DNA of 46,838 nt, from the IMG/VR virus record IMGVR_UViG_3300008085_000025, positions 1 through 46,838 of that record; one strand, given 5' to 3'. Both the position numbers and the translations under genes were made by a program. Every line of letters starts with the position of its first letter. Within the stretch, counting starts at the first letter, position 1. The notes beneath the pieces were generated by a model. That model was given only the letters and a program-made list of their open reading frames with translations, did no database searches and had not been told where the DNA came from. This stretch comes from a virus (taxonomy: Duplodnaviria > Heunggongvirae > Uroviricota > Caudoviricetes). This document shows, piece by piece, positions 1 to 46,838 of this stretch.

Positions 1-22
1 AAGATTTACAGAGAGAATTTCG

Positions 23-30
23 TATAAATA
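23..30 (+). promoter_or_regulatory. T4-type late promoter TATAAATA
   Basis: Exact consensus upstream of ORF 58. Confidence 0.8.
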
Positions 31-57
31 TTAAAACAAGTTGAGAAGATATAGAAG

Positions 58-687
58 ATGTCAAAAATAATATACACTACGGAAAACGAAAACGAAAGAC
101 CAAAACAAACCAATGCGGATACTGCTCCTCCTTTAAATCTGGTATATGGCCAAGAAGACACGAACACACGCCCCAAAAGAAGGACAGTATTGCAGCATTA
201 TCTCGAAGAAAACTCTTATTACGTTTATGATTCGGAAAGCAGAAAAACTTTTGCAGAAACTGTAACCGGCAGTTTAATCACAGAAGATTTCACTACGGAC
301 TGGTTGTTGAATGCTGCACAATCGCAGGGAGAATCTCCTTTTTTTGGTGAATGTTATAGTGTTGAACAAGCACAGACTCCAGTCCTTTTGAGCATAGATT
401 ACGACGGGGACAAATCGTATTATTCTTTGTCACTGATATTGCGGTACATTGGATCACAACCATCTACAACCGTGGAAATGGTGTTGACCTATAACGACGG
501 CTCTGATAATGTCGAACACAATTTTAATTTTGAGGTTAATAACGGAGAAGATCGCGAGGTTAATATAGATTTAACTGCTCTTGGGATTACACCCGTATCT
601 TTCGTGAATATTTTATTGACACCAGATTTGGTGGAATACGACATATTCAGGTTGTGTGATATAACGGGTGTCCGTATGTCCGGTTAA
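58..687 (+). CDS. Hypothetical late protein, beta-rich C-terminal half, possibly virion-associated
   Basis: 209-aa ORF with TATAAATA 27 nt upstream; no recognisable catalytic motif. Confidence 0.6.
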   Translation: MSKIIYTTENENERPKQTNADTAPPLNLVYGQEDTNTRPKRRTVLQHYLEENSYYVYDSESRKTFAETVTGSLITEDFTTDWLLNAAQSQGESPFFGECYSVEQAQTPVLLSIDYDGDKSYYSLSLILRYIGSQPSTTVEMVLTYNDGSDNVEHNFNFEVNNGEDREVNIDLTALGITPVSFVNILLTPDLVEYDIFRLCDITGVRMSG

Positions 688-691
688 TCTA

Positions 692-1315
692 ATGATTGAC
701 GTTGCTATAATTTGTAGTGGAAGCAGGGAAAGTTATTTCAAAGAATGTTTACTCAGTTTGGAAAAAGAGCCCGTAAACATATGTGTAGTAGATAAACAGA
801 AAACTCTTGGCGACGGAAGAATAAAATCTTATGAAGCTGGAGTAAACAGGTTTGTATGCTTTGTTGATGACGATGATGTTATTATTCCCGGAGCTTTTGA
901 TCGTGCTTTGTTTAAAATTAAGTTAGAGTCGAATATATCCGCATATTATTCTAACCATTTAGTTGTTACCGAAGATTTGTCTACCGTTATCGGACGTAGG
1001 TTTTCTAAATTGTCGTCACCCGGCTTATTACAAGACGCACAAATGCACCACATAGTAGTATATGACAGAAATACTATAAGCCCTGTTATTGGTTATCTGA
1101 GGGGGGTTCATACTCGCGACAGAAGGTTGCTGAATTACCATTCTATAATGAATGGTCGGGTTATTGGAGATTTGAACCATGGCGCAATGTGGAGAATACA
1201 TTCTGGGAATAACCATAAAACCGCAGACATCAGATCCAATCCACCGGAATGGTTCGCAAAGATAGAAGAACTGGAAAAAGATATCATCGACAAATTCTCC
1301 AAAATAGTCAGGTGA
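692..1315 (+). CDS. Glycosyltransferase family 2 (GT-A fold)
   Basis: N-terminal DVAIICSG strand, FVCFVDDDDVI (DxD) motif, HHIVVYDR; ATG 692 follows the upstream stop at 687 (track start GTG 668 overlaps the previous gene). Confidence 0.8.
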   Translation: MIDVAIICSGSRESYFKECLLSLEKEPVNICVVDKQKTLGDGRIKSYEAGVNRFVCFVDDDDVIIPGAFDRALFKIKLESNISAYYSNHLVVTEDLSTVIGRRFSKLSSPGLLQDAQMHHIVVYDRNTISPVIGYLRGVHTRDRRLLNYHSIMNGRVIGDLNHGAMWRIHSGNNHKTADIRSNPPEWFAKIEELEKDIIDKFSKIVR

Positions 1316-3470
1316 CTATTTTGGAGAATCCGTTTTTCAATTCAATTTTGATTTGATCTTTGAATGAATCTTTGATTTCGTCTCTATGCGAAATGATGAA
1401 CATTGACAGTTTATTCTTTTCTGCTACCTCTTTCATCAGCTTTACGGTTTTTCTTACACCAACATTACTCAGACCGACATCTAGACATTCGTCTAGAATA
1501 TACAAGTTGATGAAATTGTGCTTGGATTGTAGAACGTCTCTGAAGGCCAGAGAGAGGGCAATGTTTATCCGTGCCTTCTGTCCAGACGAAAGGCTCGTAA
1601 AGGTGATCTCACGGTCAAACTGGCCAATTTCCATGGAGAGGTCAGATTTGAACTTAGCCTTGTGAGGCAAACCCATGGTGCTCAAATAATAGTGCAATCG
1701 TTCGTTTAGGAACGGCAGGTACTTGTCCATCAAAGCTTTTCTTACAAACGAGTCCTTCTTAGTTAAAAGCTTTAACAAGAATTCTTGATGTTTAACTGTT
1801 TTCTCAAGAGAGTCGATTTCTTCAGACTTGCTTTCCTTGACCCTAAAACCTTGTAAAGTTTCAAGTGATTTTTCATAAGGGTTTTCTTGTTCTACAAGGT
1901 ATCCTTTTTTTTCTTTCGCTGATTCCATCTTGTTTTTGGCTTCGAAGAGTTCTCGTAGGGTACCGAATGAAGGACTATCAAAAGTCTTTCCCTTCTCTAT
2001 TTCAATGTCGCTTTTTATTTTTCCAAGTTCTTTCAAGAGTGACTCTATCTCGTCATTTCTATTAGAATGAGGATTTTGTTCTACTTTTAATTCTTCGATA
2101 GTTTCTTTGACACCATCTCTAGCGTTCCGAAAACTTCCGACCATGAAGGGATGAGTGAATTCATTTGGTATTTGATTTTTGATTTCCTCTAATCTAACAG
2201 TAGATTCGCTAATTGATTCTTCTATCTCCTGTGAGGTTTTCAGAGTTTTCTTGAGAACTTCAGAAAGAGTCTTCAATTCATCAACAACACTTTCGAGTTT
2301 ATCTTTCGAGTCCTTGTAATCTTGAGAACAGTAAGGACATTTGGCGTTTTCCAAAGTCTTTTTTTCTTTTTCAAGTTCTTCTACTGCATCTAGACCTTCA
2401 TCAAGGACCTTTTCCAACTTGCTCAGCTCTCTTTTCTTTTCCCCTATTTCCTTTTCCAGATTGTCTCTATCCTGAAAGAGGATCAATATCTTGTCGAGAT
2501 CTTCTTCAGAAAATCTCTCGTAATTGGTCAATTCTTTTTCAAGTTCAACAATTTTTTTAGCTTTATTCTCATCATATGCTTCGAACTTCTTTTGTTCTTC
2601 TGTATAACGAGTCATAGTTCTGGATTCTTCTGTTAAAGAAGACTGTAGTTCCTTCAACAGTTTATTGTGTACGTCTAGTTTTTCCAATAAGATTTCTTCC
2701 TTATCGAAATTGAATTTGCTATATTTTTCAATCAACTTTTCAACTTCTTCAATATCCAACTGGTGCTGATGATTCCAAGATGCAATATTTTTTTCCGCTT
2801 CTTCCACACCCTTTTTGTGTCTGGCGTGTTCTTGTTTGATTTCTTCGTTGGAATCTTTGGCATATTTCAAATCACTCTTACTGGATTTGATCTGTTCTTT
2901 TAAGGTTTCGGCCTTTTTTGTAAGTTCAGTATAGGAGAAAAGTTCTTCTATTACATCTCTCTGCTTAGCTAGAGGCATTTTTAAAAAAGATTCTTCGCTT
3001 GCAGCGTATGTTATGATCCTACTGAATATCTCGTATGGGACTTTGACAATTTCCTCGGCAATGTAAACATTAGCATTCGAAATACTGTCTGGTGTTATGT
3101 CTTTCCCGTTCTTGACAATTTTAACACCACTACCGCCCATTGCTTTATTTTTTCTATATCTGCTTATTTTGTAGATATCTTCTTTTATTTTAAAGTCTAT
3201 TTCCACAAGGAGATCCTTGTTGTTGATGTTGTTTATTAGGTTGTCTTTCTTTTCTGATTCTTTCCCTAGAGCCAGATCGTAAAGAGCGAAAGTTATTGCC
3301 ATCAACAATGAACTTTTCCCGCACCCATTAGAGTCCATTTCTCCATTCACAGAAGCATCGTGGTTGATACCAGTAATAAGGGTTGGATTCTTTCTCTGTA
3401 GATCTAAGCTAACGGCCTCATTCCCGTAGGACAGGAAATTTTGTAATGTCACTTTTTCAAATACAATCAT
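1308..3470 (-). CDS. gp46: Rad50/SbcC-like recombination exonuclease ATPase subunit (T4 gp46-like)
   Basis: LQNFLSYGN, Walker A NGCGKSS, long coiled coil with CPYC zinc hook, signature LSSGQ, Walker B YILDE, H-loop ISH. Confidence 0.95.
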   Translation of the reverse strand: MIVFEKVTLQNFLSYGNEAVSLDLQRKNPTLITGINHDASVNGEMDSNGCGKSSLLMAITFALYDLALGKESEKKDNLINNINNKDLLVEIDFKIKEDIYKISRYRKNKAMGGSGVKIVKNGKDITPDSISNANVYIAEEIVKVPYEIFSRIITYAASEESFLKMPLAKQRDVIEELFSYTELTKKAETLKEQIKSSKSDLKYAKDSNEEIKQEHARHKKGVEEAEKNIASWNHQHQLDIEEVEKLIEKYSKFNFDKEEILLEKLDVHNKLLKELQSSLTEESRTMTRYTEEQKKFEAYDENKAKKIVELEKELTNYERFSEEDLDKILILFQDRDNLEKEIGEKKRELSKLEKVLDEGLDAVEELEKEKKTLENAKCPYCSQDYKDSKDKLESVVDELKTLSEVLKKTLKTSQEIEESISESTVRLEEIKNQIPNEFTHPFMVGSFRNARDGVKETIEELKVEQNPHSNRNDEIESLLKELGKIKSDIEIEKGKTFDSPSFGTLRELFEAKNKMESAKEKKGYLVEQENPYEKSLETLQGFRVKESKSEEIDSLEKTVKHQEFLLKLLTKKDSFVRKALMDKYLPFLNERLHYYLSTMGLPHKAKFKSDLSMEIGQFDREITFTSLSSGQKARINIALSLAFRDVLQSKHNFINLYILDECLDVGLSNVGVRKTVKLMKEVAEKNKLSMFIISHRDEIKDSFKDQIKIELKNGFSKIVT

Positions 3471-4516
3471 TATAAACCTCTGTAAATTTTTTTAAGTTCT
3501 TCAGATTCAATTTCTTCAGCCTTGATTTTTCCTAACAGGGCTAAAACTATTTCGTCCGTACTTTCCGACTCCAAGTCTTCCTCGTCTATGTCTTCGCTGA
3601 TCTTATAATCATCGACAGGCTCTTCCATTTTCAGTTCCCTGAGAGAGTATTTGTTGATAAGAACTTCCTTGATATGCAGAATATCTTCGAAACCCAAGTC
3701 TTTCTCATCAACCAGACAGGTTACAGTTGCCTTGGGTCTAAGATAATCTTTCGGATTCTCCAGAAGATCACTTAGAGAACATCTGATGTAGGTTGGTGCT
3801 TCTTCCCAATCAATGTATTTTAGATTATCATTTTCGAAATCGTAGATCGCCATACCACGTTCTGTTTGATTGGCGTCACTATAGTCCATCGGGAAAGTAT
3901 TGCCAATATAATGAACGTTTTTCTTTTCCTGTCTTTTGTGGAAGTGGCCGGTGAATATCCGATCAGGCCCCCTGAAATCTTCTTGATCGGGTCCGTGTTC
4001 TAGAACCTTGGTTTCTCCCGTCAAAACGAATCCCTTGAACTCAAAGTGTCCAAAGACTACGTCATGAGAGTTGATCACCACAATTTGTTCAGCATATTCT
4101 TCTTCGAAAAGATACGGACAGAAAAGAATACTCTTGTTGCCGATTTTGACACTTATATTATCATCCACCAGAATTAGATTACCAAATGGTTCAAAAATTA
4201 CAGTGTTAAAAGAGTTACGATTGTTTCTGTAGACTAAATCATGATTTCCTACGATTAGAAAAAATGGAAGTTTCAGTTCTTCGACCAACTGTTTAATTAT
4301 TTTGTGTGATCGGTCTAGGGTTTTTCCTGTGATAGCATCTCGGTGTTCAAACCAATCACCACAAAATACAATTATGTCAACCTTTTCTTTTTTACAATTG
4401 TCTATAAACCAGTCAATGTAATCTTGACAATCATTCAAATGAACATCACTACTGTTTTTTCTACCTAGATGGATGTCGGTGAACATTGCAGCTTTTTTTA
4501 CATTATTCAGATTCAT
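3470..4516 (-). CDS. gp47: Mre11/SbcD-like recombination nuclease (T4 gp47-like)
   Basis: Phosphoesterase motifs TDIHLG, GDWFE, GNHD, GHFE, GHFH; start set at ATG 4516 from AGGAG SD 6 nt upstream; adjacent to gp46. Confidence 0.95.
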   Translation of the reverse strand: MNLNNVKKAAMFTDIHLGRKNSSDVHLNDCQDYIDWFIDNCKKEKVDIIVFCGDWFEHRDAITGKTLDRSHKIIKQLVEELKLPFFLIVGNHDLVYRNNRNSFNTVIFEPFGNLILVDDNISVKIGNKSILFCPYLFEEEYAEQIVVINSHDVVFGHFEFKGFVLTGETKVLEHGPDQEDFRGPDRIFTGHFHKRQEKKNVHYIGNTFPMDYSDANQTERGMAIYDFENDNLKYIDWEEAPTYIRCSLSDLLENPKDYLRPKATVTCLVDEKDLGFEDILHIKEVLINKYSLRELKMEEPVDDYKISEDIDEEDLESESTDEIVLALLGKIKAEEIESEELKKIYRGL

Positions 4517-5180
4517 ATTCATCTCCTGAATATTGTTTGTATGTCGGATCGTAGATCGACGAAAGTTCACTTATCTCTCTTTTTAGGAACTCGCAAACAG
4601 AAACTTTATTTTCCCTGTCCTCTTCCTTTTTCAAAATGGTTGATACCATATCTCGGTGGATATTTCTAGTCGCTTCTTTGTCTTCTACAACTCTGGCAAT
4701 TTCTCGCATCAATAGATTTTTGAAACGTTCGGAAATTTTCTTTTTGGCAACAGACTCTAGATATGCTTCCTCTAGTTCCATTTCTCTGAAATCTTCTTCG
4801 TAGGTGTGTGATGGAAGTTCTCCCTCTTTCAATAATAAAGCATCTTTGATATTTCTTTGTGATTTTTCTGAATCTAAAAATTGCCAAAAAGCCCGTTTAA
4901 TGGTCTGGGTGAAATATGCAAAAGGGTTGTAGTATGTATTTGGGTCAAAGCTGTCCCAGCCCCTACACACAATTGTAAAGGCATATGATTCCATATCCTC
5001 ACGATATGTGTAACTTGCATAACTACCCTGAGACGAATATCGTTTGGCTAGTATCATGATCATCTCGCCAAAACGCTCAGTCATTCTGCCTTGTGTTTTG
5101 CTCTTGATAACTTCTTCAAGCATTTCTTTGTTATTGATGTAATATTGATCTTTTTTTGTTTTTCTTTTTCTTGTAGTCAT
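4503..5180 (-). CDS. gp55: Late-transcription sigma factor (T4 gp55-like)
   Basis: YINNKEML, YTYREDM, FDP..YYNPFAYFTQ..AFWQ match gp55; linked to gp47/gp46 as in T4; cognate TATAAATA promoters throughout the window. Confidence 0.88.
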   Translation of the reverse strand: MTTRKRKTKKDQYYINNKEMLEEVIKSKTQGRMTERFGEMIMILAKRYSSQGSYASYTYREDMESYAFTIVCRGWDSFDPNTYYNPFAYFTQTIKRAFWQFLDSEKSQRNIKDALLLKEGELPSHTYEEDFREMELEEAYLESVAKKKISERFKNLLMREIARVVEDKEATRNIHRDMVSTILKKEEDRENKVSVCEFLKREISELSSIYDPTYKQYSGDEYESE

Positions 5181-5218
5181 GTTTAATTCTCGACAGTAAG
5201 TTGCTATATTTACAAAGT

Positions 5219-5247
5219 ATTATATGGTCTTGAATGAATTATTCCAA
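5219..5247 (-). promoter_or_regulatory. Probable sigma70 promoter TTGGAA-N17-TATAAT for gp55-gp47-gp46
   Basis: Plus strand ATTATA at 5219-5224 and TTCCAA at 5242-5247. Confidence 0.55.
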
Positions 5248-5255
5248 ACATGTTA

Positions 5256-5263
5256 TATAAATA
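5256..5263 (+). promoter_or_regulatory. Late promoter TATAAATA
   Basis: Upstream of 5291. Confidence 0.8.
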
Positions 5264-5290
5264 TCTTCGAAATAATTTTGATTATTAAAA

Positions 5291-8200
5291 TTGGATAAGC
5301 AAGCGGCAAACCAACTAATACTCGCCATAAACGAGTTAAATCGCAGATTGGGTATGATGGGTGCAAATCAACGCCCCGGCTGGATGCGCGATGGTGATTC
5401 TAACGCCAGATACGGTGGGACGGATTCCAGCGGAGAGAAACTGCTGGATAAGATGCGTGAACAGCGCAAGGTTTTCGACGATACCACTAAAGTACAAACT
5501 AGATTTATGCGAACCATGGCAGAGGGTGTTCCAATTATTGGAAACATCGTGAAGGTTATCGGCAAACAGACCGAGGATTTGAAAATGTCAATGCGCGGTC
5601 AATCTGATGCTTATAAAAATGCCGCTCTCGCGACCGAAGAATACGCATACAGGGTGGGGCAGAATAGTGACGATCTTTATACTATTCATCAAACCCTATC
5701 CAATGTTCAAAAGAAAGCGTCAGATCTTGCAAAGATTGTCCAAAATAGAGCAAGTATAGAAAAAAGAATCTCCGAAAACGCAAAAACAGCAAAAATAGGC
5801 GCACAGAAAGTCAAATTGGAAAAAGATCTTTCGAATATTTCAGAGGTGTTGAAAGAAGCCCAGAAGAAACTTAGGTTGGAAAAAAACGCTCCGGTGGAGG
5901 GTAACATCAAAGAAATCATTAAAGATCTAAAGGAACTGAAGAAAGTTCCTGATCTGTTTTCTGATATTAAAGATGAGTTGGCCAAGAAAGACGTTCAAGA
6001 AGCGATAAGAAAAGATCAATCACTAGCAGCCATCATGAAACCTATTGTGGATGGGTTGGGTAAAGATGTAGGAGAGGCTTCTGATAACATCAAAGAATAC
6101 TCCAAATCTATTAATGAAACCGTGAAAGGAAGTTTCAATACGTTAGCTGGAATAATGCAAAAAAGTTTGGATGATGTTGTACAATCCAGAAATGATTTGA
6201 ACAATACTCTTTCTAATTTGGGAGCCTCTATTGCTGCATCCGTGGGGGTGGCGGCTAAACAAGAAGCCGTAATGTTTATGGAGCGCCAGAGGCTGACTGG
6301 ATCAACCACAAGTACAGCCATGCGAGGGGAAGCCATTACGATGGGGGTTTCTGAAACAGAACTACTGACTTCACTCGCAGAGAATAGATTTCAGATGAGA
6401 AGACTAGGACAGGCTGAAGGATTCGGTGGGGCCGCGGAATTTATGGAGTCTTCGGCGTTCGAACAGATGAGACAAACCGCATACGAAATGGGATACACCG
6501 GAAAAGCAGCGTTGGATGCTATCATGCAAACTACTGATGTACTTAGAAGAGTCGGTGCAGATTCTAGTGTACAAGCGGTTTCTTCTACAATAAAATTCAT
6601 CAAAGAAACACATAAAGAGTTGGGCGTGTCACAAGAAGAAATGGCCGGTTTCTTTAGTGATATGATGAAAGATACAGAAGGTTTGAGATTATTGGCCGGG
6701 GCCCGTGACGGTGGGGGATTTGCTTCTATCGAGGCAATGAATGAAGAAATTGAAATGAGAGGAAAACTGGCACGGGTATTAAATCAAGATTTGGAGATTC
6801 GAAAGAAAAGATTGAATGAGCAGAAATCATTGGCGTTCGGTGATCCAGCAGAAGCACTCAGACGGTCTATAGGGGGTAGTATTCTAGCTAGACAGGTGGG
6901 CATGCCGTCGGAGGATGCAAACTTGCTTCGTCGCTACATGACATCCGGGGGTCAGGATATGAACGAACCAGACCTATTGAGGGCTAAAATAGCCAGAGAG
7001 AATATCGAGATACTTACTGGTAAAGCTCTTTCAGAGGCTGCAACAAAGGGAGAGGCGGGGTTTGGTGAGAGAGCACTTCTTACTGCATTCATGGGCCAAC
7101 TCGGACTTGATGTTGATAGTGCGCTTGGTGCATACACCAGATCGGGTGGTGGAAAACTTATTACTAATGAGGAACAACTTCTTGCGGCAGAAGCGGCTAG
7201 AACCCAAGAACCCGTTGAACCCGTGGGTCCGGCCATGAAGACCGCCATTGGGGCAATAGAGACTGCCCAAGGTGTTTTAAAATCTAGTATCGGACAGGCC
7301 GCTGCGGTAATTACTGGTTCTATAGTTACGACATCTGGGGGGATAATAGCATCAATCTTTGCAACCAGAATGGGGCTAGGACTTTCACCTCTAGGTCGCG
7401 CGGGTGGAGCGATTTCTAGGGCAGGTGGCGCAGTCGTGGGTGCTGCTAAGAGGATTGGGGTGCGTGGCGCAATACGGGGTCTAGGTCGAGCATCGGTTCC
7501 GGTTTCTGTGGGGTTTTTGGCACATGATGTATACAAAGGCGTAAATGCCGGAATGTCTATCAGATCGTCTCGACAGGCAGAAACCCGAGCCAGACGGGGG
7601 TCAATAGGTTCTCTGGATAGAATGATTTCAACTATGCAAGAACGGGGACTTACTCACCACCCCAACGGAAGAAGCCTCGAAGAAATGATCGCCATGCGCA
7701 ACCAACTGGCAGGAAGCAAAGGACCAGACACTGCTTCTGCGAATAGTATACCTAGCTTGATTGGCGTGTCCAATGATCCTACAATCCAACGAATTTTAAA
7801 CGAAACTGGTCCGGGGAAGAGTTCAACACGACCCCCATCCAGTAGTCTACTTAGTGGAGAACACCAGATTCAACTTTCTTCGGCATTTAGAGGCGGGGAA
7901 GCCATAACATTGGCAGAAATGATGTCATCTTCTCGTAGACCGACAGACCCAAATTCAACATGGGGGGCTGACATTGGCTTGGACGACAGACAGGGTATGA
8001 GAAAGTTGGCAGAGGATGGAATTATCAATTTTTCACAAAGCTCTGATTTTTCTAATACAACAGATATTGCGGGTTTGCGGGAAATGAAAGAATATCTTGA
8101 AGAAGACGGAAGCTTGGAACGTACCGGAGAACGAGAAGCAGTAGAGATGATACGAGAAAAACTAGATCAATTGATTGGTGTAAACGAGGAGGGCAACCAA

Positions 8201-8347
8201 ATAACCCTATCGACAGCGGATAAAGAATTCCGTGCAAGAAGAGAAATGAGCGAGGAGGACCAACGGAAAGCCGTAGACGAAGGTATTAATAGTGTAGTAT
8301 CTACACAACTAGAAAACGCTCGCCGAAGAGCAGCTTCATATTCGTAA
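5291..8347 (+). CDS. Putative tape-measure-like virion protein (1018 aa, helical, Ala/Gly-rich)
   Basis: Long coiled-coil N-terminus, Gly/Ala-rich amphipathic segment near aa 660-750, late promoter at 5256; TTG start. Function inferred from composition only. Confidence 0.5.
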   Translation: MDKQAANQLILAINELNRRLGMMGANQRPGWMRDGDSNARYGGTDSSGEKLLDKMREQRKVFDDTTKVQTRFMRTMAEGVPIIGNIVKVIGKQTEDLKMSMRGQSDAYKNAALATEEYAYRVGQNSDDLYTIHQTLSNVQKKASDLAKIVQNRASIEKRISENAKTAKIGAQKVKLEKDLSNISEVLKEAQKKLRLEKNAPVEGNIKEIIKDLKELKKVPDLFSDIKDELAKKDVQEAIRKDQSLAAIMKPIVDGLGKDVGEASDNIKEYSKSINETVKGSFNTLAGIMQKSLDDVVQSRNDLNNTLSNLGASIAASVGVAAKQEAVMFMERQRLTGSTTSTAMRGEAITMGVSETELLTSLAENRFQMRRLGQAEGFGGAAEFMESSAFEQMRQTAYEMGYTGKAALDAIMQTTDVLRRVGADSSVQAVSSTIKFIKETHKELGVSQEEMAGFFSDMMKDTEGLRLLAGARDGGGFASIEAMNEEIEMRGKLARVLNQDLEIRKKRLNEQKSLAFGDPAEALRRSIGGSILARQVGMPSEDANLLRRYMTSGGQDMNEPDLLRAKIARENIEILTGKALSEAATKGEAGFGERALLTAFMGQLGLDVDSALGAYTRSGGGKLITNEEQLLAAEAARTQEPVEPVGPAMKTAIGAIETAQGVLKSSIGQAAAVITGSIVTTSGGIIASIFATRMGLGLSPLGRAGGAISRAGGAVVGAAKRIGVRGAIRGLGRASVPVSVGFLAHDVYKGVNAGMSIRSSRQAETRARRGSIGSLDRMISTMQERGLTHHPNGRSLEEMIAMRNQLAGSKGPDTASANSIPSLIGVSNDPTIQRILNETGPGKSSTRPPSSSLLSGEHQIQLSSAFRGGEAITLAEMMSSSRRPTDPNSTWGADIGLDDRQGMRKLAEDGIINFSQSSDFSNTTDIAGLREMKEYLEEDGSLERTGEREAVEMIREKLDQLIGVNEEGNQITLSTADKEFRARREMSEEDQRKAVDEGINSVVSTQLENARRRAASYS

Positions 8348-8380
8348 CAGCTTCATTGGTGTTCATATAATTCATTGTTA

Positions 8381-8388
8381 AATAAATA
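8381..8388 (+). promoter_or_regulatory. Late promoter variant AATAAATA
   Basis: Upstream of the portal gene. Confidence 0.65.
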
Positions 8389-8412
8389 GGTTGTATAGAA
8401 TTTAAAAAACAC

Positions 8413-10143
8413 ATGAAAGCAAGCAAGTTTTACAAGATCGTACGCCCGATGGGTCGGGATTCCGAGGTCATAGATAACCAATCTGCTTATGGTGGCGGAG
8501 GTGGGCTTTTTGGAAAGTCTTCATGGTACAATAGAATCGTAAATGGTTCGGCAAATAGAAAGGGTCGTTACCGCGAATATGACATCATGGATAGTGACTC
8601 AGACGTCGCTTTGGCTTTGGACTACATTGCGGAAGAAATGTGTGGGAATGCCACGAAAGGAAAAGATATTCTAAAGTTGGAGATGATGACTGAACCCTCC
8701 CAGAAGGTATCCAACACTACTATCCTCACATTGAAAGCAGCACTGAAAACATTCACCGCCCTGCATCAATTAGAGGGTGATCGTCTATTCAACATATGTA
8801 GAAACACGATCAAATATGGAGACAGTTTCTATCTCCGTTCTCGAAAAACGAACGGGCGATGGATGTTTATTCCAGCCAAAAACATCGATGCCGCTATCAC
8901 TGACAAATATGATCTAACGCATGTTAAGGCGTGGATGGTTAGAAGCGATTACAACAATGAGGTCAACGACAACACGGGAGTGTTCAACTATTCTAGCGTA
9001 TACGCGGGACAAGATACAAACCAAGCACAGCCCTATCGGGCCTCTGATGTCGTTAGGTTTTCTTTGTTCGACGAGACCAGCGAAGAAATGCCTTTCGGTC
9101 TTTCTATACTTCGTTCGATATACAAAGTGTTTAAACAAAAAGAACTGTTGGAAGACGCTATAGTTATCTACAGAATCCAACGAGCGCCGGAGCGCAGAGC
9201 ATTCTACATCGATGTTGGTAGAGCACATCCACATGAAGTAAAAACCATTCTAGAAAAGGTCAAGAACGATTTTAGACAGAAGAGGATACCGTCGCAGATA
9301 GGGGGACAAAACCAAGTTGATGCAATTTATAATCCACAGTCCATGCAAGAAGATTTCTTTTTGGCCGTTAGACCGAACGGTGGTGGAACAAAAATTGAAA
9401 CACTACCGGGGGGACAGAACCTCGGAAACTTAGATGACCTACACATTTTCTTCCGAAAGATCTGGAGAGGATTGAAAATACCACAAAGTTACATTAACAC
9501 CTTAGAGGGTGACGGCGGCACTGGTAATTTCAATGACGGTAAGGTTGGCATTGCTATGATGCAAGAAATTAAATTTAGTCTATACATCGAAAGACTACAG
9601 AGTTCAATAGAACGAACATTGGACGAAGAGTTCAAAAGATTCGTTTATGAAAACAATTTGAACATCGACCCATCTTTGTATTGCATCAAATTACCGGAAC
9701 CGAGTAATTTTAAGAAGAACAGAGACCAAGAGATTGATGCTGCTCTTATTGGTGTATACACCAGCATTTCTGGTGACAAGACGATCTCTAACCGCTTCGC
9801 GCTTAGAAAATATCTACAACTCACAGATGAAGAAATGGCTCTCAATGAGAGATTGCTTCGTGAAGAAAAAGGACTACCTGTTGATGGTGGTCGTGAGGAC
9901 ATCCCAAAGCTTTACAATGAAGAAGGTGCTGAAGCGGGCGGATTCGAGGGTGGCCTCGGTGGAATGGCAGCAGGTGGCGGTGCTTTTGGCGGTGCGGGAG
10001 GTCTTGATGGTCTAGATGACATGGAAGAACCCCCGTCCGGAGGTGGCGGTCTTGAGGGTGAAGGGGTTGGGGCTGACGAAGAGGTTGGTGGAGAGACTCC
10101 CCCAGAACAACAACCACCCACCCAAAAATCTCCCGCGTTTTAA
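8413..10143 (+). CDS. gp20: Portal protein (T4 gp20-like) with acidic Gly-rich C-terminal tail
   Basis: IYRIQRAPERRAFYIDVG, MQEDFFL, IETLPGGQNLG motifs. Confidence 0.95.
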   Translation: MKASKFYKIVRPMGRDSEVIDNQSAYGGGGGLFGKSSWYNRIVNGSANRKGRYREYDIMDSDSDVALALDYIAEEMCGNATKGKDILKLEMMTEPSQKVSNTTILTLKAALKTFTALHQLEGDRLFNICRNTIKYGDSFYLRSRKTNGRWMFIPAKNIDAAITDKYDLTHVKAWMVRSDYNNEVNDNTGVFNYSSVYAGQDTNQAQPYRASDVVRFSLFDETSEEMPFGLSILRSIYKVFKQKELLEDAIVIYRIQRAPERRAFYIDVGRAHPHEVKTILEKVKNDFRQKRIPSQIGGQNQVDAIYNPQSMQEDFFLAVRPNGGGTKIETLPGGQNLGNLDDLHIFFRKIWRGLKIPQSYINTLEGDGGTGNFNDGKVGIAMMQEIKFSLYIERLQSSIERTLDEEFKRFVYENNLNIDPSLYCIKLPEPSNFKKNRDQEIDAALIGVYTSISGDKTISNRFALRKYLQLTDEEMALNERLLREEKGLPVDGGREDIPKLYNEEGAEAGGFEGGLGGMAAGGGAFGGAGGLDGLDDMEEPPSGGGGLEGEGVGADEEVGGETPPEQQPPTQKSPAF

Positions 10144-10162
10144 TAAATTGGGTTTTAAGTTC

Positions 10163-10170
10163 AATAAATA
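10163..10170 (+). promoter_or_regulatory. Late promoter variant AATAAATA
   Basis: Upstream of 10212. Confidence 0.65.
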
Positions 10171-10211
10171 GTATTGAAAATCAATAAGACAATTCGAAAT
10201 AGGAGTTTTTT

Positions 10212-10922
10212 ATGTCTATTAACAAATTTTACAACAGTTTTGTTCAAAAGCGTTCCACAGGTGAATTGAATGAAACAGAAGACTTGGACTCGTTGTTTAA
10301 CGAGTACCTAACAGAAAAGATGGCGGGCCTTTTGGTAGAAGATCATGAAAAGTCTATGACTGCCGAACAAATGGCAGCACATATCAAGAAGCTATTTAAA
10401 ATGTGTGATGATGAAGCAACCGAGAGTAAATTTTTGAAGCGCCTAGGCAAAGCTGCCGATGTGGAAGATTGCAAGGAAAAGGATATTACCACATGTGCCA
10501 AAAAGCTTTGCGACATGGACGATGAAAAGTGTGATGATATGATTCATGAATTAGAAGGCATGGTTGATTACACTTATGAGTCCAAAAAGGAAAAGCCAGA
10601 AGAATCTGACGAGAAAGAAAAAGACAAAAAAAAAATTGATGAAGGGGTGTCAGTAGGCTCAGTCGTTAAGACTATGAACGGAAAGCATATGGTGGTTATT
10701 GGTGATATGGGGGAGGGCGACGTAACTGCTGTTCGCCTACATCATGGAAAACCCTTATACAGAACGCAAATCAACTTGCGTAGTAGCGAATACGTTCCCA
10801 CCGGGGAAACAGTTCCTGTAATGTCTAAGAAAGACCTGAAGGATCGAGAAAACTCTATTATGGACAAGAGAAAGGATCATGTGGAATATGGTCACCGTAC
10901 AGTAGGATCTTTTAACTTCTAA
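10212..10922 (+). CDS. Hypothetical head-module protein (possible internal/core protein)
   Basis: Between portal and protease; late promoter at 10163; AGGAG SD; several L/I-x-E motifs. Confidence 0.55.
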   Translation: MSINKFYNSFVQKRSTGELNETEDLDSLFNEYLTEKMAGLLVEDHEKSMTAEQMAAHIKKLFKMCDDEATESKFLKRLGKAADVEDCKEKDITTCAKKLCDMDDEKCDDMIHELEGMVDYTYESKKEKPEESDEKEKDKKKIDEGVSVGSVVKTMNGKHMVVIGDMGEGDVTAVRLHHGKPLYRTQINLRSSEYVPTGETVPVMSKKDLKDRENSIMDKRKDHVEYGHRTVGSFNF

Positions 10923-10924
10923 AA

Positions 10925-11095
10925 ATGAAGATCTCTATCGTTCTAGAAGCATTGGACAGGAACAGGGCCGCTTGGGGAGATCCCATTCCAAACTTCATGG
11001 AAAAGAAGAAAGTAAAAAGCAGAGAAAAGAAGCTTCCAAAATTGGGAGCTTCTGTCTACGGTGTTGATCACGACAGCGGAGGTTCAAACGAATGA
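10925..11095 (+). CDS. Small 56-aa head-module protein, absent from the ORF track
   Basis: ATG 2 nt after the upstream stop; MKISIVLEALDRNRAAWGDPIPNF...GGSNE*; its TGA overlaps the next ATG (ATGA 11092-11095); fills the gap exactly. Confidence 0.7.
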   Translation: MKISIVLEALDRNRAAWGDPIPNFMEKKKVKSREKKLPKLGASVYGVDHDSGGSNE

Positions 11096-11316
11096 AAAAG
11101 AAACTTTCACTCCAAAGAGAAATACTAGAGCGTATCGATTATTTTAATTATCTTGACCCAGATAGTTTGTGTGCAGATTGTAAAGAAAAAGATCAAAAAA
11201 AAGACGACAAGGAAGAGGAAGAAACTTCGGAAGAAGAACTTTCTAGTGTCAAAAAATATTCTAAACCGGCAGATGTTAGACGATATCTTCAATATGTTAA
11301 TGCTAAGAACGATTAA
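11092..11316 (+). CDS. Small charged hypothetical protein
   Basis: 74 aa, ATGA-coupled, contains CADC and an acidic stretch. Confidence 0.6.
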   Translation: MKKKLSLQREILERIDYFNYLDPDSLCADCKEKDQKKDDKEEEETSEEELSSVKKYSKPADVRRYLQYVNAKND

Positions 11317-11317
11317 C

Positions 11318-11325
11318 TATAAATA
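11318..11325 (+). promoter_or_regulatory. Late promoter TATAAATA
   Basis: Upstream of 11356. Confidence 0.8.
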
Positions 11326-11355
11326 ATTACTGAATTCAACCAAACAGGTGTTACT

Positions 11356-11967
11356 ATGAGCAACATTCAAAATAAAATTGTAGACGCAATATTCGAAAAC
11401 GACGAGGAATTGACTCGCACTCTAGTACGAGAACTTTCTTACGTTAAGACTCGAAAGATTCTTGGACTTTTGGAAAGTGGTGAAGTCACTATTCGCGGTA
11501 ACGACATTTTCGTAGGTGGCAATACGGTCGGTTCTTTTGAAACCAAGGACGATAAGATCGAATTCACGGCCTCCGGTGATGGTACCGTCAAGACTTTCGA
11601 AAACGATGAAGAATTGATGAATTATGTTTCCGGCCTTACTGAAGATATGAAAGAAGTAAAGGCACCAGAAGGATACACAAAGCATGATCTTTCGGCAAAA
11701 CACAAAGACGAGCGCATGGAAAATCCTAAAAAGAAAGATCATGGCCATGATAAGGATCAGAAGGAACCCACTGGTAGTAGTGCCAAGGGTCCGAAAGAGC
11801 ATGAACATTCTTTAGATACAAAGGGCCACGGTCATGATAAGGATCAGAAGGAACCCACTGGTAGTAGTGCCAAGGGTCCGAAAGAACATGAGCACACCCC
11901 AAACAGTAAGGCACACTCCCATGACGCTCCGTCTGGGGTTGGAGCCGTAGAGAAGAAAGGCAAGTAA
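11356..11967 (+). CDS. Putative prohead core protein (gp67-like N-terminus) with His-rich repeat tail
   Basis: KIVDAIFENDEELTRTLVRELS..KTRKIL resembles gp67-type core proteins; directly upstream of the protease; late promoter at 11318. Confidence 0.5.
   Translation: MSNIQNKIVDAIFENDEELTRTLVRELSYVKTRKILGLLESGEVTIRGNDIFVGGNTVGSFETKDDKIEFTASGDGTVKTFENDEELMNYVSGLTEDMKEVKAPEGYTKHDLSAKHKDERMENPKKKDHGHDKDQKEPTGSSAKGPKEHEHSLDTKGHGHDKDQKEPTGSSAKGPKEHEHTPNSKAHSHDAPSGVGAVEKKGK
11746..11885 (+). repeat. Two identical 53-nt copies, 87-nt (29-aa) period, encoding HDKDQKEPTGSSAKGPK
   Basis: 11746-11798 is identical to 11833-11885. Confidence 0.95.
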
Positions 11968-12596
11968 TGATGGATACTCTAATTGAAAGCGTAGAACCCA
12001 GTATAGCAAACATTGTTTGTGAGTCTAACACGACTGGCAAAAACATGTGGCTTAGCGGTGTTTTTATGCAAGCCGAACATCCTAACAGAAACAAAAGGAT
12101 CTATCCTATTTCCGAAATGACTAGCGCAGTTAAAAATGCCAATGACATCATTAAAGAAAATGGCGGCATTTTTGGAGAACTCGACCACCCAGAGAAGCTC
12201 ACAATAAATATGGATAGAATATCTCACGCAATTAAAGAACTTCAAATCAACGGTAACAACGTCATAGGTAGAGCAGAGATTTTGCGCACACCAATGGGAT
12301 TGATCGCTGAAGAACTTGGTAAGTCTGGTGTTCGTTATGGTATTTCTAGCAGAGGGGCCGGGAACGTTGGACCAAATGGAGTAGTGTCTGAGTTTGTGTT
12401 TGTGACTGCTGATTTGGTTGCCACGCCTTCCGCACAGGGAGCATATCCACGTCCCGTCTATGAAGGTTTGCAGAATAGCAAGGAAGGAAGAAAGGTTCTT
12501 ACTTTGGCCGAAAGTTTGAAGCATGATGAAAATGCACAGAAGTATTTCAAAAAGAGCATATTGTCATTTATGGAGAATGTATTCAATAAGATGTAA
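11967..12596 (+). CDS. gp21: Prohead maturation protease (T4 gp21-like)
   Basis: GVFMQAE..NRNKRIYP, GELDHP (His), GISSRGAG (Ser), DLVATPS. Confidence 0.95.
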   Translation: MMDTLIESVEPSIANIVCESNTTGKNMWLSGVFMQAEHPNRNKRIYPISEMTSAVKNANDIIKENGGIFGELDHPEKLTINMDRISHAIKELQINGNNVIGRAEILRTPMGLIAEELGKSGVRYGISSRGAGNVGPNGVVSEFVFVTADLVATPSAQGAYPRPVYEGLQNSKEGRKVLTLAESLKHDENAQKYFKKSILSFMENVFNKM

Positions 12597-12666
12597 TTGG
12601 ATGTTACTATTGAAACATGTATAATTCCTTGTGTAGGCAATACTAAAAAATAAAGCTTACATCTTT

Positions 12667-12694
12667 GACCCCACACTAGTGTGGGGTCTTTTTT
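12667..12694 (+). terminator. Rho-independent terminator after the protease gene
   Basis: Perfect 22-nt palindrome GACCCCACACTAGTGTGGGGTC followed by T6. Confidence 0.9.
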
Positions 12695-12711
12695 CATCTA
12701 AAAATATAGAA

Positions 12712-12719
12712 TCTAAATA
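12712..12719 (+). promoter_or_regulatory. Late promoter variant TCTAAATA
   Basis: After the terminator, upstream of 12745. Confidence 0.45.
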
Positions 12720-12744
12720 CCTTTAACATAACAGGGTAACACAA

Positions 12745-13110
12745 ATGAATGAACTACACGGACAGTTGACAATGTATGTATCAGGCGAAAATACATATAC
12801 CAATGGAAATCTTACCAAAGCCACCGGAAAAGTTTCGTGGGGGATTAGGGACGACAGAAAAATAAACAAAAACGAATGGATGGTAGAGGATGGTGATTTC
12901 CTTGAAGTGTATGATAATAGTGGAAGAATACTATTTTCAAAACACATCATAGAAGATTATGATTCTCATTACAATCCTTCTTTGAAAAGACAAGTGTATA
13001 GAGGGACCACGGTGGGGTGGCTTCCTCACGGAGTTGACGCTGGATTTTGGTTCAACATGTTCAATAATAGATTTAGAGCAAGGTTGGTTAAAAAAGATGA
13101 TCAGGAATGA
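12745..13110 (+). CDS. Hypothetical protein
   Basis: 121-aa ORF with TCTAAATA promoter variant upstream. Confidence 0.65.
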   Translation: MNELHGQLTMYVSGENTYTNGNLTKATGKVSWGIRDDRKINKNEWMVEDGDFLEVYDNSGRILFSKHIIEDYDSHYNPSLKRQVYRGTTVGWLPHGVDAGFWFNMFNNRFRARLVKKDDQE

Positions 13111-13228
13111 AGATAATGATGATTTGGTCGAAGGGTTCCTGAAACATTTTGATGGTAAGATGATAGACACCCCGGCAGACATACAAGAAATCGTCAATGA
13201 GGAATTTTGGGATTTGTTAGGAGATTAA
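13097..13228 (+). CDS. Small acidic hypothetical protein (43 aa)
   Basis: ATG 13097 is in frame with track ORF 13034-13228 and overlaps the upstream gene end. Confidence 0.5.
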   Translation: MIRNEDNDDLVEGFLKHFDGKMIDTPADIQEIVNEEFWDLLGD

Positions 13229-13231
13229 AGC

Positions 13232-13420
13232 ATGCCAATGTTTGATTTTAAATGTAACAAGTGTAATAAAGTAGTTGAGAAGATCGTATCACACAAAGAT
13301 GTAGATAAGTTGTTTAATTGTGATTGTGAAGAACAAGGAACTCTTCAACGAGTTGAAAGGATAGGAAAAACCTCTGTGGCTTTCAAGGGTAGATGGTTTT
13401 CAAATACCGGGGGGTATTAG
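13232..13420 (+). CDS. FmdB-family zinc-ribbon protein
   Basis: MPMFDFKCNKC...CDC...VAFKG.WF..T.GY pattern typical of FmdB-like zinc ribbons. Confidence 0.75.
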   Translation: MPMFDFKCNKCNKVVEKIVSHKDVDKLFNCDCEEQGTLQRVERIGKTSVAFKGRWFSNTGGY

Positions 13421-13427
13421 GCTTACA

Positions 13428-13658
13428 TCAATCTAACCACTTTTCAATATTTTCTTTCAAGGCTTCTATTTCAAATAGAAGCCTTTTTGCTTCTGAGAGA
13501 TTGATATATTTCATACTCTCAATACTTTCTCTTACGGCCCTTATCCTCACAACCTCTGGTTGTAAATTTCTCTCCATTTTTTCTAGAGTATTACTGTCCA
13601 CCGATTTAGTTTTAGGTACTACGTAGCGATCCAGTATGCTTTGGGTGTGTTGGTTCAT
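13428..13658 (-). CDS. Small helical hypothetical protein (76 aa), probably early
   Basis: ATG 13658 with AGGA SD; consensus sigma70 promoter immediately upstream. Confidence 0.7.
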   Translation of the reverse strand: MNQHTQSILDRYVVPKTKSVDSNTLEKMERNLQPEVVRIRAVRESIESMKYINLSEAKRLLFEIEALKENIEKWLD

Positions 13659-13682
13659 ATTCAGTCCTAAGTGTAAGTAAAT

Positions 13683-13711
13683 ATTATAGTTTTTCCCAAA
13701 TATTTTGTCAA
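13683..13711 (-). promoter_or_regulatory. Consensus sigma70 promoter TTGACA-N17-TATAAT
   Basis: Plus strand ATTATA at 13683-13688 and TGTCAA at 13706-13711, exactly 17 nt apart. Confidence 0.9.
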
Positions 13712-13758
13712 TACCCAAAGACATTTTTAAAAATTCCAGAAAAATAAAAATCTTTACA

Positions 13759-13771
13759 AATCAATAAGTTA
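13759..13771 (+). promoter_or_regulatory. IHF-consensus site AATCAATAAGTTA with 5' A-tract
   Basis: Exact match to WATCAANNNNTTR; A-tracts at about 13738-13750; in a divergent intergenic region. Confidence 0.55.
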
Positions 13772-13811
13772 AGAACTTTACATTAGTATTCTTTTAATTT
13801 TTTGGTTTAAC

Positions 13812-13819
13812 AATAAATA
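13812..13819 (+). promoter_or_regulatory. Late promoter variant AATAAATA
   Basis: Upstream of the scaffold gene. Confidence 0.65.
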
Positions 13820-13852
13820 ATACACGAAAATCCAAACAAATTTCTGGAGTAT

Positions 13853-14803
13853 ATGAAAATGGATGAACTATTGAAAATGTTGATGGAATCTGAACTTCTA
13901 ACCGAAGACACTAAACAGGAACTATCCGAACAGATTAAATCTGTGATGGAATCCAAGATTTCTGAACAGGTAGAACAGAAGGAAAACGAACTTCGTGCTG
14001 AGTATGCTCGGAAGTTTGTTACAGAGAAACAAGAACTGGCAGAAGCTATTGACACCAAGATTGAAGAGGCATTAGCTGCCGAGTTGGAAGAATTACGTGA
14101 AGACGTAGAACGTTTCCGAGATCTTGAGGCTGAATATGCTCACAAGATCGTTGCAGAGAGACAGAAGATTGCCGAAGCTGTTCAGGAAGACATGAGACAG
14201 TTGATGGAAGCTCTAGATGCATATGTTGAACAGCGCTTGACCGCTGAACTGAATGAACACAGAGAATCCATCGATGAGGTTCTCAAGGAAAATTACGGTC
14301 GTCAGATTGTTGAATCAATCGGTGGCGAATTCCGTAAGCGTTTCTTGAACGAAGATGATATTGAAGATCGCAAGCTTGAGTTGGAAGCAGAACTTAACGA
14401 AGCTCGCGAACAGTTGAGCGAAGTTCGTAAGAAGTTGGATGAATCCATCAGAACTCGCAAAATGGAAGAAGTTTTGGAAAGCTTGAGCGGAACTCCGCGC
14501 AGCGTAATGGAAGCAATTTTAGATAACGTTCCGACGGAAAAACTAGAAGAAGCGTATGACCGTTACATTGCTAAAGTTCTCAACGAGTCTACCAATAAAG
14601 TATCGGAGAAGGAAAGCAACAAGCCAGTACTCGCCGAGGGAGAAGAAGCTGAAAACCTACTCGAAGGTTATGAGATCAAGACCGGTAACACACAACAGTT
14701 GGCCGAAGATGTTTCTGGCATCGATGATGGCGACGGTGACGAGGTTAAGGCTCAACTAAACGAATGGCTTACTAAGCTTCGCAAAAGCGCAGGTGTGAAG
14801 TAA
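13853..14803 (+). CDS. gp22: Prohead core scaffolding protein (T4 gp22-like)
   Basis: Highly acidic coiled coil immediately upstream of the capsid gene; multiple L-x-E sites. Confidence 0.8.
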   Translation: MKMDELLKMLMESELLTEDTKQELSEQIKSVMESKISEQVEQKENELRAEYARKFVTEKQELAEAIDTKIEEALAAELEELREDVERFRDLEAEYAHKIVAERQKIAEAVQEDMRQLMEALDAYVEQRLTAELNEHRESIDEVLKENYGRQIVESIGGEFRKRFLNEDDIEDRKLELEAELNEAREQLSEVRKKLDESIRTRKMEEVLESLSGTPRSVMEAILDNVPTEKLEEAYDRYIAKVLNESTNKVSEKESNKPVLAEGEEAENLLEGYEIKTGNTQQLAEDVSGIDDGDGDEVKAQLNEWLTKLRKSAGVK

Positions 14804-14814
14804 CACCACTAGTC

Positions 14815-14822
14815 TATAACTA
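14815..14822 (+). promoter_or_regulatory. Late promoter variant TATAACTA
   Basis: One mismatch; upstream of the capsid gene. Confidence 0.45.
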
Positions 14823-14840
14823 AATTATAAGGAGAAAGTA

Positions 14841-16259
14841 ATGGACGATTTAAAATTGTTAAATGAAAACTGGAATGAAGCGCGTTCCGCTCTCTTGGAA
14901 GGATTGGCTCCGAACAAGGCAGAAATGGTTGCACCGCTTCTAGAAAACCAAAAGAACTATATTCTTAAAGAAACCGCATCCTTGGGTTCTACACAGGCCC
15001 ATGACATCGCGAACTTCCGTAAGACCCTGTTGCCGATGATTCGAAGAATCATTCCGGGAACCATATGTTCTGAAATCGTAGGTGTTCAGCCTATGAGTGG
15101 ACCGGTATCTTTGATTTATACCTTGAGATACAAGTACGCAGAAGAAATGACCGCGCCTGCAAACTTTGATGGAAATCCGTTTGGTGGATTTGATATTGGA
15201 GAAGGGGACGAAGCTTTCGGTAACGATAAGCCAATTCGTAGATTCTATGCTGGTTCTACCGGAACAGCTCAGCTTGCTGGGGCTTCTGGTATCGCTAACC
15301 CCAACGGCTCTGAGTCTGACATTGATGTTGGCCCGGCAACCGGTGAAGGTTGGGAATCTAGCCTTCGTCCGGGCGACGGAAATGATTACGACGTTGGTAC
15401 CACTCTGTATGGTGAGCCGGTAGGTGGTTCTCTGCGCGGTGGTTCTGGTAGCTTCCTAGAAGGTTCCGGTGGTCGTAAGATGACCCTAGAGATCATCAAC
15501 CAGACCGCTGAAGCTCGTACCAGAAAGCTACAGTCAGGATGGACCATTGAAGCCATGCAGGACATGCAGTCCCAGCACGGTCTAGACATCGAATCCGAAC
15601 TAACCAAAGCATTGTCTGCTGAAATTGTTCAGGAAATCGACGCCGAAATCGTTGGTGACCTATTGGCTCTTGCGGGTACCGTCAGAACCTTTGATTATGA
15701 TCAGACCGGTGGCACAACCTATGCACCTGCTTTTGCTGGTGACCGTTTTGCCAACCTAGGTGTTCGTATCAATGAAGTGGCAAATGAAATCGCACGTAAG
15801 ACTCGTCGTGGTGCAGGTAACTTTATTGTTGCTTCTCCAATGATCGTTTCGGTTCTACAGAGTGCATCCAAGGCAGTATTTGCTCCTGCGGTTGAAGGTT
15901 CCTTCCAAGGTCCTAACAACACTCAGTTGGTTGGTACTCTAAACGGACAAATCAAGGTTTACAGCTACCTATGGAATCAGGCTCAGTCTGTTGATAGCTT
16001 GTCTCCGCCAGTGGGTGGCAGTGATCAGATTTTGGTTGGTTATAAGGGTGGTAACGGTGAAACTGATACCGGTTACTGGTATGCACCGTATATCCCACTG
16101 ATGTCTTCTGGTGTCATCATGAACCCGGTCACGTTCCAGCCTGTAATGTCCCTCATGACCCGTTATGGTAAGGTTGTTCTTACGGACACCACTACCTCTC
16201 TGGGTAACAGTGCGGACTATTACGGTAAGATCAATGTCCAAAATCTAGACTTCATTTAA
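14841..16259 (+). CDS. gp23: Major capsid protein (T4 gp23-like)
   Basis: PMIRRIIP..EIVGVQPMSGP, ARTRKLQSGWTIEAMQD...HGLDIESEL, YAPYIPL; AAGGAG SD. Confidence 0.97.
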   Translation: MDDLKLLNENWNEARSALLEGLAPNKAEMVAPLLENQKNYILKETASLGSTQAHDIANFRKTLLPMIRRIIPGTICSEIVGVQPMSGPVSLIYTLRYKYAEEMTAPANFDGNPFGGFDIGEGDEAFGNDKPIRRFYAGSTGTAQLAGASGIANPNGSESDIDVGPATGEGWESSLRPGDGNDYDVGTTLYGEPVGGSLRGGSGSFLEGSGGRKMTLEIINQTAEARTRKLQSGWTIEAMQDMQSQHGLDIESELTKALSAEIVQEIDAEIVGDLLALAGTVRTFDYDQTGGTTYAPAFAGDRFANLGVRINEVANEIARKTRRGAGNFIVASPMIVSVLQSASKAVFAPAVEGSFQGPNNTQLVGTLNGQIKVYSYLWNQAQSVDSLSPPVGGSDQILVGYKGGNGETDTGYWYAPYIPLMSSGVIMNPVTFQPVMSLMTRYGKVVLTDTTTSLGNSADYYGKINVQNLDFI

Positions 16260-16274
16260 GTCTCAACACCCCCG

Positions 16275-16301
16275 AAAAGCCCCGCCCTGCGGGGCTTTTT
16301 T
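16275..16301. terminator. Rho-independent terminator after the capsid gene, possibly bidirectional
   Basis: AAAA-GCCCCGC-CCT-GCGGGGC-TTTTTT. Confidence 0.9.
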
Positions 16302-16305
16302 ATAA

Positions 16306-16515
16306 CCTCTAAGGATGCATAGGTGGGCCTTCAGGAAAGACGCTTTGAAAGAAAAATTCTCCTCTAAATATGATAGCAGTCTAACCGAATACCAAAACAT
16401 GCTGGAATTAGGGTATGATAGAATTTGTGGTTGTGGTATATTGCGATATGAGATAGTCAATCAAGGACAAATAAAACATGCTTACAATAAGACAAAAACA
16501 CGAAAAAGCCCTTAA
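16306..16515 (+). pseudogene. C-terminal remnant of a Hef-like homing endonuclease
   Basis: RMHRWAFRK..LK...YDSSLTEYQNM.ELGYDRICGCGILRYE matches the family end motif (GYxRIWDCG), with WD changed to CG; no nuclease domain upstream. Confidence 0.6.
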
Positions 16516-16522
16516 GGTTATT

Positions 16523-16765
16523 ATGGAGACTGGTATTGATATTGAAGATGTAGCAAAAGTTGTATCTGAAAATCAACAATTCACAGATGACGGCTGGTAC
16601 ATGGGTCCAAAAGAAAAAGTTTTGGGGGTTACAGGGAAGAATGGAAAGACTATTAAGTTGGTTCACGGTGGTAGTATCACGATGATACAGAGTCCCTGTC
16701 GTAGAAAAAAGAATATATCATGTGGTTTTTGGACGGGTTTACTCGTTGGAATTATTGGTTCTTAA
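16523..16765 (+). CDS. Hypothetical protein with hydrophobic C-terminus
   Basis: Track ORF 16478-16765; the start is uncertain, in-frame ATG at 16523 chosen. Confidence 0.5.
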   Translation: METGIDIEDVAKVVSENQQFTDDGWYMGPKEKVLGVTGKNGKTIKLVHGGSITMIQSPCRRKKNISCGFWTGLLVGIIGS

Positions 16766-16810
16766 TTCTTGAGGACGGGAAGACAAAATTGTATCAGGTA
16801 AAAGGCAACA

Positions 16811-16818
16811 GATAAATA
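16811..16818 (+). promoter_or_regulatory. Late promoter variant GATAAATA
   Basis: Upstream of 16846. Confidence 0.6.
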
Positions 16819-16845
16819 TAGAAGAACAAGTTTGAAGGCACAATT

Positions 16846-17193
16846 TTGGATATAAAGAAGATTTCGTTTTCTGAGTATTTTGAAAGCAAAAAACAGCTTT
16901 TGGAAAAAGCCGAAGAAATACCTAGAATCTATTCGCATTACGAGATGAAAACTTACAAGAGGGTTCCCGTAAAAGAGTCTTATGACGATGATGATGAAAA
17001 AATTTATGTGAATCTAAAACCAAAAGATAGAATCAAAATATTGTGGGAATATGAGAATTTATATTACCCCACTGCTAGAAATTTTGTGGTAATTACAGAA
17101 GACTGCCAAGAATACTATTTTCCTTGTTGGGGTAACAAAAAATTAATGCATTGGGTCATAACAAACACAAGAGAAATAGATGCACAGAAATGA
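16846..17193 (+). CDS. Hypothetical late protein, possibly head-internal
   Basis: GATAAATA upstream; N-terminus ISFSEYFESKKQLLE resembles processed propeptides. Confidence 0.6.
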   Translation: MDIKKISFSEYFESKKQLLEKAEEIPRIYSHYEMKTYKRVPVKESYDDDDEKIYVNLKPKDRIKILWEYENLYYPTARNFVVITEDCQEYYFPCWGNKKLMHWVITNTREIDAQK

Positions 17194-17506
17194 ACCCCCC
17201 TACGGCGATTGTGAATATCAGTTACTAGTGAAAAAGTTGGAAAATTTTTGTGGGAAGATGCCTAGCAAGTTATTGTTCGAAGAATTGTCCAAAGAGGTCA
17301 AAGAATACTCTATAAAACAATCGACAAATTTCTGGAATCAAGAGTCATCTAAAAGATTTGTGGATCACATATCAGAATCAGAGAAGTGGAAAAATTCTTA
17401 TTGTGCTACTCTTGTCATCGAAGCAGTTCTAACAGAACTATGTAGATCATATCCCAAAACAACGTTTAATCATATATCACAAATTCTTCTAAAATTAACG
17501 ATTTAG
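17180..17506 (+). CDS. Hypothetical protein
   Basis: 108-aa ORF overlapping the upstream gene end. Confidence 0.6.
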   Translation: MHRNEPPYGDCEYQLLVKKLENFCGKMPSKLLFEELSKEVKEYSIKQSTNFWNQESSKRFVDHISESEKWKNSYCATLVIEAVLTELCRSYPKTTFNHISQILLKLTI

Positions 17507-17527
17507 TCTTTTTTACGCTGCTCATAA

Positions 17528-17535
17528 AATAAATA
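17528..17535 (+). promoter_or_regulatory. Late promoter variant AATAAATA
   Basis: Upstream of 17567. Confidence 0.6.
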
Positions 17536-17566
17536 CATATGTTGAATTTTATGGGGGCGAATCAAC

Positions 17567-18274
17567 GTGCTTTCTTTTGCAGATATTATTAAAATGGCCC
17601 AAGAATACGGCCTAGAGACTGCGGTGGGGATATTGTTGATGGGGGTAATTTACTTGTTTGCGAAAGGTTACGTTGATGTTTGGGCATTTAAGAAAAAACA
17701 TCAAATTGAATCATCCAAAGCTTTTCCAGAAGAAGACTTTGACAGTATGATTGATGATATTCTCAAAAGTGAATTTTTTCGAAACATAAAATTCAAAATC
17801 ACGGTAGATATACCCGCTGAGCATTTTTCTGAGGATGCTACTTTGGATATGTTGTACAAGGATCTTCTCATATGTCTTTACACTAGCTATCAAAACGTTC
17901 TTTATGAAAAAGTGTCAAAGATGAAAAAATCAGACACCGCAGGGATGTGGGTAAATTCTTTTCTTGAAATAATATATTATACCATGGATGAGTTTGATAA
18001 ATCCACTGAAAGAATGAACATTCCTCCAGAGATTGTTGCAGAGTTTACTTCATGGTTTTCTCCGTTTTTGCATCAGATTTATAACTATGTCACAATTATT
18101 GATTTGTCTGAGCCGGGTTGCGTTGTTCGTAAAACAAAACTTTTTTTGCTAACATTAGAACTTATATTAGTCAATGCTACGGCACAAGCCCAGAAGTTTC
18201 AAGTGTTTGAAGGAAAGTTCAACGGCAAAGAATATAAAGGGAATACAATAGGCAATAAGATAGTCGACAGTTAA
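17567..18274 (+). CDS. Single N-terminal TM membrane protein (holin-like topology, unproven)
   Basis: Hydrophobic AVGILLMGVIYLFA followed by a ~190-aa soluble domain; late promoter at 17528. Confidence 0.5.
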   Translation: MLSFADIIKMAQEYGLETAVGILLMGVIYLFAKGYVDVWAFKKKHQIESSKAFPEEDFDSMIDDILKSEFFRNIKFKITVDIPAEHFSEDATLDMLYKDLLICLYTSYQNVLYEKVSKMKKSDTAGMWVNSFLEIIYYTMDEFDKSTERMNIPPEIVAEFTSWFSPFLHQIYNYVTIIDLSEPGCVVRKTKLFLLTLELILVNATAQAQKFQVFEGKFNGKEYKGNTIGNKIVDS

Positions 18275-18291
18275 ATCGTTCCAATCATCTT

Positions 18292-18299
18292 TATAAATA
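18292..18299 (+). promoter_or_regulatory. Late promoter TATAAATA
   Basis: Upstream of the neck gene. Confidence 0.8.
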
Positions 18300-18324
18300 C
18301 ACTGTAGGCATAGAGAAAGGCTAG

Positions 18325-21300
18325 ATGTCCATTTTCAAATCATTCGCAGATTCACCGGATCAAATTAGACTAGAGGGTCAGGAAATAACCCTTAAGTATG
18401 TCAGAATTGATGATGAAACGGGGAAGCTCACTTGGAATATACCCCCGTCTATTGAAGGATGCAGTGGGGATGGTAAGTACGACGGAATTGTGCTAACAGT
18501 CAGTAGGGTTCCGGCGAATTACATCGGTTCTTCGCCCAAGGACGGTCAATATTACATTGGTGATTCTACCGTTGACCCGGACCTACATTCTGGTAGCAGG
18601 ATAGAAGATGGGGTTATGGTTGTTGGTGCATTTTATAATGATAGAACAACAACAGAGTTGGAGGTTACCGGCCTTCAACCAAACACTGCATACTATTTTT
18701 CCGGGTATGCTGCAGATAATGTTGCAAGATACCATCGAGAGGGCGTTCATTCATATTCACTGCCGACGGGAATTCAGGAAGGACCACACGATGATGCGAC
18801 TCCGGCGAATCACACCATTGTACTGGACAACACTATCAGATTGACACAACCCACAGGACTAAACCCTAGCAAAACTTACAAGGTTCGTTTGAATGTCAAT
18901 GATTGTGAGCACGAGATACAATTTCTTGGGGGAGAAGTATCAAACTACCAACAGTTGATAAACGTAATCAACGAAAAGTTAATCTTGTTGGATTCGGACC
19001 TATACAAGTCTCCCGTTTTTCCGTTTATAAACACTATTTGGTTGGAAGATGGTGTTTATTATTTGTGGGACGGTGAGAACAAAATCAAGTTAGAGATAAT
19101 TTATTCGGATGTTGCTCCCAACAATCTACCAATAGGAACTCTATGGTATGACACGGATGATGATAAATTATACGAATACAACGGAGTTGGATTAAGCGCA
19201 GGAGCTTCATGGACCGAATTAGATTTTGTCAGTTACGGATTTGACATAACAGATCCGGATGATGGGACTATTTGGTTTGATTCTACGTCCGGCATCGCCA
19301 GAATTTGGAAGAATGGCATCTGGTGTGATCTAAATACCGTAGTTTCAACCAGAAATCCTTTGTTACCTGTTTGGATTGAAGGATTTGCCTACTGGTATAA
19401 CACGGCAAGCGGGGAACTGACTAGATTAAATAAGGAAACCAGTCAGTGGGAGGAAATTCTCGCCATATACTTTGACAAGGACCCGGAAGATATTGATGTC
19501 GGGGACTACTGGTACGACGAAAATAACGAAACCGTATTTCAGTTGCAGTCCGGGTTAAATTGGGAAGAATCCACGAATGTTTTCTTTGAAGATACGAACT
19601 CTAATATAGCCGGCAGACTTTCTTTTCGTTATGTGAAGGATGAATTCAACCTATACCGGTGGAACTCAGCAGACGAGCTTTGGGACAGGATTCAGGTCAT
19701 TAACAATGCTATTGATCCGAACGCCGATCCTGACGCTCCTGACGGTCTTCTAGGCGATTTTTGGTATGATACAAATGACGAAATACTGTATGAGTTTAAG
19801 TCTTCTGGTTGGGTAGTCGTAGATAATGTAGTAATAGAAGAGACAAATTCACACATCTCGGAGCCATACGATTTGAGATATGTGAAAGACGAGCAAGCCT
19901 TATTCCAATGGTCTTCTGTAACACTATCATGGGAAGAAGTTTCGGTTGCGAGTTTCCCCACCGACCCCAGAAATAGAAGTTCATGTCAGTATTGGTGGAA
20001 TTCCAGTCCTTCGGTTGACACACTGTTTTCGTGGGATTTTTTAAATTCTCGATGGGTGGAAGTCGACAATTTCTTCCAGCAGGAAAGCAATCCACTGGAG
20101 CCAGAAAAATTGCCGGAAGGTACAGTTTGGTTTAACCCGGAAACTGAGGTGTTGACCAGAATTCTTTCTGAAGCATGTGAAGAGCTTAAATTCATCAACG
20201 AAACTTTTAACCCGCTGGAACCACCACTCGGGCTATATTGGCTGTTTGATGATAAATTTTACATGTATTCAGAAAGTTTGCAGCAATGGATTTTGTTAGA
20301 CGAACAACCTATTAGATCACCGACTGATCCGACTGACGTTGAGGCGGGTACATATTGGCTTAACACCATTACAGATGAGCTATTTCAATGGGATGGGTCG
20401 TTCTGGGTTTTACAAGAAGTTGCTGAATCTGACCCCAAACCAGACGAAGGTTTTGTTTGGTACAACACTGCCGAGGAACAATTGTATTTGTGGAATGCAA
20501 TTAGATGGGAAAAAACCACAGCATTTGCATATTTAGAATTTACAAAGGGAGAAGAATGTAACGACAAAGACACATTTGTATTTAAAACTCGTGTGAGGGG
20601 ATGTGATGCGGTAATTGAAGTTTTAGATGTAGTAGATAATGTATTTGGGGACCTTTCTGTCACTATAAGATATAGAGAACCGGTTCCGGGGCAAGATATT
20701 CAAAGAGTCAAGCCCATGTACAAACAACTCGGCGTCGGGGACGATGGAAGTCCGGATGAACGTCGAGAACTACACAGAAAGATTCGCGAGCTTCTCGGGT
20801 CTCCTTCCACGAAAGTTGAGTTATCGAAATCACAGATAGATATATGTATAGACAACGCGTTGAAAACATTGAGAAAGTATAGTGGTTATGCATATAAGAG
20901 AGGTTTTTTCTTCTTGAATATGAAGAGAAATCAACAAACTTATGAACTGAGCGATAAGTGCGTTGGTTTTAATAAGATCGTAAAGGTTACAGCCACGTAT
21001 CGTTTGAGGAGCGGTTTCCTCAAGGGCGCGTATTCCGGGTATGATATATATGGTTACGCCGCTTTAAAACAGTTGTATACCCTTGGCTCCTTTGATATTT
21101 TGAGTTTTCATCTGGTTTCATCTTTTATTGAAGAACTTGAAAATATTTTTGCTACCAGATTGACATTCCAATGGAACGAGCAGACTAGAGAATTAAAAAT
21201 GTACAACGCGATTTACGCAGATGAAAAAATATTGGTTGACGCCAGCGTAGAAAGAACAGAACAAGATTTAATGGTTGACCGGAATACGACTATGTGGATT

Positions 21301-21516
21301 CAGAAATGGGCATTAGCAGAAGCCAAGATGATGCTATCTCAGGGTCGAGGAAAATTTCAATCTTTGCCGGGTCCTAACGGTAACACTGTGTTGAACGCAC
21401 AGGAATTAATTACCCAGTCCGAAGCCGAGAAGGCTGGTTTGTTAGAAGAGTTAGAAGATATGTCAATGGCAGATGCCAGTGAAGTTGGACAGCATGCTTA
21501 CTTTATAATGGGATAA
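18325..21516 (+). CDS. gp13: Neck protein (gp13-like C-terminal domain) with a large N-terminal FN3-like and repeat extension
   Basis: C-terminal IRELLGSP..KVELS..QID.CID.AL and WIQKWALAEAKMMLSQ.RGKF..LPGP.G...LNA match gp13; about 10 G-x-x-W-[YF]-[DN] repeats upstream. Confidence 0.8.
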   Translation: MSIFKSFADSPDQIRLEGQEITLKYVRIDDETGKLTWNIPPSIEGCSGDGKYDGIVLTVSRVPANYIGSSPKDGQYYIGDSTVDPDLHSGSRIEDGVMVVGAFYNDRTTTELEVTGLQPNTAYYFSGYAADNVARYHREGVHSYSLPTGIQEGPHDDATPANHTIVLDNTIRLTQPTGLNPSKTYKVRLNVNDCEHEIQFLGGEVSNYQQLINVINEKLILLDSDLYKSPVFPFINTIWLEDGVYYLWDGENKIKLEIIYSDVAPNNLPIGTLWYDTDDDKLYEYNGVGLSAGASWTELDFVSYGFDITDPDDGTIWFDSTSGIARIWKNGIWCDLNTVVSTRNPLLPVWIEGFAYWYNTASGELTRLNKETSQWEEILAIYFDKDPEDIDVGDYWYDENNETVFQLQSGLNWEESTNVFFEDTNSNIAGRLSFRYVKDEFNLYRWNSADELWDRIQVINNAIDPNADPDAPDGLLGDFWYDTNDEILYEFKSSGWVVVDNVVIEETNSHISEPYDLRYVKDEQALFQWSSVTLSWEEVSVASFPTDPRNRSSCQYWWNSSPSVDTLFSWDFLNSRWVEVDNFFQQESNPLEPEKLPEGTVWFNPETEVLTRILSEACEELKFINETFNPLEPPLGLYWLFDDKFYMYSESLQQWILLDEQPIRSPTDPTDVEAGTYWLNTITDELFQWDGSFWVLQEVAESDPKPDEGFVWYNTAEEQLYLWNAIRWEKTTAFAYLEFTKGEECNDKDTFVFKTRVRGCDAVIEVLDVVDNVFGDLSVTIRYREPVPGQDIQRVKPMYKQLGVGDDGSPDERRELHRKIRELLGSPSTKVELSKSQIDICIDNALKTLRKYSGYAYKRGFFFLNMKRNQQTYELSDKCVGFNKIVKVTATYRLRSGFLKGAYSGYDIYGYAALKQLYTLGSFDILSFHLVSSFIEELENIFATRLTFQWNEQTRELKMYNAIYADEKILVDASVERTEQDLMVDRNTTMWIQKWALAEAKMMLSQGRGKFQSLPGPNGNTVLNAQELITQSEAEKAGLLEELEDMSMADASEVGQHAYFIMG

Positions 21517-21517
21517 C

Positions 21518-23251
21518 ATGGAAGATAATAATATTTACGACTGCTATCCAGAAGAAAACTCTCCGGGCAATTGTCCAGATGGTGGTGTTGTTGGGCCCGA
21601 TGAACCTATAAGGGGTGATAATGGTACCAACAACAGTTGTTCTCCGGGGGGCAACGTTCGAGGGTTACCATGTGTAGACACCGAACCGTGTTATCCGTGG
21701 CAATTGACAAATTTCGATGAGGAAGTCTGTGCCATAGACGGCTATGTTGAAGAATCTATCGCGATAGGCGGAGCGGTGGTCAACATCCATAAAATGCTGG
21801 GAATCTATGAACAGGAAAAGCTTGTTGATCAGACGGGAGTGGGCGAATCCATATCTGGCGGAGATCATCCAAATTTTCCAGCAGACGACGCATTTAACAG
21901 ATTCGACACGGAATGGAGATCTCTCCAAACGGGTCAAGATGTAGTTAGAAAAGCCTTTATAGGATACGATTTTGGGCCGATACGACTCGACAACGGGAGA
22001 ATACGGTATGCTATCGAAACATACGTTAAACACAACATAGCCACGATTAGAATCAAGCAGGGTTGTAATTCTAAAAACAGAGTCACAAAAGTCCGAATCG
22101 AGAGGTCCCCAGACGGCGAGAAATGGTTTGGGGTATCACTGTTGAGCATTCCTGATTGTGACGGATACGTTACTATACATTTCAAAGCGTCAGTGCCTTC
22201 TAGATATTGGAGAATACGCCCAGCAGCTTTTAATGGTGGCCCAGAAGATCACTGGGCAGTAAAAGCAGTACAACTGTCCGAATACGAGAAAACTGATATA
22301 GAAAATATTCAGGATAAGATCTTTCTTGAAAATCGTGATCGACAGTACACTGAAGACCCTATAAGAATAAAAGGCACATACGCCCCTGTAGATTATGCGG
22401 GTTTCTTGGCAAAAATGGGATTTGGCTCTGGGTATTATAACGGAGAACAATATTTGTTTGAATTTTCTTTTACTGCGTTGGTACGAGCTTTGGGTAGACC
22501 CATCGTTATAGGTGATATTCTGCAGTTGCCTAGTGAAACGTATTATGATGCTAAAATGCAACCTACACTGAAATACCTCGAAGTGACTAACGTCTCATGG
22601 TCTTCTGCCGGATTTACCCCCCACTGGACCCCCACTATGATTCGTGTGGTAGCCGAACCTGCTATTGCTTCGCAAGAAACTCAGGGGATTTTCGGTAAAC
22701 TTACAGAAGATAGGGATAATTTAGGTACAGTAGACACCAATGATGGAAACAAAAAGAAATACCAAGATGTTCACGATATCGATCAGACCGTGGAAGCGGA
22801 TGCAAATACACAGGTTCCACAGAGAGGTCAAGATTTTGCAAACAAACAGGTCCCTAGCAACGATCTTCGGGAGTGGATACAGAGAGAGCTTCCGAACGTT
22901 GATCCTACCAAACTGGACCCAATGATTTTTCGTTGGGGCATGGACGCAATACCACCGAACGGCGAAGATTATACCGAGGGAGACGGTTTTCCAAAAAACC
23001 CCAAGAATGGTGATTATCACAGGAAGACCTATAATGACATCGATAGAAATTTGGCACCTAGACTTTATCGATATTCTTCGAAGAAAAAGAGATGGTTGTA
23101 TCTATCGACAGATGTTCGATATAAGCTCCGTCAGACCAAACCCGTACTTACAGACTTCTTGAACCCAGATTCCGAAGACGGTAGTATAGACCCCCGTGCA
23201 GATGTTGATAAGATTGAAGAAAAGATCAACAAGGACATAAACGGGAAATAA
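21518..23251 (+). CDS. gp14: Neck/head-closure protein (gp14-like) with inserted discoidin (F5/8 type C) domain
   Basis: Follows gp13; YVEESIAIGGAVVNIHK and FLENRDRQY segments; insert AF...TEWRS...FIGYDFG...SPDGEKW...RYWRIRP. Confidence 0.7.
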   Translation: MEDNNIYDCYPEENSPGNCPDGGVVGPDEPIRGDNGTNNSCSPGGNVRGLPCVDTEPCYPWQLTNFDEEVCAIDGYVEESIAIGGAVVNIHKMLGIYEQEKLVDQTGVGESISGGDHPNFPADDAFNRFDTEWRSLQTGQDVVRKAFIGYDFGPIRLDNGRIRYAIETYVKHNIATIRIKQGCNSKNRVTKVRIERSPDGEKWFGVSLLSIPDCDGYVTIHFKASVPSRYWRIRPAAFNGGPEDHWAVKAVQLSEYEKTDIENIQDKIFLENRDRQYTEDPIRIKGTYAPVDYAGFLAKMGFGSGYYNGEQYLFEFSFTALVRALGRPIVIGDILQLPSETYYDAKMQPTLKYLEVTNVSWSSAGFTPHWTPTMIRVVAEPAIASQETQGIFGKLTEDRDNLGTVDTNDGNKKKYQDVHDIDQTVEADANTQVPQRGQDFANKQVPSNDLREWIQRELPNVDPTKLDPMIFRWGMDAIPPNGEDYTEGDGFPKNPKNGDYHRKTYNDIDRNLAPRLYRYSSKKKRWLYLSTDVRYKLRQTKPVLTDFLNPDSEDGSIDPRADVDKIEEKINKDINGK

Positions 23252-23257
23252 TATTTC

Positions 23258-23286
23258 TTTACTTTCATATCCCTAGACCCTATCAT
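23258..23286 (+). promoter_or_regulatory. Probable sigma70-type promoter TTTACT-N17-TATCAT for the helicase gene
   Basis: 17-nt spacing, intergenic. Confidence 0.5.
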
Positions 23287-23329
23287 TCTGCCGTGGCTAT
23301 ATAGAGGAATATGTCAAGGACAGCAATGA

Positions 23330-24826
23330 ATGAATAATAAAAAACAACACCATATTATCAACAATTTGCTAAACTCTCCAGAGCTTTTGGGGAGATGTAT
23401 GGCGATCCTAAAATCTGAATATTTTGACCCAGAGTATATACCCCACGTTCAATTTTTGTTGGATTATCACCGAGAACACAACACTAATCCCACCATAAAA
23501 TTGATGAATGCTGAGGCTGATGCTGAACAGGAATATGAAAAATATGCAGTACCAATGGATGAAATCGACCATAGTGCGAAGGAAGTAGAATCTTTTTGTA
23601 AACAATGCGCTATGCGAGACGCGGTCAGCGAAAGTTTCCCCTTGATCCAGAAGGGAGACTTTGGTGCAGTGTATAAAATGGTATCCGACGCACTAAACGT
23701 ATCACTGGCCACCGACTTGGGGATTGACGTTTTTTCTAACCCGGAAGAACGTTTAAAAGAACTAGCCAAAAATTTAAATCATATTTCGTGTGGCATTACA
23801 ACATGGGATAATTTAATGGGTGGGGGAAATCTGCGCAAACAATTACAGATAGTATCCGCAAATTCCGGTGGAGGCAAATCTGTTTGTTTGAGCAACGTTG
23901 CCAACAATTATGTCCTCCAAGGTCTGGACGTTTTATACATATCTCTCGAATTGCCACCAGAGATGGTATTTTTGCGTCAATCGTACATAATGACAGCGTC
24001 ATCTCATAGAGAGTGGAAATCGAGAATTTTTGAGATTGCTAAGAAGATGTCACATTTCAAAGAACTCGGTGCTGGCGATTTTAGAATAATTCGCTTACCG
24101 GGCGGTAGCAATTGTAATCAGTTTAGAGGTTATATCAAACAGTATGAAATCGAACACGGGAAACCACCTGATGTATTAATTATTGACTACATGGATTTGA
24201 TGTCCCCAATCTCTAAGATGCATGCCCAACGTGGGCTTTCTGAAGAAGACAAGGCAAAGTCCGAAGACATTTATGAACTGCTTCATGCATATGACATGAT
24301 TGGTTGGACAGCATCACAGCAGAATAGAGATGCTTTGAAAATGAATGAACCAAATCAATCCGTCATCGCTGGCGGTCTGTCAAAAATCAACATATGTGAT
24401 AACTGGTTGTCTGTTTATATGTCTAGTGAAATGCGACTAGAAGGTGAAATGCTGACCTACGCCTTTAAAACTAGATGGTCTGATGGTGCAGGTAAGAAGG
24501 CATTGTTGGCATATGATTCGGAAACTCTAAGGATTTCTGATCACGGTTCGCCTAACAAATACGAAGACCTTCTTACTAAAATAAAGAAAAAGACGGAAGA
24601 AAAAACAGATAACGGTTCTAGTATGTTAGAAAAGCTTGTAGAGAAAGGTTACATTTCTCCTCCGTCTAAAGAACGAACACAAGAAGACGAAATGGTGGAG
24701 AACCAGTTGGATGTGTTGAAACATCAACTAGTTGATTTCAAGGGAGAAGATTCAGAAGAAGCCTATCAATTGAAAAAAGAAATAGATGACGAGCTGGATT
24801 TGTTGGATTTTAGGAACGCAATTTGA
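23330..24826 (+). CDS. gp41: DnaB-like replicative helicase (T4 gp41-like)
   Basis: Walker A ANSGGGKS, LYISLEL, Walker B IIDYMDL, WTASQQNR. Confidence 0.93.
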   Translation: MNNKKQHHIINNLLNSPELLGRCMAILKSEYFDPEYIPHVQFLLDYHREHNTNPTIKLMNAEADAEQEYEKYAVPMDEIDHSAKEVESFCKQCAMRDAVSESFPLIQKGDFGAVYKMVSDALNVSLATDLGIDVFSNPEERLKELAKNLNHISCGITTWDNLMGGGNLRKQLQIVSANSGGGKSVCLSNVANNYVLQGLDVLYISLELPPEMVFLRQSYIMTASSHREWKSRIFEIAKKMSHFKELGAGDFRIIRLPGGSNCNQFRGYIKQYEIEHGKPPDVLIIDYMDLMSPISKMHAQRGLSEEDKAKSEDIYELLHAYDMIGWTASQQNRDALKMNEPNQSVIAGGLSKINICDNWLSVYMSSEMRLEGEMLTYAFKTRWSDGAGKKALLAYDSETLRISDHGSPNKYEDLLTKIKKKTEEKTDNGSSMLEKLVEKGYISPPSKERTQEDEMVENQLDVLKHQLVDFKGEDSEEAYQLKKEIDDELDLLDFRNAI

Positions 24827-24836
24827 GGAGAAAAGT

Positions 24837-25130
24837 ATGAGTAAGATAAAGATATCTAAAACACATTATTGGAAAACAGAAAATGGTCGGGTCATAAACC
24901 TAGATGACTTGCCCGGTAGCGTCAAACAACATATTGAAATTTTTGATGCAATTAGAAAAGATCTGACAGATATAAAATATCAGGAACAGGTATATTCCCT
25001 CGCCCTCGCCACAAAGAAACAGCAGATAGAACAAATCATTGCTGCAATGATAAATGCACATACAAAGCAGGAAGAACAGACAAGAAATGTAGATATAAAC
25101 GGTAACTTTTCTGGATCTGACGAACAGTAA
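24837..25130 (+). CDS. Hypothetical coiled-coil protein (97 aa)
   Basis: GAGGAG SD before ATG 24837. Confidence 0.7.
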   Translation: MSKIKISKTHYWKTENGRVINLDDLPGSVKQHIEIFDAIRKDLTDIKYQEQVYSLALATKKQQIEQIIAAMINAHTKQEEQTRNVDINGNFSGSDEQ

Positions 25131-25133
25131 CAA

Positions 25134-25141
25134 CATAAATA
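25134..25141 (+). promoter_or_regulatory. Late promoter variant CATAAATA
   Basis: Upstream of the small terminase gene. Confidence 0.6.
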
Positions 25142-25168
25142 GTCATTGAAACGAAACCAAGTATATCT

Positions 25169-25714
25169 GTGATTAGTGATTTTGACCAAACAAGTGGAGA
25201 TCTTACGGAAAAAGAAGATGCTCCTACCATCAAAAAGGTGAAAGAGAAACGGGGGCACGCCTTAGAAAAATTCTTTAACGTCCCAGAAGAGAGTACGGAG
25301 ATGGAACGAGTCCTTGTCTCTTACCCCCTTAAGAAATCTGGGGATTATGACGATAAAGACTCCGAGATAGAGAAAGAATTTCATGATGTTTTCAGAAGAG
25401 CCATGGAAGGATACGAATCTTTATCTGATATATTAGACAAGGTGGAACCTAAGTACAGAGCAAGAATTGCTGAAGTCGCAGCAACATACCTCAACACTGC
25501 TTTGAATGCTTCTACAAAGAGGGCCGGACAAAAAGAATCAATTCATAAAATAAAACAGAAACAACAAGAAATAGACAAGAAAGCATCGGGATCTAGAACT
25601 ACAAACAATATTGTCTTTAACGGTGATCGAAACGAGTTTTTGAAATTTCTTCGTGGCGACAAAGAAGAAAGAGAACCCATCGACATAACACCAGACCCAG
25701 ACAGTAACGATTGA
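25169..25714 (+). CDS. gp16: Terminase small subunit (T4 gp16-like)
   Basis: Helical core with ARIAEV; C-terminal TTNNIVFNGDRNEFLKFL matches the gp16 TNN..F.G...EL.K pattern; late promoter; upstream of TerL. Confidence 0.7.
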   Translation: MISDFDQTSGDLTEKEDAPTIKKVKEKRGHALEKFFNVPEESTEMERVLVSYPLKKSGDYDDKDSEIEKEFHDVFRRAMEGYESLSDILDKVEPKYRARIAEVAATYLNTALNASTKRAGQKESIHKIKQKQQEIDKKASGSRTTNNIVFNGDRNEFLKFLRGDKEEREPIDITPDPDSND

Positions 25715-25739
25715 TTTTATAAACTCAAGACTTTAGTAT
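25711..25739 (+). promoter_or_regulatory. Possible sigma70-type promoter TTGATT-N17-TAGTAT for the A1-like gene
   Basis: 17-nt spacing. Confidence 0.4.
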
Positions 25740-25767
25740 ATTCCAGATTATAGGAGAACGTAGTACC

Positions 25768-27474
25768 ATGAGCAAAAGATTTGAAAATACGGAAGACTTT
25801 ATTGCAAAGTATAAAGTAGCACACACCAACAAATTGAAGTTAGAAGAATTTGCTTGGTTAATGGGAATAAAACCAAAAAGTGTCGCAAGACGAAAGCTTT
25901 CAGTAAAGCATCATTCTGGTTTCGAACTACCAGAACTTTCTCGCTATGAGCCCAATGTTAAAAAGTCTCATGCAATGAGACCGAGTGATGAAGACATCAA
26001 CAATTATGAAGTAGGTTTGGCCAAAATACAAAAAACCCAAGGCAAATTTGTCATGGAAGTTCACGAAAATGTGAATAAGAAAAAGAAAGCTACTTACATA
26101 GTCACTTCGGCCCAGAACGCAACACCGGTTCATGAAAATTTTCTTAAGTGTCTCGAAAATTACGCACAAATTAACGATGCACAAATTATGGTCATCCCGT
26201 ATCGATATAGAAATCCTACATCGATATGGAATTTCAACAACACCGACCATGAATGGTGGGATTCGAAGCTAAAAAACTACACACTTGAAAATCATATAAA
26301 GCTAAATGATCATCTTCGTGTTATGGCACAGATTTCAATTCAGCCCACGGCAACCAGACCGTTGTCCGGATTCGATCATGTGACCGGTCAGGATTCTGCC
26401 ATATTCGGACACCCCTCTATCGAACAAAAAACGATTCCGACTCCAGCACAGAAGCTTCCTAAGATATTGACAAGCACTGGTGCTGTTACCACACCAAACT
26501 ATACAGACTCCAAAGCAGGGCACAAAGGGGAGTTTAATCACTGTTTAGCTGCGGTAGTAGTAGAAATAGAGGGCGATCGTTTTTACATTCGGCATGTCCA
26601 CGGTGACCGGCATACCGGAGCGTTCTATGACAAGGATACCCTTTACACTATCGAAGGCGCTGAGAACGGCCACAGGGTCGCTGCTCTGGTGACCGGTGAT
26701 ATCCATGCAGAGTTTCATGATCCTTCTGTGGAAGCCGCCACATATACAGACAAAAACTCGATTATGAACGTTTTAAATCCCGAAGTGTGGGTTCTTCATG
26801 ATCTTGAGGATTTTTATCGCAGAAATCACCACCACCGAGGCAACGACATCATTGCTTTTGGGAAACATCATTATGGAAGGAACAATGTAGAAGACGGTTT
26901 GCAGATTTCCGCAGATTTTGTTGATCGACATTCCAGAAAAAATATGGTTAATTTGATAGTAAAATCCAATCATGATGAAGCGCTTGATAGATGGCTGGGG
27001 GAAGCTGATCCTAAATCCGATCCGGAGAATGCCGTTCTGTATCACTACCTAAAGTATCACCAGTACAAGAGTGTACGGATGAGCCGAACCGGTTTTAAAA
27101 GTTTTGATCCTTTCAAGTTTTGGTGCGAAAACCCGGAGTCCCGTCCCGGTTTGCGAAATATAGAAAATACACATTTCTTGGAACGCGATGAGTCTTTCGT
27201 TATTGCTGGGATCGAGATCGGGTTCCATGGGGACAAGGGTCCCAATGGTGCAAGAGGTAGTATTAATAACTTTTCCAAAATCGGGCCAAAGACGATCATA
27301 GGTCACAGTCACTCTCCGGGAATTTTTCATGGGACATATCAGGTTGGGGTCAGTGCTTATACAGACCTAGAATATGCTTCCGGTCCAAGCAGTTGGATGC
27401 AAACCCACTGTGTAGTTTATCCAGACGGTTCAAGAACTCTAATTCATATTGTAAAGGGTAAGTGGACGTTCTAA
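25768..27474 (+). CDS. Metallophosphoesterase-fold nuclease, T5 A1-like, with N-terminal HTH-like segment
   Basis: TSAQNATPVH, GDIH, HD.ED, SNHD, GFHGDKG.NGARGS, GHSHSPG, GPSSW..TH, GKW end. Confidence 0.65.
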   Translation: MSKRFENTEDFIAKYKVAHTNKLKLEEFAWLMGIKPKSVARRKLSVKHHSGFELPELSRYEPNVKKSHAMRPSDEDINNYEVGLAKIQKTQGKFVMEVHENVNKKKKATYIVTSAQNATPVHENFLKCLENYAQINDAQIMVIPYRYRNPTSIWNFNNTDHEWWDSKLKNYTLENHIKLNDHLRVMAQISIQPTATRPLSGFDHVTGQDSAIFGHPSIEQKTIPTPAQKLPKILTSTGAVTTPNYTDSKAGHKGEFNHCLAAVVVEIEGDRFYIRHVHGDRHTGAFYDKDTLYTIEGAENGHRVAALVTGDIHAEFHDPSVEAATYTDKNSIMNVLNPEVWVLHDLEDFYRRNHHHRGNDIIAFGKHHYGRNNVEDGLQISADFVDRHSRKNMVNLIVKSNHDEALDRWLGEADPKSDPENAVLYHYLKYHQYKSVRMSRTGFKSFDPFKFWCENPESRPGLRNIENTHFLERDESFVIAGIEIGFHGDKGPNGARGSINNFSKIGPKTIIGHSHSPGIFHGTYQVGVSAYTDLEYASGPSSWMQTHCVVYPDGSRTLIHIVKGKWTF

Positions 27475-27511
27475 TGGGTCACCCGGCTATAAAGAGGATA
27501 AGGGAGATTGT

Positions 27512-27521
27512 GGGGGGGGGG
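27512..27521 (+). repeat. G10 homopolymer at the frame break
   Basis: 10 consecutive G; G9 would join ATG 27474 to ORF 27508. Confidence 0.9.
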
Positions 27522-28029
27522 AGTCGAATGTGGAAGCGATGTTGCAGATTTCCTCCGCTCTTACATGAATATAAATCCTTCACCTCTACAGATTAGGATA
27601 TTGCATCATTTGTCGAAAAACAATATGAGTGGGGTTGCAGGGCCGAGGGCATCAGGCATTACTACCGCAGTACTAGGACATTTGCTATATAATTTTGTCG
27701 ATAAAAACCATCAAACAATTGTGCTAATGGCCAACAACATGCAATCGGCGAAACACAATTTAACAATTTTCAGAGATATGATGTTGTCGATTAACCATCA
27801 ATATATTGATATCAATACGAACATCAAATGCACCAAATGGGGACTAAAACTAATTAACGGTTCTAGGGTAATGGCTACAAACACGGTGCGTTCTTTCGAG
27901 GGAGCACACATTACACATTTGTTTGTAGACGACTTCTACAAGTATAATTATAGAGACGGTTCAGAACTTTTAGATTGTATATACCCTGTGATGGCACGTA
28001 ACAATGGTCAAATTATTTTAGGGTCAACG

Positions 28030-28248
28030 GGTGGTACGGTTCCTGTGAGCAGTAATATATTCCCTACATTACAAGTGTAACCCGTTTTTTCATATTATAC
28101 TATTTCTCGTAAATATCTTTAGAGATGATATAGATGTGAAAACGGTGATAACCCTATAACTATATAAGTGTGCAGCCGACCCAAATTATTTCATCGAGCG
28201 TCTCGCAGCAGGAATCCCCTCCCTAAAGTGAGGGGGGGGGGTGTCGAG
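28030..28248 (+). mobile_element. Non-autonomous IS200/IS605-like insert (right end / TnpB omega-RNA-like scaffold); boundaries approximate
   Basis: 3' end GCAGCAGGAATCCCCTCCC-TAAA-GTGAGGGG...GGTGTCGA resembles the IS605-group right end (GAAGCAGGAATCCCC-hairpin-GGGGAGGATGTCAA); contains stop codons and separates two in-frame halves of the TerL paralog; no tnpA or tnpB; left end not identified. Confidence 0.5.
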
Positions 28249-28442
28249 ACAAGTTGTTTGTCCCGTAACGAAGGGGATTTGTTTGAGGAAATGTGGAACA
28301 ATGGGTTGAGTGAAGGTTCTCCAATGAATTCTATAAAGATCTCTTGGGACACCGTCCCATATAGAGACGAAGAGTTTAAACGACGCACGATTGACGCTAT
28401 AGGCTTAGACCAGTGGAATAAAGAGTATGAGTTTTGGGTGTA

Positions 28443-28717
28443 GAGCATGGCTATAAGAAACTGGTAACTTTTGTGGATCGTAGATGGTCTACTGGAGATT
28501 TGTATACACAAATAGTTTCATTTTATCTAAGTCAATTGAACCGGATTATTATTTCTGCAAAAACGACATACGCCTACACAAATTCAATCTGAGAAACTCC
28601 CCATCTGAAATAAACAAAGATTGTTCCATAAACGAGGCAGCAATGGCTTTGGGGTATTTAAAAATTTGGGATTGCGGTAAATTAAAATTCGAAAAAGTGT
28701 TGTTGCCAAGGTCATAG
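28443..28717 (+). pseudogene. Frameshifted C-terminal remnant of a Hef-like homing endonuclease
   Basis: Frame 28443 KLVTFVDRRWSTGDLYTQI, a 1-nt loss at about 28515, then frame 28484 FILSKSIEPDYYF...RLHKFNLR...GYLKIWDCGKLKFE. Confidence 0.75.
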
Positions 28718-28729
28718 AATTTATATAGA

Positions 28730-28737
28730 ACTAAATA
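28730..28737 (+). promoter_or_regulatory. Late promoter variant ACTAAATA
   Basis: Upstream of TerL. Confidence 0.5.
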
Positions 28738-28748
28738 ATTGAGATGAC

Positions 28749-31700
28749 TTGTCCCATTTGTTTATGAGTAGAAGAAGTAACCCAAGACTTAAAAAAGCTT
28801 TCTCCGAGCAGTCCTATACAGTAGAACAAGCACAAGAGTTAATGAAATGTGCCAGAGACCCGGTTTATTTCATTACAAACTATGTGTTTATCAAACACCC
28901 GGTTAGGGGACAGATCAAGTTCTCCATGTATGATTATCAACAAAATATGGTCAGACAATTTGAAAAGAATAGATACAATATTGTTCTAGCATCTAGACAG
29001 GTTGGTAAGACTGAAACATCTGCGGCATATCTACTCTGGTACGCCCTATTCAACGAAGAGAAGATGGTGTTGATTCTTTCCAATAAATCCGATGGCGCTA
29101 AAGAGATTATATCCAAGATTCAAAACGCTTATGAAGAATTGCCACATTGGCTGAAGCCGGGGATCGATGATGATTCTTGGAATAAGCATGAATGTAGGTT
29201 TGACAACAAGTCTAGAATTCTTGCTGGTGCCACTTCTGCCGATTCTGCCCGTGGTCTTGCTATCAGTCTTTTGTATCTTGACGAGTTCGCATTTGTAAAG
29301 ACACACTTACAGGAAGAGTTCTGGACTTCGGTTTTACCAACTCTATCTTGTTTGTCGGGTGATACTTTAATCTTTACACAAGACGGTTTGAAAGAAATAG
29401 AAGAATTCCACAAGGAAAAAAATGTGGGAGACTATTTTGAGATAAAAGGCTTGGCCACATGGGGGATCGGTGGAAGAGAACGTGTTTCCCATGGTTATGT
29501 TAGTCCGGAATCTGAAACCCAAATCATTACAAATCTTTGGGGGATGGAGGTGGAAGCCACGCTCAAACACCCGTTTTGGGTTGCTGGGCCGGATGGTCCA
29601 TTCATGAAACCCAATCAAGAATTATCAGAAAAAGACTATATTCGTGTAGATTCTGGAATGAACATGTGGGGTAATAACACATTGAAACCAGAGCATGCAT
29701 ATATGCTAGGTGGTTATATTGCAGAGGGTTGGACGCAGAAGAAACACACAACAGGTAAAGCATACAGTATTCTGGTCTCGAATACAGATGACGAATTCAG
29801 AGATGTATATTTAAACTCTAATTTGATAAAGGAATTTACACAACATAGTCAAGAATCTCATAAGTTGGTTTGTAGTTCTCTAGAGTTGGTAGAAACTTTT
29901 GAGAGTTGGGGCGTTGACGTATACGCGAAATGTTACGAGAAAACCACCCCAAAGACTATTTTTACTAGTTCTAAAGATACCGTAACAAACTATTTAGCAG
30001 GACTTTTCGATGGAGACGGCTCCATTACAGATCGTTCTATAAACTTAACAAGCACCAGCAAGAAGTTGCTAAAAGAAACACAATTATTACTATTGAATAT
30101 GGGAATCATCAGTAGAGTATATATTAATGATGGTACTAAAAAGAGGCCAAGAAGAATCGCCAAAAACAACAGTGTTACTCAAACCTGTAGAGACTCGTAT
30201 TCTCTCAATATACCGTTGTCGCAGTATGAGTTGTTTAAACAAAACATACCCATACGAATACAAAGAAAAATCGATAAACTAAATCACATCATTTCAAATA
30301 GAAAGCAAGATGACTACAAACAGTTCACAATCCCTTGTGATGTTATTACACCAACAATAAGAAAGATTTTGAAAGAATGCAATCTTACGATAGGAAGAGC
30401 GAGAACCGAGTATAACATTCGCTTGGATAAAATACTGGACGGGAAATCTGGTAGAGTCTGTACCAACCAAAAATTTAATCTATTTTCCGATATGGTGAAA
30501 AAAGAAAATAGTGTTGTTTGGGAAAAACATAAATCATTTTGGGATGGATATTTGGTGAAAACCTCATGGGTGAAAATAAAAAAAATGACTCCGTCTTATC
30601 AGAAAAAGACCTATGATTTTACTGTTCCCGGATCACATTCATTTTTACAGTCCGGGTTCATGGGGTCAAATACAGGTGGTTCATGTATCATTTCAAGCAC
30701 CCCAAATGGCAACAGCAATCGATTTGCACAAATGTGGAGAGAGGCAAACAATGATGGGGAATTTGTTCCTACACATGTTCCGTGGAACGCTCCTCCGGGT
30801 CGAGATGAAGATTTCAAAAAGCAACAGATTAGCATCCTTGGAAAAAGAAAATGGCTTCAAGAGTATGAGTGTTGTCATGGAGATACATTAATTGAGCTTT
30901 CTAATTCAGATGGTACTAGGTTTGTCAAGGTGCCAATTTGCATGGCTTACGAGGCATTGGAACGGGACGTTGATATATTTGACATGAATCCCGGAATTCT
31001 TACAGGAAAGTATGTAGTTTCCCCACTAGACGGGAAAAAATATTGTAGATGTAACGGCCAATTTTTTAAACATATAAAAAGCTACGGTTATTGTTCGTAT
31101 CAAGATTTTTTTGAATCATTATTTCCGGCCCACATAAAGTATTGCGGTTGTGGTAATAGGGCCAGTTTCAAGAATGCATCAATGTCGTACTATAGTGGAT
31201 GTGGCGAAATATTCTGTAGGAATAGAAATATATCATCTAGGAAGAAAAAGTTCACGAAAAAAGACTGGCAGGTTGTCGCAGACCGGTATAGAAAAACAAT
31301 GTCTAAAAAAGAACCAGATGAAATAAGAGAGATTATAGAGCGAAGAACGAAAAATGGACACGCGAATTGCAGCTACAAAAAATCGGTAACCAAGAGGCGA
31401 AAAACCTGTACTGAACGCCATGGTAGTTCCGTTTATAATAATCCTAGCAAAATATCTTATACCAAGAAAAATTGGACAAAAGAAAAAAAGGAAGAATTTT
31501 TGTCAAGACTCAAGGAGTCTCTCGGCGGGAGATGGTTGAATGACTATCATGACGAAAAAATGTATAAAAGACGGAGAAAAACTTTAGAAGAAAGTGGGAG
31601 TGTTGTCCCAATAGAAGCATTATCCGAGTGGGAGTTGTATCGAAATGAAGTTCGAAATCTCACAAAAAGGAATTACAGAAAATTCAAAAAGATTATTAAT

Positions 31701-31892
31701 CCAAATAATTTGCCTAGAGGAAACGGAAGAGGCAAATATCATCTCGATCATATAATTCCCGTTTTATACGGTTTTTTGAATGATGTCCCTGTAGAAGAAA
31801 TGGCCGGTGTGGATAACTTACAAATGTTGTTGGATAAAGATAACAGGAAGAAATCGTATAAGTACGAGGGGGTATACGATGGTCAAGAATGA
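28749..31892 (+). CDS. gp17: Terminase large subunit, N-terminal (ATPase) part: extein, cis intein, split-intein N-half, HNH endonuclease
   Basis: KCARDPVYF, ASRQVGKT (Walker A), LYLDEFAF (Walker B), SSTPNG, QEYE; start may be ATG 28764. Confidence 0.95.
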   Translation: MSHLFMSRRSNPRLKKAFSEQSYTVEQAQELMKCARDPVYFITNYVFIKHPVRGQIKFSMYDYQQNMVRQFEKNRYNIVLASRQVGKTETSAAYLLWYALFNEEKMVLILSNKSDGAKEIISKIQNAYEELPHWLKPGIDDDSWNKHECRFDNKSRILAGATSADSARGLAISLLYLDEFAFVKTHLQEEFWTSVLPTLSCLSGDTLIFTQDGLKEIEEFHKEKNVGDYFEIKGLATWGIGGRERVSHGYVSPESETQIITNLWGMEVEATLKHPFWVAGPDGPFMKPNQELSEKDYIRVDSGMNMWGNNTLKPEHAYMLGGYIAEGWTQKKHTTGKAYSILVSNTDDEFRDVYLNSNLIKEFTQHSQESHKLVCSSLELVETFESWGVDVYAKCYEKTTPKTIFTSSKDTVTNYLAGLFDGDGSITDRSINLTSTSKKLLKETQLLLLNMGIISRVYINDGTKKRPRRIAKNNSVTQTCRDSYSLNIPLSQYELFKQNIPIRIQRKIDKLNHIISNRKQDDYKQFTIPCDVITPTIRKILKECNLTIGRARTEYNIRLDKILDGKSGRVCTNQKFNLFSDMVKKENSVVWEKHKSFWDGYLVKTSWVKIKKMTPSYQKKTYDFTVPGSHSFLQSGFMGSNTGGSCIISSTPNGNSNRFAQMWREANNDGEFVPTHVPWNAPPGRDEDFKKQQISILGKRKWLQEYECCHGDTLIELSNSDGTRFVKVPICMAYEALERDVDIFDMNPGILTGKYVVSPLDGKKYCRCNGQFFKHIKSYGYCSYQDFFESLFPAHIKYCGCGNRASFKNASMSYYSGCGEIFCRNRNISSRKKKFTKKDWQVVADRYRKTMSKKEPDEIREIIERRTKNGHANCSYKKSVTKRRKTCTERHGSSVYNNPSKISYTKKNWTKEKKEEFLSRLKESLGGRWLNDYHDEKMYKRRRKTLEESGSVVPIEALSEWELYRNEVRNLTKRNYRKFKKIINPNNLPRGNGRGKYHLDHIIPVLYGFLNDVPVEEMAGVDNLQMLLDKDNRKKSYKYEGVYDGQE
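29349..30671 (+). mobile_element. Cis intein (441 aa) with LAGLIDADG homing endonuclease
   Basis: PTLS|CLSGDT; block B TLKH; LGGYIAEG and LAGLFDGDG; YDFTV...GSN|TGG; splicing restores PTLSTGGSCIISSTPNG. Confidence 0.93.
30870..30968 (+). mobile_element. Split-intein N-fragment (about 33 aa, block A only)
   Basis: QEYE|CCHGDTLIEL...VPICMAYEALERD; the C-terminal limit is approximate because it runs into the HNH domain. Confidence 0.8.
30984..31892 (+). mobile_element. HNH homing endonuclease fused in frame to the split-intein N-half
   Basis: Cys-rich N-terminus (CRC, CGCG...C...C), basic KRRKTC.ERHG segment, C-terminal YHLDHIIP...NLQML...DNRKK. Confidence 0.8.
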
Positions 31893-32208
31893 TAAGGGAT
31901 GGAAGATACTCGCGAAAAACGGATTCGAATCTTTTGCCGGTATAGCCAATCAGGGTAAGAAGGAAATATTGGAAATTCGGTTTACAGACAAAACTTCGGT
32001 TAAGGTTTCGCTCGACCATGTACTGTTTAGCTTAGATTGTGAAGAAGTGTCGGCTAAAACTATAGTTTCAGGGGATAAAGTTCTTTCCACTGACCCAAAA
32101 CACCCAAAAACTGTTCAGGATGTTTTCGAAATAGATGGTGCAGAAACTTTTGATATTATAGAAACTGAAAGCAATACATATTTTTCAAACGGAATATTGA
32201 GTCATAAC
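31879..32208 (+). mobile_element. Split-intein C-fragment (blocks B, F, G)
   Basis: KILAKNGF..F.GI, block B SLDH, FDII, YFSNGILSHN|C(+1). Confidence 0.9.
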
Positions 32209-33009
32209 TGCCACTTTCTTTCATCAGACGTAACGTTGATTGACAACTTTGCACTCACCCAAATAGAGAAAAAGCTCGACGATTTATACAAGTCCAATGG
32301 TGGTGAGCCTATTATTGAAATGACGGTGGCTGACGTAGATTTTTTCAAAAAGCCCAAGAAGTCTCTCGCTTATATTGTCAGTGTTGACGTAAGTACGGGG
32401 TCTGGTAAGGACTATTCTGTAATACAAATAACCGAGTTCCCTACAATGCAGCAAGTTGGTCAGTTTAGGTCTAATCAGACTTCGGAAAAGTTTTTGTATT
32501 CAAAGTTGAAGAATATACTATTGTTCTTGGAACAGAACAGTAAAGAGGTATATTTTTCCGTAGAAAACAACGGTGTGGGGTCTAGCATTTTAGCGATGTA
32601 TGAATTCGATGATAGGCCGCCGACTAAGTCATATTTGATATCAGATTCCATAGGGAACAGGTTGGGTATAACAATGTCAGAGCAGGTAAAAAGGCGCACT
32701 GCATTGAAACTAAAATCCATGGTGGAGACTGAAGCCTACAAAATTCTTTGTCCTGTTTTAATTAACGAATTCAAAAATTACACAAGACAGGGCGCAACTT
32801 TCAAAGCTGAAGCAGGTGCGACGGATGACATCATTGCTTCTTTGTTGATCATGGTTCGAATTTTAGAAGAAATGGCAGATTTCAACCCATACGCATATGA
32901 GAAAGTTTATAACGCGAAGGGATATGATGATAAACAGGATGAATGGGAAGAAACTTTTGTAGAAAACCCGAATAGTCTGGATGATGCACCAATGCCTATT
33001 GTATTTTGA
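31879..33009 (+). CDS. gp17: Terminase large subunit, C-terminal (nuclease) part, preceded by a 110-aa split-intein C-fragment
   Basis: GAGG SD and ATG 31879; after SHN|CHFL come VDVSTGSGKDYS, VENNGVG and DDII RNase-H-like nuclease motifs. Confidence 0.92.
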   Translation: MVKNDKGWKILAKNGFESFAGIANQGKKEILEIRFTDKTSVKVSLDHVLFSLDCEEVSAKTIVSGDKVLSTDPKHPKTVQDVFEIDGAETFDIIETESNTYFSNGILSHNCHFLSSDVTLIDNFALTQIEKKLDDLYKSNGGEPIIEMTVADVDFFKKPKKSLAYIVSVDVSTGSGKDYSVIQITEFPTMQQVGQFRSNQTSEKFLYSKLKNILLFLEQNSKEVYFSVENNGVGSSILAMYEFDDRPPTKSYLISDSIGNRLGITMSEQVKRRTALKLKSMVETEAYKILCPVLINEFKNYTRQGATFKAEAGATDDIIASLLIMVRILEEMADFNPYAYEKVYNAKGYDDKQDEWEETFVENPNSLDDAPMPIVF

Positions 33010-33015
33010 TAAATA
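33008..33015 (+). promoter_or_regulatory. Late promoter variant GATAAATA
   Basis: Upstream of 33038. Confidence 0.6.
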
Positions 33016-33037
33016 GAAAAGACCCCAACCGAATATT

Positions 33038-33595
33038 ATGAAACTGAAATCCCTTTTCGAAAGAACCATGAATTCTTTAGTCACTGTCACTCGTCAAAAT
33101 TTTGGAGGTGGTAGGGATGATCGGTCGCACGTGGTCCAGATAAATAATGTTAGGTATATACCGTCTGTTCAACAGGGGTGGCTTGAGGTCCGATGCGATA
33201 CTACAAGTACCAACAGTGGAAACACTTACGAAACAGTTATTCGGTTTGATGGTGTTAAGTATATCGGAAAAGAAGAATTTAATTCTTCGGTAAATGATCC
33301 TTCAATGCAGGTGGTTGATTTAACTGGAACGGATGGAAATTTGTATTATGCTAGATATGACAATGCCAGATCGTTGGATGTTCAAGTAAGGTGTACTTGC
33401 GAGGATTTTAGATGGAGGTTTGCTCCATACAACCATGGCGATGGTAGTTTGCATGGAAACCCACCACCCGTGTACAGTAAGAAAACTAATAGACCTCCCG
33501 TTAATCCAACACGAAGTCCGGGCGTCTGTAAACATTTAAGAAAGCTAAAGACCGTATTAGAAAGAGAAGATTTTTTCAAATTGTTGTTGAATTAA
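33038..33595 (+). CDS. SWIM-type zinc-finger protein
   Basis: VRCTCEDF...CKH; late promoter at 33008; N-terminus MKLKSLFE. Confidence 0.7.
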   Translation: MKLKSLFERTMNSLVTVTRQNFGGGRDDRSHVVQINNVRYIPSVQQGWLEVRCDTTSTNSGNTYETVIRFDGVKYIGKEEFNSSVNDPSMQVVDLTGTDGNLYYARYDNARSLDVQVRCTCEDFRWRFAPYNHGDGSLHGNPPPVYSKKTNRPPVNPTRSPGVCKHLRKLKTVLEREDFFKLLLN

Positions 33596-33615
33596 AAGTT
33601 TTAAGACTCTAAACT
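33587..33615 (+). promoter_or_regulatory. Possible sigma70-type promoter TTGAAT-N17-TAAACT for the SSB/recombination genes
   Basis: 17-nt spacing, upstream of gp32. Confidence 0.45.
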
Positions 33616-33708
33616 GCAACAATGAAAAAAGAGGCACATGGGGTGCCTACAAGAACGATCCAAAAGATCAACAAGAAAGCAAAGCTAAGAACCTAAAGGA
33701 GAAAAAGC

Positions 33709-34548
33709 ATGCCTAAGAAATCAATGAAAGAAATTCGAGCACTCGCCAAGAAAAAAGTGTCTGGTGAAGAACGCAATACCAAACGCTACAATCCAGACGT
33801 ATACCCGTTTTGGAAGATGAACGAGGGTGAAGTAGCAACAGTAAGATTCCTCCCGGACAAGAATACAGACAATGATTTTCCTCTAGTAGAAAGATTAGAC
33901 AACTGGCTTACCATAGACGGTAAGAAGAGAAGAATCACAAGCCCCAAAACATTCGACCCCAAAGCGAGATGTCCTATTGCGGAACTATCCGCAAAGTACT
34001 ATGATGCGGGAGACGAAGAGAATGGCAAATATTACTACAGAAGTGCAACACATTTAGCTAGAGCATTGGTAATTTCTGACCCTCTTCCACCCGATCCAGA
34101 AACCGGCGAAACTTATAAAGGTAAGGTTGTCACCCTACAGTTGGGTTATCAGCTTTACACCAAGTTTATGGAAGACCTTGGAAACGTTTTCGATGATGAT
34201 GATGCTCTACCATGGGATTTAGAAGAAGGTTTTAATTTCAATCTTAAGAAAATCACCAACAAAGGCGGACAGGCCAAGTGGGACTCTTCTTCCTACTTCG
34301 ACCGCAAACCTTCCCCTATTCCGGACGAATATCTTGAGAACATAGAATTGATCGACTTGCGGGAACTCCTAGGAGAGCCCATTACTTATGATGAAGTGAA
34401 CGAACTCCTAGCCCAGCACCTAAACGGTTCTGTGGATAAAGATGGGGATGACGATCTAGACAAGAAGAGGGTTGGTACACAGAATTCCGAAAAGTCTTCT
34501 AAGAGGGCAGCAGCCCTAGCTAGGTTGAAGGGAGAAGATGTGTCTTAA
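33709..34548 (+). CDS. gp32: Single-stranded DNA-binding protein (T4 gp32-like); acidic tail lies beyond an in-frame TAA
   Basis: ATVRFLPD, CPIAE, YYRS, GFNFNLK, WDSSSYF; AGGAG SD; upstream of uvsX. Confidence 0.88.
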   Translation: MPKKSMKEIRALAKKKVSGEERNTKRYNPDVYPFWKMNEGEVATVRFLPDKNTDNDFPLVERLDNWLTIDGKKRRITSPKTFDPKARCPIAELSAKYYDAGDEENGKYYYRSATHLARALVISDPLPPDPETGETYKGKVVTLQLGYQLYTKFMEDLGNVFDDDDALPWDLEEGFNFNLKKITNKGGQAKWDSSSYFDRKPSPIPDEYLENIELIDLRELLGEPITYDEVNELLAQHLNGSVDKDGDDDLDKKRVGTQNSEKSSKRAAALARLKGEDVS

Positions 34549-34698
34549 GGAGAAGGGTTCGATGATGTTCCCGACTTTGATGATAGCACTGGATCTTCGG
34601 ACGATGGTGACGACAGAACAGAGGCTGCTGATGACGATGACGGTGACGATCTAAGTGATCTTCAAAACTTGATTCGGAATAGAAGAAAGTCTGCTTGA
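34549..34698 (+). other. In-frame 49-codon acidic tail of the SSB after the stop codon
   Basis: GEGFDDVPDFDD...DDDDGDDLSDLQNLIRNRRKSA*; same frame as gp32; no in-frame ATG. Confidence 0.75.
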
Positions 34699-34733
34699 GT
34701 TTCAACCATCAAATAGATTGTTAAAATCGGACC

Positions 34734-34760
34734 AAGCCTATATCCTAGATATAGGCTTTT
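34734..34760 (+). terminator. Probable rho-independent terminator
   Basis: AAGCCTATATC-CTA-GATATAGGCTT-TT; it follows the acidic tail rather than the TAA at 34548. Confidence 0.75.
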
Positions 34761-34788
34761 CCTTTATCAAAAAACTAAGGAGATAATA

Positions 34789-35817
34789 ATGAGTAAAAGC
34801 AAATTTATGAAATCGATGGACGCCCGTGGAAAGCTTGACGGGGTTAATGTTCATTCGGCACCACCCCGCCTTTGGCTGAGTACGGGAAATTGTGCAGTGA
34901 ACAAGGTCATATCGGGAAAATTTTATAGAGGATACGCTGGAGGAAGACTAGCTATGATCACAGGTCCATCTGATTCGGGAAAGAGTTTTCTTGCAATGTC
35001 TGCTGCGGTACAGGCACAAAAAAATGGATACGGCGTGTTCATTGTGGATAGTGAAAACGCCATAGACGACAACTACATGGAAGCCGTTGGATTGGATCTA
35101 GAAGACGAGTTGTTGATGTACAACAGTGTCAATTCCTTAGAATCTGGGAAAAAGTTGATCTCTGAATTCATTCAAGAATACAGGGCTAACAAAGAAGACC
35201 TTCCTCCGTTCCTTCTTTTGATTGATAGCTTAGATGAGCTAAGAACAAAAGCCCATGTTGAAAAAGAAGAAAAGGGTGTAATACACAATGATCAAGGCCA
35301 GAAGGCCAAACAATTGAAACAATTGGGTGGTGATATAATGCATGAGATTCGAGATCTTGATATTTTTTGCGTTGCCACTAAGCAACCATACCAAAATCAA
35401 GATCTTATCATGAAGAAGGTTGATCCGTATATCATAACTGAGTCTATGAAGTTTCCATTTTCTCAGATTGTTATGTTAACAAATCGTCGAGTCAAGGATG
35501 CAAAGACCAAGACTGTTGAGGGTATTGCTTTGAACGTACTGGGGTATAAAACTCGTTTTGCTAAGCCTCGTCAGAAGGTGACGATTGAAGTACCATACGA
35601 TACGGGCATTGATCCGTACAACGGTTTGTTGGACATAGCGGAGAGCTTGGGGGTAATTTCTAAATCTGGGGCATGGTATTCATATAAAGATGATAAGTTT
35701 CAAACCAAATCGGCAGATGAAGAAACCCTAAATAAAATATTACAAGACCTCATCGAATTAGATGATAATGGTGATCATTTTATTGATACATTGAACGAAG
35801 AGGAGTCAGATGACTAA
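34789..35817 (+). CDS. uvsX: RecA-like recombinase (UvsX)
   Basis: WLSTG...N.VISG, Walker A GPSDSGKS, DSENA, Walker B LIDSL. Confidence 0.93.
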   Translation: MSKSKFMKSMDARGKLDGVNVHSAPPRLWLSTGNCAVNKVISGKFYRGYAGGRLAMITGPSDSGKSFLAMSAAVQAQKNGYGVFIVDSENAIDDNYMEAVGLDLEDELLMYNSVNSLESGKKLISEFIQEYRANKEDLPPFLLLIDSLDELRTKAHVEKEEKGVIHNDQGQKAKQLKQLGGDIMHEIRDLDIFCVATKQPYQNQDLIMKKVDPYIITESMKFPFSQIVMLTNRRVKDAKTKTVEGIALNVLGYKTRFAKPRQKVTIEVPYDTGIDPYNGLLDIAESLGVISKSGAWYSYKDDKFQTKSADEETLNKILQDLIELDDNGDHFIDTLNEEESDD

Positions 35818-36316
35818 AAGCTTAAAAGATGTTATTTTGGAGCGCGACCGTGTATACGCTGATAGTGTTAGAAAAATCTCTCTACTTTTTGTAGAGAGAT
35901 TGTTTTCTGCAATCGAAGTTGTATTGTTTAATGGGCATGATGTTGATATGATCATGGGAGATATCAACATAGTACCACAAAATTTAAACTATGTCACCCT
36001 AGTGATGCTCGTGACAATCAACACAAACACACAGGAACAAAAGAAAACGCGGGTAGCCAACACGCTAGCATTTCCCATCCCTATTGACATTCTAGAAAAA
36101 GGAACAGTAACTGATATTATTGAGTATCTAGAAGCTCTTAAAAATGATGTAGAGGCAACGAGTAAGCCCGTACCATCTGAAATGAAAGAAGTGGGGGTAC
36201 GCCAAAAAATTGTTGATAGGGTCAATTATAGGGATATAGACGGAGAAGAACTTCAGTTGGACGACATACAAAAAGAGTTAATAAAATTCACACAAGTTAC
36301 CGAAATAAAACATTGA
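35810..36316 (+). CDS. Hypothetical protein
   Basis: 168-aa ORF overlapping the uvsX end. Confidence 0.7.
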   Translation: MTKSLKDVILERDRVYADSVRKISLLFVERLFSAIEVVLFNGHDVDMIMGDINIVPQNLNYVTLVMLVTINTNTQEQKKTRVANTLAFPIPIDILEKGTVTDIIEYLEALKNDVEATSKPVPSEMKEVGVRQKIVDRVNYRDIDGEELQLDDIQKELIKFTQVTEIKH

Positions 36317-36323
36317 GATTATT

Positions 36324-36794
36324 ATGCAGAAGAAACAGATAGTATTAACAGCCAAAGAAGCTGAAAATTTTTTGAGTTTATTGGATGAATATGAAGACCG
36401 TCTTTCTGGGTGGAAAAAAAATGTTTCTTTGGACAATAAAAACATTCAGATGGTTAATATAGAACAAGTCGCTTGGATAGCCTACTATGACGAAATCAAG
36501 GTGGAATTGAAACATTATCTTGATGATCTAGATCGAAGATTGAAAAGACAGAAGGCTATAGCTATTAAAGTAATATATGATACCATGCAAAAGTCTATCA
36601 CTGATCGAATGGTAGACAAATTAGCAGAAGAGAATAAAGATTACGAAAACATATATGCGCTATACTTAGAATTTAAAAATTTGTATGAACGAGCAGACAT
36701 GATTGTAAATGCTTTTCAACAAAGGGCGTATGCGATAAACAACATCGTAAAAATTCGAGAAAAAGAACTTCAGGGTATTACACTTCATATATGA
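36324..36794 (+). CDS. uvsY: Recombination mediator (UvsY-like)
   Basis: All-helical 156 aa ending FQQRAYAINNIVKIR; located between uvsX and uvsW. Confidence 0.7.
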   Translation: MQKKQIVLTAKEAENFLSLLDEYEDRLSGWKKNVSLDNKNIQMVNIEQVAWIAYYDEIKVELKHYLDDLDRRLKRQKAIAIKVIYDTMQKSITDRMVDKLAEENKDYENIYALYLEFKNLYERADMIVNAFQQRAYAINNIVKIREKELQGITLHI

Positions 36795-38371
36795 GTAAGA
36801 AAATAGCAACCGTCCGTCTTATAAATGAGGTTCAAGCCGCAATCAACGGAGTATCACCCCGTGAGTGTAAGGAACTGAGTGACGAGTTTTCGTTTTTTGC
36901 GAACAATTATTTCTTTAATCCTGAGTTTCAACTAGAACGTTGGGACGGAAAGACCAAATTTTTTACACCCGGTGGTGTTACTTATATTGAAATGCTCCCA
37001 GATGTTCTATTTGAACTTAAGGACATGGGGTATTCGATAAAGCTTAAGGACGAAAGAAAACCTTTTGATCTTGTTGTAGAAAAAATAGGAAAAGATTATT
37101 TTAGCGAGTATGGTTGGACCATTGCTGACCATCAATTGAAAGCAATTAATGCAGTAACTGAAAATAACCACAAAGGGATAATAAAGGTGGGGACCGGTGG
37201 TGGGAAAACTCTTATTACTGCGGTACTGGCCGATTTGTATAGGAATAAAGGTAAAAGAATTATCATAATTGTACCAAACAAAGACTTGATTGAACAAACA
37301 AAAGAAGAAATTGAACAATTTGGTATAGAGGTAGGCGCTTATTACCAGAAGGAAAAGAATCTGGGGCCAGCGATTGTTGTTTCTACATGGCAGTCTTTAG
37401 GAAGAAATCCACGCATATTGCACGACTTTGACGGTTTCATGGTTGATGAAGCCCATGGTATAAAAGCTAATGTTTTACAGAATCTTCTTTGTGGTGACAC
37501 TGGAAAAAACATGCCAATACGAATAGGTCTTACTGGAACATTACCAGATCACGATACGGACAAATTGACCGTTTTTTGTGCGTTGGGGCAAGTTGTTTCG
37601 GAGGTTCGTTCAGAGCAATTGATTTCAGAAGGATGGCTGGCTAAACTAAATTTGACAATGTTGGGGTTCAAGGAAGATTTCAAGGAAGAGTATGAACAGT
37701 TTAAAAATCAGTTCAAAGATGATCCAAAATTGAAAGATGTTGCGTATGCGGAGTTTAAGAGAAAATATCTTTTCCCGGAATACCAGAACGAAAAAAGTTA
37801 CCTCATACACAACTCGGATCGTATGGAAACTTTGGCATTGATGATTCAAAAGACAACAGAAAAGTATGGCAATTCTTTTGTCTTAGTTAATTCTGTAGAT
37901 TTTGGTAAAAAACTCTCAAAATTGATTGGTGATAATGCTATATTTATCAGTTCTTCTATTAAAGACAGAAAGCCCATTTACAAAAGTTTCGACGAGAGTA
38001 ATGGAATAGTCGGTATTGCTACTTTCAATCTCGCTAGTACCGGATTGAATATCCCTAGACTTTTTAACGTGTTTGTTGTTGACGGAGGAAAATCGTCGGT
38101 TCGGGTTGTACAGACTATTGGTCGTGGTCTAAGAAAAGCGGTAGACAAAGACCAAGTTAATGTAATTGACGTTTATTCGTCTGTGGTATTTTCTACAAAA
38201 CACGCCGCAAAACGAAAAAAGATTTATAAAGAAGAGAAATACGCGTTCACGGAATTGAAATCCTTGAAATACGAAGAGAAAACGGACAGAGAAAAGACTG
38301 TACAAAATCTTCTCAAGACTATAAAATCTTTAAGATATGATTCAAAATTGGAAAACGAGGTGTTTGATTAA
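36791..38371 (+). CDS. uvsW: SF2 DNA helicase (UvsW-like)
   Basis: WDGK, GTGGGKT, VDEAH, GLTGT, STGLNIP, QTIGRGLRK. Confidence 0.93.
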   Translation: MSKKIATVRLINEVQAAINGVSPRECKELSDEFSFFANNYFFNPEFQLERWDGKTKFFTPGGVTYIEMLPDVLFELKDMGYSIKLKDERKPFDLVVEKIGKDYFSEYGWTIADHQLKAINAVTENNHKGIIKVGTGGGKTLITAVLADLYRNKGKRIIIIVPNKDLIEQTKEEIEQFGIEVGAYYQKEKNLGPAIVVSTWQSLGRNPRILHDFDGFMVDEAHGIKANVLQNLLCGDTGKNMPIRIGLTGTLPDHDTDKLTVFCALGQVVSEVRSEQLISEGWLAKLNLTMLGFKEDFKEEYEQFKNQFKDDPKLKDVAYAEFKRKYLFPEYQNEKSYLIHNSDRMETLALMIQKTTEKYGNSFVLVNSVDFGKKLSKLIGDNAIFISSSIKDRKPIYKSFDESNGIVGIATFNLASTGLNIPRLFNVFVVDGGKSSVRVVQTIGRGLRKAVDKDQVNVIDVYSSVVFSTKHAAKRKKIYKEEKYAFTELKSLKYEEKTDREKTVQNLLKTIKSLRYDSKLENEVFD

Positions 38372-38862
38372 TGGTGTTTTTGGATGAGAACAATGTCCCA
38401 ATATTTCTAGAAAGCATTGATGTCCCGACTGTTTCTGAATATTTCTGGAGCCTTTCTCTCAAAGAGAAGGATTTTATGTTAAATGAAATAATAACACTTG
38501 AGGAAATGGAAGTGTCTGCTCTGATGCTGGCTATTATGGGATATGTCATTAAAATTCCAACATCATGGAACATGTTAATCTATTCTCAGGAGACTTTTCA
38601 GATAGATGTAATAGAAGTACATGAGTTGACCAAGGGGAATTTCAGTGCGGTCGTATACGACCATCAGAAAGATTATGTCGTTCCCGGTGTGGGCTTGGTA
38701 AAGGTGTTGGATTACATCCCAAATAGCAAGATAATGACACCCACTTTGCACAAATCTACAATGCTTTGTCATCCGATAGGACCGAGACATTGGGTGTGTG
38801 TTTCACCAACAGATAACTACAATAAATATTTGAAAGGCGCAGTCATAGGAGATTTGTACTAA
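38371..38862 (+). CDS. Hypothetical protein
   Basis: 163-aa ORF, TAATG-coupled to uvsW. Confidence 0.75.
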   Translation: MVFLDENNVPIFLESIDVPTVSEYFWSLSLKEKDFMLNEIITLEEMEVSALMLAIMGYVIKIPTSWNMLIYSQETFQIDVIEVHELTKGNFSAVVYDHQKDYVVPGVGLVKVLDYIPNSKIMTPTLHKSTMLCHPIGPRHWVCVSPTDNYNKYLKGAVIGDLY

Positions 38863-39368
38863 TGTCAACACCAAAAGGAAAAAAATTTACCGTTTCAGAA
38901 TTTCAAACATGGCTTGATGGTATCATGGAATTTCAAGAATCGGGGTGGTCTCCTTCAGCAGAACAATGGAAAGCCATTTACCAAAAGATACAGAATTTAA
39001 AAGAGCCGCCCCAAAGTCCTAGGACTGTAAAAGTTGATGCGTCTTCAATCAGCGAGATAGTAGATGGAATTGCACAGACCATACCAGATATCGGGCACGT
39101 TGATTTTGAGCTTATGACAAATGTACTGAATGCTATATTCAGTCAGATACGACAAGGTGCAAACTTTGGACAGATGCCACACTCAACACCAACAAACACG
39201 GGTGGTAGTGGTCAGAACATGCCCTTACAAAGACCTCCGCCTGTTCAAGGAGACGATTTGGCTAACATACCCTTGAGCAAACTGAGAGAGCAGCAGGTCC
39301 AGTTGACCGGAAAGCCACAAGGGAACTCCAATCTTGTTGTAGATGATGTAAAAGACGAATTCGTTTAA
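38862..39368 (+). CDS. Hypothetical protein
   Basis: 168 aa, TAATG-coupled; N-terminal F..WLDGI...W.P...QW..I. Confidence 0.75.
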   Translation: MSTPKGKKFTVSEFQTWLDGIMEFQESGWSPSAEQWKAIYQKIQNLKEPPQSPRTVKVDASSISEIVDGIAQTIPDIGHVDFELMTNVLNAIFSQIRQGANFGQMPHSTPTNTGGSGQNMPLQRPPPVQGDDLANIPLSKLREQQVQLTGKPQGNSNLVVDDVKDEFV

Positions 39369-39372
39369 AACA

Positions 39373-39948
39373 ATGTCAGTATATTATGAAAAGCTTGCAA
39401 ACCGAGATTTGTGGGTTGATGGACAATCCAGCTTGTCGGTTGATGCCATTTGCGACAAAATTTTTTGTGGCGAAAATCTAAGAGATATTCTTTCTAATAA
39501 TATAATCAGCGGTAGAGACAAGAGAGAAGTAGATAAGTTTCTCAAACTCGTACCTGAGTTCAAGGGTTCGAAAGTTTGTTACAAGGAAAAAACCCATGTG
39601 GCTGGGTTCGATACTTCTTTTGACATTGACGAGAAATACAAAAACCTAGGCATTGAAAAAATTTTGGTCAAAAAGATCAAGACCGAGATACACAAAAAGC
39701 AACTAAACGACGAAGAGGTACTTCTAAGAATAGAGAGGATACAACACGAGTTGGAATTATATAAGAATCATGGTTTGACTGATGTACTCTCGGCCTGTCT
39801 TTATATCGTCGATACCTTTAGAAACAACAACATCGTTTGGGGTCCGGGTCGTGGGAGTGCTTGCTGTTCTTATGTTCTTTACTTGATTGGAATTCACAAT
39901 ATAGATAGTGTAGCCTTCGATTTGCAAATGGACGAATTCCTAAGATGA
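39373..39948 (+). CDS. dnaE: DNA polymerase III alpha (DnaE)-like fragment
   Basis: RI.HEL..Y...G...IVD.F....I.WGPGRGSA..S.V.YLIGI..ID.....L..DEFL matches the DnaE segment just before the catalytic aspartates. Confidence 0.8.
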   Translation: MSVYYEKLANRDLWVDGQSSLSVDAICDKIFCGENLRDILSNNIISGRDKREVDKFLKLVPEFKGSKVCYKEKTHVAGFDTSFDIDEKYKNLGIEKILVKKIKTEIHKKQLNDEEVLLRIERIQHELELYKNHGLTDVLSACLYIVDTFRNNNIVWGPGRGSACCSYVLYLIGIHNIDSVAFDLQMDEFLR

Positions 39949-39949
39949 T

Positions 39950-39957
39950 TATAAATA
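39950..39957 (+). promoter_or_regulatory. Late promoter TATAAATA
   Basis: Upstream of 39989 and groES. Confidence 0.8.
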
Positions 39958-39988
39958 ACAACACGTATGATATCAAAGGAGTCACATA

Positions 39989-40267
39989 ATGGCTAGAAAA
40001 GTGAAGAGTTTAAAGGGAGAAGAGATAGATTTTGATCTATTGAAAACAAAACAGGAATTGGGTCAAAAGGAAACGGTTCTCGAAGTTCGCGATAGAGAAG
40101 ATTTTGTTCACACCAAGAGACGTACTAGGGGCCGCGCGGCGCTTATTCAACGTTTGAATAAAAATAAGAAAACACGAGAGTCAAGGTCTAACGAGGAAAC
40201 GTCCAAAGTAGGTCGTGAGTCCGAGACTACTACAACTAAGAAAAGAAAGATCGTCAAGAAAAACTAA
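39989..40267 (+). CDS. Small basic hypothetical late protein
   Basis: GGAG SD, TATAAATA at 39950; Lys/Arg-rich. Confidence 0.7.
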   Translation: MARKVKSLKGEEIDFDLLKTKQELGQKETVLEVRDREDFVHTKRRTRGRAALIQRLNKNKKTRESRSNEETSKVGRESETTTTKKRKIVKKN

Positions 40268-40275
40268 GGAAAATT

Positions 40276-40611
40276 ATGAAAGTATCACTTTTTGAAGATA
40301 AAATAGCATTTAGGTTTGAGGAAGAGATTACAAATCACGGATTTATAAATAAAACAGAGTCGGGTTTGTATATACAAGAAGTACATTCCGAACAAATCAA
40401 ACGTCCTCGTTGGGGGGTGGTGTTACAAACCGGTCCTGATTGTACAGAAGTTTCCGAAGGTGATGTCATATTGATTGAAAACTCTATGTGGACTAATGGA
40501 ATTGATTTTGAAGAAACCGAAAGTAGTCAGTTTTGGGTAACACGAGAGCGCAATGTCATTGCAGTTAGAGACCGGAACCCCATAAATACCAAACAGAACA
40601 TAACCGTTTAA
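40276..40611 (+). CDS. groES: GroES/Cpn10-like co-chaperonin
   Basis: TESGLYI, RWGVVLQTGPD, EVSEGDVILI, ERNVIAV. Confidence 0.8.
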   Translation: MKVSLFEDKIAFRFEEEITNHGFINKTESGLYIQEVHSEQIKRPRWGVVLQTGPDCTEVSEGDVILIENSMWTNGIDFEETESSQFWVTRERNVIAVRDRNPINTKQNITV

Positions 40612-40617
40612 CAACTT

Positions 40618-41553
40618 ATGCCATTCTTAATAATGATAACGCTAGGCACTCTTCTTATCGCCAGTGCCGCAATATTTTTTAGTGTTTTGGGGCTTGTCCA
40701 GACGTTTTCCGAAACTGCACTCTATTGGGGTACAGCCATAGAAATAGCCAAATTGGTGCTTGCTTCTTTTGTTTATCGCTATTGGGATAAAATGGAAACT
40801 TTGTCAAAAATGTTGGGAGTTTTCTTTGTTGGATTGTTGATGGTGATAACTTCTCTTGGAATATCGGGGCATATTCTTTCTTCTATGCAGCAGGGTGATT
40901 TGGAATTAACAGCCCAGCAAATACAAACTGAAACCGCTAACAGCCGTATTTCTAGAATACAAGAGAGAATAGATTTCGTAGATCAAAGGATCGAGCAGGG
41001 GCGGTCTAGATTAGAAGCAATTGACGAAGAAATAGCTCTAGTTCCCAATAATTTTGTTACTGCTAGACGACAACTTATTCAAGAACGTCAACCCGAAAAA
41101 GATCAAATTCAAAAAACCATAACCGGGCTTTTCGACGAACGAGATGCGTTGTTCTTACAGATTGAACAGGCTGAGTCGGAGAGAGGAGAATTGTATTTAG
41201 AAACTAAACAGATAGAAGTTAAAGTCGGTCCCATAGTAAAAGTGGTAGAAACTTTTGGGGCAGATGCCGCCAAAGCAATATACATTTTCATTCTTATTAT
41301 TGTTTTAAGTTTTGACCCGGTTGCAGTATATTTGACGGTTGCAGCGAATCGTGTTGCAATTGATATTCGTATGAAAAAAGAACAGAAAGACACCATGGAC
41401 GAATCACCCAGAACAGGGTCTAAAATGATTTCCGGTAAGCACATCAAAGATGACGGCAAATTGGATAACATAGTCGAAACTATGAGCTACATCAAGGATC
41501 GACTAAAAAAAGAAGATGAAAAAAAACAGCAGTTCAGAGACTCTTTGTCTTGA
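40618..41553 (+). CDS. Membrane protein: about 3 N-terminal TMs, coiled coil, C-terminal TM
   Basis: Hydrophobic aa 1-95 (EIAKLV...YRYW), heptad-rich middle, FILIIVLSFDPVAVYL. Confidence 0.7.
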   Translation: MPFLIMITLGTLLIASAAIFFSVLGLVQTFSETALYWGTAIEIAKLVLASFVYRYWDKMETLSKMLGVFFVGLLMVITSLGISGHILSSMQQGDLELTAQQIQTETANSRISRIQERIDFVDQRIEQGRSRLEAIDEEIALVPNNFVTARRQLIQERQPEKDQIQKTITGLFDERDALFLQIEQAESERGELYLETKQIEVKVGPIVKVVETFGADAAKAIYIFILIIVLSFDPVAVYLTVAANRVAIDIRMKKEQKDTMDESPRTGSKMISGKHIKDDGKLDNIVETMSYIKDRLKKEDEKKQQFRDSLS

Positions 41554-41578
41554 TGTATAGACTCTAAGCTTATATAAT
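41550..41578 (+). promoter_or_regulatory. Probable sigma70 promoter TTGATG-N17-TATAAT
   Basis: 17-nt spacing, upstream of the clamp loader gene. Confidence 0.65.
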
Positions 41579-41606
41579 TGTCTCCACTTGTATTAGGAGA
41601 CAATAT

Positions 41607-42551
41607 ATGCCGAAACAACTCTGGTGGCAAAAACACCGACCGTCCACCGTAGACAATTTCATATTTCAGAGTGACGAACAAGAACGCTTTATTCGTAAAT
41701 GCGTGGAAGAAAAAAGCATCCCGCACCTTCTGTTGCATGGACCCAAGGGCTCCGGAAAAACCACTTTGGCGCAGATCATAATCAACGCTCTCGTGGAACC
41801 AGAAAACATTTCATCTGACGTTTTAAAAATCAACGGTTCTAAAGACGGTAAGATAGATAATATCAGAAAACAATTGATAAATCATGTCACGAGAGTCCCT
41901 ATGGGAGACGTTCAGCTTGTTTTTGTGGATGAAGCCGACGGTCTGTCATCTTCGGCACAAGATTCTCTCAGGGGCATTCTAGAGGAATATGACGCAGATG
42001 CTAGGGTGATATTCACTTGCAACTATGTACAACGGTTGACCCCAGAGCTTCGTTCTAGGTTTACTCAGATGAAGTTTACCCCGCCCGATAAAGACGAAAT
42101 AGTTCCCTATTGTGTCGATATACTAGATGTCGAGGGAATAGATCCTAGTAAAAAGGAAAATTTAAAAGCTTTCAAGGAAATTATCGATGGCTATACCGGA
42201 GATCTTCGACAACTCGTCATAACACTAGAAAACTCTGCATATGGTGATTCTCTTAATGTTTCATCCATAGAAGACGGGAATATGGACATTAAGTTATCAA
42301 TTTTCGATAGCGTTGCGGAAGATAATTGGATACAAGCGAGAAGAATAGCAGCAGAAAATTTCAGAGACGAAGAATTGATTGAGGTATATAGATTCTTGTA
42401 TGAATACTTAGAAGATATGGAGAAGTTTAAAGATCCAAAAGATTTTAAGAAAGGAATAATTATTATCTCTGACTACATGTACAGGCATGCTGTGCATCCA
42501 GATCAGGAAATTAATTTTGCTAGTTGTTTAGTCAAACTATCTGAGGTGTGA
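41607..42551 (+). CDS. gp44: Sliding-clamp loader AAA+ subunit (gp44/RFC-like)
   Basis: WWQKHRP, GPKGSGKTT, VDEADGL, IFTCNY, GDLR. Confidence 0.93.
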   Translation: MPKQLWWQKHRPSTVDNFIFQSDEQERFIRKCVEEKSIPHLLLHGPKGSGKTTLAQIIINALVEPENISSDVLKINGSKDGKIDNIRKQLINHVTRVPMGDVQLVFVDEADGLSSSAQDSLRGILEEYDADARVIFTCNYVQRLTPELRSRFTQMKFTPPDKDEIVPYCVDILDVEGIDPSKKENLKAFKEIIDGYTGDLRQLVITLENSAYGDSLNVSSIEDGNMDIKLSIFDSVAEDNWIQARRIAAENFRDEELIEVYRFLYEYLEDMEKFKDPKDFKKGIIIISDYMYRHAVHPDQEINFASCLVKLSEV

Positions 42552-42552
42552 C

Positions 42553-42864
42553 ATGCGGTTGACAGAAGAGCAGGTAAAGAAAGAACTCAATGATGTTTCC
42601 CGTTTTCCCGAGAATGCGGATAAACTGTCATGGAGAAGAAAGATGGAGAAAATGGAGGGTTTTTTGAAAGAACTTGAGCCCATAGAAGAAGAAATATTCA
42701 ACCTATATGAAAAGAAAATTCCTATCACGGACAAGATAGCCAAACTTAGAAAAATTATGGTTGATGAATGTATTCATCCAAAGGATCATCTCGTACATAA
42801 AGGCACTCATATCGAATGCAAGTTTTGCAATAAGATCATCAAACCGGTGAGGAAAAATGATTGA
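42553..42864 (+). CDS. Hypothetical protein, coiled coil plus C/H metal-binding motif
   Basis: ECIHP...ECKFC. Confidence 0.7.
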   Translation: MRLTEEQVKKELNDVSRFPENADKLSWRRKMEKMEGFLKELEPIEEEIFNLYEKKIPITDKIAKLRKIMVDECIHPKDHLVHKGTHIECKFCNKIIKPVRKND

Positions 42865-43285
42865 TATTTTTGATCAACTGGACAAGATAGACAACTTTGA
42901 TCTAGCTGCCATCAAAAACGAAGAGTTTCTCAAAGACTTCAATCCCTTCATGGTCAACAAATGGATGGCTGCTACACCCAACCCCAGACGAGTATTGTTG
43001 GTTAATGAAATACTTAATTCTATGATATTTCAATTGCACCGAGAGAAGAAGCTATTGTATTATTTGTCGTGTGCATCTTCGACTGGACCGGAACGCTATT
43101 CTTGGGTGAAGAGACCAAAAAATGTCCCTGACCCCATCACAGAGATCGTCTCACGGTATTATGATATCTCTTATAGAGAAGCTGAAATGTCTTTGAAACT
43201 CTTGGAAAGGGAAGATATATTGGAAATGGCCGAAGAATTAGGGTTGGACAATAAGGATTTGAAAAAGATAAAGAAACATTTATGA
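42857..43285 (+). CDS. gp62: Clamp loader small subunit (gp62-like)
   Basis: FNPFMVNKWM, LLYYL, RYSWVK, IVSRYYDIS..EA pattern; near gp44. Confidence 0.65.
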   Translation: MIDIFDQLDKIDNFDLAAIKNEEFLKDFNPFMVNKWMAATPNPRRVLLVNEILNSMIFQLHREKKLLYYLSCASSTGPERYSWVKRPKNVPDPITEIVSRYYDISYREAEMSLKLLEREDILEMAEELGLDNKDLKKIKKHL

Positions 43286-43974
43286 TACCAAAATTTCATC
43301 AATGTGAATTTTGTTCTAAGACTTTTGCAAACGAGATCAACCTTTCTAAGCACCGTTGTGAGTTTATGGAAAGGTACGAGTATATCACCGAGAAGGGGTC
43401 AGGAGTTGTACTGTTTAAACTCTATAAGTTTTGGTTGAAGGATAAGAAAAGATCTGTAAAGTACGTTGACCATCAAACCTTTATACATTCCACACATTAC
43501 AAGCCTTTTGTTCGTTTCATGGAGTTCGCTAAGAAAAATAGTCTACCGAATAAAGAACTTTATATATCTTATTGCAATTCGAGAGACATTAGTCCCAAAT
43601 CATGGACAGATGCGAAGCTTTATGAAGAATTTATTGCATGGTATGACGAATTATATCCATATAATAAGCAACTTGAAATAAGCATTAAGACTATATTCCA
43701 GATATGCGAATGGTTGGAACTCGATGACCCTGCACAAATATTTGATGAATTGGACAGTAAGACTATTTTAGAACTACTGAGGCGTAGGAAAATATCTCCG
43801 TGGCTGTTTTTTAACAGCGCGGTTTTTATGGATTATTTAAAAACAAGGGCGTCCGCTGTCGAACGTGACCACATCCAATTAGTAACAAATCCCGTAAGAT
43901 GGAAAACTATATTCAAAGACAATCCAAAAAAGAGAAGAAATGCAATTAATCTGATAAAAGAAATTGGACTATAA
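43282..43974 (+). CDS. Hypothetical protein with N-terminal C2H2-like zinc finger
   Basis: CEFCSKTFANEINLSKHRC. Confidence 0.7.
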   Translation: MIPKFHQCEFCSKTFANEINLSKHRCEFMERYEYITEKGSGVVLFKLYKFWLKDKKRSVKYVDHQTFIHSTHYKPFVRFMEFAKKNSLPNKELYISYCNSRDISPKSWTDAKLYEEFIAWYDELYPYNKQLEISIKTIFQICEWLELDDPAQIFDELDSKTILELLRRRKISPWLFFNSAVFMDYLKTRASAVERDHIQLVTNPVRWKTIFKDNPKKRRNAINLIKEIGL

Positions 43975-43977
43975 ATA
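43970..43977 (+). promoter_or_regulatory. Late promoter TATAAATA
   Basis: Upstream of 44009. Confidence 0.8.
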
Positions 43978-44008
43978 AATAGGAATGACTTGAAAACTTT
44001 ATATCTAG

Positions 44009-45373
44009 ATGTCAATAAACTGTAGAGATGCCTCTTATACCATCCAGAAGGTAGATACAAATACCGAAGACATAACCGTAAACAGAGGTCAGATAGATCA
44101 GACCTCTCTAGACATCACGCTTCTCGGGAAAAGAAGAAGGGAATATGGAGAAATCTTCAATGAAAATCTACTGAGAATTCTGGAAAACTTTAGTTCTCCG
44201 GAAGATGGTTCCAATCCCGGAAATCCAGATCCTAATTTCACAAATGGCGGGGTTTTATCTAATCCCACTTCCGGACAGCTATGGCATAATTCGACAGATG
44301 ACAGAATTTACCATTTCACGGGATTTGAGTGGAAGATTTTGGGGGAGCTTGGGGACGTTGCCGGTAACTTTGGAACAATTATGAGCGGAGAACAATTACC
44401 CCGACCGGTGAGTGTGTTTACCGGATATGTGTTTCCGTATGAAGAATGTAGCTGGGTAGTAGCACCAGCTTATTATGATGATGAAATAGAATACATGGCA
44501 TGCTATACAGATGATCAGGCTAACGTCACATTTGAATACCGCCGAGTGGGTGAATCTTCCTTAGTTTCTGGTAGTGTTACATATCAGATAATTGGCATCC
44601 GGGATAACAACAGTTTGGGGGTTCAGGTGACACCCACACCGCCACCTTCGGTGTCTCCCACACCGAGTGCTTCGCTGACACCGACTCCGACTCCGACACA
44701 ATCAGTTTCGGCATCTGCGGTCGCAGCCACACCGACACCTACACCTACAGCATCTGTAACGGGAACGCCGGGGGCGTCACCACCGGCCACACCGACACCT
44801 ACACCTACAGCATCTGTAACGGGAACGCCGGGGGCGTCACCACCGGCCACACCGACGCCAACACCGACACCATCACCAACACCTTCGGTAACCTCAAGTC
44901 AAACGCCGACACCAACACCGACACCATCTTCTTCAACGGAAACTTTCGGGAACGTAGAAGCTGCAACATACACACACTTTGTTGTTGGGGGCGTCACGGC
45001 GGACGAACTGTCTATACGCTTCGTCCTGCAGCCCAACGGAGATATTGATCGTATTTCAACTATTGATGGTGTGGTGGGCGCTGCGGTTACAGTTGGAACT
45101 TGGGTGGTAGATCCAAGTGATCCGGGGTTTGTCCCCGGAGATTACACATACACAACTGTTGTCACAGGCCCAACAGGTATCGGTGTGTTTGAAGAACCAA
45201 CACCGGCTACGGGGGGTACCATAGATGCTTCAAAAGCGTGGGAGTTGTCTAGGTCTACCTCTGGTTCTGGTACTACTACCGGAACCGTAGCAGTAACTTT
45301 GACACCGGGAGGAGGTTCTTCTTCCTTTACAGGTGGAACTATAACTTTTGAATACACATTGGAAAAGACGTAA
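44009..45373 (+). CDS. Virion structural protein: conserved N-terminal module, Pro/Thr linker, beta-rich C-terminal domain
   Basis: [17 protein letters not shown]; (PT)n linker; TATAAATA at 43970. Confidence 0.7.
44726..44856 (+). repeat. Perfect 60-nt tandem repeat (about 2.2 copies; [20 protein letters not shown])
   Basis: 44726-44796 is identical to 44786-44856. Confidence 0.95.
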
Positions 45374-45377
45374 AAAT

Positions 45378-46685
45378 ATGACTTACAATATAAATTTCAC
45401 AGACCCGTCGAAAGACCCGATACAAGTCCCGGAAACTGGTATAAACGAGAGTTTGAGTGTCAAGTTTCCGGGAAGAATACGACTTGAATGGGGTAAGGAT
45501 GTAAATGAAAATTTACTTAGAATGTTGGAAAATTTTGCGTGTCCTTCGTTGGATTCAAACGAGAGTGTTCCCGATCTGTCTATCCATGAAGGAATTTTAT
45601 CCAATCCTGTTGATGGACAACTTTGGTATAATACGACAAACGAAAGAATTTATAAGTATTCGGTGGAGTCTTCAAAATGGCTCCCCCTAGCTAATAGGAA
45701 TCAGATGTATGCTGCCAACTGGGGACAAATACAACACGGTGAACAGTTGCCTAGACCAGTAGCAACAAACGGTTATGTTTTTCCATATGAAGAGTGTATA
45801 TGGTCGGTGTCTCCACACAATTATTTGGACGGATTTACTAGCGTAAGATGTTTTTCTTTTCCCAACGATTCTACTGTTGTAATGCAGTATCAATCTCGGG
45901 ATCAACAGATTGTTGTCGACGGGGTAGCTAATTATTTAATTATAGGAATAACCGGGAACGACAACTTGGGTGAGTTTGTTCCACCTCCACCTCTGGGTCA
46001 ACAAACTCCTCCAGAGCCTACTCCGGGAGTATCTAGCCCGGCAGAGTTTATTTTATATGACTATTCTTCAAATCAGGCAACGTTACCATTAACAGCGACC
46101 GCCCAGATAAGGACTGAAGAGCTTTCGGTGCTGGGGGGTGGGGGCATAACATATCAGGTTTCGGATAGCAGTGTCCAGAATTTTGAAGCGTCTGTATCGG
46201 ATGCTACTTATGTTGCAACGGTTCGAGCTAGTATAGATAAAAATTCTTTTAGAATAATACACAAAGCCGGGAAAGGTGTTTCCGGTTCCGAGCTTGATCC
46301 GCCGATTGAACAAAGGACACATACATTTTTGACATGGACGGATCTCCCACTGGACAGTTACTCCACCCTGCATATCAGGGGCATATCGTTTGCTTCCGGG
46401 GCCGGGACAAGTATTTCTGACACTCACGCTATCTCTGTTGCAATAGGTAAAGATTTAGTGACTGTCGATCAAACTAGCGGCAGTGCTGGATTGATTCTCC
46501 CCGAGAAAGCTACGGTCGGAATATACGAAAACAAAAAGTTACAACCTTTCGTGTTTACGGATTACGTGTTTACAATACCCCCGGCGCTAGACAGGGTTAA
46601 CAACAATATTACGATAACATATAGCTACACACACCTACAAGATTTCGAAATGTTGCACGACGGGGATATATACCTGAGTAATTGA
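45378..46685 (+). CDS. Virion structural protein, paralog of 44009-45373
   Basis: Shares [39 protein letters not shown]; ATG 45378 follows the upstream stop. Confidence 0.75.
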   Translation: MTYNINFTDPSKDPIQVPETGINESLSVKFPGRIRLEWGKDVNENLLRMLENFACPSLDSNESVPDLSIHEGILSNPVDGQLWYNTTNERIYKYSVESSKWLPLANRNQMYAANWGQIQHGEQLPRPVATNGYVFPYEECIWSVSPHNYLDGFTSVRCFSFPNDSTVVMQYQSRDQQIVVDGVANYLIIGITGNDNLGEFVPPPPLGQQTPPEPTPGVSSPAEFILYDYSSNQATLPLTATAQIRTEELSVLGGGGITYQVSDSSVQNFEASVSDATYVATVRASIDKNSFRIIHKAGKGVSGSELDPPIEQRTHTFLTWTDLPLDSYSTLHIRGISFASGAGTSISDTHAISVAIGKDLVTVDQTSGSAGLILPEKATVGIYENKKLQPFVFTDYVFTIPPALDRVNNNITITYSYTHLQDFEMLHDGDIYLSN

Positions 46686-46692
46686 ATAAATA
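46685..46692 (+). promoter_or_regulatory. Late promoter variant AATAAATA
   Basis: Upstream of 46715. Confidence 0.6.
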
Positions 46693-46714
46693 AAACATAG
46701 AGGATTTTTAGCAC

Positions 46715-46838
46715 ATGTATATATTAGTCAACCGAGAAAATGTTATTGTGGCAAGCTCCACAAAAAAGCCTTGTGTGGCAGATTGTTCAGAAAAAGGATT
46801 AATGATCTACAAGGTTGCGAGTGAAGAATACAGCCCCA
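46715..46838 (+). CDS. Hypothetical late protein, truncated by the window edge
   Basis: AGAGGA SD; MYILVNRENVIVASSTKKP... open to the end; AATAAATA at 46685. Confidence 0.6.
   Translation, partial: MYILVNRENVIVASSTKKPCVADCSEKGLMIYKVASEEYSP

Follow-up and report, generated by a model that had tools for sequence, protein, structure and literature searches.

A stand-alone terminase ATPase-core paralog without the Walker A lysine, encoded between the terminase genes of an uncultured phage

Between the genes for the small (TerS) and large (TerL) terminase subunits in the window, by which we mean the whole 46,838-nt stretch of DNA analyzed here, from an uncultured T4-like jumbo phage, lie a gene for an A1-like DNA-transfer protein and a paralog of TerL (Table 1). 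The paralog is a complete stand-alone protein of ~201 aa, which goes back to subdomain I, the RecA-like core, of a T4-type large terminase. Its sequence predicts that it is unable to hydrolyze ATP, and it is probably a dispensable, non-catalytic mimic of TerL. The reading that we favor, with some reserve, is that of a ~201-aa core protein without the Walker A lysine ("Lys-less"), framed by a G tract and separate from a second TerL-like piece downstream (piece 2); this protein would serve as a binding mimic and modulator of packaging.

Table 1. Features of the terminase region, with positions in the window.
Feature	Position	Strand	Remarks
TerS (small terminase subunit, T4 gp16-like)	25169..25714	+	phrog_445 'terminase small subunit', E 8.3e-13, profile positions 5-140/143
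A1-like DNA-transfer protein gene	25768..27474	+	phrog_1745, E 1e-158
Lys-less TerL-ATPase paralog	27474..28080	+	~201 codons if the G tract is G9
G10 tract 1, followed by AGTCGAA	27512..27521	+	in the linker behind the conserved 12-aa N-terminus; sets the frame
AT-rich hairpin	28082..28150	+	directly 3' of the paralog stop; fold -17 kcal/mol, z -2.6
TerL-type ATPase-domain relic, C-terminal third (piece 2; motif-III strand to E-Y-E hinge)	28228..28443	+	no credible start codon
G10 tract 2, followed by TGTCGAG	28232..28241	+	720 nt past tract 1, same phase; also encodes GGGVE
Hef-like homing endonuclease, frameshifted C-terminal remnant	28434..28717	+	~95 aa of ~540-600
Resident TerL	28749..33009	+	N-extein, LAGLIDADG intein, middle extein, HNH-split intein, nuclease domain

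In a PHROG profile search, the best match of the paralog was phrog_5989, annotated 'terminase large subunit' (E 1.2e-11), and the families matched were all of TerL, with none of TerS. As the phage has a TerS gene elsewhere, the possibility that the paralog itself is the phage TerS was rejected; PF11053 was not found in the contig. The body of the paralog (piece 1, 27508-28077, frame 1) aligned with the N-domain of the resident TerL at 20% identity (BLASTP, E 4e-5). Its match to Pfam Terminase_6N (E 0.0028, 17.8 bits) lay under the gathering cut-off of 22, while a profile of the family aligned with the ATPase of T4 gp17 with an E-value of 2e-15. The AlphaFold model of the paralog (pLDDT 89.2, pTM 0.87) had the fold of gp17 subdomain I (Terminase_6N; PDB 2o0h, 3cpe), with structure 2o0h as its best PDB match (TM 0.78). 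The top PDB matches were to gp17 and the TerL proteins of P74-26, Sf6, HK97, and D6E, and thus to the terminase-type ASCE/RecA-like fold.

The motifs run in the same order in the paralog and gp17, with an adenine-contact Gln, a P-loop R-Q-x-G, the Asp of Walker B, and the S/T of motif III, and the P-loop Arg and Gly and the motif-III Ser-Thr are among the residues retained. In contrast, Lys166 of gp17 is replaced by Ile and Glu256 by Asp, so that Walker A reads G-I-T where gp17 and the resident TerL have G-K-T, and Walker B reads F-V-D-D where the resident TerL has L-Y-L-D-E. Unlike gp17, the paralog also lacks subdomain II and the RNase-H-like nuclease domain; its ORF closes at ~201 aa, and its C-terminal residues form a β-strand in the model. 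The earlier claims that the protein is derived from TerL, lacks a nuclease, and has lost both the Walker A lysine and the catalytic glutamate are thereby supported. Lys-less P-loops sometimes still bind nucleotide, and 'dead' is therefore to be read as a prediction only.

At its 5' end, the gene is joined to the A1-like gene, of which the TAA stop overlaps the paralog ATG (TAATG). This coupling, suspected from the start, was corroborated by P0006, a 201-aa protein from a near-identical contig that starts at the same ATG and stays open across the G tract. The N-terminus M-x-H-P-x-I-x-x-I-R is common to the homologs. In the window, however, tract 1 puts the conserved ATG (frame of 27474) out of frame with the paralog body (27508-28080) by one base, so that the gene is either switched off here or reliant on slippage. 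P0006 carries IVGGGVEC, the sequence expected from a G9 tract (read from the protein, not the DNA), and gene calls gave a 190-aa form, which fits G10, on 7 contigs versus the in-frame 201-aa form on 1. The tract thus seems to be G10 in most assemblies of this phage, so that full-length protein may be produced only rarely, although the difference in length may also reflect homopolymer assembly error. Other lengths of the tract were looked for by exact pattern in metagenome contigs, a set from which near-identical records seem to be missing, and none turned up. An assembly chimera at the poly-G was rejected, since both flanks of tract 1 are colinear with the closest relative, L003, which has no G run at this site, and since the protein recurs in independent assemblies. 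The two tracts are the only G runs of at least 7 in the 117.8-kb contig, and among the Lys-less paralogs the two G10-NGTCGA repeats occur only in this lineage. Poly-G contingency tracts are found in phase-variable genes of Campylobacter, Neisseria, and Haemophilus, and also in receptor-binding genes of Campylobacter phages. As in such loci, the tract lies early in the coding region and sets the frame through its length, and both out-of-frame and in-frame forms exist among near-identical contigs.

The paralog belongs to a diverse and widespread family, the genes of which are placed between TerS and TerL by the loci fetched from an uncultured clade of T4-like jumbo phages. We defined as Lys-less those proteins of 170-330 aa that keep the P-loop R-x-x-G and have both the Lys and the catalytic Glu replaced, a class that includes the paralog. 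Both residues were missing from 27 of the 40 short relatives; 4 lacked only the Lys, 2 only the Glu, and 7 kept both. All full-length TerLs retained the pair (8/8), and across short relatives and TerLs together, the P-loop Arg was kept in 46/48 and the Gly in 47/48. Judged from these alignments, the loss of the catalytic residues is a trait of the family rather than decay. The same motif pattern was seen in P0012, P0013, P0015, P0017, P0037, L010, L016, and L036, and the short members have N- and C-termini like those of the paralog, while some relatives differ from it in having a full ATPase domain or a ribbon-helix-helix (RHH) domain; the latter scored above the Pfam cut-off at the N-terminus of L036 paralog 1, P0025, and P0020. 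In each of the 4 fetched loci (L002, L010, L016, and L036), a Lys-less gene lies upstream of TerL, between it and the A1-like gene or TerS as in the window, and in L016 and L036 it adjoins TerL directly. The A1-like gene is syntenic in L002-L010. A quick tree, in which the Lys+/Lys- labels were partly wrong, suggests that the Lys-less paralogs have several origins. Word-indexed profile searches added no further members, a search of viral and metagenome contigs with piece 1, P0013, P0015, and P0021 gave no related locus, and among 50,697 phage records the paralog region had no blastn match, while tblastn with the protein retrieved only genuine TerLs (~23% identity).

Downstream of the paralog lie two remnants, of which piece 2, among the Lys-less paralogs, is found in this lineage only. 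Piece 2 (28168-28440 in the frame of piece 1) matched residues 643-707 of the phage's own TerL at 30% identity (E 8e-9), the TerLs of L005/L010 at 38-41%, and that of an Ochrobactrum phage at 42%. It also matched the C-terminus of P0037, a Lys-less protein of 267 aa, at 42% (E 3e-11), ending at most 1 residue from the end of that protein; a search for its donor found none. Piece 2 lies outside the paralog gene and is debris of another copy of the ATPase domain, joined to the decayed remains of a Hef-like homing endonuclease. The endonuclease remnant matched phrog_3339 (E 5.9e-9) and phrog_559 (E 1.2e-7) over only the last ~70 profile positions, and its 77-aa ORF recurs unchanged on 35 contigs. 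Against Rfam, the spacer (28081-28231) gave only a sub-threshold miRNA-like hairpin (E 0.02), and with no family match, a group I/II intron or a TnpB omega-RNA was rejected. A repeat was rejected as well, as the spacer does not occur elsewhere in the genome, and so was a terminator or promoter; at the DNA level it does not resemble the IS607 element of L008. Within the resident TerL, the HNH-gene split of the second intein appears as an ORF break at 31807-31892.

In the preliminary description, both pieces had been taken as parts of one gene, which when repaired would encode ~245 aa. According to this model, a single Lys-less paralog at 27474-28443 was split by an insert of ~170 nt, and the repaired protein would cover the complete ATPase domain as far as the hinge. 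The pieces indeed lie in one frame, Lys-less proteins with a full ATPase domain of 247-320 aa are known (P0037, P0021, P0030, L016, and L010), and piece 2 matches the P0037 C-terminus including the position of the stop. It was also correctly seen that paralog sequence ends where the split intein of TerL begins, as piece 2 stops at the E-Y-E motif. Each piece aligns with TerL as described, but their homology overlaps, and the proposed colinearity of the two as halves of one gene is not confirmed: The motif-III strand is present twice, as IILGST followed by N-x-F in piece 1 and as S-C-L-S followed by D-L-F in piece 2. The stop at 28078 was retained in 10/10 near-identical cluster members, all of which end in PTLQV, and the nearest homologs of piece 1 share its exact end, with P0012, P0013, P0015, and P0017 (201-214 aa, 27-34% identity) terminating at the same aligned position in L-x-x-L-x-[LV]. 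In the syntenic relative L002, the A1-like gene is followed by a 214-aa homolog, 112 nt, and an intein-free TerL ortholog of 527 aa, and piece 2 is missing entirely. The cluster, the homologs, and L002 all indicate that the stop is native, and the paralog is therefore ~201 aa rather than 245, leaving the single-gene model very unlikely.

Alternatively, the whole of 27474-28749 could be non-functional debris of a decaying duplicate in a mobile-element hotspot. In line with this, the G10 frameshift is present here and in most other contigs, relics adjoin the gene (piece 2 and the frameshifted endonuclease), and homologs are broken in some relatives, with the P-loop deleted in those of L005/L006 and an IS607-type element interrupting that of L008. 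The gene has been lost from several relatives and is thus non-essential. The body ORF of ~190 codons is nevertheless intact and its predicted fold confident, the frameshift falls within a mutable homopolymer, with an in-frame form present on one contig, and length, termini, and motif pattern are kept across homologs at 27-38% identity. Moreover, the ortholog check proposed at the outset yielded intact homologs of 201-214 aa and, against L003, a dN/dS of ~0.19 (72 codons, with dS near saturation), which is not neutral. The systematic loss of residues (both in 27/40 relatives), the purifying selection, and the confident fold argue for repurposing as a pseudo-ATPase, as had been proposed, and against random decay, and we regard decay of the whole region as unlikely.

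A pseudo-ATPase of this kind would act through binding, by mimicking the ATPase core of TerL. Most likely it would modulate the packaging machinery without being indispensable to it, associating, e.g., with TerL, TerS, or DNA; alternatively, it could interfere with factors that recognize TerL. The RHH domains of some relatives and the Lys-less copies adjoining TerL in L016 and L036 speak for a connection to DNA and packaging. The preliminary description had named a decoy for terminase-sensing immunity as one option. Published work has shown that Avs2 can sense ATPase-only TerL-like proteins, via bound ATP, and that the ATPase domain by itself is enough to activate EcAvs2 and Upx, which makes a decoy conceivable and immune evasion equally compatible. 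The dead core could mimic TerL to Avs1-3 or Upx and titrate them without activation, or the Lys could have been lost to escape sensing, with the poly-G as an on/off switch; the fast evolution, recurrent loss, and hypervariable tract of the gene would fit either variant. However, the RHH-fused relatives suggest that DNA, rather than a sensor, is what these proteins bind. SeAvs3, in addition, recognizes residues of the active site and makes extensive contacts with the nuclease domain, whereas the paralog has no nuclease domain and lacks two catalytic residues. On balance, we find a decoy or evader improbable, and a role as packaging regulator would be at least as likely as one as Avs decoy. We give a similarly small chance to a broader scenario, in which repeated TerL duplication gave rise to a dead core mimic that is phase-variable through its poly-G and would antagonize or escape Avs2/Upx-type immunity, or else poison the packaging motors of rival phages or divert them.

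No direct description of dead, truncated, or paralogous terminases was found in the literature. T4 vs.8 (NP_049732, 219 aa, uncharacterized) has been published as a homolog of the T4 terminase ATPase domain, and like the paralog it is of similar size, consists of the ATPase core only, and ends soon past a motif-III-like strand. Unlike the paralog, it keeps G-K-S and D-E, and its gene lies elsewhere in the genome, beside denV. The family aligned only weakly with vs.8 (phrog_1488; hhalign probability 30%, E 5e-4, 92 columns), and P0006 had no match to phrog_1488 in the PHROG search; given this weak likeness, we make no claim of orthology.

Large phages repeatedly carry the terminase ATPase core as a protein of its own, T4 vs.8 being one example. 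The family described here adds a whole branch that lacks both hydrolysis residues while the remaining nucleotide pocket is kept. Placed between TerS and TerL, this branch evolves ~10x faster than its neighbors. Between the window and L002, the paralog is 34-35% identical, compared with 90% for TerL and 77% for the A1-like gene. The terminase region as a whole exemplifies churn by inteins, homing endonucleases, and IS607/TnpB elements. If the Lys-less proteins modulate packaging or engage terminase sensors, they would constitute a new type of accessory factor in phages.

The window covers the initial 46.8 kb of an IMG/VR viral contig that is 117.8 kb long, has 40% G+C and is 34% complete according to CheckV. 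Near-identical proteins occur on contigs of up to 257 kb, so the source is an uncultured jumbo phage of the T4 type. Its small terminase (TerS) and large terminase (TerL) genes are kept apart by an A1-like gene and the paralog studied here; whereas gp16 and gp17 are classically adjacent in T4, here some 3 kb of accessory DNA lies between the two. The exact T4 late-promoter octamer TATAAATA is present seven times in the window. A scan found no exact copy between 18292 and 39950, suggesting that the terminase module may lack a canonical late promoter of its own.

Features of the terminase region in the window and in related loci (L numbers) of uncultured T4-like phages
Feature	Position	Remarks
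TerS	25169-25714	phrog_445, E 8e-13
A1-like DNA-transfer protein	25768-27474	phrog_1745
Region under study (paralog and relic)	27474-28443	between A1-like gene and endonuclease remnant
Paralog body (piece 1)	27508-28077
G10 repeats, each continuing as N-GTCGA-R	27512-27528, 28232-28248	720 nt apart, same codon phase
Paralog stop	28078-28080
Hairpin	28082-28150	z -2.6
Piece 2	28168-28440	same frame as piece 1; TerL-like stretch 28228-28443
Hef-like homing endonuclease remnant	28434-28717	frameshifted; matches just the C-terminal positions of the phrog_3339 and phrog_559 profiles
Resident TerL	from 28749	LAGLIDADG intein, and second intein split by HNH gene
Tandem paralogs, upstream of TerL	L036:2783-4436	first keeps D-E, lacks Lys; second has no recognisable Walker motifs
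IS607-type element	L008:8135-9833	right after Lys-less TerL-like fragment, between A1-like gene and TerL
Insertion (~1 kb) in A1-like gene	L008:6533-7488, L003:6072-7057	after residue 516
Insertion (about 2 kb) in TerL	L005:8233-10279 (also L006)	exactly at Walker B (L-L-Y-C)
V-D-[FY] module (~50 aa)	L010:6697-6850	fused to paralog N-terminus
V-D-[FY] module, separate small ORF	L002:5843-6001, L008:9859-10104

The paralog body resembles the N-terminal domain of the resident TerL (20% identity, BLASTP E 4e-5), and matches phrog_5989 (E 1.2e-11) and, under the family cut-off, Pfam Terminase_6N (E 0.0028). Its Walker A motif reads G-I-T where TerL has G-K-T, and its Walker B motif V-D-D where TerL has L-D-E. 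These substitutions, already listed in the preliminary description, are real: they are seen in the alignment, and a profile of the family matches T4 gp17 (E 2e-15) with the substituted positions at Lys166 and Glu256, both indispensable by T4 genetics. The structural comparison with gp17 that had been proposed gave a confident AlphaFold model (pLDDT 89.2, pTM 0.87), in which the C-terminal residues form a β-strand. It matches best (TM 0.78) the ATPase domain of gp17, which is also the nearest relative with a solved structure; other TerLs come next. The model shows the paralog as a predicted folded TerL ATPase core without the catalytic Lys and Glu and without a nuclease.

In all ten members of its 90%-identity cluster (from JGI, ENA and Logan assemblies), the protein ends in PTLQV-stop. 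An exhaustive phmmer search yielded 48 relatives; the closest (P0012, P0013, P0015 and P0017; 201-214 aa, 27-34% identity) share the N-terminal motif M-x-H-P-x-I-x-x-I-R and stop at the aligned end of the paralog with L-x-x-L-x-[LV]. In the syntenic locus L002 (A1-like gene 77% and TerL N-terminal part 90% identical), 112 nt separate a 214-aa homologue from the downstream TerL, which is 527 aa long and intein-free, and both piece 2 and the endonuclease remnant are absent. The cluster-wide end, the end shared among homologues, the confident fold and the layout of L002 establish that the stop is native and that the protein is about 201 aa long.

A single gene of about 245 aa spanning both pieces, as originally suggested, is thus not supported, also because piece 2 repeats part of piece 1. 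Its homology starts at the G-G preceding the motif-III strand, a strand therefore present twice (as IILGST, then N-I-F in piece 1). This point corresponds to residue 197 of the L002 TerL, the site where intein 1 is inserted in the resident TerL. The reported break of the match at the split intein does hold, since piece 2 ends at E-Y-E, where that intein starts. Piece 2 matches residues 643-707 of its own TerL at 30% identity (E 8e-9), the L002 TerL at 32%, the L005/L010 TerLs at 38-41%, and both an Ochrobactrum phage TerL and the C-terminus of P0037, a 267-aa Lys-less protein, at 42% (E 3e-11 for the latter). The donor search found none closer than these. The alignment reaches to within one residue of the end of P0037, and Lys-less paralogs that span the full domain as a rule end 2-13 residues past the E-[YF] hinge. 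We read piece 2 as what probably remains of the 3' end of another ATPase-domain copy, whose source was a full-domain paralog or else a foreign TerL. It is apparently joined by deletion to the Hef-like endonuclease tail, and the two together would make up some 570 nt of inserted DNA specific to this lineage. Since 35 contigs share an identical remnant ORF, the relic is stable in the population. Another Hef-like endonuclease, 49% identical to the remnant, lies in the TerL insertion of L005 and L006.

Loss of the catalytic residues had been described as targeted rather than random, and across the relatives it is indeed systematic. In a MAFFT alignment of hits and locus proteins, a sample biased by a query that is itself Lys-less, 27 of 40 short proteins (under 450 aa) lack both Lys and Glu, 4 lack only Lys, 2 lack only Glu and 7 keep both; all 8 full-length TerLs keep both. 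The rest of the pocket is retained: the P-loop Arg in 46/48 aligned proteins, the P-loop Gly in 47/48 and the adenine-contact Gln in 41/48. Such correlated loss, with the pocket otherwise kept, is unlike what random decay would produce. In a quick tree, weakly supported and with some wrong tip labels, the Lys-less proteins did not appear to form one clade, which suggests that they may not have a single origin.

Compared with the closest relative, L003, the first 72 codons of the paralog are 64% identical (dN 0.25, dS 1.34), and the dN/dS of 0.19, a check that had been called for, indicates constraint; the A1-like gene product is 98% identical over its C-terminal 53 aa. Compared with L002, the paralog is 35% identical, versus 90% for the TerL N-terminal part (dN/dS 0.027). 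L010 carries an intact version of 319 codons, and the same paralog has a frameshifting deletion within the P-loop in L005 and L006. Between L010 and L005, dS is 1.5 in the paralog body versus 0.19 in the flanking TerL, which indicates that the allele was replaced by recombination. Elsewhere, an IS607-type element (serine recombinase and TnpB) cuts a paralog fragment in L008, and a 247-aa version directly abuts TerL in L016. Constrained, fast-evolving, mosaic and repeatedly lost, the gene has, by these comparisons, the profile of an accessory gene.

The A1-like insertion in L008 looks like an intein, as the reading frame stays open across it and it begins with Cys after G-H-S-H. No counterpart of the V-D-[FY] ... 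F-P-[ED] ... W/F-I-V module was seen within the window.

In the whole 117.8-kb contig, runs of at least seven G occur just twice, each time as a G10 encoding G-G-G-V-E. Tract 1 directly follows the conserved 12-residue N-terminus of the paralog, and with G10 the ATG at 27474 reaches a dead end after 40 codons. Seven contigs carry the G10-type gene call; in one contig, cluster member P0006 reads I-V-G-G-G-V-E-C across the tract, from which we infer G9. L003 has no G run there. An assembly join at tract 1 was rejected, both flanks being colinear with L003; the tract may be a contingency switch, a slippage site or a fixed lesion. The 16-17-nt motif recurs at the start of the relic, so that the repeats flank the paralog body and the hairpin, an arrangement that would fit a repair scar or the replacement of a cassette.

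Among published stand-alone proteins, the nearest relative is T4 vs.8, a TerL-like ATPase that keeps its motifs; its similarity to the Lys-less family is weak. Among cultured phages, tblastn gave genuine TerLs only, and clusters of short Terminase_6N proteins are present in PHROG and the ESM Atlas. The first tandem paralog of L036 has an N-terminal DNA-binding RHH_1 domain (above the Pfam cut-off); RHH_1 is also found in P0025, and a NikA-like RHH in P0020. TerS is encoded separately from the paralog.

The paralog would act through binding, as a non-hydrolysing mimic of TerL. Its position within the TerS-TerL module and its RHH-fused relatives favour a packaging- or DNA-linked role, while its fast evolution, recurrent loss and G tract favour a dispensable, possibly conflict-related one. 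According to a 2026 preprint, EcAvs2 and Upx are activated by the ATPase domain alone, T4 vs.8 is toxic together with EcAvs2, and terminase-bound ATP takes part in recognition. It is therefore conceivable that the paralog serves as an immune decoy, and equally conceivable that it evades sensing.

Follow-up and report, generated by a model that had tools for sequence, protein, structure and literature searches.

An uncultured aquifer jumbo phage carries, just upstream of its intein-bearing TerL gene, the last 52 nt of a transposon of the IS605 family. Very probably this is a worn-down IS605/TnpB tip in an already dead second TerL-like gene (paralog B), left by insertion and then deletion and without function. 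The window analyzed here makes up the first 46,838 nt of a linear virus record of 117.8 kb that is 34% complete, and the phage of this record is present in many aquifer and spring metagenomes. In a preliminary description of the window, positions 28030 to 28260 were read as one 231-nt insert that ends in an IS200/IS605 right end and splits a TerL paralog starting at 27474 (paralog A). The identity of the right end proposed there was correct, as seen from homology to the ends of tnpB elements, but the IS similarity is confined to 28196 to 28247. The interval is not a single insert: 28030 to 28080 are the tail of paralog A, 28081 to 28146 are a spacer of syntenic phages, and 28160 to 28198 are TerL-like coding sequence. 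The features are listed in Table 1.

Table 1. Features of the locus upstream of TerL (window coordinates)
Feature	Position	Strand	Characteristics and evidence
TerL-like ATPase paralog A	27474..28080	+	Stand-alone, ~201 aa; natural stop 28078-28080; homologs, synteny, P0006
Phage intergenic stem-loop	28082..28146	+	z=-3.0; aligns with L022 and L024 spacers; no IS-profile score
T4-type late promoter motif TAAATA	28110..28115	+	In stem loop, 35 nt before GTG 28145
N-terminal remnant of second TerL-like gene (paralog B)	28145..28198	+	TAA at codon 5 (28157-28159); profile positions 11-24
IS605-family right-end remnant, 52 nt	28196..28247	+	Last TnpB codons and stop, GAAT guide, hairpin, G run, TCGA
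Interval replaced by 475 other nt in minor allele	28199..28545	+	Joint 28198 to 28546 in X10, X13; loose end in X24
C-terminal remnant of paralog B (end of TerL ATPase region)	28248..28443	+	Profile positions 192-247; BLASTP
Homing-endonuclease C-terminal remnant	28484..28717	+	PHROG 3339/559; smaller remnant at same site in L021/L026

Identity and limits of the IS605-type right end

Unbiased BLASTn of the flagged interval against plasmids returned weak matches, the best of them at tnpB 3' ends, and the same search against phages gave nothing meaningful. A 31-nt core of the remnant had 79 matches in Moraxellaceae genomes, all of which are IS ends, from tnpB-gene or gene-less copies, and nearly all of which terminate in TCAA. 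The remnant is 45/50 identical to the right ends of an element on a viral contig (L120), which encodes a full TnpB (NF040570), and of a Psychrobacter element (L054). It still reads as the last TnpB residues followed by a stop, and the guide tetramer (28212-28215) stands at the 5' foot of a subterminal hairpin (28216-28235), as is the rule for IS200/IS605 right ends. It is present as a single copy, and its first 3 nt are common to paralog B.

The upstream limit of the similarity is sharp. An nhmmer profile built from the final 151 nt of the family aligns only from model position 101 (28195) onward, over positions 101 to 148, and the 20, 40, 60, and 101 nt upstream of the remnant score like random sites (17 to 55% of which score as high). 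With a covariance model of the family, the remnant reached 40 bits compared with 59 to 168 bits for family members; as the model was built from donors picked for the 31-nt core, the core match is partly by construction, and the evidence independent of the model consists of the unbiased plasmid search and the flanking matches. The donors have a 7-bp stem just upstream of the end, with double changes in 5 of the 7 pairs, a covarying structure that was derived from these same related sequences and is thus support rather than proof. The phage remnant keeps only the 3' arm of this stem, its 5' arm and loop being gone, whereas gene-less Moraxella copies retain the stem. One Moraxella atlantae genome holds dozens of such gene-less copies of the same family, ~340 nt long, beside full tnpB copies (L035-L109).

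The remnant has decayed as a DNA end too, because it terminates in TCGA in place of the family's TCAA and its hairpin lies 12 to 14 nt from the end rather than the 10 nt of all donors, so that the TCAA cleavage site 10 nt past the hairpin foot is lost. The distance in IS608 is also 10 nt (PMC3201880). No other IS end with a terminal TCGA was found in viral contigs. Pairing of TCGA at 28195-28198 with the terminal TCGA, as a compensatory pseudoknot, was considered and rejected. The 5' tetramer lies in a stem and differs freely from donor to donor, whereas TCAA is kept, and the minor allele described below assigns the tetramer to paralog B.

In the window, the hairpin loop is an exact inversion that differs by four substitutions at 28222-28229 from all other covering assemblies and three runs; the form in the other assemblies is the canonical IS sequence, and the inverted loop reflects a misassembly or a rare allele. 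Two assemblies (L013 and L014) have a G-to-A variant at the hairpin foot, window position 28212. Against a decaying scar stands the good preservation of the remnant's 40-nt core, which is almost fixed in ~25 assemblies; these, however, derive from a small number of closely related samples, and a recent event would account for the pattern as well.

Paralog A and a probable second TerL-like gene

Paralog A is an independent gene and is not split by an insert. Its nearest homologs are stand-alone proteins of 201 to 214 aa that end at the same place, 15 to 25 residues past a shared IILGS strand and with a similar last motif, and none of the homologs has a C-terminal part like that past 28080. The gene is syntenic in four related phages (L021, L022, L024, and L026), in which the neighboring 568-aa protein is 77 to 91% identical and the gene is followed by either a short spacer and an unrelated 67- to 71-aa gene or a tiny endonuclease remnant, and then by TerL. 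Since the stand-alone homologs and the syntenic genes end alike, 28030 to 28080 are the natural coding tail of paralog A. A conserved stand-alone gene of this kind (~200 aa, TerL-ATPase-like, nuclease-less) lies just 5' of TerL in L021, L022, L024, L025, and L026 as well as in the window. Near the start of paralog A, a G run (27512-27521) has 9, 10, or 11 G among assemblies, with 10 in the window; only 9 G, the length in 1 of ~20 assemblies, puts the start, which is conserved in relatives, in frame for the full 201 aa. The variable run may be a slippage switch, a mark of a pseudogene, or a sequencing error. It is followed by GTCGA and resembles the IS tip (17/19 nt alike).

Stop codons are present within 28030-28260, and deletion of these 231 nt does give an open frame, both as described before; the in-frame join, however, fuses two different genes, and the gene that is interrupted is paralog B, which starts near 28145. 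The open frame and its TerL-like spacing would suit a non-autonomous PATE of 231 nt (or ~200 nt) that split paralog A and could be excised by TnpA in trans, and the phage does have two real gene-less IS605 mini-elements elsewhere. Family left ends follow a TTAT target motif, however, and neither this motif nor a left-end hairpin was found at 28030 or elsewhere upstream of the remnant. The interval holds paralog A's own tail, the conserved spacer, and TerL-like codons, the paralog A homologs end where they do, and no joint of 28029 with 28261, as expected of an empty site, occurs in four runs or ~25 assemblies. We regard such a PATE as highly improbable. The two mini-elements, each ~290 nt, lie outside the window at G000:C1:70811-71101 (minus strand; L117) and 110664-110949 (plus strand; L118). 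They are 84% alike, with a TTAT target motif, a left-end hairpin, a TnpB-tail-like segment, and a right end; they belong to a family other than that of the 52-nt scrap and are the better candidates for gene-less guide RNAs (PATE/omega-RNA) in this phage.

The spacer behind paralog A forms the long stem noted earlier (28082-28092 with 28137-28145), and it is phage DNA, not IS derived; the stem is strong in the L024 spacer and not in that of L022. Rfam matches on this AT-rich stem were chance hits of miRNA type only. TAAATA is invariant in the L022 and L024 spacers, and throughout the plus strand it stands 28 to 47 nt upstream of 17 of 34 gene starts compared with a background of 3%. Given this position before half of the plus-strand genes, we take TAAATA at 28110 to be a late promoter, from which GTG 28145 is at the usual distance and the IS scrap is probably transcribed passively.

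Both flanks of the scrap are TerL-like. The segment 28160-28198 encodes the TerL N-terminal motif KCA-DP-YFI, and the 13-mer at 28160 ranks second of 129,889 contig peptides, behind TerL itself (27.2 bits versus 15.7 bits for the next). On the other side, the product of 28248-28443 is 32% identical to residues 210 to 261 of the L024 TerL (BLASTP, E=5e-10). The flanks are collinear on the TerL profile with a gap of ~167 positions, ~160 codons missing between them, and we infer that they once formed one gene. In two runs, a minor-allele unitig with ~1/5 of the local depth departs from the reference precisely at 28198|28199 and rejoins it at 28546. Its 475 nt are 158 codons plus 1 base. The readable part, the last 30 nt, comes from a run other than the two with the joint and in this frame encodes a TerL-like segment, PLLST, at codon ~151, compared with 154 for the L024 TerL. 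Indirectly, then, the 475 nt fit the lost middle of paralog B. The gene also has the TAA at codon 5, and neither allele is intact. The minor-allele junction abuts TTAT, the family target motif, which is too common to count as evidence.

Neither an intact paralog B nor an empty-site allele of it was found, and the alternative allele, sought in viral and metagenome contigs with its readable end or its left junction, had no match. This result and the high variability of the interval upstream of TerL among relatives would be at home in another history of the same scrap, in which the TerL-like flanks come from different genes or recombination brought in the IS tip together with the C-terminal piece. 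A single gene accounts more simply for the collinearity and for the fit of the 475-nt allele, and we consider the other history very unlikely.

Proposed history of the scar

The gene neighborhood consists of DnaB, TerS, the 568-aa protein, the TerL-like ORF, the endonuclease remnant, and the intein-bearing TerL, with T4-related large phages as the best database matches. The interval tolerates insertions, since in a related phage a complete IS607 element (serine transposase and TnpB) adjoins a truncated TerL-like ORF there (L030:8162-9836). In another related phage (L027/L028:7721-10551), the interruption of TerL follows the Walker B strand and consists of the start of an intein and an endonuclease ORF of 551 aa, which ends in a WDCG-type motif, as does the endonuclease remnant of the window. 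The earlier statement that the window has no tnpA or tnpB holds for the whole 118-kb contig, in which neither gene was found and which covers about one third (34%) of the genome.

In the history that we propose, a second TerL-like ATPase gene, paralog B, of perhaps ~245 codons, would have stood behind paralog A and the late promoter. A tnpB element of the IS605 family would have landed in it at 28247|28248, immediately upstream of ATPase motif III. Subsequently, a deletion with its joint in a short sequence, GAG, that both sides share would have taken ~160 codons of paralog B, the left end of the element, and almost the whole of tnpB, so that the terminal 52 nt of the element stayed behind. 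GAG is a Glu codon in both genes, and Psychrobacter ends have the same GAGCGT. The remnant would then have drifted by point changes and slippage, TCAA becoming TCGA and the G run expanding; a single A-to-G change in an L120-like tail would give an 8-G run, now 10 to 12.

By itself, the scar has little significance, as an IS relic next to the terminase gene in an interval that is dispensable and decays fast. It is a hint of a past encounter between this phage and an IS605 family that today is common in Moraxellaceae and in other Gammaproteobacteria, and as a clue to the host it is weak.

Comparison with known systems

In phage T4, late-promoter hairpins (I-TevI, segB, soc, and e; PMC2988022) likewise have the promoter motif in the loop and the stem over the next start region. 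Here, in contrast, the gene downstream of the stem is dead, and translational control by the 28082-28146 stem is only putative.

The preliminary description had also proposed a miniature splicing element. IStron 3' splice sites sit at the IS right end (PMC10690162) and G28248 lies at a codon boundary, as would be expected of an IStron remnant whose splicing brings the two halves together at the RNA level. However, G28248 belongs to the flank, the last IS position being 28247; the supposed exons come from two genes, there is no room for a ribozyme core, and no group I intron was found by Rfam in the window or by RF00028 in the contig, even at E<=1. Self-splicing is hardly credible here.

Nor is the remnant an intact omega-RNA, as an orphan guide-RNA scaffold would have to be. 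The 52-nt tip could be imagined to serve as an omega-RNA, in minimal or rebuilt form, or as a decoy: on a late transcript running from TAAATA at 28110 through 28267 it would have a substitute scaffold and would engage, late in infection, a host or phage TnpB in trans, aimed at the uninterrupted paralog B of sister phages. The promoter ~135 nt before the end and the intact terminal hairpin agree with this, and gene-less elements can provide omega-RNAs in trans (10.1101/2023.03.14.532601). Against it, 28115-28247 folds no better than shuffled sequences (z=-0.5), the covarying stem that gene-less Moraxella copies keep is halved, and the contig offers neither tnpB nor a guide target: the would-be guide, the first 16 to 20 nt from 28248, is paralog B sequence to the right of the scrap, and elsewhere in the contig it matches over no more than 8 nt. 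We judge a retained guide function to be very improbable. In the features tested, the remnant differs from PATEs, omega-RNAs, and IStrons alike, and it is a relic.

Its closest counterparts are the IS605-family tnpB elements of Moraxella, Psychrobacter, and Acinetobacter (NZ_CP024444.1 NP7_RS11060; L054; L120), which have the same hairpin, GAAT guide, and last TnpB codons with stop. Compared with these, the remnant is without tnpB and left end and has TCGA for TCAA and 2 to 4 extra G. PATEs (10.1101/2023.03.14.532601; ~340-nt copies in M. atlantae) are likewise protein-less IS605 ends in an intergenic-like context, but they keep both ends and the covarying stem, of which the remnant keeps neither. 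The case warns against calling an orphan omega-RNA from the end hairpin alone, since such a call requires the complete scaffold. The omega-RNA of ISDra2 TnpB has a scaffold of 116 nt, in which four stems are combined with a pseudoknot to nucleotides ~100 upstream (PMC10097598); the terminal hairpin adjoins the guide position in the remnant too, whereas with 52 nt all 5' partner strands are missing. If the reading as a minimal omega-RNA were true, the remnant would be the smallest natural TnpB guide scaffold.

Follow-up and report, generated by a model that had tools for sequence, protein, structure and literature searches.

The large terminase gene (terL) of a jumbo T4-like phage is probably a 'fractured gene', in which an IntN-HNH polypeptide and an IntC-TerL-C polypeptide trans-splice to give a 527-aa terminase. 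The locus lies on the plus strand of the window, by which we mean the whole 46,838-nucleotide stretch of DNA that was analysed. In the proposed mechanism, a single terL transcript would be translated into two polypeptides. The first would contain the N-extein interrupted by a cis-splicing LAGLIDADG intein, then an IntN of ~33 aa and, joined to it by a 10-aa linker, an entire HNH homing endonuclease of ~300 aa. The second would be initiated from its own Shine-Dalgarno (SD) sequence and an ATG overlapping the stop codon of the first, and would carry the TerL C-extein behind an IntC of 110 aa. IntN and IntC would come together in one HINT fold, as in AceL-TerL and GOS-TerL, so that QEYE is trans-spliced to CHFLSSD and the terminase is the trans-splicing product. 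The nuclease would be set free together with IntN, in an IntN-HNH by-product that probably remains attached to IntC, and the timing and amount of the nuclease would therefore follow the translation of TerL-N. During co-infections, the homing enzyme would be expected to cut intein-less terL alleles. This split terL is a new twist on fractured genes, which have been known since 2009, and half-fused layouts with other nuclease families also occur.

The first open reading frame (ORF1, 28764-31892) spans the N-extein, the LAGLIDADG intein, a middle extein, IntN and the HNH nuclease. Its frame is open from a TTG at 28749 and ends at TGA 31890-31892, and comparison of N-termini suggests that the true start is likely the ATG at 28764 (MSRRSNP; relatives begin MSRRRNP). 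The first part of the N-extein (28764..29348, 195 aa) carries the Walker A/B ATPase, matches Pfam Terminase_6N (E 1.2e-12) and is 91% identical to residues 1-208 of the intein-less TerL P0003. It is followed within ORF1 by intein 1 (29349..30671; PTLS/C...GSN/T), a one-piece intein of 441 aa with matches to Pfam LAGLIDADG_3 (E 3.3e-16) and Intein_splicing, whose boundaries were set by alignment to intein-less relatives. Intein 1 is present in lineages L005 and L019 and absent in L014 and L013. The middle extein (30672..30869, 66 aa, ending in KRKWLQEYE) shares 88% identity with P0003 residues 192-264, and the C-extein with its stop codon (32209..33009; 266 aa, nuclease domain, beginning CHFLSSD) shares 90% identity with residues 259-527; compared with L001, the C-extein has a pN of 0.07 with pS saturated. 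The joined exteins amount to 261 + 266 = 527 aa, which corrects the ~532 aa of the original prediction and equals the length of the intein-less P0003 and P0004. Intein-less TerL alleles are 527 aa long, are 86-90% identical and read QEYECEFLSSD at the site. The 117.8-kb record has no other full TerL.

Directly after QEYE, C708 of ORF1 (nt 30870) opens the intein start CCHGDTLIEL, and the frame is stop-free from IntN through a Cys-rich domain to YHLDHIIPV...NLQML...DNRKKS, continuing for 307 codons past IntN into the nuclease. The second open reading frame (ORF2) begins at ATG 31879 in the +1 frame relative to ORF1 and encodes the 110-aa IntC ending in ILSHN, then CHFLSSD and the C-terminal part of TerL. 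The two frames overlap by 14 nt (ATGGTCAAGAATGA, 31879..31892), which contain the start of ORF2 and the stop of ORF1, an arrangement of the type seen in translational coupling and one from which coupling may be predicted. An SD-like GAGGGGG (31866..31872) lies 6 nt 5' of the ORF2 ATG within the nuclease coding sequence, and a GAGG-type motif also precedes the IntC ATG in L001, L014, L005, L019 and L003. On re-reading of the ORFs, the intein start, the stop-free run, the +1 ORF and the GAGG SD thus all stand as originally described. Seven independent assemblies (L006-L012), made from different samples by different pipelines, share exactly this junction with its run of five G residues, and an identical ORF2 is listed in 89 blocks of the collection (protein index). 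The +1 layout is kept with other junction nucleotides in a further four diverged lineages, where the equivalent overlap is 8 nt in L001 and 11 nt in L005 and L019, with a 1-nt gap in L014. L003 differs in having a stop and a 57-nt spacer, which still encodes the nuclease tail NLQML..NRRKSFKYE. The gene layout of the split terL is real and conserved.

The IntN (30870..30968; ~33 aa, CCHGDTLIELSNSDGTRFVKVPICMAYEALERD) aligns with free IntN fragments of relatives, and those of L015, L018, L017, L025 and L026 stop where the window IntN ends, at the equivalent of residues 30-34. In the PDB, the only match to the IntN region is the N fragment 6dsl_A (CatN), a weak one (E 0.97) that places EFE/ALSGDTMIE (C1A) opposite EYE/CCHGDTLIE. 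In L017, a Ser1 IntN follows QEFE and is paired with Cys+1, as in GOS-TerL. The IntC (31879..32208; 110 aa) carries block B (SLDH), block F (FDIIETESNTYFSNG) and block G (ILSHN), and its residues 4-109 align with residues 13-111 of 6dsl_B, the 'Consensus engineered intein CatC' (E 3.8e-7). This alignment makes IntC a homologue of the consensus AceL/GOS-TerL atypical intein over its entire length and bears out the intein type originally proposed. H47, D92, H109, N110 and C+1 (C111) are invariant across 11 relatives, and the Class 1 HINT motifs are all present (C1 of CCHGDT, SLDH, FDIIE and SHN/C); compared with L014, IntC has a pN of 0.36 and a pS of 0.73. The intein is broken after block A, with block B carried on IntC, and the nuclease lies between blocks A and B, as had been proposed. 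This break leaves a short IntN (~33 aa) and a long IntC (110 aa; blocks B, F and G); known atypically split inteins have an IntN of 25-37 aa and an IntC of 104-115 aa (reviewed in PMC11766414). IntN and IntC were predicted to form a complex with contacts at a score of 0.69 (best control 0.08); among solved complexes, 58 of 80 attain this mark, as do 2 of 110 mismatched pairs. Three runs had at least 92% of contacts in common, with partner pLDDT of at least 76. Because a like complex (6DSL) has already been solved, this result speaks to likeness and may have been learned from that structure.

A 10-aa linker, VDIFDMNPGI (30969..30998), which includes Met39 (ATG 30984), connects IntN to the homing-endonuclease module (30999..31889; ~297 aa). 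Free-standing homologues of ~300 aa align over the whole module, and one of these, P0039, matches it at 45% identity (E 1.4e-77). The Cys-rich N-domain (about 30999-31244) has 44% identity to P0056 (DUF7487 and MTES_1575 nuclease) and is common to Vsr-like homing nucleases found at the same TerL site. A helical middle region precedes the putative HNH domain at the C-terminus (about 31617-31871), which has the motif YHLDHIIPV..NDV..NLQMLLDKDNRKKS; D293, H294, N316 and L317 are nearly invariant among 32 nuclease sequences. The AF2 model (pLDDT 89.5) places strands at residues 290-294 and 317-321 and a helix at 322-327. VIA-align, applied to residues 248-335, gave matches to the Gme HNH nuclease 4h9d_A (residues 250-334; Z 5.6, rmsd 4.5, 73 aligned) and to 5h0m (Z 4.4). 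Pfam HNH models matched none of the 32 family members, and Foldseek returned no PDB match at E <= 0.001, with top rows that were mostly HNH nucleases. The HNH assignment is suggested by motif, weak fold matches and family context. Compared with L014, the nuclease has a pN of 0.215 and a pS of 0.83 (saturated), with the lowest pN (0.145) in the HNH part, and the exteins have a pN of 0.18-0.26 and a pS of 0.80-0.87. These values point to purifying selection on the IntN-HNH nuclease, and the catalytic motif residues are all intact. We infer that the nuclease is a selfish homing enzyme, whose cleavage activity and target are predicted.

Relatives of this locus present a series of arrangements at a single TerL site, in which the nuclease is free-standing, N-fused, C-fused, decayed or lost, or the intein itself is missing. 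Three lineages, the window, L014 (P0188, 67% identical) and L019, carry a full-length IntN-HNH fusion, and all three are missing the stop and spacer after IntN that are both present in L025, L026 and L015; the search of relatives for a stop after IntN that had been suggested originally thus found such forms. All N-fused lineages share the DIFD(M/L)NP linker, in which L019 has Leu (CTA) in place of Met. Free-standing P0039 and P0040 (45% identical) lie between the IntN stop and IntC at the same TerL site. The nuclease is likewise free-standing in the IMG/VR loci L027-L034, where IntC-end motifs were found downstream in all five loci examined. The closest free-standing homologues of the nuclease are located at the same site in classical fractured TerL genes. 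L015 displays the opposite fusion, with the HNH nuclease joined in frame to IntC and IntN encoded separately. L005, L003 and L013 retain decayed forms of the nuclease and L017 has lost it, and among 139 other ORFs with the same HNH motif none was fused to IntN. This comparative series would be consistent with an origin in which a free-standing HNH gene resided between IntN and IntC before the stop and spacer upstream of it disappeared. The split allele turns up sporadically among sisters that lack the intein, and the starred branches force at least six changes; this sporadic spread could reflect repeated loss by recombination instead of active homing.

Several other explanations of the locus need to be weighed against trans-splicing with release of an IntN-HNH by-product. 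One point that speaks against this preferred reading is that a 300-aa domain placed 10 residues past IntN might slow assembly with IntC. The homopolymer of five G residues (31868-31872) at the overlap is where a 1-nt indel from sequencing or assembly could split one continuous ORF; however, the seven assemblies agree, the identical ORF2 recurs in 89 collection blocks, and L001, L014 and L005 share the +1 split without the G5 run. The chance of such an error is negligible, in keeping with the split originally read from the letters. The split could instead be bridged by programmed +1 ribosomal frameshifting at the end of ORF1, joining HNH to IntC in a one-piece cis-splicing intein with its nuclease at an unusual site. 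The +1 relationship in five lineages, a +1 frame free of stops over the 72 nt before ATG 31879, an upstream GAGG motif as in prfB-type shifting, and the tolerance of an in-frame HNH-IntC join in L015 would all fit. The five lineages nevertheless have no common slippery sequence (the codons before the stop are GAA, GAT, GGA, CCT and GGT), every lineage has an ATG with a rightly placed purine-rich motif, L003 has a stop and 57-nt spacer in the same frame, and the IntC start coincides with that of the solved CatC fragment. In addition, L015, L025 and L026 encode a separate IntN, and this intein family therefore works in trans, which counts further against frameshifting and makes it very improbable.

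The remaining alternatives concern the nuclease. Translation could start internally at ATG 30984. The nuclease would then be made mainly as a separate ~35-kDa protein, and IntN would read into it only because a stop codon happened to disappear, the fusion protein having no function. Met39 is no more than a few residues away from where the free-standing homologues begin, and L014 keeps a Met there too; some independently made nuclease is therefore possible in the window. Opposed to this, the nuclease of L019 is intact and under selection, yet has Leu (CTA) at that position and no ATG, GTG or TTG until past the invariant N-domain residues, and every N-fused lineage has kept the DIFDxNP linker as conserved coding sequence. 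There is no promoter-like or SD-like signal 5' of 30984 and no late promoter (TATAAATA) between 18300 and 39950, although a missing SD is weak evidence because a clear SD is absent from roughly half of the window's genes. Even if internal initiation occurs, the fusion protein would still be produced with every translation of TerL-N. We regard initiation chiefly at Met39 as unlikely. The original claim that the endonuclease has no start of its own is backed by L019 and agrees with the full-length fusions of L014 and L019 and with selection, but is weakened in the window itself by Met39. A lower probability attaches to a nuclease that is not homing any more, either as an inactive passenger kept open for the coupled start of ORF2 or as a terminase helper resembling HK97-like HNH proteins. 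The remnants in L005 and L003, still in frame with IntN after large deletions, fit selection for an open frame over nuclease function, and PMC10448857 (its ref. 74) cites HNH partners of terminases. Purifying selection, however, extends over the full nuclease and is tightest in its HNH part, the motif residues are intact, the homologues occupy the same intein site as free-standing genes, and the sporadic spread of the split allele fits a mobile element. Close relatives with intein-less alleles lack the nuclease, which is therefore dispensable for packaging.

The preferred reading, trans-splicing of a fractured terL with an IntN-HNH by-product, may be compared with previously described systems. 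The window shares with AceL-TerL, GOS-TerL and Cat (PDB 6DSL) a Class 1 intein that interrupts the large terminase of a phage, and the weak match of IntN to 6dsl_A raises the possibility of a common QE[YF]E/C site; with AceL-TerL it also has Cys1 and Cys+1 in common. It differs in having only ~30% identity to these inteins, in an IntN without a stop that runs into the ~300-aa HNH nuclease, and in the second, one-piece LAGLIDADG intein of the same gene. Dassa, London, Stoddard, Schueler-Furman and Pietrokovski (2009; PMC2677866) described fractured genes, including one gp17-like terminase locus, which has the same unusual early break point as the window. In both cases two same-strand ORFs are in frame with IntN and IntC and endonuclease coding sequence lies between; the overlap of its 3' end with the IntC start is 6-69 bp in their loci and 14 bp in the window. 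In their loci, IntN ends at a stop and is followed by 27-51 nt of non-coding sequence and then by a GIY-YIG or Vsr-like gene that stands free and has its own signals, whereas the window has neither stop nor spacer, and its nuclease is of the HNH type, which they predicted but had not seen. The window locus resembles an intermediate in their step IIIa (endonuclease flank loss). The free-standing HNH nucleases in fractured TerL (L025-L034) belong to the same family (41-45% full-length identity) and share the site, intein family and 3' overlap with IntC, but have their own start after the IntN stop and a 29-70-nt spacer.

Like one-piece bifunctional inteins, the window places a splicing element on the same polypeptide as a homing nuclease, whose expression depends on that of the host gene. 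Those inteins are single ORFs with the nuclease at a conserved site between blocks B and F, according to PMC6801210, whereas the window has two ORFs in different frames, with the nuclease before block B and joined on the N-side only. It is conceivable, albeit doubtful, that IntN-HNH forms a working two-chain bifunctional intein, which stays bound to IntC after splicing and takes its dose and timing strictly from TerL translation; being bound, the reassembled HINT fold and the nuclease would therefore act jointly on DNA. If so, the series at the TerL site would record the gain of nuclease domains by inteins outside the conserved B-F insertion point.

Half-fused layouts are not unique to the window phage: they also occur in two cultured phages whose TerL is fractured at this site, again by a related intein of the atypically split kind. 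Unlike the window, their nucleases are non-HNH. Vibrio phage Va1 (MK387337.2) has a Vsr-like nuclease joined in frame to IntC, as in L015, and Vibrio phage VP-1 (MH363700.1) has IntN joined in frame to a GIY-YIG nuclease. Both fusion genes are annotated only as terminase, and we found no paper describing the fusions. The fractured TerL of VP-1 is its only TerL, and this cultured phage would by analogy provide a viability precedent for an in-frame IntN-nuclease fusion.

The large terminase (TerL) gene of the window is read on the plus strand as two overlapping ORFs, in the layout of the original prediction. ORF1 is open from 28749, with a likely start at ATG 28764 and a TGA stop at 31892, and encodes the first part of the TerL N-extein (195 aa), a one-piece LAGLIDADG intein (29349-30671, 441 aa; PTLS/C...GSN/T, slashes marking splice junctions), a 66-aa middle extein ending in KRKWLQEYE, and, from 30870 (CCHGDTLIEL...), the N-part of a split intein (IntN), whose frame is stop-free for 340 codons from there and runs into a nuclease. 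ORF2 lies in the +1 frame, has its start at ATG 31879 behind an upstream GAGGGGG, overlaps ORF1 by 14 nt, and provides 110 residues to ILSHN (the C-part, IntC), followed by CHFLSSD and the remaining TerL. Joined, the exteins measure 527 aa, not the ~532 aa first claimed, and match exactly in length two relatives that lack inteins, P0003 and P0004 (86-90% identity), whose junction reads QEYECEFLSSD. With a one-piece and a split intein in one TerL, maturation would require one cis-splicing and one (predicted) trans-splicing event. The LAGLIDADG intein is present in the related phage loci L005 and L019 and absent from L014 and L013. A second full TerL was not found in the record, which holds only a weak paralogue (27589-28440) immediately before the real TerL, with 22-31% identity to TerL residues 59-264; strain differences there appear as ungapped mismatches clustered at 27750-28250 in L007-L012, probably reflecting an indel. 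The source record (117.8 kb) is only 34% complete according to CheckV, so this is probably a jumbo phage; neighbouring genes are T4-like (gp32, UvsX/RecA and a UvsW-like helicase).

Both intein halves align with the atypically split type, as originally predicted. The best PDB match of IntC is 6dsl_B, 'Consensus engineered intein CatC' (E 3.8e-7, residues 4 to 109 aligned), the Cat intein being a consensus of AceL-TerL and GOS-TerL; the sole PDB match of the IntN region is the N fragment 6dsl_A, a weak hit (E 0.97) with EFE/ALSGDTMIE against EYE/CCHGDTLIE here. Among 11 relatives (32-72% identical) no change is seen in the block B His, the block F Asp, the terminal HN or Cys+1, and the free IntN fragments of relatives have their stop where the window IntN ends. 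Characterised atypical split inteins have comparable parts (AceL-TerL, 25 + 104 aa; GOS-TerL, 37 + 115 aa; PMC11766414). The predicted IntN-IntC complex scored 0.69 against 0.08 for the best control and passed; this mark is attained by 58 of the 80 solved complexes and by 2 of the 110 mismatched pairs. At least 92% of contacts are common to the runs, and partner pLDDT is at least 76; since a like complex (6DSL) is already solved, the model suggests likeness rather than binding.

An exhaustive profile-free search aligned free-standing ~300-aa homologues with the nuclease from residue 44-46 to its end, P0039 (E 1.4e-77) and P0040 each being 45% identical; their start falls just after Met39 (nt 30984) of the window. 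An HNH motif at the C-terminus, YHLDHIIPV...NLQML...DNRKKS, hardly varies among 32 sequences, and an AF2 model (pLDDT 89.5) places a beta-beta-alpha core at residues 290-327. Fold matches are weak and nearly all to HNH nucleases (top 4h9d_A, Z 5.6, rmsd 4.5 over 73 aligned residues). No HNH family was matched by sequence profiles of Pfam or PDB, DUF7487 and zinc-finger models matching some members only, and PHROGs returned a single family, whose function is unknown. P0056 has an N-domain 44% identical (E 2e-29) to the Cys-rich N-domain of the window nuclease, joined there to a nuclease of the Vsr-like MTES_1575 type; such modular construction is typical of homing endonucleases. No GenBank phage matched the locus by megablast, and scanning IMG/VR with the IntN-HNH protein alone found no relative; the alignment-based scan did return relatives. 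A metagenome-contig scan with the nuclease alignment gave distant or partial HNH relatives only, with no new classifiable TerL-site loci.

All arrangements in relatives occur at the TerL QE[YF][ED]/C site and within the same intein family. Versions with a stop after IntN, which the original prediction proposed to look for, are present in L025, L026 and L015. The HNH gene is free-standing in L025 (P0039) and L026 (P0040), where the IntN stop is followed by a 70- or 29-nt spacer, the nuclease, and a 53- or 20-nt overlap with IntC, and likewise in the IMG/VR loci L027-L034, with an IntC end downstream in the five examined. The opposite, C-side fusion is demonstrated by L015 and L016 (IntN stop, 36-nt spacer, and an HNH with its own Met in frame with IntC and TerL-C, 697 aa). 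The N-domain of the window nuclease occurs with a Vsr-like nuclease in L035, L036, L040 and L041, L018 carries an unrelated free-standing nuclease, and L017 has no nuclease and a GOS-TerL-like Ser1 IntN. The N-fused form is full length in the window, L014 and L019, has large internal deletions in L005 and L003, and is of unsure status in L013, a 2-kb contig whose nuclease is frameshifted by two indels in A-runs, +1 and -1, separated by 44 nt; this may be decay or assembly error. In the loci retrieved, this HNH motif occurs in 139 other ORFs, none of them fused to IntN, and our limited search for a one-piece version fused on both sides found none among those 139 or among three matches obtained without an upper length limit. 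P0098 (1047 aa, HNH match 858-957) was dropped as a one-piece candidate, being without terminase or intein domains. We also considered whether the fused linker GACATGAATC derives from an old spacer GGCATAAATA (stop/5'-UTR of free-standing versions); the 7 of 10 matching bases are too short to count. Compared with L019, the nuclease remnant of L005 (5800-6011) is still in frame with IntN after two deletions, up to the overlapping IntC start; what is selected there may be translational coupling and not the nuclease.

On the C-extein tree, split-intein alleles are scattered among intein-less sisters (for example the neighbours P0009/P0018, P0007/P0019, P0008/P0012 and P0001+P0002/P0003), and well-supported branches force at least six changes. 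Repeated loss by recombination is a possible alternative source of this scatter; together with the decayed and lost copies, the scatter is the pattern of a candidate homing element. The +1 split itself could in principle stem from sequencing error, such as a 1-nt indel in the G5 run separating one continuous ORF, or from programmed frameshifting. The junction, G5 included, is identical in seven assemblies that differ in sample and pipeline; in the protein index an identical ORF2 product is recorded for 89 blocks of the collection, and each of the 23 contigs read has it. The split is kept in diverged relatives despite different junction nucleotides (L001, GAGGGACTGCCACATGATTAA; L014, stop TAA, 1 nt, ATG; L005, GATAATGCTGGTTAA; L019, CAGATGATCCTTAA), no slippery motif common to these lineages and the window was found, and in L003 a stop is followed by a 57-nt spacer still coding for the nuclease tail NLQMLDSRENRRKSFKYE. 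Error and frameshifting are therefore poor explanations of two separate ORFs. In each lineage the IntC ATG sits behind a GAGG-type motif.

Whether the fusion is the expressed form was approached through selection and expression signals. Comparison of the window with L014 shows saturation at synonymous sites (pS about 0.8), so that dN/dS is not computable and pN and pS are given in its place; pN of the nuclease (0.215 overall, 0.145 in the HNH part) is comparable to that of the TerL exteins (0.18-0.26). The intact nuclease of L019 has Leu (CTA) at the Met39 position, with ATG, GTG and TTG all absent ahead of the invariant N-domain residues, so by its sequence it can only be made as a fusion. 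The original claim that the nuclease has no start of its own is backed by L019, and for the window it is qualified by Met39, a possible internal start without a Shine-Dalgarno (SD) motif, whereas ORF2 has one. The T4 late-promoter consensus TATAAATA occurs exactly at seven plus-strand sites (23, 5256, 11318, 18292, 39950, 40344 and 43970; mean of shuffles 2.9, seven reached in 1 of 100) and is absent between 18300 and 39950; of the sites checked, most precede an ORF start by ~30-40 nt. No terminator-like site was found between ORF1 and ORF2 on the plus strand. From the selection, L019, SD, promoter and terminator results, we infer that both ORFs would lie on one transcript, with the nuclease translated as a C-terminal extension of IntN and ORF2 by coupling.

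In the fractured genes of Dassa et al. 2009 (PMC2677866), an IntN stop is followed by 27-51 nt of non-coding DNA and a free-standing GIY-YIG or Vsr-like gene overlapping IntC by 6-69 bp; one terminase, broken at an unusual early point, is among the loci, and HNH genes were predicted to be able to fracture genes. In that model a mini-intein gains a homing nuclease through invasion by a free-standing nuclease gene, whose flanks are lost afterwards, and one-piece inteins could arise by such loss (step IIIa). The invasion model is also argued for in a 2025 preprint, which describes actinophage inteins with nucleases nested inside them, out of frame or antisense. A limited literature search found no description of an in-frame IntN-nuclease fusion. 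Half-fused layouts are nevertheless not unique to the window phage: Vibrio phage VP-1 (MH363700.1) has a QEYD/C IntN in frame with a GIY-YIG nuclease, IntC and TerL-C lying in another frame, and Vibrio phage Va1 (MK387337.2) has a Vsr-like nuclease in frame with IntC, whereas Serratia phage 92A1 has the classical fractured layout. These are cultured phages, so their terminases must work, and the split TerL of VP-1 is its only one.

The original reading of a split TerL intein fused to an HNH nuclease is therefore supported, once mature length, internal start and uniqueness are corrected; what appears new is the HNH type and the N-fused, long-lived form of a fractured TerL. The N-side fusion is stable across saturating divergence, and the nuclease joins the intein away from the one conserved site at which nuclease domains of one-piece inteins are reported to sit (PMC6801210). 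The main value lies in a complete natural series at a single site, where one nuclease family shows the stages of the model side by side (free-standing, N-fused, C-fused, decayed, lost, intein-less) and makes the 2009 fractured-gene model testable with natural sequences, and in a set of new atypical split inteins. For protein engineers the clade is a source of natural Cys1/Cys+1 atypically split inteins with 32-72% mutual identity over the IntC region, and a short N fragment predicted to splice while tolerating a 300-aa C-terminal cargo is of interest for protein labelling and semi-synthesis. For phage biology, an essential late enzyme would be matured by cis-splicing and predicted trans-splicing, with a putative selfish nuclease made in step; trans-splicing, translational coupling and nuclease activity at this locus are predictions.

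Relatives carry further IntC-type ends at other TerL sites (L017, 3991-4947; L028, L032 and L035, upstream of the HNH match), namely SHN/T or SHN/S near Walker A and THN/CDEFAF at Walker B, which makes TerL in these phages a hotspot holding up to three inteins. Two splits divide TerL of L003 (2741-7146) into three pieces: the first, at Walker B, is a further atypically split intein (LLY/C with a 35-aa IntN; IntC ending YTHN/CDELAF) and holds a free-standing 546-aa nuclease, P0037 (PHROG 'homing endonuclease', DUF7487/MTES_1575), which was rejected as a relative of the window nuclease for want of significant similarity, and the second is the QEYE/C intein with a truncated nuclease remnant. The VP-1 pieces (L188, 837-4179) are annotated 'terminase large subunit' and 'terminase like family protein', the first containing a one-piece mini-intein at SGK/C...SHN/T; the annotated start of the second, 3142, is probably too late, because the open IntC frame extends back to 2902, and sequence resembling IntC sets in near 3001. 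The portal gene adjoining the fractured TerL of L018 (6245-9391, 1048 aa) matches Pfam Intein_splicing and Portal_T4, and looks like an intein-containing portal.
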